Part shown: piece by piece, positions 1 to 64,000 of the stretch | How the letters are laid out: every line of letters begins with the position of its first letter | Numbering within the stretch: the first letter of the stretch is position 1 | Source: an uncultured Alistipes sp. | Lineage (GTDB): Bacteria; Bacteroidota; Bacteroidia; Bacteroidales; Rikenellaceae | NCBI GenBank assembly: GCA_944322005.1 | Contig: CALUNL010000004.1 | Coordinates: forward strand, 201,850-265,849 | DNA length: 64,000 nt | Direction: 5' to 3' | The notes under the pieces: model-generated | What the model was told of the DNA's origin: nothing | What the model saw: only the letters and a program-made list of their open reading frames with translations | Database searches by the model: none | Translations under genes and position numbers: made by a program

Positions 1-1
1 C

Positions 2-337
2 GACTTCCTGTCCGACTCGTTCAAGTTCAACCGCAGCGCCGACGAGGGATACCTCATCGGACGCATGTTCATCAACCGCGAACGCTGCTTCTTCGTCGAG
101 GGCAAGCGGCAGACCTCCATGAAGGCCATGTGCTTCGGCAAGCAGGAGATTTCGCGCGAGGCGCTGGTCACGATACTCGAGACGGCCATCAACTACGCCA
201 TCAACTTCGACCTGCTCACACCGCCTTACGAGGACAACAAGCGCGTGACGGTCGAGCAGTTCAACACCAAGCTCGACAACTCGAAGTTCGTAACGGGCAA
301 GCGTCTGGGATACGACTTCAACGTCGACGACATCTGA
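2..337 (+). CDS. Conserved Bacteroidetes hypothetical protein, 5'-truncated at the window edge
   Basis: Open frame from position 2 (DFLSDSFKFNRSADEGYLIGRMFINRE...) to TGA at 335-337; codon usage like the neighbouring genes; function not recognised. Confidence 0.75.
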   Translation, partial: DFLSDSFKFNRSADEGYLIGRMFINRERCFFVEGKRQTSMKAMCFGKQEISREALVTILETAINYAINFDLLTPPYEDNKRVTVEQFNTKLDNSKFVTGKRLGYDFNVDDI

Positions 338-349
338 TTGCAACGGCTT

Positions 350-2461
350 ATGCGCAAGACATTCATAATCGCCGCGGCGGCATGCCTTGCCGTCGCCGGC
401 GTACGGGCGCAGCAGAGCTACGGCGACATCCTCCGCATACGCCGCGCCAACACCGGGCTTCCGGGCATGAAGTCATCGCCCGACGGGATGCACTATACGG
501 TATGCGACGGAAAGGGCATACGCTCCATCCCGTACGAGGGAGGGGAAGCGTCAACGCTGCTTGAACTCGACCGCCCGGCGGCCGACTACGAGATCTCGCC
601 CGACGGAAGACGGATACTCGTGACCGATGCCGGGACCAGAAAACCGATATACCGCCACTCCTACACGTCGGACGTATACCTCGCCGAGAGCGGAGGCAAG
701 GCCCGCAGGATTCTCGAAGGTGTGCGCGACGCATCCTTCTCGCCCGACGGTGAGAAGATATGCTACTCGAGCGGAAACGACCTGTATCTGTACGACATTG
801 CGGACGGAAGCACCGTGCGCATAACCGACGACGGGGAGTGGAATGCCGTAATCAACGGCACAAGCGACTGGGTTTACGAGGAGGAGTACGGATTCACCCG
901 CGCCTACTCGTTCTCGCCCGACTCCTCGGAGATCGCCTTCCTGCGCTTCGACGAGAGCATGGTGCCCACGTTCGAGATGATGCTCTACGGAGGCACCCTG
1001 CACAACCGCGCCTACTCGTTCAAATACCCGAAGGCGGGCGACCGCAACTCCACAGTGGAGCTGTGGGTCTACGATATCGCGGGCGGCAAGAGCCGCAAGG
1101 TCGATGTCGGCGACAACCCCGACCAGTACATATTCAACCCGGCCTGGACCCCGGCCGGAGAGCTATACTTCTACCGCGTAAACAGGCTTCAGAACCGTTT
1201 CGAGGTGGTGTTGTGCCGCCGCGACGGCTCGCAGCGGACAATATACGACGAATCGTCGGCAAGATATGTCGACAGGCCGTCGTCCAACACTGTCATATTC
1301 GTCGACGGCCGCCGCTTCGTGGTGACCGAGGAGACTACGGCCGGGTGGAGGCACATATATCTGCACGACACCGAGCGCGGGCGCATCCGCGCGCTCACGT
1401 CGGGAGATTGGGACGTGGCATCGGTCGTTGCAGCCGACAGCCGCGAAGTGCACTATATGTCGTCCGAGCGCTCGCCGCTCCGGCGTGACCTCTACCGCGT
1501 ATCGCTCAAAGGCGGCAAACGCATCAGGATGACGCAGGGCGATGGATACAACAGGATTGTCCCCTCAGAGGGGATGAAGTACTATGTCCGGACGTTCAGC
1601 AACTCGTCCACCCCGAACATAATCACACTCCACCGCCGCGACGGCAGCATCGTCGACACGCTCGCCGACAACAGGAAGGCGGTTGCGGCAGCCGGGAAGC
1701 TCCCGGAGCGGAAATTCTCGCAGTTCGTGACCGAGCGCGGCGACACGCTCAACTGCTACATGCAGTTCCCGGAGGATTTCGACCCGTCCAAACGCTATCC
1801 CGTACTGATCACGCAATATTCCGGACCCGGTTCGCAGTCGGTTCTCGACCGCTGGTCGGCCGACTGGGAGGATGCACTGCCGTCTCACGGATACATCGTC
1901 GCCTGCTGCGACGGACGCGGCACGGGCATGCGCGGCGAGGAGTTCAAGAAGTGCACCTACGGCGAACTGGGCAGGGCCGAATGCGAGGACCAGATCTCGT
2001 TCGCCCGACACCTTGCGCGGCAGGAGTATGTCGACCCGGAGAGGATAGGCATATACGGCTGGTCGTACGGCGGATTCATGGCGCTGAACTGCGCCCTGCA
2101 CGGCGAAGGGCTCTTCCGCATGGCGATAGCCGTGGCACCGGTGACATCGTGGAGATATTACGATACGATCTATACGGAGATATACAACGGGCTGCCGCAG
2201 GACAACCCGTCGGGATACGACGACAACTCGCCGCTGCAGCACGCCGAAAAGCTCTCGCCGCGGACGAAACTGCTCATCATGCACGGTTCGGCCGACGACA
2301 ACGTACACCTTCAGAACACCATGGAGATGTGCCGCAGGCTGAATGCGGCGGGCAAGAGCTACGACATGATGATATACCCGGACCAGAACCACTCGATGAT
2401 GCCGTCATGCATGTCGAACATACGGCAGAAGATGATAGACTATACGGTCGGCAACCTCTGA
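350..2461 (+). CDS. Dipeptidyl peptidase IV family (S9B) serine peptidase, secreted
   Basis: Signal peptide MRKTFIIAAAACLAVAGVRAQ; propeller region with DWVYEEE; catalytic GWSYGG, DDNVH and NHS motifs. Confidence 0.92.
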   Translation: MRKTFIIAAAACLAVAGVRAQQSYGDILRIRRANTGLPGMKSSPDGMHYTVCDGKGIRSIPYEGGEASTLLELDRPAADYEISPDGRRILVTDAGTRKPIYRHSYTSDVYLAESGGKARRILEGVRDASFSPDGEKICYSSGNDLYLYDIADGSTVRITDDGEWNAVINGTSDWVYEEEYGFTRAYSFSPDSSEIAFLRFDESMVPTFEMMLYGGTLHNRAYSFKYPKAGDRNSTVELWVYDIAGGKSRKVDVGDNPDQYIFNPAWTPAGELYFYRVNRLQNRFEVVLCRRDGSQRTIYDESSARYVDRPSSNTVIFVDGRRFVVTEETTAGWRHIYLHDTERGRIRALTSGDWDVASVVAADSREVHYMSSERSPLRRDLYRVSLKGGKRIRMTQGDGYNRIVPSEGMKYYVRTFSNSSTPNIITLHRRDGSIVDTLADNRKAVAAAGKLPERKFSQFVTERGDTLNCYMQFPEDFDPSKRYPVLITQYSGPGSQSVLDRWSADWEDALPSHGYIVACCDGRGTGMRGEEFKKCTYGELGRAECEDQISFARHLARQEYVDPERIGIYGWSYGGFMALNCALHGEGLFRMAIAVAPVTSWRYYDTIYTEIYNGLPQDNPSGYDDNSPLQHAEKLSPRTKLLIMHGSADDNVHLQNTMEMCRRLNAAGKSYDMMIYPDQNHSMMPSCMSNIRQKMIDYTVGNL

Positions 2462-2465
2462 CGCA

Positions 2466-3371
2466 CTACGGCTTCCGGCCCAGGTTGGACTTGATTCGCT
2501 CCAGCCCGCTCCTTGAGAGCGGTGTCGGGGCGAATCTCTTTTCGAACTCCTCCTCCGTCATCGACAGCCACCTGTCCGCATCCATCCCAAGCGGGTCGAA
2601 CAGCGGCGCAAAGGCCGGCCTGGTGCAATACGGCGCCGCCCTGTTGTAGGGGCAGCAACTCTGGCATGCGTCGCACCCGAAGATCCACCCGTGGAGGTCA
2701 TCCAGCCCGTTCCCGCGCTCTACGGTGGCACACGATATGCAGGCCGAGGTGTCGATGTGCCGCTCCTTCACCGCCCCGTTGGGGCAGGCGTCGACACAGC
2801 GGCGACATGAACCGCAACCCGCGCCTCGCAGCGGTTCGTCGTAGCGGTCGCACTCGTCGCACAGGACAATCTCGCCGAGCAGCACGAACGTACCGAACCG
2901 GGGCGTGACAAGCAGCGACTGGCGGCCGATCCATCCCAGCCCGGCCTCGACGGCATACCTCTTTTCGAGCAGCGGCGCCGAATCGGTAAACACCCGGCCG
3001 CGCAGCGAAGGGTATTTTCCGCGCAGGAGGTCGAGAGCCTCACGCAGCATGGACTTTATGGTGGTATGGTAATCCTGCATGCAGGCATACGAGGCAACCT
3101 TCGTATCGGATCCCCCGGGATAGCCGTCGCTCATACGGTTTTTGTACCCGACGGCACACACGACGACACTCCGGGCACCGTCGACGAGACGGGTGACGTC
3201 GAAACGCTTCTCTTCGTTCCGGCGCAGGTACTCAAGCGAAGAGGAGTAGCCGGCGGAAACCCACTCGCGGAAAAACGATGCGTCATCGTCGAAACGGCGG
3301 CACTCGGCAACTCCGCAGAGGTCAAATCCGACATCGGCAACGACTTCCATTATGTCATCGCGGCTGACCAT
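2466..3371 (-). CDS. queG: tRNA epoxyqueuosine(34) reductase
   Basis: YARxxDYH-like YACMQDYH, DSAPLLEK, GLGWIG, CGSCRRCVDACP and GCDACQSCCPYN Fe-S motifs; start placed after the promoter at 3390-3397. Confidence 0.9.
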   Translation of the reverse strand: MVSRDDIMEVVADVGFDLCGVAECRRFDDDASFFREWVSAGYSSSLEYLRRNEEKRFDVTRLVDGARSVVVCAVGYKNRMSDGYPGGSDTKVASYACMQDYHTTIKSMLREALDLLRGKYPSLRGRVFTDSAPLLEKRYAVEAGLGWIGRQSLLVTPRFGTFVLLGEIVLCDECDRYDEPLRGAGCGSCRRCVDACPNGAVKERHIDTSACISCATVERGNGLDDLHGWIFGCDACQSCCPYNRAAPYCTRPAFAPLFDPLGMDADRWLSMTEEEFEKRFAPTPLSRSGLERIKSNLGRKP

Positions 3372-3389
3372 ACAAAGCAATATTATGCT

Positions 3390-3427
3390 CAAAAATAGCG
3401 ATTTTTAAGGAAAATGAATTATTTTTG
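3390..3427. promoter_or_regulatory. Divergent Bacteroidetes sigma-A -7 elements
   Basis: TATTTTTG on minus (3390-3397) and on plus (3420-3427), matching TAnnTTTG. Confidence 0.6.
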
Positions 3428-3479
3428 CACCGATTCGCAATCTATTTTTTTATTAATATAAAATTAAGGAATCGGAAAA

Positions 3480-5171
3480 ATGAGACTAAACACCCTATAT
3501 GAGGTACTCCACGAAAGTATCAGGAAATTCCCGAAGCACATCGCCTTCTCGCAATGGCAGGGAGAGGATATATCCTACACCGAAGTAGGAGAACGCGTGG
3601 AGCAGATTCAGCAGACGCTGATCTCGGCAGGTTTGAATCCTGGCGACAAGATCGCCATACTGAGCAGCAACATGCCGAACTGGGGCATATGCTATTTCGC
3701 AATCACCTCGGCCGGATATGTGGCAGTACCGATCCTGCCGGACTTCACCACGGAGGAGCTCGACAAGATAATCGAACACTCGGAATCGAAGGCGCTGTTC
3801 GTGTCGGACAAGCTCTTCACGAAGGTATCGAAGTCGACCACCGACCGTCTCAACATTGTCGTCCGCACCAAGAACCTCAGCATTCTTTCGCAAAAGGTCA
3901 AGAAACAGGGATCAATCACGATTCCCAAGCCGGAGGACCTTGCAGTGATAATATACACCTCGGGAACAACCTCCTCGCCGAAGGGCGTGATGCTGTCCCA
4001 CTACAATATCAGTTCGCAGACATGGCTCATCGAGCCGCTGTTCATGGTCAGGGAGGATGACGTGCTCCTTTCGGTGCTGCCGCTGTCGCACACATACGAG
4101 TGCACGCTCGGAATGGTATACGCATTCTCGGCCGGAGCCAGGGTCGTATACCTCGACAAGGCGCCTACCGTGTCGGTGCTCATGAACGCGCTGAAGGAGG
4201 TACGCCCGACCATAATGCTCATCGTACCGCTCATCATCGAGAAGATATACCGCGCTAAGGTGCTTGCGAAGTTCACCTCCAACGCATTCTGGCAGACGCT
4301 CTACCGCATAGGCTTCATGCGCCGCTACCTGCACCGCGTGGCAGGCCGCAAGCTGATGAAGTTCTTCGGAAAGCGCATCCGCTTCCTCGGAATCGGAGGT
4401 GCGAAGCTCGACACCAACGCCGAGAAGTTCCTCTTCGAGGCAAAGGTGCCTTATGCAATCGGCTACGGTCTGACCGAGACCGCACCGCTTATCGCCGGAG
4501 CCGTCGGCGACATGGTACGCATAGGATCCACAGGCCCGGTACTCAAGGGAATAGAGGCCCGCCTGGACAACGTCAACGCCGAGACCGGACAGGGTGAGAT
4601 CGTCGTAAAGAGCCCGAGCCAGATGATAGGCTACTACAAGAATCCGGAGGCCACGAAGGATGTTTTCACGGAGGACGGATGGTTCCGCACCGGCGACCTC
4701 GGCTCGTTCGACGAGGACGGATGGCTCTACATCAAGGGAAGGCTCAAGAACATGATTCTCGGCCCGAGCGGAGAGAACATCTATCCGGAGGATATCGAGA
4801 ACGTGCTCAACTCGCACGTATTCATCTCCGAGTCGGTCGTAACCGAGCAGGAGGGACAGCTGATCGCGCTCGTGCATTTCGACATGGACGCCATCGAGGC
4901 ACGCTACGAGGAGCTGCGCGACGCATGGGAGCAGAAGAAACAGGACTGGGAGAAGTACCGTGACGAAATCATCGAGGATATCAAGGAGTATGTAAACTCG
5001 AGGGTGAACCGCTACTCGCGCATCTCCGAGGTCGTCGAGGAGAAGGAGGAGTTCGTGAAGACCCCGACCAAGAAGATACGCCGTTTCCTCTACAACAACC
5101 GCACAAAGGGTGCTGCCGGCACTCCGGAGGCCCCTAAACAGGAGGCAAAGGAGGAGACGTCGGAAAAATAG
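3480..5171 (+). CDS. Long-chain fatty acid-CoA ligase (AMP-binding family)
   Basis: YTSGTTSSPKG, GYGLTET and WFRTGDLG adenylation motifs. Confidence 0.9.
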   Translation: MRLNTLYEVLHESIRKFPKHIAFSQWQGEDISYTEVGERVEQIQQTLISAGLNPGDKIAILSSNMPNWGICYFAITSAGYVAVPILPDFTTEELDKIIEHSESKALFVSDKLFTKVSKSTTDRLNIVVRTKNLSILSQKVKKQGSITIPKPEDLAVIIYTSGTTSSPKGVMLSHYNISSQTWLIEPLFMVREDDVLLSVLPLSHTYECTLGMVYAFSAGARVVYLDKAPTVSVLMNALKEVRPTIMLIVPLIIEKIYRAKVLAKFTSNAFWQTLYRIGFMRRYLHRVAGRKLMKFFGKRIRFLGIGGAKLDTNAEKFLFEAKVPYAIGYGLTETAPLIAGAVGDMVRIGSTGPVLKGIEARLDNVNAETGQGEIVVKSPSQMIGYYKNPEATKDVFTEDGWFRTGDLGSFDEDGWLYIKGRLKNMILGPSGENIYPEDIENVLNSHVFISESVVTEQEGQLIALVHFDMDAIEARYEELRDAWEQKKQDWEKYRDEIIEDIKEYVNSRVNRYSRISEVVEEKEEFVKTPTKKIRRFLYNNRTKGAAGTPEAPKQEAKEETSEK

Positions 5172-5192
5172 CCGTCGACGGACGGAGCATGA

Positions 5193-5219
5193 GAAAGCCG
5201 GCCTTTGTGGCCGGCTTTC
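5193..5219 (+). terminator. Intrinsic terminator hairpin
   Basis: GAAAGCCGGCC-tttgt-GGCCGGCTTTC, 11-bp stem after the acyl-CoA ligase. Confidence 0.65.
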
Positions 5220-5373
5220 ATCGTATAATGCCATTGGCATGAATGTTCCGTACGGGCCGATTCGCAATCATCAGCGCCGGAGGGGTCACTTATTGCACAA
5301 AGTTGGGAATTTTCTGAATAAGTTTTCGTAACTTTGTCCGTTATTGATACGTAAACAAACACTCGAACAGTTT

Positions 5374-8300
5374 ATGGATAAAAAAGCCTTCAATCGTTGG
5401 AACCGAATCATAGGCTGGGCGGTATTTGCCGTGGCGGCCGTGACCTACCTTCTTACGATAGAGCCTTCGTCGAGCCTCTGGGACTGCTCGGAATTCATCG
5501 CCACCTCGTACAAGCTCGAGGTCGGCCATCCGCCGGGAGCCCCTCTGTTCATGCTCATGGCGCGAATAGCGACCATGCTGGCCCCTTCGACGCACTATGT
5601 GCCCCACATGGTCAACGCCATGAACGGAATAGCCAGCGCATTCACGATACTCTTCCTCTTCTGGACCGTGACACACCTTGCCCGCCGTCTGGAGGAGAAG
5701 CGCAGCGGCGAAATGACCACTGCAAAGGCCGTGGCAATACTCGGCGCAGGTGCAGTCGGCGCTCTCGCCTACACCTTCACCGACACGTTCTGGTTCTCAG
5801 CAGTCGAAGGAGAGGTCTATTCGCTCTCGTCGATGTTCACCGCCCTCGTGGTATGGCTCATGCTCAAGTGGGAAGAGCAGGCCGACTCGCCGCATGCACT
5901 GCGGTGGCTGGTGCTCATCTCATACCTCATGGGACTCTCCATAGGCGTGCACATCCTCAACCTGCTGTCGATTCCGGCACTGGCCTACATCTACTATTTC
6001 AAGAAGACCGACCGCGTGACACTCAAGGGATTCTGCATCGCCACGCTCGTCGCGCTCGTCATATTAGGAGTCATAAACGGCATAATAATCCCTTACACGG
6101 TATATGTCGGCATGCTCGTCGACGTATTCTTCGTCAATACGCTGTCGCTGCCGGTCAACACCGGAATCGTGGTGTTCGTATTCGCCATGTTCGCTGCACT
6201 CGGATATGCCGTATACTTCACCCACAAGCGCGGATATGTCATAGGCAACCTCATTGCGGTATCGGTGACGATGATCATGCTCGGATTCTCCTCATACGCC
6301 TCGGTTACGATACGCGCGTCGGTCAATCCGCCGATGAACAGCAACAATCCGGACAACCCGAGCGCACTGCTGTCGGTACTCAACCGCGACCAGTACGGAA
6401 ACCGCCCGCTGATATACGGTGCAGCCTACTCCGCGCCGATAGAGAGCTACACCGAACGCAGCCTCTACTACTACAACAAGAGCACGGGCAAATACGAGGA
6501 GAAGACAACCGTCGACGACTACGTCTACGACTCGAAGTTCATGTATCTGTTCCCTCGCATGTGGAACTACATCAAGTCGGAGCGCGACTACAAGCCATGG
6601 GCGGCATACCGCACAAAAACCGACTTCGTGCGTGACGAGGAGGGGAACATCATGCGCGACGAGACAGGGCGCCCGCTGCGTACGGAGGTGCTTGACTACG
6701 GCCGCAAGATACCGTACTATAACGGCGACCAGACCGTGACCATCACCTACCCTACATTCGGCGAGAACCTCAATTTCTTCCTCTCGTACCAGCTCAACTA
6801 CATGTACTGGCGCTATTTCCTCTGGAACTTCGTCGGGCGTCAGGACGACATACAGGCCTCGGACGTGACCATAACCAACGGCAACTGGCTCTCCGGCATA
6901 AAGGCCGTAGACAGCCTCTATCTCGGCCCGCAGACCAACCTGCCGCGTGAGATCGAGGAGAACCGCGCACGGAACACCTACTACTTCCTGCCGTTCCTGC
7001 TCGGAATCATCGGACTCATATACCAGCTCAACCGCGACCCGCGCAACTTCATCATCGTCATGAGCATCTTCATCATGATGGGTGTGGCGCTGGTGGTATA
7101 CTTCAACACGTCGCCAGGTGAGGTGCGCGAACGCGACTATGTATATGCCGGCTCGTTCTACGCCTTCTGCATGTGGATAGGATTCGGCGTGCTTGCCATG
7201 CGCGACCTTCTCGCCTACATGACCCGCAAGGCCCGCAAGTGCAACCACACCGCCACGGCTGCCGTCGCCACGGCCATCTGCATGGCCGTGCCGGGCATAC
7301 TCTGCGCCGAGAACTGGGACGACCACGACCGTTCGCACAGGACCATGGCCCGCGACATCGGGTACAACTATCTGGAGTCGGTAGTAAAGAAGGAGGGCGT
7401 CAGCCCGATAATCATCAACTACGGCGACAACGACACCTTCCCGCTCTGGTTCAACCAGGAGGTCGACGGCGTACGCACCGACATCCGAATAATGAACTCG
7501 AGCTATCTCGACGGCGAGTGGTATGTCGACGAGATGAAGTGCAAAGCCAACGACGCCGACGGAATACCTTTCTCCCTGCCGAGCGAGAAGTACACCTTCG
7601 TGAACGACCACCTGCCGGTGAACTCCAAGGTAGACCGCGCGGTCGACATCCGCGAGGTCATCGACTTCGTGCGCAGCGAAGATCCGATAACGAAGGTCGA
7701 CATCGGCTTCGACATGCTCTCGGATTACATCCCGACCAAACGTCTGGCACTGCCCGTGAACAAGGAGAACGCCATCGCATCCGGCATAGTCAAGGAGAGC
7801 GACCGCGACCTGATGGTCGACACGGTATACATCAACCTGCGCGGATCGTCGATCTCGCGTTCGGAGCTGATGCTGCTCGACATGCTCGCCCACTTCGACT
7901 GGAAACGGCCGATATACTTCACTCAGGTATACATCCTCCAGGACCTGGGACTGCTGGACTACCTGCAGTTCGACGGATACAGCTACCGTCTGGTGCCGAT
8001 ACTGACCCCGTACAAGAGTTCGTGGTCCATCGGCCGCATCGACGCCGACTACGCATACGACGTGCTGATGAACAAGATGCGCTACGGCAACATCAAGGAC
8101 CCGCGCGTATATGTCGATTACTTCACGCAGTACAACCTCATGGTCTCCCGTGCACGCGAGGCCTTCGCACGCGTGGCCAAGGAGTACATCAAGCTCGGTG
8201 ACAACGCCCGGGCGGAGGAGCTGCTCGACAGGGGTCTGCAGGAGCTTCCGGTAACGCAGCTTCGCTTCACCGAGGCCAACACCTATCCGTTCATCGAGTC

Positions 8301-8631
8301 ATACTACGCCATCGGAGCCAACGACAAGGGCGACGCACTTCTGATGGCCTATGCCGACACGCTCATCGACTACATAGAGTACTACCTACGTTTCGAAGGC
8401 ATACAGGCCGACCTGGTCAGCGGCATACTCGACGACAAACTCGACGAGCTCTCGCAGCTCTACTATCTCGCGGCATACTGCGACCGGCAGGACGTCCTGT
8501 TCAGCATCAACGAATACTACCGCACGCTCGGTGCGGAGGATGCGGACCTGATCCTCTCCGAATACGAGAAGCAGCAGGCCGACAGCACCGCCGCAGCGGC
8601 ACGGACACATACAACACCCGACAACAAATAG
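5374..8631 (+). CDS. DUF2723 multi-TM membrane protein (TMEM260/GT117-like glycosyltransferase)
   Basis: WDCSEFI, VGHPPGAP, AVEGEVY, RERDY and GDNDTFPLW motifs; many hydrophobic segments; TAACTTTG promoter at 5329-5336. Confidence 0.82.
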   Translation: MDKKAFNRWNRIIGWAVFAVAAVTYLLTIEPSSSLWDCSEFIATSYKLEVGHPPGAPLFMLMARIATMLAPSTHYVPHMVNAMNGIASAFTILFLFWTVTHLARRLEEKRSGEMTTAKAVAILGAGAVGALAYTFTDTFWFSAVEGEVYSLSSMFTALVVWLMLKWEEQADSPHALRWLVLISYLMGLSIGVHILNLLSIPALAYIYYFKKTDRVTLKGFCIATLVALVILGVINGIIIPYTVYVGMLVDVFFVNTLSLPVNTGIVVFVFAMFAALGYAVYFTHKRGYVIGNLIAVSVTMIMLGFSSYASVTIRASVNPPMNSNNPDNPSALLSVLNRDQYGNRPLIYGAAYSAPIESYTERSLYYYNKSTGKYEEKTTVDDYVYDSKFMYLFPRMWNYIKSERDYKPWAAYRTKTDFVRDEEGNIMRDETGRPLRTEVLDYGRKIPYYNGDQTVTITYPTFGENLNFFLSYQLNYMYWRYFLWNFVGRQDDIQASDVTITNGNWLSGIKAVDSLYLGPQTNLPREIEENRARNTYYFLPFLLGIIGLIYQLNRDPRNFIIVMSIFIMMGVALVVYFNTSPGEVRERDYVYAGSFYAFCMWIGFGVLAMRDLLAYMTRKARKCNHTATAAVATAICMAVPGILCAENWDDHDRSHRTMARDIGYNYLESVVKKEGVSPIIINYGDNDTFPLWFNQEVDGVRTDIRIMNSSYLDGEWYVDEMKCKANDADGIPFSLPSEKYTFVNDHLPVNSKVDRAVDIREVIDFVRSEDPITKVDIGFDMLSDYIPTKRLALPVNKENAIASGIVKESDRDLMVDTVYINLRGSSISRSELMLLDMLAHFDWKRPIYFTQVYILQDLGLLDYLQFDGYSYRLVPILTPYKSSWSIGRIDADYAYDVLMNKMRYGNIKDPRVYVDYFTQYNLMVSRAREAFARVAKEYIKLGDNARAEELLDRGLQELPVTQLRFTEANTYPFIESYYAIGANDKGDALLMAYADTLIDYIEYYLRFEGIQADLVSGILDDKLDELSQLYYLAAYCDRQDVLFSINEYYRTLGAEDADLILSEYEKQQADSTAAAARTHTTPDNK

Positions 8632-8640
8632 GAGAATACC

Positions 8641-10110
8641 ATGAACAGCAAACTGATTCTCTACAACACGCTGACACGCACCAAACAGGAGTTCGAACCC
8701 ATAAACCCTCCGCACGTGGGCATGTACGTGTGCGGCCCGACCGTCTACGGCGACCCGCACCTGGGGCATGCGCGTCCGGCGATAACGTTCGACCTGCTCT
8801 TCCGCTACCTCAAGGCCGAAGGGTACAAGGTGCGTTACGTCCGCAACATCACCGACGTGGGACACCTCGAGCATGATGCCGACGAGGGAGAGGACAAAAT
8901 CGAGAAGAAGGCACGTCTTGAGCAGCTCGAGCCGATGGAGGTAGCCAACTACTACACGCGCCGCTACCATGACGCCATGCGCGAGCTGAACGTACTGCCG
9001 CCGTCGATAGAGCCTTCCGCCTCGGGACACATAATCGAGCAGATAGAGTTCACGAAACGCATCCTCGATGCCGGATTCGCCTACGAGTCCAACGGCTCGA
9101 TATATTTCGACGTGGAAAAATACAACGAAAAGTACCACTACGGCAAGCTCTCGGGACGCAACCTCGACGACATACTCACCAACACGCGCGAGCTCGACGG
9201 GCAGGAGGACAAGCGACACTCCTACGACTTCGCGCTGTGGAAGAAGGCCTCGCCGGAGCACATCATGCGCTGGCCATCACCGTGGAGCGACGGCTTCCCG
9301 GGATGGCACATGGAGTGCTCGGCCATGAGCACCAAGTACCTCGGCCGCGAGTTCGACATACACGGAGGCGGCATGGACCTCATGTTCCCGCACCACGAGT
9401 GCGAGATAGCGCAGTCGACGGCCGCACTCGGCCACGACTCGGCCCGTTTCTGGGTCCACAACAACATGATTACCATCAACGGCAAGAAGATGGGCAAGTC
9501 GCTGGGCAACTTCATCACGCTCGAAGAGGTCTTCACCGGCAGCCACAAACTGCTGGCGCAGGCATACTCGCCGATGACCGTGCGCTTCTTCATCCTCCAG
9601 GCCCACTACCGCTCGACGCTCGACTTCTCGAACGAGGCGCTGCAGGCGGCCGAAAAGGGACTGGACCGTCTGATGAAGGGCATCGAGGCTCTGGGCAAGG
9701 TGAAGCCGTCGGAGGTTTCGACCGTAAAGCCGTCGGAGCTTGCCGAGCGCTGTGAGGCCGCCATGGCCGACGACCTCAACTCGCCGATGGTGATATCGGC
9801 CCTGTTCGACTGGGTACGCATATTCAACCAGCTCGAGGAGGGACAGCAGAAGATTACGGCAGAGGATCTGGAGTCGCTGCGTGCCACGGTCAACCGCTGG
9901 GCATTCGACATTCTCGGCCTGCGCGACGAGAAGGCGCAGTCATCGGCCGGAGACATGGTCTCGCCGCTGGTGGAGATGCTGCTCGACATGAGAATGGAGG
10001 CGAAGGCAGCCAAGAACTGGGCACTATCCGACCAGATACGCGACAAGCTGACGGCGATAGGCATCCGCGTCAAGGACCGCAAGGACGGCTACGACTGGGA
10101 AATAGAGTAA
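8641..10110 (+). CDS. cysS: Cysteine-tRNA ligase
   Basis: [38 protein letters not shown] and KMGKS. Confidence 0.97.
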
Positions 10111-10134
10111 TACAGGTCCTCCGCACAACATGCA

Positions 10135-10167
10135 ACAAGGGGCATACGGTTTTCGTATGCCCCTTGT
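10135..10167. terminator. Bidirectional terminator between convergent genes
   Basis: ACAAGGGGCATACG-gtttt-CGTATGCCCCTTGT, 14-bp stem. Confidence 0.75.
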
Positions 10168-10189
10168 ATTTTAGTCAGCGGCGCAGCTG

Positions 10190-10903
10190 TCAACCCCGCT
10201 TATCATCGCCTTTCTCCGGAAATTTCTCACAATAATCATCGTACAGGCGGATAACCTTGTCCACGTACGATATGGTCTCCACACTTCCGGAGAACTCTCC
10301 GTAGCATACCACCTCATGGTTGTAGAAGTCCTCCTCGGCAAGCAGTTCCAGATACTCCGAGACCACCTCCCACGAGTTGCAGTCCTCGCCGTAGTAGCTG
10401 GCCAGATTGCGGGCATCGGTTATATGACCGTAACCGCCGTTGTAGCAGGCGAGAATCAGCGGCAGGCGCTCGCTGTAGGGCATCTTCTTCGGCAGCCGCA
10501 TCATCTTCTCTACAGACCTCATCAGCCGTGCGGCGACCTCAACGTTCACCTCGGGATCAAGCAGCTCCTCACCCGAGACACCGAAGCCCTTCGCCACATA
10601 GGGCATTATCTGCATCAGCCCGACCGCACCCCTGGGCGAAACCACGTCCTCCCTGAAAAGCGACTCGTTGTACGCCATGGCACTCATCAGCCGCCAGTCT
10701 ATATCATTCTTGCGGCCTACATGCTTGAATATGCCGTCATATACGGAGATCTCGAAATCGGCACTCTTCGCATCGGCCGTTTCAGCATCCCTCTCCACGC
10801 TGTTCACACGGTATGCCACATCCAACATAGGCAGCGACACGCCGCACGAAATGGCCAGGAAGAGCAGTGGAGCCAATATTTTCTCGAACAGTTTTCTTTT
10901 CAT
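10190..10903 (-). CDS. Lytic transglycosylase (SLT domain, MltF-like catalytic part)
   Basis: MAYNES, AVGLMQIMP and ACYNGG SLT motifs; hydrophobic N-terminus. Confidence 0.85.
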   Translation of the reverse strand: MKRKLFEKILAPLLFLAISCGVSLPMLDVAYRVNSVERDAETADAKSADFEISVYDGIFKHVGRKNDIDWRLMSAMAYNESLFREDVVSPRGAVGLMQIMPYVAKGFGVSGEELLDPEVNVEVAARLMRSVEKMMRLPKKMPYSERLPLILACYNGGYGHITDARNLASYYGEDCNSWEVVSEYLELLAEEDFYNHEVVCYGEFSGSVETISYVDKVIRLYDDYCEKFPEKGDDKRG

Positions 10904-10977
10904 ACGTTGGTCATTTTGGAATGACACGGGACACCCCGTGCACACAAGTGTAAACCGATTGCCCGTACGGCCGGGCA

Positions 10978-13155
10978 TCAGTCATAGAATGCCCACGAAA
11001 GGCCGATCTTGAACATCCCTGGGTTGAGCGGATATTTGGCCACGGAGAAATATTCGCCGTTGCCGAACAGACCCTGGTTCAGATGCTGGTACTTTATCAA
11101 TATGCGCATGCGCTTCCACTTCGCGGAGACGAATGCGTCGATATAAGGGTAGTTTCCCACCTTGACCTCATTCTGGTTGTAGAACACGGATAGCGCAGGG
11201 TTGTAGCTCGTGGCGTAATAGCTCGTATTGAAACGCCCGTCGAGGCCTATCTGTATTCTCAAGACGTCGCGCTTGACCCAGAACTCGTAGTAGTACGACA
11301 AAAAGGCCGAAACCAGCGGCAGCGGGACAACCTCCCTGTCGGATGTGAGCTGCACGAGCACGCGGTGGTTCAGATGCAACCCCTTTATCGTAAAGTCCTT
11401 CTGCGCATAGATGCTCGTAAGGCTCACCACACCGCCGTACTGTTGCGGCAGACAGTCGGCACCGTAGTAGATCTTGTTGCGCAGGAAACTCTGCCATGCC
11501 CCGAGTTCGATTCCGTAGTCGGGCACCGAAAGCGCCACATGGAACCGCGTCTCCGCCTCCTTGCCGAAATCGTTGCTCCACCGGTAATGGTTCGACGACC
11601 AATTTTCCTGCCAATATCCCGGCGTGGTGCTCGTTTCGGAGAATGTTCCCGACAATATTATCGGTTTTTTCTTTATGTAGGCGATAAGTGCCAGGCGCGC
11701 GCCTATCGAGTAGTCGCCGCCGCGATACCCCGACGGATATATCTTGAAATCGGCACCCCAGTCGACATATTTCTTGATTTTTCCGTCCACCGAGGCATAT
11801 GCGAACCATGACGTACGGTCGGTACGGCTGTCCTCCCCTGCAAGATAGCTGCCCAGAGAGAACTGGGAATAGGTGTGGTAGTCGAGCCCGACACCGCCGT
11901 CGATGGTTCCGACCACACCGTTGCGGTCCCACGGCTGCGCCTGCACGAACAGGCGGTTGGATATCACGCGCTCGTAGGTGGAGTCGCGGGTCTCCGTCGG
12001 ATTCAGATACCAGTTCTTGTAGTAGGTGTCGGTGTGGGAGTTGTAGGTTCCGTCCTCGTTGCGCGAGTACCTCTCGTCGGTATATGTCGCATACTGGTCG
12101 GTGTATATCTTGCTCCACGAATTGTACTCGAACGTGTGGCCGATATATATCGCCGACAGCTCGGCCATGGAGAAGTCCCTTTCGGTCATCCTCTGCAACG
12201 GAATTCCTATCGACTGTTTTATGAAGAATGAGTTGTTGCGGTAGACGTTGACGGCATTCGCGCTCGCAAGCTTCATCGGTATGCCCGACGGCATCTCGAA
12301 TGTAGTGTCGGTTACGGCCCACTCGCCCACCACGCCGCCGTTCTCCTGTTGCTCAATGTGGTTGTTGATGTATCCGGCATGTACGGAGTAGCGACGTCCG
12401 GTATGGGCAAACGTACCGGCGAAATTGTGGTTCTTGACCCTGGCACGGTCGTACTTGCCGCGTGCTCCGCGCGCCTTGTAGTTGATGCTTACGGAGGTCG
12501 AAGGCGATATGTTCTGCGAAACGGTAGCCTCGAAATGCTCCTCGCGGTAGCGTTTCTGTCCCGACTCGAGATATGTCAGCCATATGTACGGATGCTTCAT
12601 GTTGTAGAACGGGACATTCTCCAGCGTATAGTTGTAGTCGTCGTACGGCTGCGAGAATGTGAACTCCTTGGAATCGGACCGGTCGAAATAGTTCACCGCA
12701 TTCGTCGCCTGGCCCAGTCCGCCGACGGAGTTGCTGCCCAGCCCCTTCACATAGTGCGGGTAGTCGATGCGCCACGAAGCGAGGGTCGTGTCTATCGACG
12801 CCATCTTTATGTCGTTGTAGTTGCGGTCGATATTCCACGAGAAGTTGCGCATCGCGCGGATGGAATCGTTGAAGAAGTACGATTCGAGAGGCTTGCGTAT
12901 GCGCGGCTTGGTCGAGTCGGCCTGTTCGCCGTTGTTCTGCTCGCCGTTCTCGCCGTTTTCACCCGTGCCGGTATCGTAAGGGTTTGTTCCGTATCCGGTA
13001 TTGTTGAGACCGTTCTGTCCCAAACCCTGCTGCTGTGCACGCTGTGCATTCATCAGCGAACGCGCATCGAGCTGTGCACGGGCAACGCCGCACACGGCCG
13101 ACAGCACCGCTGTCAGCACCACAAGGAACAATATTCGACGGAATCCCCCCAGCAT
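10978..13155 (-). CDS. Putative outer-membrane porin (Bacteroidetes putative-porin family)
   Basis: Signal peptide, Q/N/G-rich linker, alternating beta strands, C-terminal GLSWAFYD. Confidence 0.75.
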   Translation of the reverse strand: MLGGFRRILFLVVLTAVLSAVCGVARAQLDARSLMNAQRAQQQGLGQNGLNNTGYGTNPYDTGTGENGENGEQNNGEQADSTKPRIRKPLESYFFNDSIRAMRNFSWNIDRNYNDIKMASIDTTLASWRIDYPHYVKGLGSNSVGGLGQATNAVNYFDRSDSKEFTFSQPYDDYNYTLENVPFYNMKHPYIWLTYLESGQKRYREEHFEATVSQNISPSTSVSINYKARGARGKYDRARVKNHNFAGTFAHTGRRYSVHAGYINNHIEQQENGGVVGEWAVTDTTFEMPSGIPMKLASANAVNVYRNNSFFIKQSIGIPLQRMTERDFSMAELSAIYIGHTFEYNSWSKIYTDQYATYTDERYSRNEDGTYNSHTDTYYKNWYLNPTETRDSTYERVISNRLFVQAQPWDRNGVVGTIDGGVGLDYHTYSQFSLGSYLAGEDSRTDRTSWFAYASVDGKIKKYVDWGADFKIYPSGYRGGDYSIGARLALIAYIKKKPIILSGTFSETSTTPGYWQENWSSNHYRWSNDFGKEAETRFHVALSVPDYGIELGAWQSFLRNKIYYGADCLPQQYGGVVSLTSIYAQKDFTIKGLHLNHRVLVQLTSDREVVPLPLVSAFLSYYYEFWVKRDVLRIQIGLDGRFNTSYYATSYNPALSVFYNQNEVKVGNYPYIDAFVSAKWKRMRILIKYQHLNQGLFGNGEYFSVAKYPLNPGMFKIGLSWAFYD

Positions 13156-13161
13156 CTGTTT

Positions 13162-13881
13162 CTATTGCGACCTGCGCGAGCGAATCACCCACAAAACGGT
13201 CGAAACGACAACATATATAACGATGATAAGCGGTATTGCGTATATCCGGAGCCACAGCAACAGCGCCGCCGCAACAACCAGAAAGGCATAGCGCACCTCG
13301 TTCCCGCGCCAGCCGAACGACTTCATCTTGAACGAGAACATCCTTATGGGGCTTATCATAAGCACCGATGCCACCGCAACGATTGCGAATATCCACTCCT
13401 TGGCAAGCACCGTTCCGCCCGAAACGCAGCAGTAGCACAGCGAGGCGCAGAATATGGCGTCGGCCGTCGTGGTGAGACCCGCGAACTCCTCATGCTGCGA
13501 CTCGTCGATATTGAACTTGGCAAGGCGCAGGGCCGCGAATGCCGCCGAGAGCAGCAGCATGTACCGTCCGGCCTCCAGAAGCGTATCGTCGAGTCCGAAT
13601 GCGCTCGGCGACTGGCCGTACAGAACGAACATTGCGAAAGCCGGAGCCACTCCGAACGAGACCATGTCGGCCAGCGAATCGAGCTGCACGCCTATGGCCG
13701 ACGGGCATTTGAGCAGTCGCGCCGCGAAGCCGTCAAAGAAGTCAAACACGGCCGCGAGCACAATCAGTGCGGCAGCCAGGCGCAACTCCCCGTACAGCAG
13801 CGAGACAGCGATCGAGGCCGTTCCGCACATCAGGTTCGAGAGCGTCAGGAGGTTGGGTATGGTAAACAACTTTATGTTCAT
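13162..13881 (-). CDS. pssA: CDP-diacylglycerol-serine O-phosphatidyltransferase
   Basis: IPNLLTLSNL and DFFDGFAARLL...GVQLDSLADMVSFGVAP CDP-alcohol phosphotransferase signature. Confidence 0.88.
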   Translation of the reverse strand: MNIKLFTIPNLLTLSNLMCGTASIAVSLLYGELRLAAALIVLAAVFDFFDGFAARLLKCPSAIGVQLDSLADMVSFGVAPAFAMFVLYGQSPSAFGLDDTLLEAGRYMLLLSAAFAALRLAKFNIDESQHEEFAGLTTTADAIFCASLCYCCVSGGTVLAKEWIFAIVAVASVLMISPIRMFSFKMKSFGWRGNEVRYAFLVVAAALLLWLRIYAIPLIIVIYVVVSTVLWVIRSRRSQ

Positions 13882-13900
13882 TTTTACCGCTTTTAACCCG

Positions 13901-13928
13901 ACAAAGTTATAAAATATTTTTATCTTTG
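13901..13928. promoter_or_regulatory. Overlapping divergent promoters (pssA / mannose-1-phosphate guanylyltransferase)
   Basis: CAAAGTTA (TAACTTTG on minus) at 13901-13908; TATCTTTG on plus at 13921-13928. Confidence 0.65.
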
Positions 13929-13956
13929 TAAACGCGATAACAAATTAGTGACGGAA

Positions 13957-15036
13957 ATGGCCACTCACAGAAACATATACTGCGTCATAATGGCCGGCGG
14001 AGTCGGCACACGCTTCTGGCCGAAGAGCCGGCAGAACAGGCCCAAACAGTTCCTCGACATACTGGGGACCGGCAAGTCGTTCATCAGGATGACATACGAA
14101 AGATTCTCGGGAATGGTTCCCGACGACCACTTTCTCGTAGTCACCAACGCCCGCTACAAGGCATTGGTGAGGGAGCATGTGCCCGAGATAAGCGAGAGCC
14201 ACATACTCTGCGAGCCGATAGGCCGCAACACGGCCCCGTGCATCAGCTATGCCGCATACTACCTGCGCAAGATCGACCCGGAGGCGATGATGATCGTCAC
14301 GCCGTCGGACCATCTGGTGCTCGACCAGGCCGCATTCGACGAGGCGATGTCCGATGCAGTGGCATTTGCCGACCGCAACGACGCCCTGATGACGGTCGGA
14401 ATTTCGCCGAGCCGTCCCGAAACGGGCTACGGATACATACAGAAATCCGACAACAACACGATATCACGCGTAAAGTGCTTCACCGAGAAACCGAACCTCG
14501 AGCTGGCGCAAACCTTCCTGCAGTGCGGGGAGTTTTTCTGGAACTCGGGAATCTTCATCTGGAAGGTGGACGACATAATCGAGGCAATCGAGAAATACCT
14601 GCCCGAAAACGCCTCCCTGTTCGCCGCCATAGGCGACAAGTACGGCACGCCGGATGAGGCCGGAGCCATCGAGCGCGCATTCGCCGAGTGCCGCGCCATA
14701 TCCATCGACTACGGCGTCATGGAGAAGGCCGACAACGTATACGTGCGCATCAGCGACTTCGGATGGAGCGACATAGGGACCTGGGGTTCGCTCTACCAGC
14801 ACTCGCGCAAGGACAAGTACGCCAACGCCAAACCGGCCGAGAACTGCTACACGCACGAGACGCGCAGCTCCATCATATCGGTGCCGCCGGGCAAGATCGC
14901 AGTGATCAGCGGACTGCGCGACTACATCGTGGTCGACACGGAGGACGTGCTGCTCATATGCCCGCGCTCGGACGAGCAGAACATCAAGAAATACATCGAC
15001 GAGGTGAAGTACAACACCGGCGACAAACACATCTGA
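13957..15036 (+). CDS. manC: Mannose-1-phosphate guanylyltransferase
   Basis: [43 protein letters not shown] and GWSDIGTW. Confidence 0.9.
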
Positions 15037-15038
15037 CA

Positions 15039-16304
15039 ATGTCGGACATCAACGAACTGTATGGCTGTTTCGAGGAGTGTTCGTGCGTTGTCACGGACTC
15101 GCGGCGCATCGTGCCCGATTCGCTCTTCTTCGCGCTCGGCGGCGAGCGCTTCGACGGCAACCGCTTCGTTGCCGACGCCCTGCGCGGCGGGGCCAGATAT
15201 GCCGTCGCCGACTCCGACTCCCCTGCGGCGGAGAATCCCGACCTGGCCGACCGCATCATACGTGTCGGCAACTCGCTCGAAGCCCTGCAGGCTCTCGCCC
15301 GCGAGCACCGCAGGCGCCTTGCGATTCCCATAATAGGCATCGTCGGCAGCAACGGCAAGACCACCACCAAGGAGCTCACGGCAAGGGTTCTCGCCGAGAA
15401 ATTCGAGGTATATGCCACACACGGCAACCTCAACAACCATATCGGAGTTCCGCTCACGCTGCTGTCGATGACCCGCGACACGCAGTTCGGCGTCGTCGAG
15501 ATGGGGGCAAGCGCATGCGGCGAGATAGCCGCGCTGTGTGCCATATCCGAACCGAATTACGGACTGATAACCAACATAGGCCGTGCACATCTCGAAGGTT
15601 TCGGAGGTGTGGAGGGGATACGCCGCGGCAAGGGCGAACTCTTCGACTTCCTCGAGGCCAACGGCGGCCGCGCATTCGTACCGACGGAGGATGCGACGCT
15701 CGTCGCAATGGCGCGCGAGCGTGAAGACATGGCCGTCGAGTACTACTCGCGCACGATAGCCGACGGAATACCGTCGCGCATGGTCGGAGAGTACAACCGC
15801 GCCAACATGGCCGCGGCGATAGCCGTCGGAAGATATTTCGATATCGACATGGAACGCATGCGCGAGGCCGTCTCATCGTACGAGCCCGACAACAACCGCT
15901 CGCAGACCATCCGCACCGGCCGCAACACAGTGATTGCGGACTGCTACAACGCCAACCCTTCGAGCATGCAGGCGGCAATCGAGACGCTGGCGGCAAGGGA
16001 GGCAGCGCAGCGGATGCTGATACTCGGCGACATGCTCGAGCTCGGCCGGTGGTCCGGTGAGGAGCACCGTCGCATCGTCTGCCTTGCGGCAGCCGTTCCC
16101 GATGCCGAGTTGCTGCTCATAGGCCGGGAATTTTCGGCTGCGGCCGGCAGCATACCAGGCATTTCGGAGAATGCCGCCGTCCGCACCTTCCCCGACACGG
16201 ACTCGGCCGCAGAGTACCTGAAGGCGAGCCCTCCGTCAGGAGCCACCGTTCTCGTAAAGGGGTCGCGCGGCATGGCACTCGAAAGGCTGATACCGCTGCT
16301 CTGA
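15039..16304 (+). CDS. murF: UDP-MurNAc-tripeptide-D-Ala-D-Ala ligase
   Basis: [18 protein letters not shown]-loop, [33 protein letters not shown] and KGSRG. Confidence 0.93.
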
Positions 16305-16379
16305 CCGGCAGCGCCCGATTAAGCCGCAATCCGGACTGATTGCGGCCGACGGCACCGAAACACACAAAACATCCATACC

Positions 16380-18065
16380 ATGAAACGGCTACTGTCAATT
16401 GCGGCTGCGGCGACACTGCTCGTCTGCGGTCCCGTTGCGGCAAAGGAGACCCCGAAGTGGCTCTCCGACGCCGTCATCTACCACATCTACCCGTCATCCT
16501 ACATGGATTCCGACGGCGACGGAATCGGCGACCTCGAAGGCATACGCTCGAGGCTCGACTACATCCGCAGCGTCGGGTTCAACTGCATATGGCTCTCGCC
16601 ATGCTTCGTCAGTTCGTGGAAGGACGGCGGATACGACATCGTCGACTTCTACCGCGTCGACCCGCGCTTCGGGACGAACGACGACCTCGACGCCCTTGTG
16701 CGCGACGCCCACGCAAAGGGGATAAAGGTCCTTCTGGACCTTGTCGCAGGCCACACGTCGGCCGACCACCCGTGGTTCAGGGAGTCCTGCCGCGCGGAGC
16801 GCAACCGCTACAGCGACTACTACATCTGGACCGACGGCAAGCCGGAGAAGCGCCCCGGGCGCAAGTTCGTCGACAACGACTACCCGCGCAACGGCTACTA
16901 CCTGAAAAACTTCTTCGACATACAGCCGGCGCTCAACTACGGTTACCTCAATCCGAACCCGAAACACGAATGGGAGCAATCCTACGACGACGAGGGGCCG
17001 ACGGCCGTGCGCAACGAGCTGAAGAACATCATACGCTTCTGGTGCGACCGCGGGGTGGACGGATTCCGCGTCGACATGGCCTCGTCGCTCGTCAAGGGCG
17101 ACAATGCCGAGAGGGATGGCGTACGCAGGCTCTGGAGGGAGATTTTCGAGTGGTACGGCCGCGAATACCCCGAGAACATCATGCTCTCGGAGTGGTCCGA
17201 GCCGAAGCAGTCGCTCAGTGCCGGCTTCGACATCGACCTGATGATACACAACAAGGTCGGCGGGAAGATATACCGTCCGCTGGTCTGCGCGACCGACGAC
17301 AGGATGAACCCTACGGCATGCTACTTCGACAGGCGCGGGCAGGGCGAGATACGCAAACCGATGGAGATATACCGCGAGGTATACGAGGCTTCGCGCAAGA
17401 CGGGCGGCTACGCCTCCATGCCCACGTGCAGCCACGACATATGGCGTCTGAACCGCATGAACCGCAACACGCCGCAGGAGCTGAAGGTCGCCATGACGCT
17501 CTTCCTCACGCTGCCGGCTCCGCCGATCGTCTACTACGGCGAGGAGACGGGCATGCGCAACCTCGAGTACGCACCTCCGAAGGAGGGCAGCTTCTCGAGC
17601 CGCAACCGCTCCACATGCCGCACACCGATGCAGTGGGACACCACGGCGAATGCCGGATTCTCCACCGCCGACCCGTCGAAGCTCTACCTTCCGGTGGACA
17701 ACATGCCGGAGTTCCCGAACGTGGCGGAACAGGAGAACGACCCGAACTCGCTGCTCAACTACGTGCGCGGCCTCATAGCGCTGCGCGGCCGCACGCCGGC
17801 GCTCGGTGCCGACGGGGAGTGGCGGTACATCGGCGACCCCGACAACCCCTACCCGATGATATACGAGCGCAGCTCAGGCGGGGAGCGCTACGTGGTCGTC
17901 CTGAACCCGAGCGGACGCAAGGCATCCGGGACCGCGCCGAAGCTCGGCCGCAAGGCGGTATGGGTATACGGCACCGGCGCGAAGGATGCGCGATGCAGGA
18001 CCGATGCCGGGGCGCACACCTTCACCATGCAGCCCGTCAGCGCTGCCATATTCCGCATCGAATAG
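16380..18065 (+). CDS. Secreted GH13 alpha-amylase-family glycosidase
   Basis: Signal peptide; DSDGDGIGDL, GGYD, GFRVDMA (nucleophile Asp), LSEW (Glu), SHD (Asp), YYGEE and RTPMQW. Confidence 0.88.
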   Translation: MKRLLSIAAAATLLVCGPVAAKETPKWLSDAVIYHIYPSSYMDSDGDGIGDLEGIRSRLDYIRSVGFNCIWLSPCFVSSWKDGGYDIVDFYRVDPRFGTNDDLDALVRDAHAKGIKVLLDLVAGHTSADHPWFRESCRAERNRYSDYYIWTDGKPEKRPGRKFVDNDYPRNGYYLKNFFDIQPALNYGYLNPNPKHEWEQSYDDEGPTAVRNELKNIIRFWCDRGVDGFRVDMASSLVKGDNAERDGVRRLWREIFEWYGREYPENIMLSEWSEPKQSLSAGFDIDLMIHNKVGGKIYRPLVCATDDRMNPTACYFDRRGQGEIRKPMEIYREVYEASRKTGGYASMPTCSHDIWRLNRMNRNTPQELKVAMTLFLTLPAPPIVYYGEETGMRNLEYAPPKEGSFSSRNRSTCRTPMQWDTTANAGFSTADPSKLYLPVDNMPEFPNVAEQENDPNSLLNYVRGLIALRGRTPALGADGEWRYIGDPDNPYPMIYERSSGGERYVVVLNPSGRKASGTAPKLGRKAVWVYGTGAKDARCRTDAGAHTFTMQPVSAAIFRIE

Positions 18066-18076
18066 TGCGACAACGG

Positions 18077-18115
18077 AACAAGGAGAGGCGCCGATGCGCT
18101 TCTCCTTGTTTTTTT
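18077..18115 (+). terminator. Intrinsic terminator
   Basis: AACAAGGAGAGGCG-ccgatg-CGCTTCTCCTTGTT followed by a T tract. Confidence 0.75.
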
Positions 18116-18179
18116 CGCACAAATTGAGTAGTTTTGCAGATATTGATTTTTTGCACGTTTCACATTTACAGACTCTACA

Positions 18180-20120
18180 ATGAAGCAGACCAAATCGACT
18201 ACATCACTGCCCGAAAACGCCTACCGCGAACTCAAGCCGGGCGAAGAGTACAAGCCCGTGATGCCGGCACAGAGCCGTCCGGCCGAGGCTACCCCGTATT
18301 CCGTAACGATAGGCATCATCATGGCCGTGATTTTCTCCGCTGCAGCCGCATTCCTCGGGCTGAAGGTCGGACAGGTGTTCGAGGCCGCAATTCCGATAGC
18401 GATTCTCGCCGTCGGGTTCGGAAACTTCCGGCGCAAGGATAGCATGCTCGGCGAGAACGTCATAATACAGTCCATCGGGGCCTGCTCGGGCGTCATCGTC
18501 GCCGGAGCCATATTCACCCTGCCGGCACTCTACATCCTCGGACTCGAGGCCCACTTCTACCAGGTGTTCCTCTCGTCGCTGCTGGGCGGACTGCTCGGAA
18601 TCGTGCTGCTGATACCGTTCCGCAAATACTTCGTCAAGGAGATGCACGGCAAGTACCCGTTCCCGGAGGCCACCGCAACGACCGAAGTTCTCGTATCGGG
18701 CGAAAAAGGCGGCAAGCAGACCCTGATTCTCGCCATAGCGGGTGCCGTCGGCGGAATCTACGACTTCGTCGTGGCCACGTTCGGCGCATGGACCGACACC
18801 ATCTCCACCAAGATGGGGGCGCTGGGAACCGAGATAGCGTCGAGATTCAAGGTCGAACTCTCGCTCAATACCTCGGCCGCCGTACTCGGACTCGGATACA
18901 TCATCGGACTCAAGTACGCCGTCATAATCACTGCGGGCTCGTGCCTCGTGTGGTTCGTCATAATCCCGATCGCGGGATACATCATGCCCGACGCAGCTGC
19001 CGTGACCGCCAATGACCTGTATGTCAGCATCGGACGTCCGCTCGGCATCGGCGGCATCGCCATGGCGGGTCTCATCGGCATAATCCGACAGGCGGGCATC
19101 ATCCGACAGGCCGCATCGCTGGCCGTGAACGAGCTCAAGGGCAAGAAGAAGGGCGACGAGGCGGTGGAGCGCACGCAGCGCGACCTGCCGATGCGCACTA
19201 TTCTTTCGGTACTCATCGCCACGCTCGCCGCGGCATTCTGCTTCTTCCAGTTCGGCGTGCTGCACAACCTCACGCAGACCATTGTCGCGACGCTCATCGT
19301 CTTCGTCATAGCGTTCCTCTTCACCACCGTGGCAGCCAACGCCATAGCGATAGTCGGCACCAACCCGGTTTCGGGAATGACGCTGATGACGCTCATATTG
19401 AGTTCGCTCGTACTGGTGTCGATAGGCCTTACGGGCAAGGAGGGAATGACCGCCGCACTGGTAATCGGAGGTGTGGTATGTACGGCACTCTCGATGGCCG
19501 GCGGCTTCATCACCGACCTCAAAATCGGATACTGGCTCGGCAGCACCCCGCGCAAGCAGGAGGGATGGAAGTTCCTCGGAACGGTGGTTTCGGCCGCAAC
19601 CGTAGCAGGAGTGATGATGATTATGAACCAGACCTACGGCTTCGGCGAGGACAGCGTGCTCGTCGCCCCGCAGGCCAACGCCATGGCAGCCGTGATAAAG
19701 CCGCTGATGGAGGGAGGCGAAACACCGTGGATGCTCTACTTCGCGGGTGCCGTGCTCGCGCTGACGCTTACGGCAATCGGCGTTCCGGCACTGGCATTCT
19801 CGCTCGGAATGTTCATTCCGATGTCGCTCAACGCCCCGCTGGTTGTGGGCGGACTCATCGCATGGTTCGTATCCTCGCGCTCGAAGGACGAGGCTCTCAA
19901 CAAGGCGCGTTTCGACCGCGGAACGCTCATCGCATCGGGCCTTATCGCCGGCGGCGCACTCATGGGCGTGGTATCGGCAATACTCAAGTTTGCCGAGGTA
20001 GACTGGTACAATGCGGCGTGGGCAGGATCGAAGAATGCCGAATGGCTCGGTCTGGCGATGTACGTCGCAATAATCGTCTATGTCATCGTACACACGATGC
20101 GTGCGAAAAAGGAGGAATAA
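18180..20120 (+). CDS. OPT family oligopeptide transporter
   Basis: GLKVGQVFEAAIPIAIL, YPFPEATA, NPVSGMTL, DLKIGYWLG and APQANAM; about 16 hydrophobic segments. Confidence 0.9.
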   Translation: MKQTKSTTSLPENAYRELKPGEEYKPVMPAQSRPAEATPYSVTIGIIMAVIFSAAAAFLGLKVGQVFEAAIPIAILAVGFGNFRRKDSMLGENVIIQSIGACSGVIVAGAIFTLPALYILGLEAHFYQVFLSSLLGGLLGIVLLIPFRKYFVKEMHGKYPFPEATATTEVLVSGEKGGKQTLILAIAGAVGGIYDFVVATFGAWTDTISTKMGALGTEIASRFKVELSLNTSAAVLGLGYIIGLKYAVIITAGSCLVWFVIIPIAGYIMPDAAAVTANDLYVSIGRPLGIGGIAMAGLIGIIRQAGIIRQAASLAVNELKGKKKGDEAVERTQRDLPMRTILSVLIATLAAAFCFFQFGVLHNLTQTIVATLIVFVIAFLFTTVAANAIAIVGTNPVSGMTLMTLILSSLVLVSIGLTGKEGMTAALVIGGVVCTALSMAGGFITDLKIGYWLGSTPRKQEGWKFLGTVVSAATVAGVMMIMNQTYGFGEDSVLVAPQANAMAAVIKPLMEGGETPWMLYFAGAVLALTLTAIGVPALAFSLGMFIPMSLNAPLVVGGLIAWFVSSRSKDEALNKARFDRGTLIASGLIAGGALMGVVSAILKFAEVDWYNAAWAGSKNAEWLGLAMYVAIIVYVIVHTMRAKKEE

Positions 20121-20138
20121 CGGATAAAAGAGAGATAT

Positions 20139-21356
20139 ATGGAACTTAAGGAGAGATTTCTGAAATACGTCGCCGTCGACACGCAGAGTGCCGAGGAGAG
20201 CGAGACGTTCCCTTCGACGCAGAAACAGTGGACGCTACTGAACATGCTCGTCGACGAGATGAAGGCGCTCGGGCTGACCGAGGTGTCGATAGACAAATAC
20301 GGGTATGCCATGGGTACAATCCCCGCAAGCGAGGGTTGCGAAAACGCACCGGTAATAGGTTTCCTCGCACACGTCGACACGTCGCCGGACATGAGCGGCG
20401 AGAACGTGCGCCCGCGTATCATAGAGAACTACGACGGAGGGGACATCGTGCTGAACAACGCCCTGACCATGCGCGTGGAGGAGTTTCCGGAGCTGGAGAA
20501 CTTCATCGGGCACACCCTCATACATACCGACGGCACGACGCTGCTGGGAGCCGACGACAAGGCCGGCGTGGCCGAGATAATGAGTGCGGCGGAGTATCTG
20601 ATGTCGCACCCGGAGGTCAGGCACGGCAAAATCCGCATCGGCTTCACTCCCGACGAGGAGATAGGCCGCGGCGTCGACTTCTTCGACGTGAAGGCCTTCG
20701 GCGCGGATTTCGCCTACACGATGGACGGAGGCTACGAAGGCGAGCTCGAATACGAGAACTTCAACGCCGCCTCGGCCAAGATACAGATCAACGGCCGCAA
20801 CGTCCACCCGGGATACGCCAAGGGCAAGATGATAAACGCGATAGAGGTGGCCTGCGAACTCGACTCGATGATTCCGGCACAGGAGCGCCCGCAATACACC
20901 GAAGGTTACGAGGGCTTCTACCACTGTGTGGGCATCAACGGCACGGTCGAGCAGGCTAACATATCGTACATCATCCGCGACCACGACGCCGAGCGTTTCG
21001 AGCGCCGCAAGGTGTGGATGTGGAGCGTCGTCGACATGCTCAAGAAGAAGTACGGCGAGCAGGTGCTGACGCTCACGCTCAAGGACCAGTACTACAACAT
21101 GCGCAAGATGGTCGAGCCGCATCCGCAGGTCATCGACAAGGCTCTCGAGGCGATGCGCATGGCCGACGTGAAGCCGCTCGTAAGGCCCATACGCGGCGGA
21201 ACAGACGGAGCACGCCTCTCGTTCATGGGGCTGCCGTGCCCGAACATCTTTGCCGGAGGCATGAACTTCCACGGCAAATTCGAGTACTGCTCGCTCGACT
21301 CGATGGAGAAGGCGATGCGGGTTATTATCAACCTCGCTACGCTCTGGGCGAAATAG
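20139..21356 (+). CDS. pepT: Peptidase T (M20B)
   Basis: AHVDTS, LGADDKAG, FTPDEEIG, NVHPGYAKG, IRGGTDG and NFHG. Confidence 0.95.
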   Translation: MELKERFLKYVAVDTQSAEESETFPSTQKQWTLLNMLVDEMKALGLTEVSIDKYGYAMGTIPASEGCENAPVIGFLAHVDTSPDMSGENVRPRIIENYDGGDIVLNNALTMRVEEFPELENFIGHTLIHTDGTTLLGADDKAGVAEIMSAAEYLMSHPEVRHGKIRIGFTPDEEIGRGVDFFDVKAFGADFAYTMDGGYEGELEYENFNAASAKIQINGRNVHPGYAKGKMINAIEVACELDSMIPAQERPQYTEGYEGFYHCVGINGTVEQANISYIIRDHDAERFERRKVWMWSVVDMLKKKYGEQVLTLTLKDQYYNMRKMVEPHPQVIDKALEAMRMADVKPLVRPIRGGTDGARLSFMGLPCPNIFAGGMNFHGKFEYCSLDSMEKAMRVIINLATLWAK

Positions 21357-21381
21357 TGAAGCAAGACCAAAACAAGTCTGT

Positions 21382-23277
21382 ATGAAGAGATACGGATTCA
21401 TAAAGGTGGCCGCCGCGACGCCGATGGTGCGTATCGCCGACTGCCGCCACAATATCGAGGCTACGGCCGAACTGCTCCGCAGGGCCGAGGGCGAGGGGGT
21501 GAGCATAACCGTATTCCCGGAGCTCTCCATAACCGGATACACCTGCGGCGACCTGTTCCAGCAGTCGCGGCTGCTCGATGCGGCCGAGGAGGCACTCTCC
21601 GAACTCCTTGCGATGGAGATTCCTTCGGTTGCAATCGTCGGTATGCCGATAACCTACAAGAACAACCTCTACAACTGTGCCGTGGTGACTGCCGCAGGCC
21701 GGATCTGCGGCGTAGTGCCGAAGAGCTACATACCGAACTACTCGGAGTTCTACGAGAGCCGCTGGTTCTCGTCGGGACGCGACATCCGCAACACCGAGAT
21801 CGAGCTGTGCGGCCAGAAGGTACGCTTCGGCAGCGACATCATGTTCTCGATAGAGGGCATAAGTTTCGGAGTGGAGATATGCGAGGACCTGTGGGTGCCG
21901 GCGCCGCCGTCGTCGGACATGGCACTGAGCGGGGCGCTGCTCCTGTTCAACCAGTCTGCCACGCCGGAGATAGTAGGCAAGCATGCCTACGTCCGTTCGC
22001 TGGTCGAGCAGCAGTCGGCGCGTACGCTGAGCGGATACATATACTGCTCGGCAGGCATCGGCGAATCGTCGACCGACCTCGTATTCACCGGGAACGGCAT
22101 CATAGCCGAGAACGGCACCATAATAACGGCCAAGGAGAGGTTTATCCGCAGGCCGGAGCTGACCGTGGCGGATATCGACGTCGAGTATCTCGAGAACGAG
22201 AGGCGCAGGCACACCTCGTTCATCAATCTCGACGGGCGCTATGAAGTGATCCCGGTACCGGCAGTCATTGCACAGAGCCCCGTTACGCGCGAGATACCGT
22301 CGGCGCCGTTCATTCCGCACGACCTCGACGCCGGATGCCGCGAGGTGTTCAGCATACAGACGGCAGGTCTCGCGCAGAGACTGTCGCACACCGGCTGCCG
22401 CAGTGCCGTGATAGGGATATCGGGCGGGCTCGACTCGACGCTCGCCCTGCTGGCCGTGGTGGCGACGTTTGACATGCTCGGACTCGACCGCAAGGGCATA
22501 ACGGCCGTGACGATGCCGGGATTCGGCACGACGGACCGCACGCACGACAATGCCGTGACGCTGATGGAGGCTCTCGGTGTGACAATCCGCGAGATATCCA
22601 TCCGCAAGGCCTGCGAGCAGCACTTCGCCGACATCGGACTCGATTCGTCGGACCGCAGCACGGCATACGAGAACGCACAGGCGCGCGAGCGCACCCAGAT
22701 ACTGATGGACATCGCCAACATGACTGGCGGAATGGTGATCGGAACGGGCGATTTGAGCGAGGCGGCTCTCGGCTGGGCCACCTACAACGGCGACCACATG
22801 TCGATGTACAATGTCAACTGCTCGATTCCGAAGAGCCTCGTGCGCGTACTTGTGGAGTGGGTTGCGGAGAACGACGCCGACGGCCGCGTCCGCGCCACGC
22901 TGCACGACATAGTCGCCACGCCGGTAAGTCCCGAACTGCTCCCAGCCGAGAACGGAGAGATAGCACAGAAGACGGAGGACCTCGTCGGGCCGTACGAGCT
23001 ACACGACTTCTTCATCTACCACTTCATGCGCAACGGGTTCACTCCGAAGAAGATATGTTTCCTCGCATCGCTCGCCTTCGGCGGAAGGTACTCCGACGAC
23101 ACGATAAAGCACTGGCTCAAGGTGTTCCTGCGCAGGTTCTTCTCGCAGCAGTACAAGCGTTCGGCCGTACCTGACGGGCCGAAGGTGGGGTCCGTGTCGC
23201 TCTCCCCGCGCGGGGACTGGCGCATGCCGTCCGACGCCACGGCACGGACATGGCTCGATGAGGCCGAGGCGCTATAA
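21382..23277 (+). CDS. nadE: Glutamine-dependent NAD+ synthetase
   Basis: Nitrilase-like domain (FPEL, EICEDLW) plus SGGLDS, ENAQARER, TGDLSE and GPYELHDF. Confidence 0.95.
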   Translation: MKRYGFIKVAAATPMVRIADCRHNIEATAELLRRAEGEGVSITVFPELSITGYTCGDLFQQSRLLDAAEEALSELLAMEIPSVAIVGMPITYKNNLYNCAVVTAAGRICGVVPKSYIPNYSEFYESRWFSSGRDIRNTEIELCGQKVRFGSDIMFSIEGISFGVEICEDLWVPAPPSSDMALSGALLLFNQSATPEIVGKHAYVRSLVEQQSARTLSGYIYCSAGIGESSTDLVFTGNGIIAENGTIITAKERFIRRPELTVADIDVEYLENERRRHTSFINLDGRYEVIPVPAVIAQSPVTREIPSAPFIPHDLDAGCREVFSIQTAGLAQRLSHTGCRSAVIGISGGLDSTLALLAVVATFDMLGLDRKGITAVTMPGFGTTDRTHDNAVTLMEALGVTIREISIRKACEQHFADIGLDSSDRSTAYENAQARERTQILMDIANMTGGMVIGTGDLSEAALGWATYNGDHMSMYNVNCSIPKSLVRVLVEWVAENDADGRVRATLHDIVATPVSPELLPAENGEIAQKTEDLVGPYELHDFFIYHFMRNGFTPKKICFLASLAFGGRYSDDTIKHWLKVFLRRFFSQQYKRSAVPDGPKVGSVSLSPRGDWRMPSDATARTWLDEAEAL

Positions 23278-23290
23278 GGATCTAAACAGT

Positions 23291-23325
23291 CGGAAACGGG
23301 TGCGGAAAAACCGCACCCGTTTCCG
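23291..23325. terminator. Bidirectional terminator
   Basis: CGGAAACGGGTGCGG-aaaaa-CCGCACCCGTTTCCG, perfect 15-bp stem between convergent genes. Confidence 0.8.
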
Positions 23326-23348
23326 TTTCTATCGGGATTCGCTCTCCC

Positions 23349-24440
23349 CTAACGCCTGAATATGGCCGCATGCATGCGCATCATCAGCCGGTCGGCCAGG
23401 CGGAAGGCTCCGCGCACAAATGCCGGATAGCGTTTGCCTGTCGCCAGCCAGTGCACAAGCAGGTCGGTCTTCAGCATACGGTTTACCGGAAGGTCTATCT
23501 CCCCTATCCCGCAACGGTCGGCCATGCCGCGCAGATCCGCATACACCGAGTCAAAAGCGGATGGGTCGAAGCTCCCGTCCGGCATCTCAAGCAGGTACTT
23601 ACGCAGGATTATACGTATACGGTTTCTGACCGTCTCGCGGAGAAACCCTATCCGTGCGGAGCTCATGCCGCCCTTGTCGGCGGAGACGAAGAACGACGAC
23701 ATCGAATCCGTCAGCTTCACCATATGCCCTATGTCACGCAACTGCACCGCAGGGCTCATCGTCTGGCCCTCCCTCGCCGCATTGTAGCGGTAGAGCGGAA
23801 TGTCGACGAAGGCGATACTCCGGACGCGGAAGAGCGGATAGAAGACCCACTCCTGGTCGGTATACGATATGCCCTCGGTCTGCACGTAACCCATTTCACG
23901 CAACAGCCCGGTACGGTAGCACACCGAATGCATCATGAAGAAACGCAGTCTGCCGTCGGCGAATATCTGCTCGGCGTCGTACGGGCGCATCCACTCATAG
24001 GGATGGCGCGAATATACGTCGTAGTCGATATGGCGCACGCGACCGCCGCGCCCCACCTCGCTGAACGGCGACACAATCATGTCCGTCCCGTCCAGTTTCC
24101 GCAGTGCGGCAATGTAATCGGCAATCCTGCCGCCCTCGAAGCAGTCGTCGGAGTCGAGTATGCGGACATAACGTCCGCGAACCAGCGGCAGTGCGGCATT
24201 CACGGTCGAGCCGTAGTTGCCGTTCGGCTTGTCTATCACGACCACCGTATCGGGATAGCGGCGTTCGTAGTTGCGGGCGATGCGCAGCGAGCCGTCACGG
24301 CTGCCGTCATCCACTATCACGACCTCCACGGCCGCAAGCGACGGCGTGCGGAGCACCGACTCCACGCACTGGGGCAGCAGAGCCTCCATGTTGTACGTGG
24401 GGACGATTATCGAAAGTATCTTAACCGGGGAACGTGTCAT
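23349..24440 (-). CDS. Glycosyltransferase family 2
   Basis: SIIVPTYN, VDDGSRD, KPNGNYGS and ILDSDD (DxD) motifs. Confidence 0.9.
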   Translation of the reverse strand: MTRSPVKILSIIVPTYNMEALLPQCVESVLRTPSLAAVEVVIVDDGSRDGSLRIARNYERRYPDTVVVIDKPNGNYGSTVNAALPLVRGRYVRILDSDDCFEGGRIADYIAALRKLDGTDMIVSPFSEVGRGGRVRHIDYDVYSRHPYEWMRPYDAEQIFADGRLRFFMMHSVCYRTGLLREMGYVQTEGISYTDQEWVFYPLFRVRSIAFVDIPLYRYNAAREGQTMSPAVQLRDIGHMVKLTDSMSSFFVSADKGGMSSARIGFLRETVRNRIRIILRKYLLEMPDGSFDPSAFDSVYADLRGMADRCGIGEIDLPVNRMLKTDLLVHWLATGKRYPAFVRGAFRLADRLMMRMHAAIFRR

Positions 24441-24442
24441 AT

Positions 24443-25291
24443 TCACTCCTCCTCTTTTGTCGTATCGAACGAAAGCCTGTACGGCGCATGGTTTATCTGC
24501 TCCTCCTCCGGCAGGTCGGGGCGCAGGTTCGGGTAATGGTGCCGCAGATAAGACTCCACATCGCGCGGTGCCCACACCTCCATGCCTCCGAACGGCATCC
24601 TCACCGGATTCTCAATGTTGCTGCGGAGAATCTGGTCGCGCGGCATGCGGACGATGTTCACACGGCTGCAGTCGCGCCCGTTGTATGTCCCCAGCACGCG
24701 GCACATGCGCCTGTATATGCTCCTGCGCGACATCGCCGCACATACGAGCCTTATCGCAAGGCAACTCAACGCCGATTTGGGCAGGGGCGCGTCTATCTCG
24801 CAGCGCCCGAACCACCGCCACAACCATATCTCCTTCCCGATGAAGCAGTTTATCCAGAAACGGCTGCGGAAACGGTGGATGCGCTCGCACACCGGATTGT
24901 CCGGAATGCGGTCGTACGGGAATATGTCGACGAATATGCCGTGGTGGATGTCCATGTTGCGGAACATCTCCTCCACGAAGAGCGTGTTGTTCTTCTTGAC
25001 CTTGGCGAAATAGAACGGCGTGTTCGGTTCCGTCCCGAACCACTCGAGGAAGTACCCCGGACGCAGCGTCGACGGCGCCACCTCCAGGAACCTGTCGTAG
25101 TTCTCGCGCGTCATACCCAGGTCGATGTCGTCGTCCCACGGCACGATGCCGCGGCTGAACAGTGCGCCGATGGCCGTACCTCCCTGTATGAAGTACGGTA
25201 TGCCGTGCAGGTCGCACACGCGGATTACCTCGGCAAGGATGTCGAGGAGTTCGGCATGGAGCCTTTCGAGTTGTCGTTTTTCGTATCTCAT
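24443..25291 (-). CDS. licD: LicD family phospho-X transferase
   Basis: GGTAIGA, IVPWDDDIDLGM and GIFVDIFPYD. Confidence 0.88.
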   Translation of the reverse strand: MRYEKRQLERLHAELLDILAEVIRVCDLHGIPYFIQGGTAIGALFSRGIVPWDDDIDLGMTRENYDRFLEVAPSTLRPGYFLEWFGTEPNTPFYFAKVKKNNTLFVEEMFRNMDIHHGIFVDIFPYDRIPDNPVCERIHRFRSRFWINCFIGKEIWLWRWFGRCEIDAPLPKSALSCLAIRLVCAAMSRRSIYRRMCRVLGTYNGRDCSRVNIVRMPRDQILRSNIENPVRMPFGGMEVWAPRDVESYLRHHYPNLRPDLPEEEQINHAPYRLSFDTTKEEE

Positions 25292-26256
25292 CACTGTACG
25301 AGCAGATTGCACCCCCTGATGTCGCTTCCCGACAGACGTCCCTCGATACGGAAACCTCCGTCGGCAAATACCGTGCCCGCGTCCTGCGTCTGCAGGAAGG
25401 CGCACGACCATACGTTACCGAGGTCTATTATGTCGATTCCGCCCCGGCGTCCAGGCTCAAGTCGGGCGAACGGGTCGTTCACGTCGCGCGTCAGGACCTT
25501 CATCCACGGCGGGCAGTAGAACAGTCCGTTCCCGGAGGAGTAGGCCTGCGAGGTAAGTTCGGCCATGCCGTATTCGGAGTGTATCGACTCCACGCCGAAG
25601 GCCCCGCACAGCAGGGCGTGCAGCTCCTCTTTCGGCATCTCGCGCCGGCGGCCCTTCATCCCGCCGGTCTCCATGACTACGGTGCCTTCGGGAATCCCTA
25701 TGCCCCTCTCGGCCATGTCGAGCAACGCGTAGGTCACACCGAGCAGTATCTTCGGCTTGGCGTCGGCGGCCATGTCGGCGGCCAGGCGGTCGTAGTCGTC
25801 GAGATAGAACCCTCCGCTGCCGCACTCCCGAATCAGGCGGTCGGCCATGTATACGAGCGACGACCCCTTGCGCTGCAGGTAGTTCGGCAGGAGCGCATAG
25901 AGGCTCCAGCGCGACGGCTCGCCGTAGAAGCGCTCGAAACACGCGCGGAAGTCGCGCTCGTAGAGCGACAGGTCGGCCATCATGTGGTGCGAAGAGGTCA
26001 TTCCCGTAGTCGCACTCGACGTGAATACCGCCTGCGGAGGCTTTTCGCCGCAATATACGTCGTGCGTCTTGAACAGCTCTATAGGCAGCATCGGTATGTC
26101 TCCGCTGTGCCTCACCGACGACCTGTCGATGCCGAGAAGCTCCACGTAGCGGGCATAAGGGTCGCAGTGCCGGCTCTGGAAGTCGAACAGTTCCAACGCC
26201 GCACACTCGAAATCGGCATCCGAGCCTATTGAAAACATCCTGTCGACGATATCCAT
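25291..26256 (-). CDS. LuxE-like acyl-protein synthetase / acyl transferase
   Basis: FTSSATTG, LPNYL..GSSL, METGGMKG, SEYGMAEL, IDLGN and GRLSGSDIRGCN; TGA overlaps the licD ATG (TGATG); minus-strand promoter TAAATTTG at 26301-26308. Confidence 0.8.
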   Translation of the reverse strand: MDIVDRMFSIGSDADFECAALELFDFQSRHCDPYARYVELLGIDRSSVRHSGDIPMLPIELFKTHDVYCGEKPPQAVFTSSATTGMTSSHHMMADLSLYERDFRACFERFYGEPSRWSLYALLPNYLQRKGSSLVYMADRLIRECGSGGFYLDDYDRLAADMAADAKPKILLGVTYALLDMAERGIGIPEGTVVMETGGMKGRRREMPKEELHALLCGAFGVESIHSEYGMAELTSQAYSSGNGLFYCPPWMKVLTRDVNDPFARLEPGRRGGIDIIDLGNVWSCAFLQTQDAGTVFADGGFRIEGRLSGSDIRGCNLLVQ

Positions 26257-26349
26257 ATCAAAACCTGATGGGAGGCCGTTTACCTGCATGCGGCCGTACA
26301 CAAATTTAATCATAATTCGCGAGTTGACGTCGTATTGAGAAATTTTTTC

Positions 26350-26357
26350 TAACTTTG
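26350..26357 (+). promoter_or_regulatory. Bacteroidetes -7 promoter element for the accessory cassette
   Basis: TAACTTTG matches TAnnTTTG; predicted start site about 26363. Confidence 0.65.
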
Positions 26358-26362
26358 TACAG

Positions 26363-26610
26363 GCAACCAATGGAGTTGCTTACATATTGCATTCGCGAAA
26401 GCGTAAGTTCTGTCTTCCGGAAACGAAATCTGGTAAATTTCAAAAATGGCGAAGATAGGCATGATTCTTTCTGCGTCACGTCTCGTGGCGTGGGATTGTA
26501 TCCTATTTAGTCATAAAGGTTTACCAGAGCCTGTTTCCGTAAGTGGGATTTCAGTTCCACGCTTTCTTTATTGTGGTTACCCGTTCGGGGCTGGCGGGAC
26601 AACGACTCTC
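26363..26610 (+). ncRNA. Candidate structured leader RNA (multi-stem; family unassigned)
   Basis: Six nested complementary segments found by eye, e.g. GAAAGCGT/ACGCTTTC, TCTGGTAAA/TTTACCAGA and GCGTCACG/CGTGGCGT; no convincing ORF. Confidence 0.6.
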
Positions 26611-26618
26611 ATATAAAA

Positions 26619-27539
26619 ATGAAAAGATTTTTACTATCGATGTTTGCCGTCATCGCCTTGTGCGGAATGTCAGCTGCCCAGGACCTGATAATCCACCGAA
26701 ACGGCAACGAACAGCAGGTCAAGGTTCTGGAGGTATCATCCGATGAAGTGAAGTTCAAGAAGTGGTCTAACCAGAGCGGCCCGACCTACACAGTCCCGAC
26801 GGCCGACATATTCATGATTAAGTATTCGGACGGATCGAAAGACACCTTCGCCGAGAAGAAACCGCAGGAGAAGGAGAAACCGATATTCGCTCCGCAGAAC
26901 GTGACGAAGCCCGTGTTGGTAAAAAAAGAGAGGGATACGCGGTTCGAAATCGGAGCGAGAATCATGCCGACCCTGAGCATGTTGTTTCTTGACAACGGAT
27001 ATGAGCCTTCGACCGGCAGCGTAATAAAAGGGAGCAGCGGCATACGCTTCTTCGGCTCTGTGGGAGCCACCTTCGAGTACTATCTGTCGAAATACGAAAG
27101 CGGAAAATGGTTCCTGCACAGTGGGCTCGAATATGCCATGCGCGGAGGAGATTTAGGCATAGAGGGCGCGGACATAGTACGTACCGACTATCTAAATCTG
27201 GAAATTGGAGTCGGCGTGCGAGGCGGACTGATGTACTGGATTCCGGGATTCAGACTCGGCATACTGACAAACTCCAAAATGATTTATAAAGGTATAAAGA
27301 CCAACGAATATAAAAACAGCTGTCCGGTAACGTTCGAGTTTTTTGAACAGTTCGGATTCTGCATAGGCAAACATATAGACCTCGGATGGCACATGTCTGT
27401 CGTGCCGACGAACATCTTCAAGCCGGAGATTTGGAACGGGAACAACACGTCATGGAGCTACAATTTCGGCGTGATGTTCACATACCGGTTCAAGATAAAG
27501 AAGAATCCGCAAACCAGCCTGCAACAATCAACCCGATAA
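26619..27539 (+). CDS. Secreted hypothetical protein: conserved N-terminal module plus probable small outer-membrane beta-barrel
   Basis: Signal peptide MKRFLLSMFAVIALCGMSAAQD; alternating strands ending SYNFGVMFTYRF; lower GC. Confidence 0.8.
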   Translation: MKRFLLSMFAVIALCGMSAAQDLIIHRNGNEQQVKVLEVSSDEVKFKKWSNQSGPTYTVPTADIFMIKYSDGSKDTFAEKKPQEKEKPIFAPQNVTKPVLVKKERDTRFEIGARIMPTLSMLFLDNGYEPSTGSVIKGSSGIRFFGSVGATFEYYLSKYESGKWFLHSGLEYAMRGGDLGIEGADIVRTDYLNLEIGVGVRGGLMYWIPGFRLGILTNSKMIYKGIKTNEYKNSCPVTFEFFEQFGFCIGKHIDLGWHMSVVPTNIFKPEIWNGNNTSWSYNFGVMFTYRFKIKKNPQTSLQQSTR

Positions 27540-27551
27540 AGCAACAAAGAG

Positions 27552-28475
27552 ATGAAAAAAGCGATATTCTCAGCATTTCTCCTGTTTCTTGTCGGAAACG
27601 CCGCCGCACAGGATACGATACTGAAGCTCGACACCGAGGAGATTCAGGCGAAAATCGAGGAGATTTCACAGACAGAGATAAAATACCGCAGATGGAGCAA
27701 TCCCGACGGCCCGCTGTATACAGTCAAGACTTCCGAGGTCTTCCGCATAAGGTTCCAGAACGGAGACATGGAGGTATTCGGGAATAAGGAAGCCGACGTA
27801 ACGGAATCCGAATCGGGATCGGTGAACAAATATGCATACCGCATCGGCGACATCTACCAGGAGAACGGGTTGCTCGGCATAGTCGTCCACGTTACCGATG
27901 ACGGCCGGCATGGGCTGATAATGGCGCCACACGGAGTTGTCGGGCAGAAAGGCTCCAGGTTCAGGTTCAAGGACCAGATATGGTGTCACAAAAGCCTCGC
28001 AGACCAGTCAATAGGAGCCACAAGCCATGACGACGGAATGGAAAACATGCGGGCCGTAGGACGGGCAATAGAGGAGAACGGATTGGACTGGAACGATTTT
28101 CCGGCATTCAAGCGATGTCTCGAGTACGGCGACGGATGGTACCTGCCGGCCATAAATGAAGTCGAATATATTGTAAAGGCAGCCAACGGAGGAAAATCGA
28201 ATACCGAATGGGAGGAGTTCTACCTGAACGGGTTCAATTCCAGGATAGAGAGTATCGGAGGCACTCCGATGAAAATCGGAGAGAGCATCCTGTCTTCAAC
28301 GGAATGTTCGGACCATGATAAGGTTTTTATCTTTCTGTCAAAAGGAGAGATAAAGGTTCTGACTCTGTCAATATTCGATTTGATTCCGGACTATTATACG
28401 ATAAGTTCCGGTTACGCCTATAAAGAGGCAACGGGCAAAATGGGTTATGCCATCCGTCCCGTACACAAGTTCTGA
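27552..28475 (+). CDS. Secreted hypothetical protein: same N-terminal module plus DUF1566/Lcl-like C-terminal domain
   Basis: Signal peptide; YRIGDIY...GIVVHV..DGRHGL, WYLPAINE, SSTE and terminal IRPVHKF. Confidence 0.75.
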   Translation: MKKAIFSAFLLFLVGNAAAQDTILKLDTEEIQAKIEEISQTEIKYRRWSNPDGPLYTVKTSEVFRIRFQNGDMEVFGNKEADVTESESGSVNKYAYRIGDIYQENGLLGIVVHVTDDGRHGLIMAPHGVVGQKGSRFRFKDQIWCHKSLADQSIGATSHDDGMENMRAVGRAIEENGLDWNDFPAFKRCLEYGDGWYLPAINEVEYIVKAANGGKSNTEWEEFYLNGFNSRIESIGGTPMKIGESILSSTECSDHDKVFIFLSKGEIKVLTLSIFDLIPDYYTISSGYAYKEATGKMGYAIRPVHKF

Positions 28476-28506
28476 CACCACGGACTCCCTTTCCTCACCC
28501 CCCCCC

Positions 28507-28546
28507 AAAAAAAACAGCGGGGCCGGCAACAGATTGCCGGCCCCGC
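28507..28546 (-). terminator. Strong intrinsic terminator of thrS-infC
   Basis: 13-bp stem GCGGGGCCGGCAA/TTGCCGGCCCCGC at 28517-28546, with T8 on minus (A8 at 28507-28514). Confidence 0.88.
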
Positions 28547-28581
28547 ACAATTATGTAGAGCATCGCCCGTCGAAGCAGAGC

Positions 28582-29175
28582 CTATCCCTTCTTCGGCTTC
28601 GGAGCAAGTATCATGTTCATCTTCTTACCTTCGAGCGTAGGCATCATCTCAACCTTCGCAACCGCCTCCAGGTCGGTGGCAAAGCGGAGCAACAGTATCT
28701 CGCCCTGCTCCTTGAAGACGATGCTTCGTCCGCGGAAAAAGACATAGGCCTTCACCTTCGCGCCCTCCTTGAGGAAGTTCTCGGCATGGCGCAGCTTGAA
28801 GTTGTAGTCATGATCGTCGGTCTGCGGTCCGAAGCGTATCTCCTTGATCACGACCTTCGTCTGCTTGGCCTTTATCTCCTTCTGCTTCTTGCGCTGCTGG
28901 TAGAGGAACTTCTGATAGTCGACGATGCGGCATACTGGAGGCGTCGCGGTCGGAGATATCTCCACCAAATCCAGATCCATCTCGTCGGCCATAGCCAAAG
29001 CCCTGGCGATAGGCACCACGAGGTTGGGTTCGACATTGTCGCCGACAATGCGCACCGTCGGAGCCGTAATCTCGTTGTTGATGCGGTTCGGGTTCTCCTT
29101 CACCTTGCGAGGTCCCCGGTTCTGATTGTTCCCATGTCCCTGCGGGCGCGGTGGAAACGGTTTTAATCCTGCCAT
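28582..29175 (-). CDS. infC: Translation initiation factor IF-3
   Basis: RINNEI, DLVEISP...PPVCRI.DY.KFLY and [17 protein letters not shown]. Confidence 0.96.
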
Positions 29176-29204
29176 CTAATAATCTTGTTGTTCGAAAATT
29201 CAGT

Positions 29205-31151
29205 CTATTGCAATTTGTCTTCGTCTATCTCCTCGCTCACCAGCCTCTTCACATGGTCGCAGTAGGCGTCGAGTGTCATCGAGCCCTGGTCGCCGGCTCC
29301 CTGCGCACGTACCGATACCGTACGCTCGGCCATCTCCTTCTCGCCGACGATGAGCAGGAACGGAATACGCTTGAGCTCGTTGTCGCGGATCTTGCGGCCG
29401 ATCTTCTCGTTGCGGTCGTCGATGCAGGCGCGGACATCGTGGCGGTTGAGATACTCCACAACCTCGCTGGCGTAGTCGTTGTACTTCTCCGAAATCGGCA
29501 GAACCACGGCCTGGTCAGGCGTAAGCCACAGAGGGAACTTGCCGGCCGTATGCTCGAGCAGGACAGCCACGAAACGCTCCATCGAGCCGAACGGCGCACG
29601 GTGAATCATTATCGGGCGGTGGAGCTTGTCGTCGGCACCCTTGTAGGTCAAATCGAAACGCTCCGGGAGGTTGTAGTCAACCTGTATCGTACCGAGCTGC
29701 CAGCTGCGGCCGAGGGCGTCCTTGACCATGAAGTCGAGTTTAGGGCCGTAGAATGCGGCCTCGCCATACTCCACGACGGTCTTCAGTCCCTTTGCCTTCG
29801 CCGCCTCAATGATGGCGTTCTCGGCCTTCTCCCAGTTCTCGTCCGAACCGATATACTTCGACTTGTCGTTAGGGTCGCGCAGCGAAATCTGTGCCGTATA
29901 CTTGTCGAACTTGAGCGTCTTGAATATGTAGAGCACGATGTCGATTACCTTCTCGAACTCATCGAGCAACTGGTCAGGACGCACGAACATGTGGGCGTCG
30001 TCCTGCGTGAAGCTGCGCACGCGCGTAAGTCCGTGAAGCTCGCCCGACTGCTCGTAGCGGTAAACCGTTCCGAACTCGGCCAGACGCACCGGAAGATCCT
30101 TGTACGAGTGCGGCTTGCTGCGGTATATCTCGCAGTGGTGCGGACAGTTCATCGGCTTGAGCAGGTACTCCTCGCCCTCTATCGGCGTATGTATTGGCTG
30201 GAACGAATCCTTGCCGTACTTGGCATAGTGGCCCGAAGTCACGTACAGCTCCTTGTTTCCGATATGCGGGGTTATGACCTGCTTGTAGCCGTAGTCCTTC
30301 TGTATCTTGCGCAGGAAGCGCTCCAGACGGTCGCGCAGCTCCGCGCCCTTCGGCAGCCACAACGGAAGGCCCTGGCCCACGCGCTGCGAGAAGGTGAAGA
30401 GCTCGAGCTCCTTGCCCAGCTTGCGGTGGTCGCGCTTCTTGGCCTCCTCCAGCATCACCAGATACTCGTCGAGCATCGACTTCTTCGGGAAGGAGATGCC
30501 GTAGATTCGCGTCAGCATCTTGTTGTGCTCGTCGCCGCGCCAGTAGGCACCGGCAACGGAGGTGAGCTTTATCGCCTTGATGAGTCCCGTATTCGGGATA
30601 TGCGGGCCGCGGCAAAGGTCGGTGAACGAGCCGTTGGTGTAGAACGAGATCGTTCCGTCCTCAAGGTCGCGGATGAGTTCGCACTTGTATTCGTCGCCCT
30701 TCTCGGTGAAGGTCTTCAGGGCATCGGCCTTCGACACCTCGCTGCGTACGAGCGGCTCCTTGTTGCGGGAGAGCTCGACCATCTTCGCCTCGATCTTCGG
30801 CAGGTCGGCCTCCTGAATCGGAGTCGGCGAGTCGACATCATAGTAGAATCCCTGCTCGATGGCCGGACCTATTCCGAACTTGATGCCCGGATAGAGGGAC
30901 TCCAGAGCCTCGGCCAAAAGGTGCGACGAGGTGTGCCAGAAGGCATGCTTGCCCTCGGCGTCGTCCCATTTGTAGAATTTTACGGAGGCATCCTCCTCAA
31001 TCGGACGCGACAGGTCGACCGTCACGCCGTTTACCGAAGCGGCCAGAGAGTCCGCAGCTAAACGAGGGCTGATACTCTCGGCTACCTGATAGGCAGTTGT
31101 TCCCGCGGCATATTCACGTACCGAACCGTCGGGAAACGTCACTTTAACCAT
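29205..31151 (-). CDS. thrS: Threonine-tRNA ligase
   Basis: TGS domain, [37 protein letters not shown] and [13 protein letters not shown]. Confidence 0.98.
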
Positions 31152-31331
31152 AGTGTTTTTTAATTTTTAGTTGTTTTTTATGTTCCGCGCCTTCGAGGCT
31201 CCACAATAACGAGACGGATTACCTCCCAGTTGCGCTGTTTTCAAATTCATATCCAAATGCAGGAAGCCGTCGCCGGCTCGCCGCAATTTTCCGTCCATGG
31301 CGGAGGTCAGCGGCACCCTGCAAACCATGCC

Positions 31332-32426
31332 CTACTCCTGCGGCTCGGTATCCGGGAGGTCCTTCACGGATACGTCGCGGCCCTTGTCGCGCTCGAATCG
31401 TTCGAGCGGATTGCGGCTCCATTCGTCGTAAGCCTCACGGCGGCGCACGATGTCGATGGCGGCATATATGGCGTTGCGCATCGACTGCGGATCGGCCACG
31501 CCGCGTCCCGCGATGTCATACGCCACACCGTGGTCGGGCGAGGTGCGTACGCGGTCCAGTCCGGCCGTGAAGTTCACACCGTCGGGCGAAAGGGCCTTGA
31601 ACGGGGCCAGGCCCTGGTCATGGTACATGGCCAGCATGGCGTCGTACTTACCGTAACCACCTCCGGCGAAGAGTCCGTCGGCCGCCAGCGGACCGAATGC
31701 GAGCACGCCTCGTTCACAAGCCTCGACGACGGCCGGAGCTATGATGTCCCGCTCCTCCGTTCCGAGCAGTCCGCCGTCACCCGCATGCGGGTTGAGCGAC
31801 ATCACCGCTATGCGCGGCTCGACAACGCCGAAATCGCGCTTGAGCGTCCTCCGCAGCTCCTCGAGCGAAGCCACGATACCCTCCTTCGTAAGCGAGGAGG
31901 CAACCTTCTCGACCGGGATATGGATGGTCATGAGCGCCACCCTCATAACGTCGCTGCACATGATCATCATCGGATCTCCGCCGAGAACCGATGCGAAGTA
32001 CTCGGTATGGCCCGTAAACCCGAAACCAACCGACTTCATCGACTCCTTGCTTATCGGTGCCGTCACCACGGCATCTATCTCGCCGTCACGCAAATCCGAC
32101 GCCGCGCACTCAAGGGCATCGAGTGCCGCCCTGGCCGCCTCTTCGGATTCGCATCCGGGTTCCACACGTATATCCTTTTTGCCGCACTCGATAAGGTTGA
32201 CACGGCCGCGTCTGGCCTCACGGGCCGACTGGCACACATTGAACTGTATCGGTTCGAAATCCTCTATCCGTGCAGCGTAAAAATCAGCTATGCTGCGGGT
32301 GCCGTAGACCACCGGGACGAACATCTCGGGCATCGACGGGCCCGACAGAGCCTTGAGAATCACTTCCCACCCGATGCCGTTGGCATCTCCCTGCGTAATA
32401 CCTATTCTCAACCTGTTGTCAGACAT
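31332..32426 (-). CDS. pdxA: 4-hydroxythreonine-4-phosphate dehydrogenase
   Basis: GITQGDANGIG, VTAPISK, GHTEY, LNPHAGD, MYHDQGL and RTSPDHG. Confidence 0.93.
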   Translation of the reverse strand: MSDNRLRIGITQGDANGIGWEVILKALSGPSMPEMFVPVVYGTRSIADFYAARIEDFEPIQFNVCQSAREARRGRVNLIECGKKDIRVEPGCESEEAARAALDALECAASDLRDGEIDAVVTAPISKESMKSVGFGFTGHTEYFASVLGGDPMMIMCSDVMRVALMTIHIPVEKVASSLTKEGIVASLEELRRTLKRDFGVVEPRIAVMSLNPHAGDGGLLGTEERDIIAPAVVEACERGVLAFGPLAADGLFAGGGYGKYDAMLAMYHDQGLAPFKALSPDGVNFTAGLDRVRTSPDHGVAYDIAGRGVADPQSMRNAIYAAIDIVRRREAYDEWSRNPLERFERDKGRDVSVKDLPDTEPQE

Positions 32427-32551
32427 ATATGCATTATTTCAACCTACAAATATATGCATCTTTGCCGATAATATACAATTATTTCGGATTTTTTTATCCC
32501 GCCACGGAGGCGGCGTAAGGCACGCGGCGCGACGCCCCGGAAGCACAAACG

Positions 32552-32587
32552 AAACGGCGTCGGCGAATGCATGATTCGCCGACGCCG
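32552..32587 (-). terminator. Terminator after the aldo/keto reductase
   Basis: CGGCGTCGGCGAAT-gcatg-ATTCGCCGACGCCG, 14-bp stem. Confidence 0.7.
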
Positions 32588-32609
32588 CAAAGCCCCCGAT
32601 TCGGCCACG

Positions 32610-33728
32610 TCAATGTTCGAACGTCTCCGCGACCTTTTTCAGATACTCCACTATCGGGAGGTGCTGCGGGCACGACCTTTCGCACTTGCGGCAGGCTATG
32701 CAGTCCGAAGCCTTGCCATGCGTGAGCGCATAGTTGTCGTAGTATGTCTGCTGCACCGAGAATCCCTGGTTCACGGACTGCTTGTCGGCATTGTATATGG
32801 CGAAGTACTCCGGTATGGCTATGTGCTGCGGGCATCCGTCCGTACAGTAGCGGCAGGCTGTGCACGGTATGGCTATCGAGCGGTTGATAATCTCCACGGC
32901 CTGCGAAACGGCAGCGAGTTCGCGCTCCGAAAGCGGCTTGAAGTCGTTCATGAACGAGGTGTTGTCCTCCAGCTGCTCAAGCGACGACATGCCGCTCAAC
33001 ACCATCATGACCCCGTCAAGACCGGCGGCATAGCGTATGGCCCACGATGCCGGCGAAGCGTCGGGATCGATGCTGCGGAAGAGCCGCTCCACCTCCTCCG
33101 GAACACGGGCGAGCGATCCGCCCTTGACCGGCTCCATGACAATCACGGGCTTGCCGTGGCGGCGTGCCGTCTCATAGCACAGCCGCGACTGTATGCTCTC
33201 GTTGTCCCAGTCCAGATAGTTGATCTGCAGTTGCACGAACTCCGCCTCCGGATGCTCCGTAAGTATCCTGTCCAGCAGTTCCGCCTTGTCGTGGAACGAG
33301 AATCCGACATGGCGTATGCGGCCCTCGGCCTTCTTGCGCTGCACGAAGTCGAAACTTCCCAGACGGCACGCCGTCTCGTAGCTGGCACCCGTAAGGTTGT
33401 GCAGCAGGTAGTAGTCGAAATAGTCTACCCCGCACTTTTCAAGCTGCTCGTCGAATATGCGCTCCTGATCCCCTTCCTTTTTCAGGAAGACAATCGGCAG
33501 TTTCGACGTGAGCGTGAACGTGTCGCGGCCGTGACGTTTCACCAGAGCCTCACGCGCCACACACTCGCTCTTGAAGTCGTGGTACATGTATGCCGTGTCG
33601 AAATATGTGAATCCGCGCTCGATGAAGGTATCCACCATACGCTCCACCTGTACCACATCCACCGACGATGGGACGTTCTCGTCGAGCAGCGGCATGCGCA
33701 TAAGTCCGAATCCCAGTCTTTTTGTCAT
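32610..33728 (-). CDS. Aldo/keto reductase with C-terminal 4Fe-4S domain
   Basis: LGFGLMRMP, YFDTAY, DYYLLH, GFSFHD, MEPVKGG; CTACRYC..CP and CIACRKCERSCP. Confidence 0.92.
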   Translation of the reverse strand: MTKRLGFGLMRMPLLDENVPSSVDVVQVERMVDTFIERGFTYFDTAYMYHDFKSECVAREALVKRHGRDTFTLTSKLPIVFLKKEGDQERIFDEQLEKCGVDYFDYYLLHNLTGASYETACRLGSFDFVQRKKAEGRIRHVGFSFHDKAELLDRILTEHPEAEFVQLQINYLDWDNESIQSRLCYETARRHGKPVIVMEPVKGGSLARVPEEVERLFRSIDPDASPASWAIRYAAGLDGVMMVLSGMSSLEQLEDNTSFMNDFKPLSERELAAVSQAVEIINRSIAIPCTACRYCTDGCPQHIAIPEYFAIYNADKQSVNQGFSVQQTYYDNYALTHGKASDCIACRKCERSCPQHLPIVEYLKKVAETFEH

Positions 33729-33809
33729 ATCCGAAAATGTTTGTCGATTTCACCTCAACGGCCTGCGCACGGGTAGGCACATGCAATCCCGCGCGGCATC
33801 CGGCCCAGC

Positions 33810-34256
33810 CTATTTGCCGAGACCGGCAAGGAACTCCTCAATGGAGGCAAGGCACTCCTGCGGGGTCTCCAGCCCGAAGCACCGCTTTTCAAGCGGGCAC
33901 CAGTCCGTACCGCTGCGGTTGATTACGTGAGGTACGCACTCCGTACACTCGGCATCGACGCCGCAGCTCTTCAACAGCGACATTGCCGGTTCACTCGCCA
34001 CATCGGCATGCAGACCCGATATGCCGCCGAGAATCATCAGCGACGCCGCAGCCTTGCCCACCACCTTGTCTGCGACGAATGCACCGCGCAGGAACTCCGG
34101 CTCCTCCTTCAGAAGCCGGTAAAGGTCTTTCACACCGCGTTCGCGGAACGTCCGCATGCGGCCGTCCTTGCATATGACGCACGAACACCTCTCGGCATGC
34201 AGCAGCACTATCGCCTCACGCCGCTCCCTGTCATCCGGAAAATGTCTCTCCTCCAT
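33810..34256 (-). CDS. DUF1893 family protein
   Basis: RGVKDL, VADKVVGKAAA and INRSGTDWCPLE; start moved to 34256 because TATATTTG (34289-34296) abuts the upstream ATG. Confidence 0.78.
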   Translation of the reverse strand: MEERHFPDDRERREAIVLLHAERCSCVICKDGRMRTFRERGVKDLYRLLKEEPEFLRGAFVADKVVGKAAASLMILGGISGLHADVASEPAMSLLKSCGVDAECTECVPHVINRSGTDWCPLEKRCFGLETPQECLASIEEFLAGLGK

Positions 34257-34353
34257 ACTCTTCAGCCAATCAGTTTGCCTGTTCATGCAAATATACTCTT
34301 TTTCGCATATCCCGCAAGGGACGCATGCCGGAAAAAAGCATCCGGCAGATACG

Positions 34354-34377
34354 AAAAGGGGAGGTTTACGCCTCCCC
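34354..34377 (-). terminator. Terminator after rubredoxin
   Basis: GGGGAGG/CCTCCCC stem followed by T4 on minus. Confidence 0.6.
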
Positions 34378-34386
34378 TCTCACTTT

Positions 34387-34548
34387 TCAGTCGATCTGTT
34401 CGAAAGACTCCTTGCCTACTCCGCAGACCGGGCATACCCAGTCTTCCGGTATATCCTCGAACGGAGTTCCGGGAGCTATGCCGCCCTCCGGGTCGCCCAC
34501 CTCCGGGTCATAGACCCACTCGCAGACGGTGCAAACATACTTTTTCAT
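34387..34548 (-). CDS. Rubredoxin
   Basis: [15 protein letters not shown]...WVCPVCGV, two CxxC motifs, 53 aa. Confidence 0.95.
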
Positions 34549-34666
34549 ATTTTTCAAATTTCTTTTGTTAATGGCGGGGCCGCTCGGGCGGCTCTCCGAC
34601 GTTTCAAATATATGACATTTAGTCCGTGCAAACAAATATCGGACCGCAAAAAACTCAACTTGCGAC

Positions 34667-34700
34667 AAAAAGAACGGGAGAGAAGCGGACCTCTCTCCCG
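34667..34700 (-). terminator. Terminator after efp
   Basis: CGGGAGAGA/TCTCTCCCG stem with a T-rich tail on minus. Confidence 0.65.
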
Positions 34701-34723
34701 TATCCCTTGCGAGCGGGACGGCA

Positions 34724-35296
34724 CTACTTGATGCGCTCGTAGTACTCGCGGGTGCGGGTGTCGACGCGGATCTTGTCGCCCGTGTTGATGAAGAGCGGCA
34801 CCTTGATGGTTGCTCCCGTATTCACCGTTGCCGGCTTGAGCGAGTTGGTCGATGCTGTATCGCCCTTGATGCCCGGCTCGGTATAGGTCACCTCCATGTC
34901 TACGATCGGAGGGAGTTCGGCCGACAGAACGGCGTCGTTGTCGGTACGGTACATCACCTCAACGATCTGGCCGTCGGCCATCAGGTCGTAGTTCTCTATG
35001 AGGTTCTTGTCGATGGTAATCTCCTCGAAGGTCTCGCAGTGCATGAAGTGTGCGCCCAGATCGTCCTCATAGGTGAACTGGTACGGGCGGCGCTCAACGC
35101 GCACCTGCTCGATTTTCTGCGTCACGGACGAGAAAGTGTTCTCTATCACGCGGCCGTTTTCGAGATTCTTGAGCTTGGAACGGACGAATGCTGGTCCCTT
35201 TCCCGGTTTGCAGTGCTGGAAATCTACCACAAGATAGGTCTTGCGGTCCATCTCTATGCACATGCCGATTTTGATGTCTGCTGCGTTAATTGTCAT
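34724..35296 (-). CDS. efp: Elongation factor P
   Basis: [21 protein letters not shown] and [16 protein letters not shown]. Confidence 0.97.
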
Positions 35297-35453
35297 AATA
35301 TGAATGCTTTTATGTAGTTCCGATATTTTTCCGCCTGCAAAAATATAAAAAAAGCGTTGAATTTCCGCGCCTTAATAAAAAAAACCGCCCGGCGCGACAC
35401 ATTTCGCACCGGACGCATATCCGTTGAAAGTCCTGTGGATGTCGGAACGGGGA

Positions 35454-37952
35454 CTACATGCCGCCCATACCGCCGCCGACACCTGCCCCGCCGGAACCGC
35501 CCTTGCCGACGCTCTCCGACATGTCGTTCGTATTACGGTTCACTCTCTTGACCATGACGCCGCTGCCGCCGAAACGCCACGTAACGGAGAACCGTATGGA
35601 GCGCGACAGCCACATCGATTTCTGACAGAGCGATGTCGTGGCATTGGAGTGCTCCACCGATATGGAGGAGTACTTCTCGTGCGGGTTGTTCACCATCAGG
35701 TTGAGTTCGAGCTTGTCCTTCAGAAGTTTCTGGCTCAGCGACGCACCCGTCATCAGCACCAGCGAGGCATTCTCCACCATCTGGTTTGGTTCCATCTTGA
35801 GGAGATACTCCGACAGCGTCAGGCGCGAGCCCTTCCAAAGGCCTATCGAAAGGTTGAGCGACTGCGTGAACGACCAGCCGTCATTGCGCATCGCCAGGCT
35901 CGGCAGGCGGTAGTCGCTCCATCCGCCGCTGAAGCTGAACGACATGTTGAAGCGCGTGGCAGGACGGTACGAGACACTTACGTCGCCCATGTAGGAGCGC
36001 ATGCGGCCGCCGTTGGAATATGTCTTGTTGAAATAGCCCTCGTCGTCGATGAAGATTTTGTTTACAATCAGGTTGTTCGAGAGCATGGTCCGTGCCCCGG
36101 CAATGAATGTCACCTTGTTGTCGGTGTAGGAATATTTGAGCTGCAGCGAGTGCGACACTCCCGTGCGCAGGTTCGGGTTACCGTAATCCCGGCTCATGGT
36201 GCCCTCCTCGACGAACGGCGACATGGAGTATATGCTCGGCCGCGAAAGGCGTTCCGAATAGGAGAACGACAGCGAGTGAGCGGCCGACGGCATGTATGTC
36301 AGCGAGACGTACGGCACGGCATTGACCAGCGCATTGTCGTATACCTGCGACTCGCCGGTCGGCGCGGCGGTGCCGCTCTCGAAGTTGTTGAGCCTGTACC
36401 ATGCGCTCTCCAGGCGCGCACCGGCGCGGCCCGAGAACTTCTCCGTAGTGTAGGAGTAGCCGGCATAGGCGGCCAGGATGTGTTTCGAGAGGCGTGCCAG
36501 TCCGAATGTCTCGGAGGTCGGGACGTCGGCAGCATCGGCATATGTCGATGTAGAACGCTCGCGCGTGAACTCATAGGAGTACTTCATGCCGGCCTCGACG
36601 GCATGGTGCGAGGTTATCCTGTTGCTGTAGTCGAGCTGGAACTCGTTGGCCACGTCTCGCTGGCGGGAGTTGTTGTAGATGGAGTACATCTGCAACGGGT
36701 CCGGGACCGCCCCTGCCGCAACGGGTTGCACGTAGCTCAGGCTCCTGTCGTACGACGGCGGGAAGATAGTTGTCACGTTAGATACGGCGAGCGTATGGTC
36801 GTCGCGGCCGAACGAGCGCTGGTATCCGAGCGTGATGTCGACTCCGGACCATGAGAATCCGTAGTTGTTCCACCCCTCGTTCGTGTAGAGCAGGTTGTCA
36901 TCCGGTCCGAAATAGCTCTCCTTGGAGCCGTACGGCAGTCGCGACTTGCCGCCCCATGCGCTTATTTCGGCCGTCAGCAGGTTCAGCGAGTCAATCTGGA
37001 AGCTGGCGTTGACATTTCCGTAGAGATTCCTCATGTCGAACTTGCGGCGGCCCGACATCGTCATATGGTCATAGCCGGCACCCTCCACGAGGTTGTTGAT
37101 GGTACCGTCCTCTCCGCCGTAGAACGAGTCGCCGGCCCACGACTGCGAATAGTAGAATGCCGACGTGAGGGCGAAGCGGCCGCGCTGGAGCGAGAAGTTG
37201 ACCGACTCGTTCGTGCCCCACGTATTGTCGAAGTAGTTCCTGAACCCGGCCGAGACGCTGCCGTTGTAGCCGTCGAGCGACGAGCGGTCGGTGATGATGT
37301 TCAGCACGCCGCCGACGCCCTCGGCCGAATACTTCATCGAAGGGTTGGTGATGACCTCTATGCGCTTTATCGACGATGCAGGCATGCTCTTGATGACCTC
37401 ATCGAAGTTGCGCGACATGGAACCCGACTTGCGGCCGTTGACCAGCACCACATAGTCGCTCTGGCCGTTGAGCTTCACCTTGCCCTCGGAATCGATGGAG
37501 AGCTGCGGCACCTTGCGGATTATATCCTCGAACGTACTCGAGCCCGCCTCGGGGTCGTCCTCGACCGAATATGTCAGTTTCTCCGCGTCGCTCGTCACAA
37601 TCGGCTTCTGGACCGTCAGCACGACTGCGTCAACATCGACACCCTCGCTCAGGAATATGTCGCCGAGGTCGACCGTACCGCCGCCGAGCGACACCTCCTT
37701 CACAACCGGCGAATAGCCGACGGACGATACCTCGATCTTGCATTTGCCGTCACCCTTGACGGCCAGTTCGAAGAATCCGGCCGATGTCGACGACGTTGCC
37801 GCCAGCACCAGCGAATCACGCACGGCCGCAACCGTGGCGTAACCTATGGCGGTACTCTTGTCGGCCACCTTTACATTTCCCTTGAATACGGTCTGCGCCG
37901 ACGCCGCAAAGACAAGCAGCGAAGCAATGGCGGAAAGCAGCAGTCTCCTCAT
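35454..37952 (-). CDS. TonB-dependent-receptor-like outer-membrane beta-barrel protein
   Basis: Signal peptide, carboxypeptidase-regulatory-like N-domain, plug motifs (IKRIEVITNPS..GVGGVLNII), GNPNL, final strand RFSVTWRFG and Gly-rich tail. Confidence 0.85.
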   Translation of the reverse strand: MRRLLLSAIASLLVFAASAQTVFKGNVKVADKSTAIGYATVAAVRDSLVLAATSSTSAGFFELAVKGDGKCKIEVSSVGYSPVVKEVSLGGGTVDLGDIFLSEGVDVDAVVLTVQKPIVTSDAEKLTYSVEDDPEAGSSTFEDIIRKVPQLSIDSEGKVKLNGQSDYVVLVNGRKSGSMSRNFDEVIKSMPASSIKRIEVITNPSMKYSAEGVGGVLNIITDRSSLDGYNGSVSAGFRNYFDNTWGTNESVNFSLQRGRFALTSAFYYSQSWAGDSFYGGEDGTINNLVEGAGYDHMTMSGRRKFDMRNLYGNVNASFQIDSLNLLTAEISAWGGKSRLPYGSKESYFGPDDNLLYTNEGWNNYGFSWSGVDITLGYQRSFGRDDHTLAVSNVTTIFPPSYDRSLSYVQPVAAGAVPDPLQMYSIYNNSRQRDVANEFQLDYSNRITSHHAVEAGMKYSYEFTRERSTSTYADAADVPTSETFGLARLSKHILAAYAGYSYTTEKFSGRAGARLESAWYRLNNFESGTAAPTGESQVYDNALVNAVPYVSLTYMPSAAHSLSFSYSERLSRPSIYSMSPFVEEGTMSRDYGNPNLRTGVSHSLQLKYSYTDNKVTFIAGARTMLSNNLIVNKIFIDDEGYFNKTYSNGGRMRSYMGDVSVSYRPATRFNMSFSFSGGWSDYRLPSLAMRNDGWSFTQSLNLSIGLWKGSRLTLSEYLLKMEPNQMVENASLVLMTGASLSQKLLKDKLELNLMVNNPHEKYSSISVEHSNATTSLCQKSMWLSRSIRFSVTWRFGGSGVMVKRVNRNTNDMSESVGKGGSGGAGVGGGMGGM

Positions 37953-38313
37953 TTTGCAAGTACAATTTTACGCAAAGTAATCTCTTTTTTTCTTACGATG
38001 CAAGAGCGCGGCACCGAATTACCCCCCCCCGACACAATCGCCTGCATACCAACCATTTGCACTGCAAAAAAATTTTTACGCCGCAAATATCTGCGTTGCC
38101 TGCATCGGGCGTCGCGGGACTTTTCAGGCCCGTCCCCAGCATCTTCACCGCAAATATATGGCAATATTTTATATTATGCAATACATAATACTACATTTTT
38201 ACATAGAATTATTTGTCACAAAATTTCATTGCGCTGAAAATCCGTGCCATACGAAACCGTATTTTTGTGCGTAAGATTGTGCCGGAGCGGACTTCAAATC
38301 GAGGCTGGGAGAG

Positions 38314-38865
38314 TCACTTGCCCCACTCGAAATGCGGCACATCGAGTCCGAGCAGTGCGGCGGTGCGTTCGGTAACGCTGCGGCACAGGCTCTCGATATC
38401 GCCCGGGCGCGAATAGAATGAAGGGGAAGCGGGGAGAATCACCGCACCGGCTTCGGTGAGTGCGGTCATGTTGCGCAGGTGAATGAGCGAGAGCGGAGTT
38501 TCGCGCACCACGAGGACGAGGCGGCGGCGCTCCTTGAGCATGACGTCGGCGGCGCGCTCTATGAGCGTCTGCGAAATGCCTGATGCAATCCGGCCGACGG
38601 TTCCGACCGACGAGGGCACGACGGCCATGGCATCCCACCCCGCCGAACCGCTTGCCGGGGAGGCGAAGAGGTTGCCGTTGTCGTAGACCGTAATTTTGGC
38701 CGATTCGGGCATCTGCTCGCCCTCGAACTCCGCCACCTCACGGGCATGGGTGCTGTATATTAGCGCAATGCGCTCCACCTCCGCGCTCTCCGCGAGCAGC
38801 GACAGCAACTGCCGGGCATATATGGCCCCGCTGGCGGCCGTAACGGCCACGATTACACTCTTCAT
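38314..38865 (-). CDS. ubiX: Flavin prenyltransferase
   Basis: VTAASGAIY, ASGS, RAADVMLKERR.LVLV.RETP and PASPSFY. Confidence 0.92.
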   Translation of the reverse strand: MKSVIVAVTAASGAIYARQLLSLLAESAEVERIALIYSTHAREVAEFEGEQMPESAKITVYDNGNLFASPASGSAGWDAMAVVPSSVGTVGRIASGISQTLIERAADVMLKERRRLVLVVRETPLSLIHLRNMTALTEAGAVILPASPSFYSRPGDIESLCRSVTERTAALLGLDVPHFEWGK

Positions 38866-38869
38866 GGCT

Positions 38870-39478
38870 CTACAACTCTATTATCTTGCACTTGAGTCCC
38901 ATCTCGCGTATGCGCTCAAGCGTGCGCGGAAGGGCATAGCTCATGTTCTTGAACGACTTCTCGCTGTCGTGGAACACCACGATGGAGCCCGGGGCGAGAT
39001 AGTCCACCACGTTGCGCAGGCACCTCTCCTGCGAGAGCGAACGGTTGTAGTCGCGGGAGACGATGTCCCACATAACTATCTTGTAGCGCTTCCCGACAGC
39101 CCTCATCTGCGACGGCGTCACACGCGCATAAGGCGGGCGGAAGAGCTCCGTATGGATTATGTCCCCGGCAAAGTCCACATCCTCGAGATAGCGTTCCAGA
39201 GGCATGCCCCACCCCTTCTGGTGCGAATAAGTATGGTTTCCGACCTTGTGGCCGGCATCGAGTATCTTGCGGTAGAGGTCGGGATAGAGCTCCACGTTCT
39301 TGCCCAGCACGAAGAAGGTCGCCTTGGCGTCGTACTTCTCGAGCGTGGCAAGAATCCACTCCGTCACACCGGGCGTCGGCCCGTCGTCGAACGTGAGGAA
39401 GACTCCGTTGTCGTCATGTATCTCCCAGATAAGCTCCGGCATAAGCCGGCGTATGAATTTCGGCGGTTTGATTCTCAT
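38870..39478 (-). CDS. Polysaccharide deacetylase (CE4/NodB)
   Basis: LTFDDGP, GNHTYSH, FRPPY, MWDIVSRD and IVVFHDS. Confidence 0.92.
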   Translation of the reverse strand: MRIKPPKFIRRLMPELIWEIHDDNGVFLTFDDGPTPGVTEWILATLEKYDAKATFFVLGKNVELYPDLYRKILDAGHKVGNHTYSHQKGWGMPLERYLEDVDFAGDIIHTELFRPPYARVTPSQMRAVGKRYKIVMWDIVSRDYNRSLSQERCLRNVVDYLAPGSIVVFHDSEKSFKNMSYALPRTLERIREMGLKCKIIEL

Positions 39479-39559
39479 CCTATCGCGGTTTCGTTGCGGC
39501 ACGCCACTTGCATCTTCCGTCGTCGGGCAGCTCCCGCCGGGGTGCACGCAAATTCAAGG

Positions 39560-39606
39560 CAAAAGTATATATTTTTTGACAATTTTATAAATTATGCCTA
39601 CTTTTG
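39560..39606. promoter_or_regulatory. Divergent promoters, both TACTTTTG
   Basis: CAAAAGTA at 39560-39567 (minus) and TACTTTTG at 39599-39606 (plus). Confidence 0.6.
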
Positions 39607-39638
39607 TAGGAACGGTCACATCAAACCGATATACAATC

Positions 39639-40700
39639 ATGAAGAGCATAATCCGCATCGCAATCGTCTCCGCCGCCATACTGCTGGCCACGGGGTGCAA
39701 AAGTTTCAGCACGCTCTCCAACGGGGGCAAAAAGAATGCACAGGGTTCGCCGTACGAACTGCTGGTCGTATGCCAGGGCCCGGAATGGGAAGGCGCCGTC
39801 GGGGAGGAACTGCGCAACATTCTCATGCAGCCCGTTCCGATGATAAACCAGAACGAACCGCTGTTCAACGTGGTCCGCATAACGGCAAACGACTTCAAGA
39901 ACATACTCGTGGCACACCGCAACATCCTCAAGGTCGTGGTGGCGCCGGGACTCGAGGAGTCGTCGATAAAGGTGCAGTACGACGTCGATGCCGCACCGCA
40001 GATCGTGCTCACGCTGCAGGGCCCTTCGCAGCAGTCGATTGTCGACTACCTGCGCCAGAACGGCGACAACCTGCTCTATGTGCTCGAGATGGCGGAACGC
40101 GACCGTACCATAAGTTTCGCCGAACGCCACAACGTCAAGTCGCTGAACGACCTAATCCGCAACATGTTCGGGGTGGAGATGAAGGTTCCGCAGGGCTATG
40201 AGCTGCGCTCGCAGAGCGACGACTTCGTATGGATTTCGTACGAGTTCCCTACATCGAGCCAGGGCTTCTTCATCTACTCCTACCCGTACACCGGCAAGAA
40301 CTCGCTGACGCCGGAAGAGCTTGTGCGCGTGCGCAACATGTTCGCAGGCCGCATCCCGGGACCGTCCGAGGGCTCGTACATGACCACCGTCGACAAGATT
40401 CCGGATGCCGAGTCCGACAAATATGTCCCGTTCACGCCCGACTGCCAGGCCATCCGCATCGGCGACCGGGTATGGCTCAAGATGAGCGGCCTGTGGGAGG
40501 TCGAGAACGACTTCATGGGAGGTCCGTTCGTAAGCTACACCACCGTCAACGAGAACACGGGCCGCGTGCTCACGCTCGACTGCTACGTCTATTCGCCGAA
40601 GATGGGAAAGCGCAACCACCTGCGCGCACTCGAACACCTGGTCTACCTCATGGAGTTTCCGGCAGCACCGGCCGAAAAGGGTGCGGAGGAGAAGAGATAG
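39639..40700 (+). CDS. DUF4837 family lipoprotein
   Basis: Lipobox LATGC; GSPYELLVV, LPQ-like MINQNEPLF and GLWEVENDFMGGPFVSY. Confidence 0.78.
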   Translation: MKSIIRIAIVSAAILLATGCKSFSTLSNGGKKNAQGSPYELLVVCQGPEWEGAVGEELRNILMQPVPMINQNEPLFNVVRITANDFKNILVAHRNILKVVVAPGLEESSIKVQYDVDAAPQIVLTLQGPSQQSIVDYLRQNGDNLLYVLEMAERDRTISFAERHNVKSLNDLIRNMFGVEMKVPQGYELRSQSDDFVWISYEFPTSSQGFFIYSYPYTGKNSLTPEELVRVRNMFAGRIPGPSEGSYMTTVDKIPDAESDKYVPFTPDCQAIRIGDRVWLKMSGLWEVENDFMGGPFVSYTTVNENTGRVLTLDCYVYSPKMGKRNHLRALEHLVYLMEFPAAPAEKGAEEKR

Positions 40701-40722
40701 CCTCTCTGACTGTCAAGGAGAT

Positions 40723-40753
40723 ATCCGGCGCCTTCACGGGTGCCGGATTTTTC
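40723..40753 (+). terminator. Intrinsic terminator
   Basis: ATCCGGCGCC-ttcacg-GGTGCCGGAT followed by TTTT. Confidence 0.7.
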
Positions 40754-40794
40754 ATGCCGTGCGGCTACGGTATTGAAAAAATCAGGCCGATTTA

Positions 40795-40826
40795 TTTGGA
40801 TAATTGGTTTTATTCGGCTATCTTTG
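40795..40826 (+). promoter_or_regulatory. greA promoter
   Basis: TTTG (40795-40798), 20-nt spacer, TATCTTTG (40819-40826): full Bacteroidetes consensus. Confidence 0.8.
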
Positions 40827-40845
40827 TTTCATCAAAATGTGTTTT

Positions 40846-40890
40846 AGGGTTCTAATCTTCGGGTTAGGATTCTTTATTTTTTGTTTTGTT
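40846..40890 (+). promoter_or_regulatory. Terminator-like attenuator in the greA leader
   Basis: AGGGTTCTAATC-TTCG-GGTTAGGATTCT, 12-bp stem with G-U pairs and a cUUCGg loop, then a T-rich tract up to the ATG. Confidence 0.55.
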
Positions 40891-41367
40891 ATGGCAAAGG
40901 AAATTATTTATCTGACAGCGGAAGGTTACAAGAAACTGAAGGAGGAACTCGACCACATGCGTTCCGTGGAGCGGCCTGCGATTTCGGCTGCCATAGCCGA
41001 GGCACGCGACAAGGGCGACCTCTCGGAGAATGCCGAGTACGATGCCGCCCGCGAGGCACAGGGTCTGCTCGAGATGCGCATAGCCAAGATGGAGGATACG
41101 CTGGCCAACGCCCGCATCATCGACGAGAGCAAGATAGACAAGAACAAGGTACAGATACTCAGCCGCGTGACGCTGCTCAACCACAGCAACAACAGGCAGG
41201 TAACCTATACGATAGTATCGGAGAACGAGGCAAACCTCCGCGAGGGCAAGCTCGCAATAGGCACGCCGATAGCCAAAGCCCTGCTGGGAAAGAAGAAGGG
41301 GGATGTGGTGGATGTAACCGTACCGGCCGGAGTGGTGAAGTTCGAGATAATCGACATCTCGATCTGA
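40891..41367 (+). CDS. greA: Transcription elongation factor GreA
   Basis: [19 protein letters not shown] and VTVPAG. Confidence 0.97.
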
Positions 41368-41408
41368 CGCGATTCACTTCCGGGGATCACCCTATGCGAC
41401 GGGCCCTG

Positions 41409-41879
41409 TCACTCATGGTGATAGGGCTCGTTCCGCAATATGGCAAAAGCCCTGTACAGCTGTTCCGTGAATATTGCCCGCACCATCTGGTGGGAAAAGG
41501 TCATGCGTGACAGCGAAATCCTGAAATCGGAACGCGAATAGACCTCCTCCGAGAAACCGTAAGGCCCGCCTATCACGAATACGAGCCTCTTGAGGCCGCT
41601 GTTCATGCGCCCCTGAATCCACGACGCGAACTCCACCGAGCGGAACTCCCTGCCGCGCTCGTCGAGCAGCACGACATAGTCGCCGTCGGATATCTGTTTC
41701 AGGATGGACTCGCCCTCCATCGTGCGCTGGCGTTTCTGCGAATTGCCCGCGCCGCGCACATCGGGCAGATAGGTAATCGAAAAGCGGCAATAGAAACCGA
41801 GCCGCCTGGAGTAGGTGGCGACGAGCGACTCCACCTCGGAGGAGTCGGTCTTTCCGACGGCTATGAGGTCAATGTTCAT
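41409..41879 (-). CDS. rlmH: 23S rRNA pseudouridine-1915 N3-methyltransferase
   Basis: LIAVGK, LDERG, FVIGGPYG, SRMTFSHQMVR and YRAFAILRNEPYHH. Confidence 0.95.
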   Translation of the reverse strand: MNIDLIAVGKTDSSEVESLVATYSRRLGFYCRFSITYLPDVRGAGNSQKRQRTMEGESILKQISDGDYVVLLDERGREFRSVEFASWIQGRMNSGLKRLVFVIGGPYGFSEEVYSRSDFRISLSRMTFSHQMVRAIFTEQLYRAFAILRNEPYHHE

Positions 41880-43200
41880 CGGCCGCGACACTCTCCACGT
41901 CCGTATTCCACTCCCCTCCGGCGTCCGGACATATCGCCGCACGGGCGTCTCCCGTGGAACGGAACCATTCATAAGTCCTGTAGAGGTTGTAACCGTTGCC
42001 GGCATTGTCGCCGCTCAAGGCATATCCGACGATGCACGGGTGGTTGCGCGTGCGGTAATACATGCCTTTGGTCCGGTCGAGATACTCATCGGCAAGGGCC
42101 GGGTTGTTCGACGGGTTGCCGGAGGCGCTGCGCACGCCGTCGGCAACGGACGGATTGATGTTTGCCCGCTCGATGACGCCTATCCCGAGCTTGTCGCATA
42201 TGTCGTAGAACCAGCGCGGCTGCGGATTGTCGGGAATCACAAGGCTGCGGCCCGAACGCTTCAGCTCCCGCAAATCCCTCTCCGCCTCACTGCGTGTGGA
42301 ACGCGCATTGTACCGCACGGCCTTCTGCGCAATCTTATGTCCGTTGCGAAGAATTGAGCCGTCGGCATGGGTGCTCTCCCCCATTCCGATACGGAACGGG
42401 ATATACTCGCGCGGTTTGCCGGCACGGCGCACAAAGAGCATCATGCTGTAGAGCGGGGCCTTGCCGCCGCCCCACAGGAAGCGCGATGCCTCCCCGAGGT
42501 TGCGGGTCATGCGCAGCGTGTCGCGCGAGCGGCCGGGAACCGTCACCTCGTGCATGCCGTAGTCGAGCAGTTTGCCCTCCGGCGAATATATGTCGTAGCA
42601 TATGTCCAGCCCCTGCGGGCTCGGGAACGAATTCGAGGAGATGATATCGAGCGTCAGTATCGCGTTCCGGCCGGTCGAGTCGGGAAGGATACGCGCGTCG
42701 TAGTCGAAGACATGTATGCGGTACTGCGCAAAGATGCAGCACCCTTCGAACTGCGCGCACAGGTTTCCCGTGGCACCGTCGCTGAGCTCCGGCACGGCCG
42801 AACGGCGCAGCAGCAGCGCGATGTCGTTGCCGCCCTGACGGAGATATGGCGAAAGGAGGAAGTCGGCCGGCGTATAGGCATCCTCGACCGATGCCACGAT
42901 GCGCCCGTTAACGGCAACGTCATAGGCCTTTATGGTATTCTCGACATGGAGGTAGACATCGTAGTCGCTCCACGAGGTCGGGATCTCGACATGCTCCGAA
43001 ACGGTCTCCGTCCTGCCTATCATGCCTGCTGGCTGCGGACGATACGGCAGATAGTGGCTGAAGGCCGACGAATCGCCGGACAGCGCGCCCTCGCGCGTGT
43101 CGAACGGGATGAACTCCGTCCGATATACCCTCGCCGACTGTCCGAAAGCGACAGCCGCACACGATACGGCGAGAAGCACCGACACCATGAATCTTCTCAT
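41869..43200 (-). CDS. GH2 beta-galactosidase-like protein, truncated and apparently non-catalytic
   Basis: Signal peptide, GH2 sugar-binding and Ig-like domains, partial TIM barrel (FYDICDKLG, RNHPCI); catalytic motifs degenerate. Confidence 0.72.
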   Translation of the reverse strand: MRRFMVSVLLAVSCAAVAFGQSARVYRTEFIPFDTREGALSGDSSAFSHYLPYRPQPAGMIGRTETVSEHVEIPTSWSDYDVYLHVENTIKAYDVAVNGRIVASVEDAYTPADFLLSPYLRQGGNDIALLLRRSAVPELSDGATGNLCAQFEGCCIFAQYRIHVFDYDARILPDSTGRNAILTLDIISSNSFPSPQGLDICYDIYSPEGKLLDYGMHEVTVPGRSRDTLRMTRNLGEASRFLWGGGKAPLYSMMLFVRRAGKPREYIPFRIGMGESTHADGSILRNGHKIAQKAVRYNARSTRSEAERDLRELKRSGRSLVIPDNPQPRWFYDICDKLGIGVIERANINPSVADGVRSASGNPSNNPALADEYLDRTKGMYYRTRNHPCIVGYALSGDNAGNGYNLYRTYEWFRSTGDARAAICPDAGGEWNTDVESVAADEH

Positions 43201-43533
43201 CTTGCAAAAAATTTGTTCTGTCGGCAAAGATAAGAGAACTCGCAGAAATCGGCAAATTTACGACGCCCAAAACTCGACTGAATGCAAGCAATGCCATCGG
43301 CGCCTCCGCAACGGCCGTCCGGCGGACAAAGCGCATGCAATTCAGCCCACCGGGCACGGGCACGGAGCCCCGACGGGCCGTAAAAGCTTTATTTTCGGCA
43401 GTTGCGGCCTTTTCGCTTGCCGCTTCCGAGTTTATTTTGTAATTTTGCGGATTGTGACGCGTATGTGCATCGTGAATGCGCACGCGCGAAACGGACACGG
43501 ACAGGAACAAAAGTCAAACAAAAATACGAAACC

Positions 43534-44913
43534 ATGAGAATCTCTCAACTGTTGAAATCAACCGAATACGGCTCCAAAGTCACCGTAAAGGGTTGGGTAC
43601 GCACCAAACGCGGCAACAAGAACGTGGCCTTCATCGCACTGAACGACGGTTCGTGCGTGGCCAACATACAGATAGTGGCCGACCTTGCGAAGATATCCGA
43701 CGAGCAGCTCAAGCCCGTGACCACCGGAGCCTGCATCCGTGTGGACGGAACCCTCGTCGAGAGCCTCGGCAAGGGCCAGGGCGTAGAGGTGCAGGCCGAC
43801 ACCATCGAGATCTACGGCACAGCCGATCCGGACACATACCCGCTGCAGAAGAAGGGGCACTCGCTCGAGTTCCTGCGCGACATCGCATACCTGCGTCCGC
43901 GCACCAACACCTTCGGAGCGATACTCCGAATCCGCCACGCGATGGCATTCGCCATACACAAATACTTCAACGACAACGGTTTCTACTACCTCCACACGCC
44001 GCTCATAACGGCATCCGACTGCGAAGGCGCAGGAGCCATGTTCCAGGTGACGACGCTCGACATGAACAATCTCCCGAAGACCGAAGACGGAAAGGTCGAC
44101 TACTCGCAGGACTTCTTCGGAAAGTCGTGCAGCCTGACCGTGTCGGGCCAGCTCGAGGGCGAGCTCGGAGCGCTGTCGCTCGGACGCATATACACCTTCG
44201 GACCGACGTTCCGCGCCGAGAACTCCAACACCCCGCGCCATCTGGCCGAGTTCTGGATGATTGAGCCGGAGATGGCCTTCTACGAGCTGGAGGACAACAT
44301 GGAGCTGGCCGAGGACTTCCTCAAGTACCTCATACGCTATGCCCTCGAGAACTGCCGCGAGGACCTCGAGTTCATGGACAAGATGTGGGACAACGGACTC
44401 ATAGAGCGACTCAAATCGGTCATCGCCTGCGACTTCGTAAGGCTCGACTACACCGAGGGCATCCGTATCCTGAAGGAGTCGGGACGCAAGTTCGAGTTCC
44501 CGTGCGACTGGGGCTGCGACCTCCAGAGCGAGCACGAGCGCTACCTCGTGGAGGAGCACTTCAAGCGTCCGGTGATACTGATAAACTACCCGAAGGAGAT
44601 AAAGGCCTTCTACATGAAGCTCAACGACGACGGCAAGACGGTACGCGCAATGGATGTTTTGTTCCCGAAAATAGGCGAAATCATAGGCGGTTCGGAACGC
44701 GAGGCCGACTATGGCAAGCTTAGTGCAAGGGTGAAAGAGTTGAACATCCCGGAAAAGGACATATGGTGGTATCTTGACACGCGCCGCTGGGGCTCGGCGC
44801 CGCACTCGGGATTCGGTCTCGGATTCGAGAGGCTGCTGCTCTTCGTCACGGGCATGGGTAACATCCGCGACGTGATACCGTTCCCTCGCACGCCGAAGAA
44901 TGCGGAGTTCTGA
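43534..44913 (+). CDS. asnS: Asparagine-tRNA ligase
   Basis: [46 protein letters not shown] and GLGFERL. Confidence 0.97.
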
Positions 44914-44983
44914 TCTCCGCGCTCCTGCAGCCTGATTCCGGGTCGACGAAAGCAAACAGAAACCAAGGAGTAATCCCGCACAG

Positions 44984-46408
44984 ATGATACTGAATCAGAC
45001 ACAATCGCTGTCGATGCAACAGAAGCTGTCGCCGCAGCAAATCCAGATGATAAAACTTCTGGAGCTGCCGACCGCCATGCTCGAACAGCGCATAAAGCAG
45101 GAGATAGAGGAGAACATCGTCCTCGAGGAGGAACAGCCATCCGAGGAGGAGGCCGAACAGCCGAAGCAGATATCGATGGACGAATACCTGCGTGAGGACG
45201 ACACGCCTTCGTACAAAAGCCGCATCAACAACTTCTCGAAGGACGACCGCCCGCGCAACATCCAGATATCCGGAGGGCGCACCCTCCAGGAGTCGCTCAT
45301 AGAGCAGCTTGGGTTCAGGAATCTCTCCGAAAGGGAGATGCAGCTGGCGACATTCATCGTCGGGAGCATCGACAACGACGGCTATCTGCGCCGCGACCTC
45401 GAATCGCTCTCGGACGACATTGCCTTCACGCTCGGCATCGAGACCTCGGCCGCAGAGCTCGAGCGGCTGCTCGGAATAATCCAGCACCTGGAGCCTGTCG
45501 GCGTCGGTGCGCGAGACCTGCGCGAGTCGCTGTTGCTGCAACTTTGCCAGAACCCGCTGGACACCGACGCGAAGAAACTCGCCAAACGCATCCTCACATC
45601 GCATTTCGACGAGTTCGTGAAGAAGCACTACGAACGGCTGATAGCCCGTTTCGGAGTCAGCGAACAGGAGTTCCGCGAAGCGGTGCACGAGATACAGAGG
45701 CTCTCGCCGAAGCCGGGGAACCTCTATTCGGAGGAGGGTTCCGACACGGCACCGTACATAATCCCCGACTTCCTGCTCGACTACCACGACGGGAAGTTCG
45801 ACCTCTCGCTCAACTCCTACAACATCCCCGAGCTGAAGATCAACCGCCACTACATGGAGGTAATCCGCAACATGATGGGACAGCCCGACGGCAAGCTGAG
45901 CGACAAGGACAAGGAGGCCGTACAGTTCGTGAAGAGCAAGATCGACTCGGCCAAGTGGTTCATGTCCGCAATAAAGCAGCGGCACGACACCCTCATGCGC
46001 ACCATGCGCACGATACTCGACTACCAGCAGGAGTACTTCAAGGAGGGTGACCGCAGCAAACTGCGCCCGATGATCCTGAAGGACATCGCCGACCGCACGG
46101 GGCTCGACGTCTCGACCATATCGCGCGTGGTGAACAGCAAATACGTGCAGACGCACTTCGGCATAATACTGTTGAAATCGCTCTTCTCGGAGGCGATGCA
46201 GACAACAAGCGGCGAGGAGGTGTCGAGCTACGAGATAAAGAACATCCTGCAGGAGTGCATCGACGGCGAGGACAAGCGCCACCCGCTCACGGACGAGGTT
46301 CTGATGAACATTCTCAACGAGAAGGGGTACTGCATAGCCCGACGCACGGTGGCCAAGTACCGCGAGATGCTCAACATACCGGTCGCCCGCCTGCGCAAGC
46401 AGATTTGA
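44984..46408 (+). CDS. rpoN: RNA polymerase sigma-54 factor
   Basis: Gln-rich region I, GARDLRESLLLQL, STISRV and RpoN box ARRTVAKYRE. Confidence 0.97.
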   Translation: MILNQTQSLSMQQKLSPQQIQMIKLLELPTAMLEQRIKQEIEENIVLEEEQPSEEEAEQPKQISMDEYLREDDTPSYKSRINNFSKDDRPRNIQISGGRTLQESLIEQLGFRNLSEREMQLATFIVGSIDNDGYLRRDLESLSDDIAFTLGIETSAAELERLLGIIQHLEPVGVGARDLRESLLLQLCQNPLDTDAKKLAKRILTSHFDEFVKKHYERLIARFGVSEQEFREAVHEIQRLSPKPGNLYSEEGSDTAPYIIPDFLLDYHDGKFDLSLNSYNIPELKINRHYMEVIRNMMGQPDGKLSDKDKEAVQFVKSKIDSAKWFMSAIKQRHDTLMRTMRTILDYQQEYFKEGDRSKLRPMILKDIADRTGLDVSTISRVVNSKYVQTHFGIILLKSLFSEAMQTTSGEEVSSYEIKNILQECIDGEDKRHPLTDEVLMNILNEKGYCIARRTVAKYREMLNIPVARLRKQI

Positions 46409-46434
46409 CGGGGCCGGGACCCGAAAACAAGAGA

Positions 46435-47541
46435 ATGATGAAACCCGAACACAAAAAGTACGAATACCTGATTGTGGGGGCCGGACTCTTCGGCGCCACG
46501 GCGGCATACCGCCTGCGGCAGCAGGGGCGCCGTGCGCTGGTCGTCGACCGCCGCACGCACACGGGAGGAAACATCCGCTGCGAGAACGAGGATGGGATAA
46601 ACGTCCACCGCTACGGTGCGCACATCTTCCACACGTCGAACCGCCGCGTATGGGAGTTCGTCAATTCGCTTGTCGAGTTCCGCAGTTTCATCAACTCCCC
46701 GATAGCCAACTTCCACGGCAGGCTCTACAACCTGCCCTTCAACATGAACACCTTCCATGCGCTGTGGGGCGTGACCACGCCGGGACAGGCCCGCGCCGAG
46801 ATCGAGCGGCAGCGGCTCGAGGCCGGCATCGGTGAGCCGTCGAACCTCGAGGAGCAGGCCATAGCGCTCGTCGGCACGGACATCTACCGCACGCTGGTGG
46901 AGGGTTACACCGAGAAGCAGTGGGGGCGTCCCTGCCGGGAACTTCCGCCGGAGATAATACGCCGGCTTCCGGTGCGTTTCACCTTCGACAACAACTATTT
47001 CAACGACACATACCAGGGCATCCCCGCCGGCGGCTACAACCGCCTTACGGATGCACTGCTGGAGGGGACCGAGGTCCGGCTCGGGTGCGACTTCATCGAG
47101 CACCGCGCCGAACTGGAGGAGCTCTCCGAAAAGACGCTCTACACGGGCGAGATAGACCGCTTCTACGACTACCGGTTCGGGCATCTGGAGTACCGCTCCC
47201 TGCGCTTCGAGAGCCGGAGGCTCGAGGAGGAGAACTTCCAGGGCGTGGCCGTGATGAACTTCACCGACCGCGAAACACCGTACACGCGGATCATCGAGCA
47301 CAAGCACTTCGAGGGTGCGAAGACACCGCATACGGTCATAACGTACGAATACCCGCAGGCGTGGACGCCCGGGATGGAGCCATACTACCCTATCAACGAC
47401 GCCCGCAACACGGCCATCTATGAGAAGTACCGCGACGCGGCCTCGCACGACGGCCGTACGGTATTCGGCGGACGACTTGCGGAGTACCGCTACTACGACA
47501 TGCACCAGGTGATAGAGCGTGCACTCGACATCGAACTCTGA
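46435..47541 (+). CDS. glf: UDP-galactopyranose mutase
   Basis: IVGAGLFG, GGN, YGAHIFHT, YTEKQWG, EPYYP and GRLAEYRYYDM. Confidence 0.95.
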   Translation: MMKPEHKKYEYLIVGAGLFGATAAYRLRQQGRRALVVDRRTHTGGNIRCENEDGINVHRYGAHIFHTSNRRVWEFVNSLVEFRSFINSPIANFHGRLYNLPFNMNTFHALWGVTTPGQARAEIERQRLEAGIGEPSNLEEQAIALVGTDIYRTLVEGYTEKQWGRPCRELPPEIIRRLPVRFTFDNNYFNDTYQGIPAGGYNRLTDALLEGTEVRLGCDFIEHRAELEELSEKTLYTGEIDRFYDYRFGHLEYRSLRFESRRLEEENFQGVAVMNFTDRETPYTRIIEHKHFEGAKTPHTVITYEYPQAWTPGMEPYYPINDARNTAIYEKYRDAASHDGRTVFGGRLAEYRYYDMHQVIERALDIEL

Positions 47542-47558
47542 AGAAACTAAACCCGAAT

Positions 47559-48722
47559 ATGAAAAACGACATATCGAAATCGATTCTCGGCATAGGGGCC
47601 GAAGACACGACAATAGACCTGTTCGAGGGCAAATACGCCGTACCGGAGGGTATATCGTACAACTCATACGTCATACTCGACGACAAGATCGCCGTCATGG
47701 ACACCATCGACGCGCGCAAGACCGACGAGTGGCTCCAGAACCTGCAGCGTGCGCTCGGCGGACGCACCCCATACTGCGTGGTGGTGTCGCACATGGAGCC
47801 CGACCACGCCGCAAGCCTGCAGCGCCTTGCGGTGACATATCCCGACATCCGGATAGTCGGCAACGCCAAGACCTTCGCGATGATACCGAGGTTCTTCGAC
47901 ATCGACCGTCTCGACGAGCGCAAGATCGTCGTCGGCGAGGGCGACACACTCGAACTCGGCAGTCACAGGCTGCACTTCGTCATGGCGCCGATGGTGCACT
48001 GGCCGGAGGTCATGGTAACCTACGAGGAGAGCGAGAAGGTGCTCTTCAGCGCCGACGCATTCGGCAAGTTCGGACTCTCGGAGGATATGGGCGAGTGGCT
48101 CGACGAGGCTCGCCGCTACTATATCAACATCGTCGGCAAGTACGGGGTGCAGGTGCAGACGCTGCTGCGCAAGGCCGCCTCGCTCGACATCCGCACCATC
48201 GCTCCGCTCCACGGACCGGTGATTCGCGAAGATACAGGCCGTTACGTCAGCCTCTACGACACATGGAGTGCATACCGTCCGGAGGAGGAGGGAGTGCTCA
48301 TAGCCTACGCCTCGATATACGGCAATACGGCCAGGGCCGCACGGCTACTCGCCGACATGCTCTCACGGCGCGGCGTCGGCAACATCGCCCTGCGCGACCT
48401 CGCGCGCGACGACTCATCGGAGGCTCTGGCACAGGCATTCCGCTTCGACCGCGTGGTGCTCGCCGCATCGACCTACGATGCCGGAATATTCACCCCGATG
48501 GAGGAGTTCATCACGCTGCTCTGCCGCAAGAATTTCCAGAACCGCCGCGCAGGACTCATCGAAAACGGCTCATGGGCACCGGCCGCAGGACGCAAGATGC
48601 ACGAGATGCTGTCGCAGATGAAAAACATCGACATCTGCCCGACGATGGTCTCCATATGTTCTGCCGTAAAGCCGTGCGACACGGAGGCGCTGGAACGGCT
48701 GGCCGACGAACTCACAGCCTGA
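47559..48722 (+). CDS. fprA: Flavodiiron protein (FprA, A-type flavoprotein)
   Basis: SYNSY, SHMEPDH, HWPE, FSADAFG, APLHG and flavodoxin YASIYGNT. Confidence 0.93.
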   Translation: MKNDISKSILGIGAEDTTIDLFEGKYAVPEGISYNSYVILDDKIAVMDTIDARKTDEWLQNLQRALGGRTPYCVVVSHMEPDHAASLQRLAVTYPDIRIVGNAKTFAMIPRFFDIDRLDERKIVVGEGDTLELGSHRLHFVMAPMVHWPEVMVTYEESEKVLFSADAFGKFGLSEDMGEWLDEARRYYINIVGKYGVQVQTLLRKAASLDIRTIAPLHGPVIREDTGRYVSLYDTWSAYRPEEEGVLIAYASIYGNTARAARLLADMLSRRGVGNIALRDLARDDSSEALAQAFRFDRVVLAASTYDAGIFTPMEEFITLLCRKNFQNRRAGLIENGSWAPAAGRKMHEMLSQMKNIDICPTMVSICSAVKPCDTEALERLADELTA

Positions 48723-48776
48723 CATCCTGCGACCGGAAGGGCGCAAAGGGGACAACGACCCGGCACACATTACACA

Positions 48777-48812
48777 GACGGGCGGCACTTTTCGGTGCCG
48801 CCCGTCCTCTTT
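48777..48812. terminator. Bidirectional terminator
   Basis: GACGGGCGGCAC-ttttcg-GTGCCGCCCGTC, 12-bp stem. Confidence 0.75.
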
Positions 48813-48829
48813 TAGGGTATTGTGTCGAG

Positions 48830-49783
48830 TTAAAGAGCTCCGATCTCATGAAGCGCGCCGTTGACCTTGCGCACTGCATCTGCCGATGCGGCGAACTTGG
48901 CGGCCTCCTCCTTGGTAAGGTCTATCTTGATTATCTTCTCGATGCCCTTGCGGCCGAGAACTACCGGAACACCTATGCAGATGTCGTTCTGTCCGTACTC
49001 GCCCTCGAGGTATACCGAGCAAGGGATGATTGCCTTGGTGTCGTTGATGATGGCATCTACGACCGATGCTCCGGCCGCACCCGGTGCGTACCATGCGGAC
49101 GTTCCGAGGAGCTTGGTGAGGGTTGCGCCTCCGACCATGGTGTCGGCGACAACCTGTGCAAGCTTCTTCTTCGAGATGAGCTTTGTTACCGGAACTCCCT
49201 TTATCGAAGCCTTCGAAACGAGCGGAATCATGGTCGTGTCGCCGTGGCCGCCGATGACCATTCCGTCGATATCCTGTATGCCTGCGCCCGAAGCCTTCGA
49301 GAGGTAGCAGCGGAAACGCGACGAGTCGAGTGCACCGCCCATGCCGATTATACGGCGCTTCGGAATACCTGCGGCCTTGAGTGCCAGATAGGTCATCGTA
49401 TCCATCGGGTTGGAGATGATTACGAATACCGCCTTCGGCGACCACTTGATGGCATTGGCAACAACACCCTTCACGATGTTGGCATTGATGCCGATGAGCT
49501 CCTCACGGGTCATTCCCGGCTTGCGCGGAATGCCGGAGGTGATGACTACGACGTCGGAATTGGCCGTAGCCTTGTATCCTGCCGCATCCGTTGCGGTCAC
49601 GCCGACCAGCTTGGTCTTGTAGCCCGACGTTGCCGATGCCTGGAACATGTCGAGCATCTTTCCCTCGGAAAGGCCCTCCTTGATGTCCACCAGGACGACT
49701 TCGCTTGCTATGTTACGGCAAGCCAACACATTGGCGCAAGTGGCTCCGACCATACCTGCGCCGACAACTGTTACTTTCGACAT
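48830..49783 (-). CDS. mdh: Malate dehydrogenase (LDH-like)
   Basis: GAGxVG, PRKPGMTR (malate-specifying Arg), SNPMD, LDSSR and GGHGD. Confidence 0.93.
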   Translation of the reverse strand: MSKVTVVGAGMVGATCANVLACRNIASEVVLVDIKEGLSEGKMLDMFQASATSGYKTKLVGVTATDAAGYKATANSDVVVITSGIPRKPGMTREELIGINANIVKGVVANAIKWSPKAVFVIISNPMDTMTYLALKAAGIPKRRIIGMGGALDSSRFRCYLSKASGAGIQDIDGMVIGGHGDTTMIPLVSKASIKGVPVTKLISKKKLAQVVADTMVGGATLTKLLGTSAWYAPGAAGASVVDAIINDTKAIIPCSVYLEGEYGQNDICIGVPVVLGRKGIEKIIKIDLTKEEAAKFAASADAVRKVNGALHEIGAL

Positions 49784-49811
49784 AATTTGGTATTTTTAGT
49801 TAAACCTCTTC

Positions 49812-50195
49812 CTATTTGCCGATGAGAGCCTCGTACTGCTCGGCCGAAAGCAGCGCCTCGACCTCCGCAGGATCGCTCATGCGGACCTTGACCATCCAGC
49901 CCTCGCCGTACGGGTCGCGGTTCACCAGCGCCGGATCGGCGTCGATCGCAGGATTCACCTCCGCAATCTCGCCCGACACCGGGAGGAATGCGTCGCTGAC
50001 GGTCTTCACCGCCTCGATGGTTCCGAACACATCCCCTTTCGAGAGGGTTTCGCCGAGAGTCTGTATGTCGACGAAGACTATGTCTCCGAGCTCGCCCTGT
50101 GCGAAATCGGTAATGCCTATGTATGCGTATTCACCCTCGACCCTGCACCATTCGTGGTCGTCGGAATACTTCAGGTTTGCCGGTACGTTTGCCAT
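49812..50195 (-). CDS. gcvH: Glycine cleavage system H protein
   Basis: HEW, GITDFAQGELGDIV, EAVKTVSD (lipoyl Lys) and NRDPYGEGW. Confidence 0.96.
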   Translation of the reverse strand: MANVPANLKYSDDHEWCRVEGEYAYIGITDFAQGELGDIVFVDIQTLGETLSKGDVFGTIEAVKTVSDAFLPVSGEIAEVNPAIDADPALVNRDPYGEGWMVKVRMSDPAEVEALLSAEQYEALIGK

Positions 50196-50289
50196 AATTT
50201 TCTGGTTTGTTTACGTTTTTTGGTTGATGTTTTCGTGTTACCGATTACAAAGATACAACAAATTTTCTTTTGTTGTTATTTTTATAACA

Positions 50290-51021
50290 CTAAATATCTC
50301 TTTTTTGAATAACGAACTCTATTTCCTTGAACAGATAGCCCCCGACCGAGCCGTCGGAGCGCTTCACAAGCAGTCTTCCGGAGGGTTCCGCACCGGTTAT
50401 GGTGCCCTCGAAGCGCGTTCCGTCGGGAAGGGCGAACGGATGCCTTTCGCCGAGACGGTACATGCGCTCCACATAGCGTTCGTGGAGCCGGTCGCGGCCG
50501 CCCTCTTTCAAAAGGGCGTAGTTGCGCATGGCGATTTCGACGTATCGCCCGAGAACCTCCTCCCGCGAGTACTCCCGCCCCGTCTGCAGCGACATGGAGG
50601 TAGGGTTCGGCAGCGAAGGGTCGAACTCCCGCTGGTTGACGTTGATGCCGATGCCGGCGATGGTGCGTGAGAGGTTGCAGCCCGAATAGACATGCTCTAT
50701 GAGTATCCCGACCATCTTGTCGTCGCCGGCATAGATGTCATTGGTCCACTTTATGCGGGTGTCGATGCCGTAGGAGTCGAAAAGCTCCGTCAGCGACACG
50801 GTCACCACCTCCAGCATCGCAAACTGCTCCGGCACCGGCAGGAAATGCGGTTCGAAGATGAGCGAGAAGGTGACATTCTCGCCGTGGCGGCTCAGCCACT
50901 TGTGGCCGCGCTGCCCGCGGCCCGCGGTCTGGAAGTCGGCCCACACGACATCCCCCTCATGGAGTTCGGACTTGCGGGCCTCGTCGTTTGTGGATGTTGT
51001 CTCCTTTATATGGTATATCAT
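50290..51021 (-). CDS. birA: Biotin-protein ligase (no HTH domain)
   Basis: TSTN, QTAGRGQRG, IKWTNDI, KMVGILIE and GIGINVN. Confidence 0.92.
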   Translation of the reverse strand: MIYHIKETTSTNDEARKSELHEGDVVWADFQTAGRGQRGHKWLSRHGENVTFSLIFEPHFLPVPEQFAMLEVVTVSLTELFDSYGIDTRIKWTNDIYAGDDKMVGILIEHVYSGCNLSRTIAGIGINVNQREFDPSLPNPTSMSLQTGREYSREEVLGRYVEIAMRNYALLKEGGRDRLHERYVERMYRLGERHPFALPDGTRFEGTITGAEPSGRLLVKRSDGSVGGYLFKEIEFVIQKRDI

Positions 51022-51040
51022 CGCTGCTGGTTCCTTGCCG

Positions 51041-51871
51041 TCATGCACTAACTCCGAAATCGCGCAGGGCGTCGTTGAGCGTCGTCTTCTTGTCGGTCGA
51101 CTCCTTGCGCTTTCCTATGATAAGCGCGCAGGCGACATTGTACTCGCCAGCCGGGAAGCGTTTGGAATATGTTCCGGATATCACCACCGAACGCGGCGGG
51201 ACATATCCGCGGTACTCCACGGGTTCGCTGCCCGTGACATCGATTATGTGCGTGGAGCCGGTTATGACGACATTCGAGCCGATGACCGCCTCACGGCAGA
51301 TGCGGGCACCCTCGACGATGATGGCGCGCGAGCCTATGAAACAGTGGTCCTCGACAATCACCGGCGCAGCCTGAACCGGTTCGAGCACACCGCCTATGCC
51401 GACGCCGCCCGAAAGGTGTACGTACTTGCCAATCTGTGCGCACGAGCCCACCGTGGCCCACGTGTCGACCATCGTGCCCGTATCGACATAGGCGCCGATG
51501 TTGACGTACGACGGCATCAGCACCGCCCCCGGGGCGATGTATGCGCCATAGCGCGCCATGGCATGCGGCACGGCCCTCACGCCGAGCTTGTCGTAATCGT
51601 GTTTGAGGTCTATCTTGTCGTACCATTCCAGCTCTCCGGCACGGATGGTGCGCAGCTTCTGTATCGGGAAGTAGAGTATCACAGCCTTCTTCACCCATTC
51701 GTTCACGACCCACGCATCGTCGCCGGTCGCTTCAGCCACACGCAACTCTCCGCGGTCGAGCAGCTCAACAACGCGCCGTACGGTCTCGCGCGTTTCAGCG
51801 CCGTCGAGCAGGGAGCGCTCCTCCCAGGCGCGTTCGATCACCGCCTTCAGTTCTTCAATTTCGTTTTTCAT
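51041..51871 (-). CDS. dapD: Tetrahydrodipicolinate N-succinyltransferase
   Basis: NEWVKKAV, MPSYVNIGAYV..GTMVDTW, CAQIG and GIGGVLEP. Confidence 0.95.
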   Translation of the reverse strand: MKNEIEELKAVIERAWEERSLLDGAETRETVRRVVELLDRGELRVAEATGDDAWVVNEWVKKAVILYFPIQKLRTIRAGELEWYDKIDLKHDYDKLGVRAVPHAMARYGAYIAPGAVLMPSYVNIGAYVDTGTMVDTWATVGSCAQIGKYVHLSGGVGIGGVLEPVQAAPVIVEDHCFIGSRAIIVEGARICREAVIGSNVVITGSTHIIDVTGSEPVEYRGYVPPRSVVISGTYSKRFPAGEYNVACALIIGKRKESTDKKTTLNDALRDFGVSA

Positions 51872-51921
51872 AAGTCATCCAGTTGTTTTGCCTGCACACT
51901 GCAGGCACCAATATAAACATA

Positions 51922-52090
51922 CAAATATAGTGAAAGGCGAGCGCAGAGACAAATGAAAACGGAAGTTTTCAATATTTGCCTGTGCCGAACCGCATCCTAT
52001 ATTATCCAAATATAGCGAAACGCGAGTGCAGAGACAAACGAAAACGGAAGTTCTGTTGTCCGATTATGTCGGAACACACCCAATATTATC
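51922..52090. repeat. Two tandem ~85-nt units, each carrying a minus-strand TTTG-N20-TATATTTG promoter
   Basis: Units 51922-52006 and 52007-52090; first 46 nt differ at 4 positions; both end TATTATC. Confidence 0.88.
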
Positions 52091-52167
52091 CGAACATCGA
52101 CGGGAAAAGCGGCGCATACATCCCGAAAAATTCCTAAATTTGCACGGTCTAACAACAAACACGAACG

Positions 52168-54330
52168 ATGAAAACCGTTGCATGCAAAAGAGCGACAATC
52201 ATGGTTGCGGTTGTCGCAGTCTGCTTCCTAATTGGCTACGGCATAGGAAAACTCATAAAAAACATGGATAACAGAATCGAATACCCGGCGACAGAGCGTG
52301 AAAATGTCGTCGACAACTATTTCGGCACCGAGGTGGCCGACCCTTACCGCTGGCTCGAGGACGACAACTCGGAGCGTACGGCCGCTTGGGTCAAGGCCCA
52401 GAACGAGGTGACGTTCGACTACCTGTCGAAGATCCCGTTCCGCGACGCCATCAGGGAACGCCTGACCGAGTTGTGGGACTACCCGAAGGAGAGTGCCCCG
52501 TCGAAGAAGGGCGACTGGTACTATTTCTTTCGGAACGACGGCCTGCAGAACCAGAGCGTGATATACCGCAAGCGCTCGCTCGAGAGCGACGAGTGCGAGG
52601 TCTTCTTCGACCCGAATACACTGTCGGACGACGGCACGGTGGCTCTCGCCTCGGCTGCATTCTCGAAAGACGGCAAATACCTCGCATACGCCACCGCGGC
52701 ATCCGGTTCAGACTGGATCGAGATCCGTGTGATGGAGACCGAGACCCGGCGCGTGCTCGACGACTGCATCAAGTGGGTGAAGGTCTCCGGAGCGACATGG
52801 GCACCGGACAACGTGGGCTTCTATTACAGCGCATACGACGCCCCGAAGGATGGCGTATACTCTTCGAAAAACGAATACCAGAAGGTATATTACCACCGCG
52901 TAGGCACCCCGCAGAGTGCCGACCGCCTCGTATATTCCGACCCGGAGCACCCGCTGCGATACTTCTACGCATGGCAGAGCGACGACAGCCGATGGGTATT
53001 CGTATCGTCGTCGGAGGGCACGTCGGGCAGCGAAATCCTTTACAAACGCAGCAACGCCCGCAAGTTCGACGTCCTGCTCAAGGGCTTCGACTACGACTAC
53101 GGCATCATCGAGTGCGAGGATGACCAGCTCTACGTGATGACCAACGAAGGTGCGGAGAACTACCACCTCATAAGGATAGACCTCAACGACCCGTCGAAAC
53201 GCGAGGTGGTGATACCGGAGAGGGAGAACCTGCTCGAGGGTGTCGGCTCGGTCGGAGGATGCCTCACGGCAATATACCTCGAGGATGCACAGAACAAGGT
53301 CTACCAGTACGGTATGGACGGTACGCTCATACGCGAGGTCGAGTTGCCGGGCATAGGCACCGTAAGCGGCTTCGGCGGCGAGAAGGAGGATACGGAAGTA
53401 TACTACTCCATTTCGACGTTCACCTCCCCGACTGCGATCTACTCGTTCGACATCAAGAGCGGCAAGTCGGAACTCTATCTGCGTCCGGAGGTGAAGTTCA
53501 ATCCGGACGACTTCACCACCGAACAGATATTCTTCACGAGCAAGGACGGCACGCGCGTACCGATGTTCGTGTCATACAAGAAGGGGCTGAAGCTCAACGG
53601 CAAGAACCCGTGCTACCTATACGGTTACGGAGGCTTCCAGATAAACCTCACTCCATCGTTCAACCCGGCATCGATAATGTTCATGGAGCAGGGCGGAGTC
53701 TATGTCTTCGTGACGCTGCGCGGAGGCCTCGAATACGGCGAGAGCTGGCATAAGGCCGGCATGCTCGAGAACAAGCAGAACGTATTCGACGACTTCATCG
53801 CCGCGGCCGAGTACCTCATCGACAACGGCTACACCTCGTCGAAGAAGCTGGCCATAGCCGGCGGCTCGAACGGAGGCCTGCTCGTCGGAGCCTGCGAGGT
53901 GCAGCGGCCCGACCTGTATGCCGTATGCCTTCCGGCAGTCGGCGTGATGGACATGCTCCGCTACCACAAGTTCACGATCGGCTGGGGCTGGGTCGTAGAG
54001 TACGGCTCGAGCGACAACGAGGAGCAGTTCGAATACATATACAAATACTCCCCGTTGCACAACATCAGGGAGGGTGTGAAATATCCGGCCACGCTCGTCA
54101 CGACAGCCGACCACGACGACCGCGTCGTCCCAGCTCACTCGTTCAAGTTCGCCGCCACGATGCAGCACGCACAGGCAGGCGACGCGCCGATACTCATACG
54201 CATAGAGTCAAAGGCCGGACACGGAGCCGGCAAACCGACATCCAAGCGCATCGACGAGGCTGCCGACACCTATGCATTCCTCTTTGCGAACACGGGCACC
54301 AAATACCGCAAAATCGAAAACAGCAAATAA
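52168..54330 (+). CDS. Prolyl oligopeptidase (S9A)
   Basis: DPYRWLED, LRGGxEYG, GGSNGG (Ser), HDDRV (Asp) and AGHG (His); TAAATTTG promoter at 52135-52142; start uncertain. Confidence 0.93.
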
Positions 54331-54339
54331 CACACTGAA

Positions 54340-55605
54340 ATGAAAGTCTACAAGTTCGGAGGCGCATCCGTCCGCAATGCCGGCGGAGTGAGGAACCTCC
54401 ACAACATAATCCGCGACGAGAAGGAGCTTTTCGTCATCGTCTCGGCAATGGGCAAGACCACCAATGCGCTCGAAGGGGTCTTCGACGCCTGCCGCACGGG
54501 CAACGCAGCGGCTGCGGCCGAGCGCATAAACGAGATTGAACTCTACCACTACGGCATAATCGCCGAACTTTTCGGCGACCCCTCGCTGAGGATTGCGGCA
54601 GTCGACACCTTCCTGAAGGAGCTGCGCGACTTCGCCGACCCGTCGCGCTACGATTCGTCGCGCCCGGAGGAGTGGTACGACAAGATTGTGGCGTTCGGAG
54701 AGCTTATTTCGACGACCATAGTATCCGAATACCTCAACTCGCAGGGTACGGCCAACCGCTGGATCGACATGCGCCGCTGCTTCGTCACGCAGCCGCGGCA
54801 CAAGGACGCCAACGTCCTCATCGAGGAGTCGGCACCGCTCCTGCGCCGCGAGATAGCGGGGGAACGGACGCGGATATTCATCGGGCAGGGATTCATCGGC
54901 AGCGCTCCCGACGGCTCGACCACTACGCTCGGACGCGAGGGTTCCGACTACTCGGCCGCCGTCGCGGCAAACATACTCGACGCGGAGTCGATGTCGGTAT
55001 GGAAGGATGTGGACGGAGTGCTCAACGCCGACCCGAAGATATTCCCGGACGCACGGAAAATCGACGCGCTCAACTATGTCGATACCATTGAGCTGGCATA
55101 CAGCGGCGCGCAGATAATCCACCCGAAGACCATAAAGCCGCTGCAGAACAAGCAGATACCGCTCTACGTGCGGCCGTTCGGGGACAAGAGCAAAAGCGGA
55201 ACCGCGATAACCGGATCGGCCCCGTCGGTGACGGTCCCGATAATAATCCTCAAACGCAACCAGAGTGTGCTGACACTGCGCTCGCGAGACCTGTCGTTCG
55301 TGCTCGAGGAGAAGTTCCCGATAGTCTTCTCCACGCTCGAGCGTTTCCGCATAAAGACAAACCTGATTCACAACACGGCTGTCGAGCTGAGCCTCTGCAC
55401 CGAGGAGAGCTGGCACCTGGAGGAGGCCGCGGAGGCGCTGCAGCGCGAAGGGTTCGACACGGCGATATGCCGCAATGTCGAACTGCTCACGATACACCAC
55501 TACGACAGCGCACTCTATGAGAAATATGCCACGGCCGGGGGCAACGTCATCGGACAGACATCGCCCGATACGCTGCGCGTGGTGCGCTACCGCTCCGAAG
55601 GCTGA
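54340..55605 (+). CDS. lysC: Aspartate kinase
   Basis: YKFGGASV, VSAMGKTT, TTLGREGSDYSAA, DVDGV..ADP and HPKT. Confidence 0.9.
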   Translation: MKVYKFGGASVRNAGGVRNLHNIIRDEKELFVIVSAMGKTTNALEGVFDACRTGNAAAAAERINEIELYHYGIIAELFGDPSLRIAAVDTFLKELRDFADPSRYDSSRPEEWYDKIVAFGELISTTIVSEYLNSQGTANRWIDMRRCFVTQPRHKDANVLIEESAPLLRREIAGERTRIFIGQGFIGSAPDGSTTTLGREGSDYSAAVAANILDAESMSVWKDVDGVLNADPKIFPDARKIDALNYVDTIELAYSGAQIIHPKTIKPLQNKQIPLYVRPFGDKSKSGTAITGSAPSVTVPIIILKRNQSVLTLRSRDLSFVLEEKFPIVFSTLERFRIKTNLIHNTAVELSLCTEESWHLEEAAEALQREGFDTAICRNVELLTIHHYDSALYEKYATAGGNVIGQTSPDTLRVVRYRSEG

Positions 55606-56666
55606 TTCTCGTGCGTAATTCTGGCAATGGTCGAGTCGATATACCTCTGTATGTCGGCTCGAAGCATTTTATAGAGCGGGCAGGAGGTATAGTTTTCGTT
55701 GTCGAGCAGCACGTCGCGGATGGAGCGCAGGGAGTTGGTATAGTTGCTCATCTCGTTCTTCAGCGCCACACCCTCCTTCGACGAGGCGACAATCTTGGCA
55801 ATGGACATCTGGCGCAACTTCTCGCACACACCGCCCAGGACAATCATCACCACGTTGTCCATCAGCGTATGCCCGTGCATGAAGAGGTATGTCGATTCGG
55901 ACTCCACACCCTTCGACCTGAGATACTCGCCGAAACGCGCAATGTCGTCCACCATGTGCGGATAGAGCCTCTGCAGCGACTTCTCTCGCTGCTCGACATG
56001 GCGCGAAAGCCACTCTATCGTATGTGCGCCGTTATCCTCGAGGTCGAGATATCCCAGTCTCACCGAGGCCTTGAACTCCAGCAGCGTAAATACATTCTCG
56101 GTCTTGCGGCTGGCCGAGTAGACATACCAGAGGAAGAGCGGATAGATCGTCCGCGAATACTCCGCCATGAACTTTTCGAAATCGAAGATACGGGTGTCGT
56201 TCTTGGTCGCCTTGACGCAGACGTTGTGCAGCGACGGGGCATAACACAGGTAGTTCTCGGTGGCGTAGGCGTAGGTGTGGAACATGTACGGCGAAGATAT
56301 GATTTCGCGCGACTGCTCGTCGACATCTCCGAAAATATAGTCGAAGTCGGAGTCCATGCACAACAGGAGGTCGTCCCCCGCCGAACCGGCCATCGACAAC
56401 AGGACCTTCTTCCCCTTCGGAAGGTCGTCGCGCGTCGGCACCGATATCTCGAAACGCAGATACGGGTTGGTGAAGTGGTCGAATATGCCGCGCCAGAAGG
56501 CCACATCCTCGTACCCCTCCACAAACACACGGACCAGACGCTTCGAATCGTCGCAGCGCAACGGCTGCGGCAGCGTCGACAGGTCCACCTTACCCGCTAT
56601 CAGCGCACGGTTGCGGATCTTCTCTATCTGGCTCTGCTTTCTTCTCCTTTCACTTCTGCCTGCCAT
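55587..56666 (-). CDS. DUF4435 family TOPRIM-like protein
   Basis: FVEGYED, DSDFD and ENY motifs; TATATTTG promoter at 56688-56695; 19-nt convergent overlap with lysC. Confidence 0.75.
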   Translation of the reverse strand: MAGRSERRRKQSQIEKIRNRALIAGKVDLSTLPQPLRCDDSKRLVRVFVEGYEDVAFWRGIFDHFTNPYLRFEISVPTRDDLPKGKKVLLSMAGSAGDDLLLCMDSDFDYIFGDVDEQSREIISSPYMFHTYAYATENYLCYAPSLHNVCVKATKNDTRIFDFEKFMAEYSRTIYPLFLWYVYSASRKTENVFTLLEFKASVRLGYLDLEDNGAHTIEWLSRHVEQREKSLQRLYPHMVDDIARFGEYLRSKGVESESTYLFMHGHTLMDNVVMIVLGGVCEKLRQMSIAKIVASSKEGVALKNEMSNYTNSLRSIRDVLLDNENYTSCPLYKMLRADIQRYIDSTIARITHENQPSER

Positions 56667-56883
56667 AACATTCGATATTATACCCAACAAATATACTGAT
56701 TTGTGCCTGAAATAGCAAGCGGGGCCAATGGCACAGACCCACAAACTGCCACATGGCACACTTTTGAAGAGATTTTCAACATCGGCGGAGCGGCTTGCGG
56801 CGATTTTTGATGCAAAAAGCCCATATGTCAGCGAAAATAGCTATTTTTGCGGTGCTTAACTCTTTTGAGTTAAGGGACCGAAT

Positions 56884-57222
56884 ATGGAAAACGACTGGAA
56901 ACACCGTCTCGGAGTGGTATTTTCGACAAATCCCGACTTCGAATACGACACCGGAGAGCCGCAGGAGCAGCAGACGCTGCCGCCCTCGCGGCAGGACCTG
57001 CGCGTATGGCGCGACACGAAGGGGCGCGCCGGAAAGGTGGCGACCGTGGTACGCGGATTCGTCGGCACGGAAGAGGACCTGCAACAGCTCGGACGCACAC
57101 TCAAGAAGGGTTGCGGCGTCGGCGGTTCCGTCAAGGACGGCGAGATCATCATACAGGGTGACTGCCGCGACCGCGCAGTCGAGATACTGCAGCGCGAAGG
57201 GTACCGCTGCAAGAGGGTCTGA
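56884..57222 (+). CDS. yciH: SUI1/YciH translation initiation factor
   Basis: GRAGKVAT, LKKGCGVGGSVKDG and IIQGD. Confidence 0.92.
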   Translation: MENDWKHRLGVVFSTNPDFEYDTGEPQEQQTLPPSRQDLRVWRDTKGRAGKVATVVRGFVGTEEDLQQLGRTLKKGCGVGGSVKDGEIIIQGDCRDRAVEILQREGYRCKRV

Positions 57223-57262
57223 CAAACGGCCTGCCGCAGGCCGCGACACAGGCAACACACGG

Positions 57263-60250
57263 ATGGCAAAGGCTTTGAGGTACATACTCGTCACGCTTGT
57301 GCTGATGCTCGGAACGCTCCGGGCATCGGCGCAGTTCTATTCGTGGGGTGCCGACCCGGAGTCGATGCACTGGAACAAGATATCGGGGCGCAAGATCGAC
57401 GTCATATATCCCGATACGGCCCGTACCATAGCCTACAGGCTCTTCCACTACGTCAAGGCCGTACAGCCCGACATCGGGTTCGGATTCAACCACGGCCCGA
57501 TGAACATCCCGTTCATAATCCACCCCGAGAACTTCAGCTCGAACGGACTTGTGATGTGGCTGCCCAAGCGAGTGGAGATACTCTCCTCGCCCGACGTGAA
57601 CGGATATTCGATGCCGTGGCTGAAACAGCTTGCGGCGCACGAGTACCGCCATGCCGTACAGTACAACAACATCAACCGCGGGGTGGTGCGCTTCTTCAGC
57701 TACCTTATCGGCCAGCAGAGTTCGACCATAGGGTTGCTGTTCATGCCGCTATGGGGCATAGAGGGCGATGCCGTGGTGTCGGAGACCGCAATGTCGTCGT
57801 TCGGACGGGCGCTGCAGCCGAGCTTTACGATAGACTACCGTGCCGCAGGCGACTTCACCAAGGGAGGGAAGAATACCGACAAGTGGTTCTGCGGCTCCTA
57901 CCGCGAGAACATCCCCGACCACTACCACATAGGGTATCAGGTCACCGCATACGCCAACACCAAGTACGACGAGAACATATGGAACAAGATCGTGCGCTAC
58001 GCCGTACGGAACCCTTATGTATTCGCCACGACGGCCGTGGCCATGAAGAAGTACTACAACACCAATACGAACAAACTCATCTGCGAGACATTCGCCGACC
58101 TGAACGCATACTGGGATTCGCTGCCGAAGGTCGCCGACTCCTCCACCCGTATCGAATGCCCGCCGCAGAAGAGCTTCACGACTTACAAATACCCGCTGCC
58201 GTACGGCGACGGCAAGATCATATCGCTCAAGGAGAGCCTCGACTTCTGCTCGATGTTCGTGATGACGTCGGAGGAGGGCGGCAAGGAGCGGCGCATCTGC
58301 CGCACGGGAAACGTTTCCACGAGGCCGACCATATCCGGCAACCGCATATGGTGGACCGAGTACCGGCGAAGCAACCTCTTCTCCGAGCGCGTCAACTCGA
58401 GGCTCTGCTACATGGATATCGGCAAGCGCCGTCCGCGCACCATACACAAGTACCGCAACATACTCTACCCTACGGCCATCGACTCGCTGGAGCTGGCTTG
58501 GGTGGAATACAACCCCGACGGGCGGTACTCCGTCATACGCGGCGAGATAAGGCACCCGTATTTCCGCGCCGAGATACCGGAAGGGGTCGAGGTGCACTCG
58601 CTCGCATACGACAACTACACCCGCAGGCTCTACTTCATAGCCACATCCGATGACGGCATGTGGATAGGGCGCGTAAACGACGACCATACGGTGACGCGGA
58701 TCACGCAGGGGGCCTACATCACCATAAGCAACCTCCGCGCGGCCGACGGGGCACTCTATTTCGGCTCGATAGCCTCGGGCAAGGACGAGGCACACTGCTA
58801 CGACCTCGCATCGGGACGCGAATACCGCATCTCGACATCGACATACGGCTCCTTCTCGCCGGCTCCGACCGGTGACGGGCGGATTCTGATGACCACGTAC
58901 GACCGCGATGGATACCATCTGGCGCAACAGCGCGTAGTGAAGGATTCGTCGAATGTCGTAAAGCCGTCGCGTCTGCCGGTAAACCTTGTCAACCCGCCGC
59001 GCAAGAGATGGGATGTCGTGAACCTCGACTCCGTGCGCTTCACTCCGGCCGACTCGGCACGGCTGCTGAAGAGCAACCGCTCGCGCCACTTCTCGAAGTT
59101 CACCCACCTGTTCAACGTACACTCATGGGCCCCGGCGTCGTACGACCCGTTCGAGCTCTCGGAAGAGGGACAGATAAACTTCAATCTCGGCGCGACGGTA
59201 ATGTCGCAGAGCCTGCTCTCGAATGCCGAAGGATTCCTCACATGGGGATGGAACCCGAACGAAGGCTCGTTCTACAAGGGGACGATACGCTACTACGGAC
59301 TGGGCGTGAACATAGGTTTCAGCGCCTCCTACGGCGGCCACCAACAGATGTACTACGCATATTCGTACCAGCTCAACGAGAAGACCAACCAGTACGAACT
59401 CGTTTTCCCGGAGGCGCCGCAGCTCCACAAATACTACAACTTCCAGACATCGCTCCTGCTGCCGCTCTACTTTCAGGCAGGATATGTCACCCGTTATCTT
59501 GAAGTCTCGGCCGTATGGAACTATTCAAACGGACTGGTCGCACGCGTGAACAACTGGAAAGCGGACGGATACAACGTCACGAACCTCGCGAAGATAGGCT
59601 TCTACGAGGGTATGCACATGCTGCAGTTCGGTGCAGGATACCAGTGCACGGTACGGCAGGCACACAAGGACTTCGCACCGCGTCTGGGCTATGCGGTAAG
59701 CCTCAACTATGCCTTCAACCCGACGGACAACCAGTTCAGCGACCTGATTTCGCTCTATTTCAAAGGCTATCTCCCGGGGCTTGAGCGACACCATTCCATC
59801 TCCGTGGCTCTGTCGTACCAGACCTCGGTCGGAGGATTCAAGTCCGACTCCGCCGCATCACTGCTCATGTTCCGTTCGAGCCGTCTGGTGCCGAGGGGTT
59901 TCTCCGTATCCGAAATCGAGAGCAGGGACTACGTCTCGACATCGGTCAACTACCAGCTGCCGATATGGTATCCGGAGGGAGGAATACCGTCGATACTCTA
60001 CTTCAAGCGTATCCGTCTCAACCTCGGGTTCGACTACGCCTCGTTCGACAAGCCATACTTCACGGCAACCGAAACGGGAGTGAAGCTCTCCTCCCGCCGC
60101 AAGTCGCTCTTCGCCTACGGAGGCGACCTCGCATTCGACGTGAACCTGTTCCGGATGCCTGCATCGGCCACCAGTACGGTGACGCTGTCGATATACAAAC
60201 CGAATAAAAAAGGAATCTACATATCGGCCGGACTCGGCCTTCCGTTCTAA
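57263..60250 (+). CDS. Large outer-membrane protein: HExxH domain, beta-propeller and beta-barrel
   Basis: Signal peptide; AHEYRH...EGDA; propeller-like repeats; amphipathic strands ending GLGLPF. Confidence 0.72.
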   Translation: MAKALRYILVTLVLMLGTLRASAQFYSWGADPESMHWNKISGRKIDVIYPDTARTIAYRLFHYVKAVQPDIGFGFNHGPMNIPFIIHPENFSSNGLVMWLPKRVEILSSPDVNGYSMPWLKQLAAHEYRHAVQYNNINRGVVRFFSYLIGQQSSTIGLLFMPLWGIEGDAVVSETAMSSFGRALQPSFTIDYRAAGDFTKGGKNTDKWFCGSYRENIPDHYHIGYQVTAYANTKYDENIWNKIVRYAVRNPYVFATTAVAMKKYYNTNTNKLICETFADLNAYWDSLPKVADSSTRIECPPQKSFTTYKYPLPYGDGKIISLKESLDFCSMFVMTSEEGGKERRICRTGNVSTRPTISGNRIWWTEYRRSNLFSERVNSRLCYMDIGKRRPRTIHKYRNILYPTAIDSLELAWVEYNPDGRYSVIRGEIRHPYFRAEIPEGVEVHSLAYDNYTRRLYFIATSDDGMWIGRVNDDHTVTRITQGAYITISNLRAADGALYFGSIASGKDEAHCYDLASGREYRISTSTYGSFSPAPTGDGRILMTTYDRDGYHLAQQRVVKDSSNVVKPSRLPVNLVNPPRKRWDVVNLDSVRFTPADSARLLKSNRSRHFSKFTHLFNVHSWAPASYDPFELSEEGQINFNLGATVMSQSLLSNAEGFLTWGWNPNEGSFYKGTIRYYGLGVNIGFSASYGGHQQMYYAYSYQLNEKTNQYELVFPEAPQLHKYYNFQTSLLLPLYFQAGYVTRYLEVSAVWNYSNGLVARVNNWKADGYNVTNLAKIGFYEGMHMLQFGAGYQCTVRQAHKDFAPRLGYAVSLNYAFNPTDNQFSDLISLYFKGYLPGLERHHSISVALSYQTSVGGFKSDSAASLLMFRSSRLVPRGFSVSEIESRDYVSTSVNYQLPIWYPEGGIPSILYFKRIRLNLGFDYASFDKPYFTATETGVKLSSRRKSLFAYGGDLAFDVNLFRMPASATSTVTLSIYKPNKKGIYISAGLGLPF

Positions 60251-60264
60251 CAACACACGAGACC

Positions 60265-62694
60265 ATGAAGAACACAAGAAAAGATACCGGACACTCCGCA
60301 CGCGGAGGGCGCGACAAGAGTTCCAGAGTCGTCAAATGGATGTGGGCCATCGCAATGACGCCGGTGGCGCTGCTCTTCCTGATGCTCTTTCTGACGGCCG
60401 TGGGCACATTCGGCCGCATGCCGTCGTTCGAGGAGCTCGAAAATCCGAAGAGCAACCTTGCCACCGAGATCTACGCCGACGACGGCAAGGTCATCGGCAG
60501 CTTCTTCGTACAGAACCGTTCGTACGTGCAGTACGACGACCTCTTCCCGCAGGACTCCACGCAGTGGCTGCGCATCTCGGGCCGCACGGTGCCGCCGCTC
60601 GCCGCCGCGCTCATCGCCACGGAGGACGTGCGCTTCTACAGCCATTCGGGCATCGACCTGCCCTCGCTCATACGCGTCGGCGTCAAGACCATCGCCCTGC
60701 AGCGCCACTCGCAGGGAGGAGGAAGCACCGTAACGCAGCAGCTGGCCAAGAACCTCTTCCCGAGAGACGGCTCGAGGGGCCAGGGACGGATAGTCCGCAC
60801 GGCAAAGCTCATCGTGTCGAAGTTCAAGGAGTGGATTACGGCCATAAAGCTCGAACACAACTACACCAAGGAGGAGATCGTGGCCATGTACCTCAACACG
60901 GTCGAATACGGCTCCAACTCCTTCGGCATAAAGTCGGCCGCCAACACCTTCTTCGGTAAGTCTCCGGACGAACTGAACCTGCAGGAGGCCGCCGTGCTGG
61001 TAGGCGTGGTGAACGCCCCGACGCGCTATTCGCCCGTCCGCAACCCGGAAAACGCACTGGCGCGCAGGAACCTCGTGCTGAAACGCGTGGCCGAGGCCGG
61101 ATGCATCACGCGCGAGCAGTGCGACTCAATATCCGCACTGCCCATAACGCTCAACTTCCGCCCCGTATCGCACAACTACGGACATGCGACCTACTTCCGC
61201 GAGATGCTCCGTCTGGTGATGACCGCCGACAGGCCGAAGCGCCGCCAGTTCCTCACGCAGTGGGATTACGAGCAGGCGTGCCGTGAATACGACGAGAACC
61301 CGCTCTACGGCTGGTGCCACAAGAACCACAAGGCCGACGGTTCGGAGTACAACATCTACCGCGACGGACTGAAGATATACACCACCATCAACGCATCGAT
61401 GCAGGAGTATGCCGAACAGGCCATACAGAAGCAGATGCAGACCGTCATCCAGCCGATGATGGACAAACAGGTGAAGGCCACGGGCGTGCTGTTCCAGAAG
61501 ACGGACGCTGAGGAAGCCGAGGCAATCGTGAAGCGCGCCATGCGCAACTCCGACCGCTTCCGCAACATGAAGGCGGCCGGTGTCGGCGAAAAGGAGATTT
61601 ACGCAAGTTTCCTGCGCAAGTGCCCGATGAAGGTGTTCACATACAGGGGTGAGCGCGACACGGTGATGACCCCGCGCGACTCCATTCTCCACCACAAGCG
61701 CATCATGCGCGCAAGCTTCGTTGCCATAGAGCCGCAGACGGGCAACGTCAAGGCCTATGTCGGCGGCCCGAACTTCCAGTACTTCAAGTACGACATGGCA
61801 AAGCAGGGCAAGCGCCAGATAGGCTCGACCGTCAAGCCGTTCGTCTACACCTTCGCCATCGACCACCTCGGAATGACACCGTGCACGATGGTGCCGAACC
61901 TTCCGGTGACCATAGAGACGGCCGCAGGCACTGCATGGTCGCCGAAGGAGGCCGGAAAGGTCGAATATGACGGAGTCCTGCACCCGCTCAAGTGGGGACT
62001 CGCCCACAGCCGCAACAACTACTCGGCATGGATAATGAAGCAGGCCAAGCAGCCGGAGGCCGTCGCCGACTTCATACACAACATGGGTGTGATGAGCTTC
62101 ATCGACCCGGTATACGCGCTGTGCCTCGGCACGTTCGAATCGAACGTCTTCGAACTTGCCAGCGCCTACTCGACATTCGCCAACGAGGGAGTGCACAACA
62201 CGCCGATATTCGTCACCCACATCGAGGACCGCCAGGGCAACCTCATCTCCACATTCTCGTCCAATTCGCAGGACGCCATAAGCAAGAATACGGCCTACAC
62301 GATGCTGACGATGCTCAAGAATGTCATCTCGAACGGCACCGGACGGCGCATGACATGGCAGTTCGGATTCACGGACATGGACATCGCCGGAAAGACCGGA
62401 ACCTCGAACGACAACCGCGACGCATGGTTCATGTGCATAACGCCGCGCCTTGTCGCCGGAGCCTGGGTGGGCGGCGAGGACCAGTCGGTGCACCTGCGAC
62501 GCAGCGGCGAGGGTTCGGTGATGGCACTGCCGATCGTCGGCGATTTCCTCACACGCGTATACAACGACCCTTCCATGCACATCAGGAAGACCGACACCTT
62601 CGTGCGTCCGCCGCTCTGGGAGGAGACCGACTGCGCCGACGAACAGGTTCCGGAGCAGTCATACCTGCAGGCGGGAGACGACTTTTTCGAATAG
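60265..62694 (+). CDS. mrcA: Class A penicillin-binding protein (PBP1A)
   Basis: ATEDVRF, GGGSTVTQQLAKNL, MYLN; transpeptidase STVK, SRN and KTGT. Confidence 0.92.
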   Translation: MKNTRKDTGHSARGGRDKSSRVVKWMWAIAMTPVALLFLMLFLTAVGTFGRMPSFEELENPKSNLATEIYADDGKVIGSFFVQNRSYVQYDDLFPQDSTQWLRISGRTVPPLAAALIATEDVRFYSHSGIDLPSLIRVGVKTIALQRHSQGGGSTVTQQLAKNLFPRDGSRGQGRIVRTAKLIVSKFKEWITAIKLEHNYTKEEIVAMYLNTVEYGSNSFGIKSAANTFFGKSPDELNLQEAAVLVGVVNAPTRYSPVRNPENALARRNLVLKRVAEAGCITREQCDSISALPITLNFRPVSHNYGHATYFREMLRLVMTADRPKRRQFLTQWDYEQACREYDENPLYGWCHKNHKADGSEYNIYRDGLKIYTTINASMQEYAEQAIQKQMQTVIQPMMDKQVKATGVLFQKTDAEEAEAIVKRAMRNSDRFRNMKAAGVGEKEIYASFLRKCPMKVFTYRGERDTVMTPRDSILHHKRIMRASFVAIEPQTGNVKAYVGGPNFQYFKYDMAKQGKRQIGSTVKPFVYTFAIDHLGMTPCTMVPNLPVTIETAAGTAWSPKEAGKVEYDGVLHPLKWGLAHSRNNYSAWIMKQAKQPEAVADFIHNMGVMSFIDPVYALCLGTFESNVFELASAYSTFANEGVHNTPIFVTHIEDRQGNLISTFSSNSQDAISKNTAYTMLTMLKNVISNGTGRRMTWQFGFTDMDIAGKTGTSNDNRDAWFMCITPRLVAGAWVGGEDQSVHLRRSGEGSVMALPIVGDFLTRVYNDPSMHIRKTDTFVRPPLWEETDCADEQVPEQSYLQAGDDFFE

Positions 62695-62721
62695 ACAAAC
62701 CGAATAAAACAGAACATAGAG

Positions 62722-63735
62722 ATGAAAGTAGCAGTAGTAGGCGCAAGCGGCGCCGTAGGACAGGAGTTTCTGAAGATACTCGAGGAGCACTCGTTCCCGA
62801 CGGACGAGCTTCTGCTCTTCGGTTCGGCACGCAGCGCAGGCTCCACGCGCATTTTCCGCGGACGGGAGCTCACCATACGCCAGTTGCAGGACAACGACGA
62901 CTTCAAGGGGGTGGATGTGGCGCTCGTATCGGCCGGAGCGGGCGTATCGCGCCAGTTCGCCTCGACAATAACACGTCACGGAGCGCTCATGATCGACAAT
63001 TCGAGCTGTTTCCGCATGGATGACGACGTGCCTCTGGTGGTTCCGGAGGTCAATCCGCAGGACGCCCTCAACGCCCCGCGAAGGATAATAGCCAACCCGA
63101 ACTGCACGACCATACAGATGGTCGTCGCGCTCAACGTCATAGAGAAACTGTCGCACATCCGCCGCGTGCACGTCTCGACATACCAGTCGGCAAGCGGCGC
63201 CGGAGCATCGGCCATGGCCGAACTCGAGCAGCAGCACGCCGACCTTGCGGGCGGACTCGAACCTAAGGTCGAGAAGTTTGCCTACCAGCTTGCATACAAC
63301 GTCATACCGCACATCGACGTCTTCACCGACAACGGCTACACCAAGGAGGAGATGAAGATGTACAACGAGACCCGCAAAATCATGCATTCGGACATCCGCG
63401 TCTCGGCGACATGCGTCCGCGTGCCCGTAATGAGGGCCCACTCGGAGAGCATCTGGGTGGAGACCGAGGAGCCGGTGTCGCCGGAACTCGCACGCGAGGC
63501 CTTCTCGAAGGCCGAAGGCGTTGTCGTGGTCGACGATCCGCTTGAGAAACAATACCCTATGCCGCTGTTCGTGGCAGGCCGCGAGCCGGTATACGTCGGC
63601 AGGATAAGGGCCGATATCACCGACCCGAACGGACTGACGTTCTGGTGCGTTGCCGACCAGATAAAGAAGGGAGCGGCACTCAACGCCATCCAGATTGCCG
63701 AGTGGCTCCTCCGCAACGGAGCCCTGAAGGGATGA
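62722..63735 (+). CDS. asd: Aspartate-semialdehyde dehydrogenase
   Basis: [40 protein letters not shown] and KKGAALNA. Confidence 0.97.
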
Positions 63736-63761
63736 GGGAAATGCCGATGACAATATTTTAT

Positions 63762-63793
63762 TTTGGTATTTCGTTAAATAATGTATAATTTTG
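63762..63793 (+). promoter_or_regulatory. bamD promoter
   Basis: TTTG (63762-63765), 20-nt spacer, TAATTTTG (63786-63793). Confidence 0.8.
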
Positions 63794-63813
63794 CACGAAT
63801 GATGTCATCACGG

Positions 63814-64000
63814 ATGGGTAGTGTATTTGCAATCAAACGTCTTATGACGTATGTCGCTCTGACGGCGGCCGTTGCACTGACGGCGGCCTCCTGTTCCAAG
63901 CAGAGCATAGGACGAATCGCCAAGAGCGGCGACAGAGAACTCATATACAAGACCGCCCTCAAATACTACGAGGAGGAGAAGTGGAAGCGCGCATCCGACC
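63814..64000 (+). CDS. bamD: Outer-membrane assembly lipoprotein BamD, 3'-truncated at the window edge
   Basis: Lipobox TAASC, then KSGDRELIYKTALKYYEEEKWKRA; start may be 63799, 63814 or 63844. Confidence 0.72.
   Translation, partial: MGSVFAIKRLMTYVALTAAVALTAASCSKQSIGRIAKSGDRELIYKTALKYYEEEKWKRASD

Follow-up and report, generated by a model that had tools for sequence, protein, structure and literature searches.

Here, we describe a family of structured RNAs that combines two mutually exclusive folds with a pseudoknot and that sits at a constant position ahead of varied genes. The choice of fold, biased by some signal or factor, would decide between transcription termination and read-through, and modelled in this way the leader probably gates the expression of the genes behind it. 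The best overall explanation that we can offer is a cis-acting 5' leader that works as a bistable terminator/read-through gate with the pseudoknot as its latch, and our confidence in it is evenly balanced. Bacteroidota are dominant in the gut and in many microbiomes of the environment, and their genes for surface and defense functions turn over fast. If the explanation is true, one structured leader common to hundreds of unrelated genes of the accessory pool, in organisms as far apart as Alistipes, Flavobacterium and Fibrobacter, would amount to a control layer that has gone unrecognised. New here are the covarying pseudoknot that spans the U-tract, the conserved second fold, and the census of ORF position and cargo diversity.

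A structured RNA between a promoter and a pair of accessory genes

The window is a stretch of 64,000 nucleotides from an uncultured Alistipes sp. (GenBank assembly GCA_944322005.1, contig CALUNL010000004.1, positions 201,850 to 265,849 of the forward strand). All the elements listed in a first-pass annotation lie in the gap between a LuxE-like gene and the ATG at 26619; the pairings, the promoter box at 26350-57 and the ATG itself are exactly where it had placed them. The features of the rod and its surroundings are:

start ~26313, minus strand: LuxE-like gene, divergent
26350..26357, plus strand: TAACTTTG, a Bacteroidota-type -7 promoter box (TAnnTTTG), read from the sequence
26363..26379, plus strand: 5' hairpin GCAACCAAUGGAGUUGC, optional, placed at the transcript start or close to it
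26382..26388, plus strand: conserved ACAUAUU motif, 9-19 nt ahead of the rod
26397..26566, plus strand: rod (fold A), made of closing helix P1, covarying middle helices, c1:c2 and the apical hairpin S0:S2
26397-404 with 26559-66, plus strand: closing helix P1, GAAAGCGT with ACGCTTTC; the rod is closed by GAAAGCGU/ACGCUUUC
26414-24 with 26533-43, plus strand: middle helix, CTTCCGGAAAC with GTTTCCGTAAG
26429-37 with 26520-28, plus strand: helix c1:c2, TCTGGTAAA with TTTACCAGA
26473-80 with 26484-91, plus strand: apical hairpin S0:S2, GCGTCACG/CGTGGCGT
26599..26618, plus strand: A-rich unstructured spacer that reaches the ATG, a probable ribosome landing site
26619-27539 and 27552-28475, plus strand: the cargo of the window, two genes for signal-peptide proteins with a shared N-terminal module

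RNAfold returns for the plus strand of 26363-26618 the same rod pairings as the annotation, in a rod of about 170 nt with -85.4 kcal/mol. Dinucleotide shuffles of this strand reach -65.1+-4.8 kcal/mol and none of 200 is as good (z -4.27), while the minus strand folds with only -59.0 kcal/mol (z -1.76).

Homologues were gathered by BLAST and then by degenerate-pattern scans of genome contigs and viral contigs, and candidates were confirmed with R1, a covariance model of 11 sequences. The family comprises the 92 matches at E<=1e-5, aligned as A5; the window copy scores 141.7 bits under R1. By BLAST, 13 of 61 genomes are positive (the own genome included, hence 12 of 60 relatives), some of them with two copies, and the copy number per genome ranges from 0 to 3. 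The closest relatives of the window copy are Alistipes records. According to the record titles, the members include Alistipes (among them A. timonensis JC136), Paludibacteraceae, Prevotellaceae (Prevotella, and Paraprevotella clara YIT 11840), Muribaculaceae, Bacteroidaceae and Tannerella, and also Porphyromonas cangingivalis, Seramator and Sunxiuqinia. Cultured carriers are Alistipes timonensis DSM 25383 (L041), P. clara YIT 11840 (L051), Capnocytophaga sputigena NCTC 11653 (L206), Chryseobacterium piscicola DSM 21068 (L220) and Seramator thermalis (L070). The titles also name Flavobacterium, Chryseobacterium, Kordia and Capnocytophaga in the Flavobacteriia, as well as soil Bacteroidetes, Fibrobacter and one Ignavibacteria MAG. 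The family thus spans the Fibrobacterota-Bacteroidota-Ignavibacteria group of phyla. Of the pattern matches on viral contigs, 7 of 21 are true members, and BLAST of the element against phage and plasmid collections gave no match. A second, diverged copy lies about 70 kb away in the window's own assembly and is 83% identical over half the element. We rejected a MITE or dispersed repeat on this ground, since the own genome holds just these two copies and the family differs by compensatory changes.

The alignment supports the rod throughout its length. On A5, 89.1% of the cells in rod pairs are paired, compared with 66.0+-0.4% in shuffles and 40-50% when partners are slid by 1-3 columns; A5 was fitted to the rod model, and the slid-partner control, which has the equal bias, still collapses. 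Both sides have changed in 61 of the 70 rod pairs (A5), and the covariation score is 0.570 versus 0.07-0.08 with slid partners. P1 is paired to 95.5% and S0:S2 to 92.5% (A5), helix 7 reaches 98%, and several helices show all four Watson-Crick pair types. A naive covariation scan of all column pairs, in which one-sided C/U changes dominate, serves as a pointer only. Internal loops in the consensus rod are small (3-4 nt), a single 8-nt bulge lies beside P1, and the ends of the rod are conserved (AAAGCGU...ACGCUUU); in the 5' domain, the unpaired regions vary among members. Two U.G pairs are near-invariant, with UG in 86/92 and 60/92 sequences, and such pairs turn into A.C mismatches if the rod is read on the opposite strand. 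Scores of the reverse-strand model fall far below those of the forward model (26 vs 166 bits, for example). The structure is beyond chance and strand-specific, and the flagged stretch is almost certainly a real structured RNA.

Of the 92 members, 66 have a strict TAnnTTTG box no more than 90 nt ahead of the rod, and 76 have its relaxed form. Between rod and ORF, a box of this type occurs in only 6/92. Members with the promoter 40-70 nt upstream carry the 5' hairpin, with stem sequences that differ yet stay complementary; it is missing where the promoter is 25-35 nt upstream. The motif ACATAWT precedes the rod by 8-19 nt in 32 members. With 92 homologues and strong covariation, the annotation's proposal of a functional RNA that is structured and has a promoter of its own (TAnnTTTG) is supported.

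This RNA family is absent from the catalogues and the literature that we searched. The 64-kb window has no match in Rfam 15 at the gathering score, and 26250-26700 has none at E<=10, in line with the earlier remark that no known RNA core is present. Bacteroidales-2 had been named as the first model to test, and no Bacteroidales or Bacteroides motif held in Rfam 15 matched. In 12 homologous loci, the sole Rfam matches were a tmRNA and a TPP riboswitch, unrelated to the element and lying away from it, and for the Flavobacterium copy only chance-level matches (E>2) were obtained. Our literature search found no published description of this RNA.

A pseudoknot spans the U-tract

Three features at the 3' end of the rod and beyond it are needed here:

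26551..26558, plus strand: 8-nt bulge UCAGUUCC in the 3' strand directly above P1, the 5' strand of the pseudoknot
26563..26572, plus strand: U-rich tract UUUCUUUAUU, whose first bases are paired within P1
26580..26598, plus strand: P3' hairpin CCCG-UUCGGGGCUGG-CGGG, with the loop GGGGCUGG (26587-94) as the 3' strand of the pseudoknot

The bulge at 26551-58 is complementary to the P3' loop at 26587-94, and this pairing covaries over the family, as examples of bulge and loop demonstrate:

window: UCAGUUCC / GGGGCUGG
L162: UUUCAGCACC / GGUGCUGGGG
L044: UUCCGGCUCC / GGAGCCGGAG
L002: CAACUCC / GGAGUUG
L211: UGUCCC / GGGACA
L190: CAAACCC / GGGUUUG
L177: CAGUCUC / GAGACUG

The mean best-duplex score between bulge and loop is 14.73 for true partners and 11.97+-0.25 (maximum 12.56) for permuted ones. 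On a pairing-blind MAFFT alignment the pseudoknot helix is 82.8% paired (shuffles 71.3+-1.7, slid 31-52%), and RNAalifold finds it there unprompted; on an alignment from the sequence-only model R2 it is 85.5% paired. The two central pairs in R2 occur as UA 17, CG 13 and UG 11, and as CG 13, AU 11, UG 9 and UA 7. Counted from the base next to ACGC, bulge and loop can form an uninterrupted duplex of 6 bp or more in 42/92 members, against 12.5+-2.8 in permuted controls. About one third of the members are without a pseudoknot of 5 bp or more. In a Paludibacter-type subgroup the bulge reads AGUACC, no clear pseudoknot is seen and the ORFs are more than 100 nt away.

In 26 of 34 members, five or more contiguous pairs enclose the P3' loop, and the stem sequences are unrelated. 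The loop has the consensus UUnGGGACUG, with GAGGUGC in many Alistipes. Because the folding energy of the 42 nt past the U-tract is unexceptional (median z -0.35), the case for P3' rests on its covarying stems and its conserved loop. The order of P1 5' strand, bulge, P1 3' strand and P3' loop, with both helices supported, is that of an H-type pseudoknot. The element is a rod plus a pseudoknot in place of the three-way junction that had been proposed. The side hairpin GTGGGA/TTCCAC of that junction is not conserved; in relatives its bases belong to the 3' strand of a rod helix and to the pseudoknot bulge.

One strand of the pseudoknot lies past the U-tract, so the functional RNA must be transcribed through it, and a transcript that reads through the U-tract makes the RNA a 5' leader. 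A functional product ending near 26570, as anticipated in the annotation, does not agree with this covarying link between the rod and a hairpin past the U-tract; the RNA continues towards the ATG. We conclude that the element is very likely a co-transcribed leader of the downstream genes.

A second fold places a GC-rich stem before the U-tract

When RNAalifold was applied to the first 11 sequences, it returned a two-domain fold with S2 paired to S3 instead of the rod. The two segments are:

26487..26493, plus strand: S2 = GGCGUGG, partner of S0 in the rod or of S3 in fold B
26557..26563, plus strand: S3 = CCACGCU, common to P1 (ACGCU), the pseudoknot (CC) and the terminator stem of fold B

We traced this fold B by constrained folding with S2:S3 enforced, and 73 members gave a coherent structure in which both arms are paired internally. 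The 5' arm pairs S1 (AAAGCGU) with S0 and X with Y and has a local c1 hairpin (GAAAU...AUUUC) with the loop CUGGUAA; the 3' arm has a local c2 hairpin that shows the complementary loop UUACCAG, and Y' pairs with X'. The fold is closed by GGCGUGG:CCACGCU immediately 5' of the U-tract. At least 8 T among the 12 nt after ACGC are found in 79/92 members. The median energies are -50.9 kcal/mol for fold B vs -65.0 for the rod, and fold B is predicted to be metastable.

Fold B is less strongly supported than the rod: with pairing counted on the rod-fitted alignment A5, 75.4% is paired, compared with 69.3+-0.4 in shuffles (0/500 reach the observed value) and 38-48% with slid partners. Its best helices are the c1 hairpin (83.7%), the c2 hairpin (78-83%) and S2:S3 (88.7% paired); the c1 hairpin pair 60-74 is AU in 63 and GC in 18 sequences. 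S2 is near-invariant, and where S2:S3 varies, the variation is compensatory in several lineages:

L022, L017 and L019: GGUGUGG:CCACACU
L016: GGCGCGG:CUGCGCU
L173, L177, L206 and L207: ..GUGA:UCAC..

In both L177 and L173, this bulge position has likewise changed together with the base it pairs with in the pseudoknot.

Exactly where the rod keeps its near-invariant U.G wobbles, fold B has Watson-Crick pairs (A-U, G-C). Read from the aligned sequences, this placement is the pattern that would be expected of a sequence selected for two folds. Mutually exclusive folds had been proposed in the annotation, and two conserved folds do exist; the competing pairs it put forward are not supported, the conserved alternative pairing being GGCGUGG (26487-93) with CCACGCU (26557-63) and not CTTAC/GTAAG. 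The locus has the layout of an intrinsic-terminator attenuator, with a GC-rich stem followed by a U-tract, a promoter upstream and an ORF downstream, and with a conserved alternative pairing that sequesters the terminator strand (ACGCU in P1, and S2 with S0). We lean towards fold B being functional.

The two folds can also be read without any switching. The rod, pseudoknot and hairpin would then form a constitutive 5' cap and fold B would be merely a co-transcriptional folding intermediate, the whole serving as a portable module that stabilises the mRNA against ribonucleases, insulates translation and keeps the ribosome site unpaired. The 5' hairpin located at the transcript start would suit such a cap, as would a compact pseudoknot that ends 15-25 nt before the ATG and a rod whose energy lies 14 kcal/mol below that of fold B; a conserved ligand pocket is not evident, and the extreme diversity of the cargo argues against a metabolite-specific signal. 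What a cap leaves unexplained is the U-tract right after CCACGCU that is kept in 79/92 members, the compensatory upkeep of S2:S3 complementarity and the position of the rod's U.G wobbles on Watson-Crick pairs of fold B. We regard the cap as unlikely. For the terminator/read-through switch itself, as laid out in the last section, we put our confidence a little short of even.

Downstream genes are diverse and differ at an orthologous locus

A same-strand ATG ORF starts at most 200 nt past the rod in 78 of 92 members, at a median distance of 45.5 nt, and in 57 of these 78 the distance is 25-90 nt. By a crude test, 53 of the 78 downstream ORFs begin with a signal-peptide-like sequence, 21 of them lipoprotein-like. 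A Pfam scan of 66 downstream proteins yielded 67 different families, each seen in at most 2 members. Among these are C5 and N6/N4 DNA methylases, DarT, RteC and HsdR N-terminal domains, and also BspA-type LRR, BACON, Bor, OMP beta-barrels, Trypsin_2 and T9SS sorting domains; small regulators are likewise among the cargo genes. The two cargo proteins of the window have no Pfam match. This census agrees with the earlier idea of a 'portable leader' with variable cargo, as the RNA recurs before very diverse accessory genes. The nearest upstream ORFs are as varied as the downstream ones, with no recurring gene and, by eye, mostly housekeeping functions; no recombinase was identified among them by eye. 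Most loci are chromosomal core contexts and not prophages.

The cargo differs at the orthologous locus of the relative G031. The RNA and both flanking genes, LuxE-like and infC, can be aligned there at 73-79% identity. Homology is lost immediately past P3', which speaks for a leader, and the intervening stretch of about 1 kb carries a bactofilin gene in place of the two genes of the window. tRNA and tmRNA genes act as insertion hot spots for genes, and the constancy of the RNA and both flanking core genes at G031 while the cargo differs would fit a hot spot of this kind beside a conserved RNA gene. The RNA would then be a stand-alone small RNA ending at the U-tract, a rod of about 200 nt that acts in trans or sequesters a protein. 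Its own promoter together with the hairpin and U-tract, the 0-3 copies per genome and the subgroup with distant ORFs and no detectable pseudoknot are in keeping with that. A stand-alone RNA does not account for the covariation of the bulge with a hairpin loop past the U-tract, nor for a same-strand ORF at a nearly fixed distance of about 45 nt with a promoter in between in only 6/92 members. Moreover, no integrase was seen by eye among the nearest upstream ORFs, the upstream neighbours vary too, and the locus L070 has a promoter-less mini copy inside an operon. We think this alternative quite unlikely and keep to the leader.

In L070, a truncated second copy flanks a four-gene block; almost all loci hold a single copy. 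Such a flanking copy would suit an element that acts at the DNA level, either an imperfect palindrome that serves as a single-stranded-DNA recombination or gene-capture site (compare integron attC/attI) or a miniature transposable element. The rod is indeed palindromic, if imperfectly, and its bulge is specific to one strand; the genes beside it vary and are often small like integron cassettes, and the G031 locus documents a cargo swap at an orthologous site. Against this, the promoter upstream and the ORF downstream are conserved in one orientation, and the conserved U.G pairs and the pseudoknot fit an RNA. The conserved ends (AAAGCGU...ACGCUUU) hold no RYYYAAC/GTTRRRY core sites, the nearest upstream ORFs show by eye neither a recurring gene nor an identified recombinase, loci mostly have one copy and no arrays, and the sequences diverge by compensatory changes where a mobile element would give near-identical repeats. 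A DNA-level role is therefore very improbable, and we continue with the leader reading.

Comparison with known systems

The element works like a terminator/antiterminator leader, yet it fails every catalogued family tested. Like riboswitch platforms, T-box leaders and protein-dependent attenuators, it sits between promoter and ORF and has four segments with two exclusive pairings (S1:S3 with S0:S2, or S1:S0 with S2:S3), one of which sets a GC-rich stem directly before a U-tract. Unlike these leaders, it has no recognisable aptamer or specifier, and its 'antiterminator' is a rod of about 85 bp over the whole element. Its pseudoknot has to await read-through, the genes behind it belong to no common pathway, and no Rfam model matches. 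With regard to riboswitches in particular, there is no obvious ligand pocket, almost all conserved bases are engaged in either fold or in the pseudoknot, and the genes do not form a coherent set (67 Pfam families in 66 proteins).

In ZTP (pfl motif) riboswitches, a pseudoknot bridges two subdomains over a variable linker. The element described here resembles them in a long-range pseudoknot over a variable linker that competes with an alternative helix for the same bases. Sequence and architecture are unrelated to ZTP and there is no Rfam match; here the linker is the U-tract, and the pseudoknot lies past the putative termination point.

A rod of about 180 nt with its own promoter is also the hallmark shared with 6S RNA, including the 6S-Flavo model of Rfam. 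In contrast to 6S RNA, the element is without a large central bubble or an Rfam match, it varies in copy number and in location, and it runs on into an mRNA. We rejected a 6S RNA given the missing bubble, its presence in 13/61 genomes and the variation of both neighbours.

Phage morons and the integron Pc-attI platform offer a parallel of another sort, as they too are self-contained, promoter-led units before unrelated accessory genes, with cargo replaced at a fixed site; the genes here code for lipoproteins (one of the Bor family), DNA methylases, DarT and small regulators, among others. They differ in that the common part here is a large structured RNA, with no integrase seen by eye among the nearest upstream ORFs and no attC-type core sites, and most loci are in chromosomal core contexts rather than in prophages. 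An integron attC/attI site was rejected given the missing core sites and arrays and the varied, by eye mostly housekeeping, nearest upstream ORFs. The rAID-1 arrays of Bacteroidales combine a XerD-type recombinase with repeated intergenic motifs (bioRxiv 10.1101/471110). This likeness was rejected as well, with no recombinase among the nearest upstream ORFs by eye and with single-copy loci.

A model for the leader

On the preferred reading, a terminator/read-through gate, transcription would start just past TAACTTTG and produce the 5' hairpin, the rod of about 170 nt, the U-tract and the small hairpin, and the transcript would run on into the cargo genes some 45 nt further. The decisive segment would be CCACGCU, which has three possible uses: its ACGCU can pair with the 5' end in P1, its CC with the P3' loop, and the whole of it with GGCGUGG in fold B. 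In fold B, a long hairpin whose GC-rich stem of 7 bp abuts the U-tract would act as a canonical intrinsic terminator, so that transcription would stop and the cargo would be off. In fold A, the arms would zip into the rod and ACGCU would be held by the 5' end in the weak, A-U-rich 8-bp P1, interrupted by the 8-nt bulge, and the polymerase would read on. The pseudoknot would become possible only after this read-through, when the P3' loop pairs with the bulge and would lock fold A in the full-length mRNA. Bacteroidota are a phylum without Shine-Dalgarno-led initiation, and the latched fold A would leave free the A-rich spacer of 15-25 nt before the ATG for ribosomes. Folding kinetics, a protein, temperature or polymerase speed could bias the choice between the folds; a metabolite specific to one pathway is disfavoured because the cargo is so extremely diverse. 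The device would be unusual among RNAs, with a rod of about 85 bp set against a two-hairpin terminator fold and with a pseudoknot latch that closes after read-through.

A broader reading, which we consider doubtful, is that the leader is a shared, phylum-wide control and docking module for the expression of acquired genes. One cellular signal or factor would flip the RNA and thereby co-regulate a flexible, mostly cell-surface gene pool, the candidate inputs being a protein (NusG-type or RNA-binding), the speed of the polymerase, or a cue from the envelope or from secretion, and the conserved leader would double as a platform for the exchange of cargo genes. If this were true, it would add a new class of RNA switch, one that acts globally on the accessory genome and is not tied to a metabolite pathway. 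The leader offers a testable handle on the expression of newly acquired genes in Bacteroidota, and it could serve as a portable expression or insulation part in the engineering of these bacteria.

In Alistipes, the stem of the rod (fold A) is also followed by six U, and fold A may terminate there too; that it would be leakier than fold B is a claim based only on stem composition.

Partial and variant copies of the leader

The genome that holds the window carries a second copy of the leader.

L002:1434-1612 (G000:C4, ~157.6-157.8 kb, outside the window), minus strand: second leader copy, same genome as the window copy

This copy shares 83% identity with the window copy across the 5' arm. In the middle of the 3' arm the match is gone and the c2 strand UUUACCAGA, which in the window (26520-26528) pairs with c1 (26429-26437), is absent, and thus the rod, the ~170-nt main fold, is broken. 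The score under R1, the covariance model built from 11 sequences, is only 49.5 bits. Retained are the closing helix P1, the bulge above it and the pseudoknot between this bulge and the loop of hairpin P3' (CAACUCC:GGAGUUG). The copy looks chimeric and may be half-converted or decaying.

Further departures from the single full-length leader were found at the following loci.

L070:6540-6632, Seramator thermalis: mini version of 60 nt with P1, basal helix, bulge, U-tract and P3' hairpin
L051:~1-179 (plus strand) and 6138-6308 (minus strand), Paraprevotella clara YIT 11840: two convergent leader copies, ~6 kb apart
L132, L153, L066, L115, L155, L219 and L198: Paludibacter-type loci, bulge AGUACC or AUGUCC

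The mini version has a full copy 2 kb upstream. Since it lacks the promoter box (TAnnTTTG), follows four small ORFs and lies immediately before another, the basal pseudoknot module may be able to act alone within an operon. Between the convergent copies of P. clara lies a TPP riboswitch (L051:1546-1638). The Paludibacter-type subgroup conserves a 5' hairpin (CAAUUG...CAAUUG), and no pseudoknot partner for the bulge was detectable across its seven loci. Its ORFs are more than 100 nt from the leader, two of them encoding restriction-enzyme HsdR_N proteins; these loci may represent a variant that either stands alone or is wired differently.

Cargo genes and genomic neighbourhoods

The two cargo proteins of the window (26619-27539 and 27552-28475) have a common N-terminal module of ~57 aa behind a signal peptide. 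The same module forms the N-terminus of the leader's cargo protein in a Muribaculaceae genome (L133), so leader and cargo type sometimes travel together. Further cargo types found more than once are proteins ending in a DUF5036-like C-terminus (L138, L176, L002) and a small lipoprotein (L199, L216). In three Prevotella- and Porphyromonadaceae-type loci (L052, L053, L127) a ~78-aa protein (MxxIGxxIK...WLARxL...) immediately follows the leader; it had no match in a Pfam scan and looks like a small helix-turn-helix regulator.

The window cargo adjoins infC.

28582-29175, minus strand: infC, inside region 28476-29175

The genes usually found after infC are rpmI-rplT. Here, along the infC strand, infC is followed by a terminator and then the cargo genes instead, an arrangement shared by the orthologous locus of a relative (G031).

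True family members also occur on seven viral or proviral IMG/VR contigs (L149, L152, L153, L155, L159, L161, L162), which may be phage DNA or pieces of a host genome, and in L155 an RteC-family gene lies behind the leader.

Follow-up and report, generated by a model that had tools for sequence, protein, structure and literature searches.

The two repeat units upstream of dapD in this uncultured Alistipes genome belong to a family of palindromic repeats that stacks and changes in number; the family probably spreads, supplying and reshuffling promoters, and its gene-proximal unit here probably drives dapD. The window, by which we mean the whole stretch of 64,000 nucleotides that was analysed, lies on contig C4 of a 1.84 Mb genome with 56% G+C, and the nearest dapD proteins are those of uncultured Alistipes, with a best amino-acid identity of 80%.

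The dapD stretch contains two head-to-tail copies of a 70-85-bp palindromic family that is patchily distributed in Alistipes and other Bacteroidales. Each unit is a long imperfect hairpin; its 3′ half has the form of a complete Bacteroidota primary-sigma promoter (-33 TTTG, 20-nt spacer, -7 TAnnTTTG), which its 5′ half repeats imperfectly in inverted orientation. In the mechanism that we propose, unit 1, occupying the position of an ancestral short promoter, would supply the current dapD promoter, with transcription predicted to begin near 51915-51917 and to give a leader of about 45 nt; unit 2 would be an older or decaying copy, the intact promoter half of which may add a second, longer transcript. 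The family would reach the promoters of unrelated genes, with a box directly before each unit and a new box at the unit end; it stacks head to tail, and its units are gained or lost quickly.

A repeat search of the window found two 49-nt copies, 51919-51967 and 52004-52052, that are 90% identical and spaced by 85 nt, and a further repeat block of 31 nt at 51983-52013 and 52067-52097 with 74% identity; Tandem Repeats Finder, run on the same window, did not list the repeat. The features of the array and its surroundings are as follows.

51041-51871, minus strand: dapD, tetrahydrodipicolinate N-succinyltransferase, the gene at which the array aims (NCBIfam NF008808, 348 bits, cut-off 204).
51889-51907, minus strand: perfect 8-bp hairpin TGCCTGCA-GTG-TGCAGGCA in the predicted dapD 5′ leader, read from the sequence and outside the repeat unit.
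51922-52006, minus strand: unit 1, the copy nearest the gene, palindromic and of the full 85 nt (nhmmer E 1.8e-22), with the promoter repeat reading GATAATATAGGATGCGGTTCGGCACAGGCAAATATTGAAAACTTCCGTTTTCATTTGTCTCTGCGCTCGCCTTTCACTATATTTG on this strand.
51922-51929, minus strand: unit 1 -7 box TATATTTG, the probable dapD promoter, predicted from the invariant columns and the consensus of PMC7366714.
51950-51953, minus strand: unit 1 -33 box TTTG, 20 nt upstream of the -7 box and within the 3′ arm of the hairpin, its partner being the CAAA at 51973-51976.
51954-51971, no strand assigned: unit 1 inner stem-loop TGAAAAC-GGAA-GTTTTCA.
51997-52003, minus strand: unit 1 distal arm AATATAG (plus strand CTATATT), which pairs with the CTATATT of its own -7 box region.
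52007-52090, minus strand: unit 2, distal, with an intact promoter half 90% identical to that of unit 1 (nhmmer E 2.8e-16).
52007-52014, minus strand: unit 2 -7 box TATATTTG, intact.
52035-52038, minus strand: unit 2 -33 box TTTG.
52091-52099, minus strand: putative decayed box-like remnant CGATGTTCG at the distal array edge ('box 0'), proposed from parallel arrays.
52135-52142, plus strand: separate -7 box TAAATTTG of the divergent S9 peptidase gene (52168-54330), outside the repeat.

On the plus strand the boxes read CAAATATA at 51922-51929 and at 52007-52014, with CAAA exactly 20 nt on in both units, and the box end of unit 1 (51922) lies 50 nt from the dapD ATG. An earlier reading of the DNA, made from the sequence only, had described an 85-nt tandem repeat with TTTG-N20-TATATTTG on the minus strand of both units, about 50 nt from dapD, and had noted that the four differences between the units in their first 46 nt all fall outside the boxes; both descriptions are accurate. 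Its account of unit 1 as a long hairpin and of unit 2 as degraded in its second half is borne out by folding against dinucleotide shuffles. Unit 1 reaches -25.7 kcal/mol with a z of -3.5 when the promoter strand is folded, and the plus strand of the window gives -26.8 kcal/mol with a z of -5.3; unit 2, with a z of about 0, folds no better than its shuffles, which indicates that its distal half is degraded. The small hairpin at 51889-51907 sits between the unit-1 box and the dapD start codon, and the leaders of related dapD genes look different.

The consensus of the Bacteroides primary sigma factor, sigma-ABfr, consists of a -33 TTTG and a -7 TAnnTTTG (PMC7366714), and both elements are present at 20-nt spacing in both dapD units. 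Shuffles of the 64-kb window give an expectation of 0.08 for the pattern TTTG-N19-21-TAnnTTTG, which the window contains seven times; the dapD units make up two of these occurrences. Genome-wide, TAnnTTTG lies 0-60 nt upstream of predicted gene starts 241 times in the sense and 88 times in the antisense direction, an enrichment which indicates that the Bacteroides consensus applies in the source organism and that the unit boxes lie at normal distances. In an alignment of 19 units, the only columns without variation are those of the -33 TTTG, the greater part of the -7 box and a few positions beside them; the same columns (-33 TTTG, -7 TA.nT.TG) are invariant in 36 units from seven genomes and in 48 long-form units taken from over a dozen genomes.

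The state of the boxes depends on their position in an array. Intact boxes are found in 67 of 69 gene-proximal units as against 19 of 31 internal units, meaning those that stand before another unit (Fisher p 8e-6), and in the complete Alistipes genome G043 the internal junctions carry the crippled box CACACTTTG, with TATCTTTG present only in the last unit before the gene. The retention of proximal boxes and loss of internal ones is the pattern expected under selection for promoter function at the proximal position, and we infer from these sequence comparisons that the gene-proximal units act as working promoters. They share both boxes, the spacing and the position relative to start codons with ordinary sigma-ABfr promoters, which, however, have no 85-nt hairpin and are not 85-97% identical between unrelated genes.

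Within the source genome, BLAST and iterated nhmmer searches located 19 units at 14 loci, five of which are tandem pairs, and a degenerate 20th copy adjoins C4:75334. A survey of copy number and orientation by BLAST had been proposed in the sequence-only reading, and every one of the 14 loci proved to be aimed at a gene start: the TAnnTTTG end lies about 5-80 nt before the ATG of an ORF at 14/14. At all six loci between co-directional genes the aim is at the downstream gene, the unit in divergent contexts (about seven loci) always stands beside the gene at which it aims, and none of the 14 loci is convergent. The targets include ackA, a DUF4491 membrane protein gene, lnt, a YfcE-like phosphoesterase, a transporter, ndk, a thioredoxin-like lipoprotein, dapD, lspA and a radical SAM protein, among others, and the family accounts for about 15% of all full -33/-7 patterns in the genome. 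The orientation rule extends to 12/12 loci in G021 and to 20 loci in G043 and G189, giving about 46 loci read overall. Most targets in these three genomes differ from those of the source genome (recG, mutS, rny, nadC, ybaK, rpiB, proC, engB, thiL), and in G543 a unit is directed at a tRNA-Gly gene. Some targets do recur in distant lineages, namely lnt (source genome and G189), DUF4491 (source genome and G043) and engB (G043, G479 and G603), so that part of the distribution may be old and vertical rather than the product of recent spread.

Sequence-only covariance models of the family, applied at a threshold of E <= 1e-5, gave matches in 131 of 376 Alistipes genomes, in line with the similar intergenic repeats that the sequence-only reading had ascribed to this genus. 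Six Alistipes genomes that were counted fully hold 14-66 units each, and unit lengths range from 68 to 85 nt. Across the order, the family is carried by 17 of 301 sampled Bacteroidales genomes, in 12 of 209 genera (11 besides Alistipes). Units from other genera score as high as those of the source genome itself and are about 85% identical across families; ndk DNA within Alistipes is at most 74% identical to that of the source genome in the collection searched.

Two further sequences also carry units. OY726013.1, a 46-kb circular sequence with 57% G+C that is filed as a Phocaeicola massiliensis plasmid, contains at 12436-20515 (L215) one unit 82% identical to unit 1, together with primase-like and Abi-like ORFs, as judged by their first residues only; this may be a mobile element that could pass units from one lineage to another, unless the contig was mis-assigned. 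Carriage by phages was considered but found no support: nine matches labelled 'Bacteriophage sp.' are unverified faecal scaffolds, and the one that was inspected (L214) carries bacterial genes. This human faecal sequence, MT835991.1, encodes look-alikes of nadB, rubrerythrin, dapB, lepB and purD, going by N-terminal sequences, with three units before dapB, and looks like a Bacteroidales chromosome fragment rather than a phage.

The hairpin is kept by compensatory changes. A structure set by hand from the best-folding copy was counted on 48 long-form units: over 31 pairs, 90.2% are paired as against 86.4 +/- 0.3% with shuffled partners (a value of 90.2% was reached in 0 of 500 shuffles), changes on both sides occur at ten pairs (1/500 shuffles), and the covariation score is 0.141 against 0.079. 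Sliding the partners by 1-3 columns brings pairing down to 40-48%. The distal arm and the -7 box form one compensatory set, AATATAG going with TATATTTG and AAGATAG with TATCTTTG (22 T-A, 20 G-C); a triplet in the -33/-7 spacer and the left flank form another (GGT/ACC, GGC/GCC, GCC/GGC), and the inner stem shows a change from A-T to G-C. Other subfamilies have GGAAAC/GTTTCC, GGGAAC/GTTCCC or TGCAAAC/GTTTGCA as their inner stem, and those with a swapped inner stem-loop are still palindromic, the 3′ arm holding a -33 TTTG paired with CAAA. At L194 the arm matches the box that ends its own unit and not the preceding box, which indicates that the unit runs from arm to box. The terminal inverted repeats expected of a MITE are present as the covarying AATATAG/CTATATT arms, which measure only 7-9 bp in a unit that is palindromic throughout. 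RNAalifold predicted no structure on an alignment of mixed subfamilies, a result that we attribute to the misalignment by MAFFT of arms of different lengths.

Covariation of this kind supports base pairing, and would suit an RNA element, whether a structured leader or attenuator transcribed from a distal promoter or by read-through, or a small or antisense RNA; a transcript starting from unit 2 would include unit 1 and its fold of -25.7 kcal/mol. We nevertheless consider such an element unlikely, though less so for arrays like that of dapD than for single units, which it does not explain. Single units lie upstream of their own promoter and so outside its transcript, the internal boxes of arrays are crippled in G043, and the best-conserved columns are the promoter boxes rather than the stems. 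Mismatches number 42 G-T and 46 A-C, so that wobble counts reveal no strand bias and favour neither strand as the one that folds. A terminator was also considered and discarded, as the dapD array has no terminator-like site or tail, and an Rfam scan of 51500-52500 up to E = 10 returned no match, the lysine riboswitch included.

Operators classically lie over the -33 region, and the inverted repeat does overlap the -33 box; its outer stem (GGCA...TGCC) is well conserved, and a palindrome bound by a global dimeric regulator or a nucleoid protein could owe its likeness between genes to selection instead of spread, and the occurrence of units at lnt, DUF4491 and engB in distant lineages would fit. 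This interpretation too is improbable, since pairing is kept within one genome although the stem may read GAAAAC/GTTTTC, GGAAAC/GTTTCC or TGCAAAC/GTTTGCA and units run from 68 to 85 nt, the targets have no common function, and no constraint on an operator would account for 85% identity across families over a length of about 80 nt. Orthologous dapD promoters, moreover, have no unit, and units form arrays of changing number.

Our preferred reading, of a promoter-carrying family that spreads and stacks, draws further on the comparison of related loci. None of the 34 related dapD loci examined has a unit, and where the divergent peptidase gene is kept, the dapD/peptidase spacer is roughly 95-130 nt with boxes of its own, compared with 296 nt in the source genome; on these sequences the array looks like a gain in the lineage of the source genome. 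The leader that follows the unit-1 box (TATGATATTG...) resembles the one that follows the native box in L056 (TATGTTTATATTGG...), a likeness which suggests that the unit-1 box stands in the place of the native one. We sought a pair of filled and empty sites among the relatives of the source genome and in the genome pairs G479/G603 and G480/G604, and found no clean pair; the orthologous site in the comparison of G479 with G603 holds an old degenerate unit and is not empty. Arrays are usually bounded by a box at both ends, the distal box often being decayed; the repeated box could be either a duplicated target or part of the unit.

Units of different subfamilies are found head to tail in mixed arrays at L135, L136, L138, L194, L202, L203 and L204, and the junctions of these arrays are alike, each consisting of a box, a short linker and an arm. 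Such stacking suggests that new units are added beside a box, slippage alone being insufficient to explain it. There is slippage or unequal exchange as well. The genomes G480 and G604, which are 92% identical at the one shared locus compared for identity, differ in unit number at 4/7 comparable loci: the counts are three (near-identical) to one, at least three to one and one to two, and the fourth locus has an additional inverted unit in one of the genomes. The distribution of the family suggests that it has been dispersed. The flanks of two arrays in G480 (L224 and L229) are split in G604 over contigs C218/C1 and C167/C194, and the repeats therefore seem to break short-read assemblies at promoters.

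At L225 in G480 the unit is fully symmetric, both arms carrying a complete promoter half (CAAAGATA ... TATATTTG), and it lies between divergent genes; its counterpart in G604, L234, has an extra inverted unit. The symmetry of L225 suggests that in ordinary units the 5′ half began as a mirror image of the promoter half and has since decayed, and the family may derive from a two-way palindromic promoter. A duplication is seen at L209 in G543, where a unit precedes a tRNA-Gly(GCC) gene and 29 nt comprising the box, the leader and the first tRNA bases (TATCTTTGCATCG[T/C]AAATGCGAAAATAG) stand on both sides of the unit core. The template may have been switched twice, once at the box and once at the AAAATAG with which the tRNA by chance begins. 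L210 has a similar but shorter duplicate, in which CAGAAGATAA follows both boxes.

As to how units insert, we infer that single-stranded hairpin DNA and the -7 box take part. Only tentatively, and with the balance of probability against it, do we go further and propose a self-targeting mobile element of gut Bacteroidales that recognizes promoters and restores them, and that is moved by host or other machinery. On single-stranded DNA, the 5′ arm AAKATAG would pair with the -7 box CTATMTT, and insertion would take place right after the box; the new box at the unit end would then preserve expression and at the same time create a fresh target. Such homing, if true, would account for mixed stacking, for the finding of n units with n+1 boxes, for the orientation rule and for spread between families though no transposase can be recognized, and it would make symmetric units such as that of L225 two-way promoters.

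More conventional machinery, a RAYT (Y1) transposase moving a REP/REPIN-type element or a PATE-like derivative of IS200/IS605, has in its favour a multicopy hairpin repeat, a strict orientation and adjacency to a fixed short sequence. The last two are also properties of IS200/IS605 target sites. We think it quite improbable here: PF01797 is absent from the source genome and from 15 of the 16 element-rich genomes, the remaining one having a match, and the control genomes were matched. The sequence-only reading had suggested seeking a linked transposase, and the family goes with none of the Y1/RAYT type. The units stand at the 5′ and not the 3′ ends of genes, and their sequence has no GTAG/CGTC end tags. 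Iterated nhmmer in the source genome recovered short units only, and ends of 7-9 bp are too short for an autonomous-partner search. Of the REP/MITE-like portable promoter that had been postulated, the dispersed portable promoter-type element survives, being multicopy, oriented towards gene starts and order-wide, and the attribution to REP falls with the lack of a Y1/RAYT gene and the position at 5′ ends. An inverton was set aside as improbable on a reading of the sequence; with arms of 7-9 bp and a palindromic interior, inversion would change little.

A control region for dapD that responds to lysine, as a riboswitch or an attenuator, is very improbable. One unit adjoins lysA (C2:94811) and units stand before dapB in the faecal contig L214, but the unit at the lysA locus aims at lnt, in the direction opposite to lysA, the array region matches neither the lysine riboswitch nor any other Rfam family, and nearly all other copies precede unrelated genes. 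The tuning of lysine biosynthesis envisaged in the sequence-only reading finds no support, given targets such as ackA, ndk, lspA, lnt, mutS, recG, rny, engB and a tRNA, and the 34 dapD loci that have no unit. A tandem duplication confined to the dapD promoter would explain two adjacent units with promoter halves 90% identical, but can be dismissed in view of 19-20 copies at 14 loci in the source genome and of the matches in 131 Alistipes genomes and 11 other genera. Occurrence at this site alone, which the sequence-only reading had named as grounds for refuting it, is thereby ruled out.

Among described systems, the closest concept is that of the putative mobile promoters (PMPs), which in the summary given in PMC3575422 are sequences that precede non-homologous genes of one genome and are alike over 50 nt or more, with an identity of 80% or higher (Matus-Garcia, Nijveen & van Passel 2012). 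Some are common to several genera or families, and their mode of movement is there given as unknown. The same source names Correia, ERIC and REPIN alongside PMPs as promoter-bearing repeats. The copies in the source genome are of this description, with 86-98% identity between loci over 46-85 nt and unrelated downstream proteins. PMPs as summarized are nevertheless an operational class, consisting mostly of pairs and defined on the region from -150 to -50 without the -10 box, whereas the present repeats form a family with a fixed anatomy, in which the whole unit is a hairpin with Bacteroidota -33 and -7 boxes, both ends are marked by a box, units stack head to tail and a genome carries dozens of copies.

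The Correia elements of Neisseria (CREE/NEMIS) are, in the part of PMC3575422 that cites Siddique et al. 2011, small palindromic non-autonomous multicopy repeats with outward promoters that alter the expression of neighbours. The present family is likewise small, palindromic, multicopy and promoter-carrying, a likeness in function only. Correia elements have terminal inverted repeats of about 26 bp, a TA target duplication, sigma-70-type promoters and an IHF site, and they occur in either orientation and are not known to form head-to-tail arrays. Our family, in contrast, has an absolute orientation in about 46 loci, common arrays and a flanking duplicate that is the 8-nt -7 box, and direct reading of the sequences shows that the unit ends differ. 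REP, BIME and REPIN elements are, like our family, hairpin repeats that lie outside genes, often in clusters, and whose stems are maintained by compensatory changes; our family differs in its 70-85-nt units (REP 20-40 nt), its position at promoters instead of after stop codons and its complete promoter, and no Y1/RAYT gene goes with it.

The closest precedent from within the Bacteroidales is BrickBuilt, a MITE of Porphyromonas gingivalis, an intergenic repeat that contains sub-repeats in tandem and for which experiments have demonstrated promoter activity (PMC4596501). It is built of 23-nt minisatellite units with a leader and a tail, is species-specific, lies 49-591 nt from genes and transcribes both ways (PMC4596501), and we saw no likeness to our family in either sequence or architecture. 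Our literature search found no published description of the family, which might nevertheless be contained, unnamed, in a large automatic catalogue of Bacteroidota MITEs (PMC11602168). It would work like a promoter-bearing MITE, its promoter activity being predicted from sequence, and it is set apart by Bacteroidota boxes in a hairpin, box-to-box stacking, an absolute orientation rule and the lack of a recognizable transposase.

Should the proximal unit prove to be the working promoter, one family would have furnished a considerable part of the housekeeping promoters in many gut Bacteroidales. Changes in unit number between close relatives would then be a built-in source of expression variation and of promoter replacement, and the family would offer compact, naturally portable promoter cassettes for the engineering of Bacteroidales. 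It also poses a mechanistic question, namely how a hairpin repeat that has no linked transposase reaches the exact spot behind a -7 box in a single orientation. In annotation, the repeats would mark likely transcription starts and would explain contig breaks at promoters in metagenomes.

The arrays of G043 (L179-L192) have an additional peculiarity. An extra G+C-rich stem-loop, GCGGAGG-ACAAG-CCTCCGC, lies between the crippled internal box and the arm. Several of the ORFs downstream of these arrays begin only 4-8 nt past the box, which would mean leaderless or near-leaderless mRNAs.
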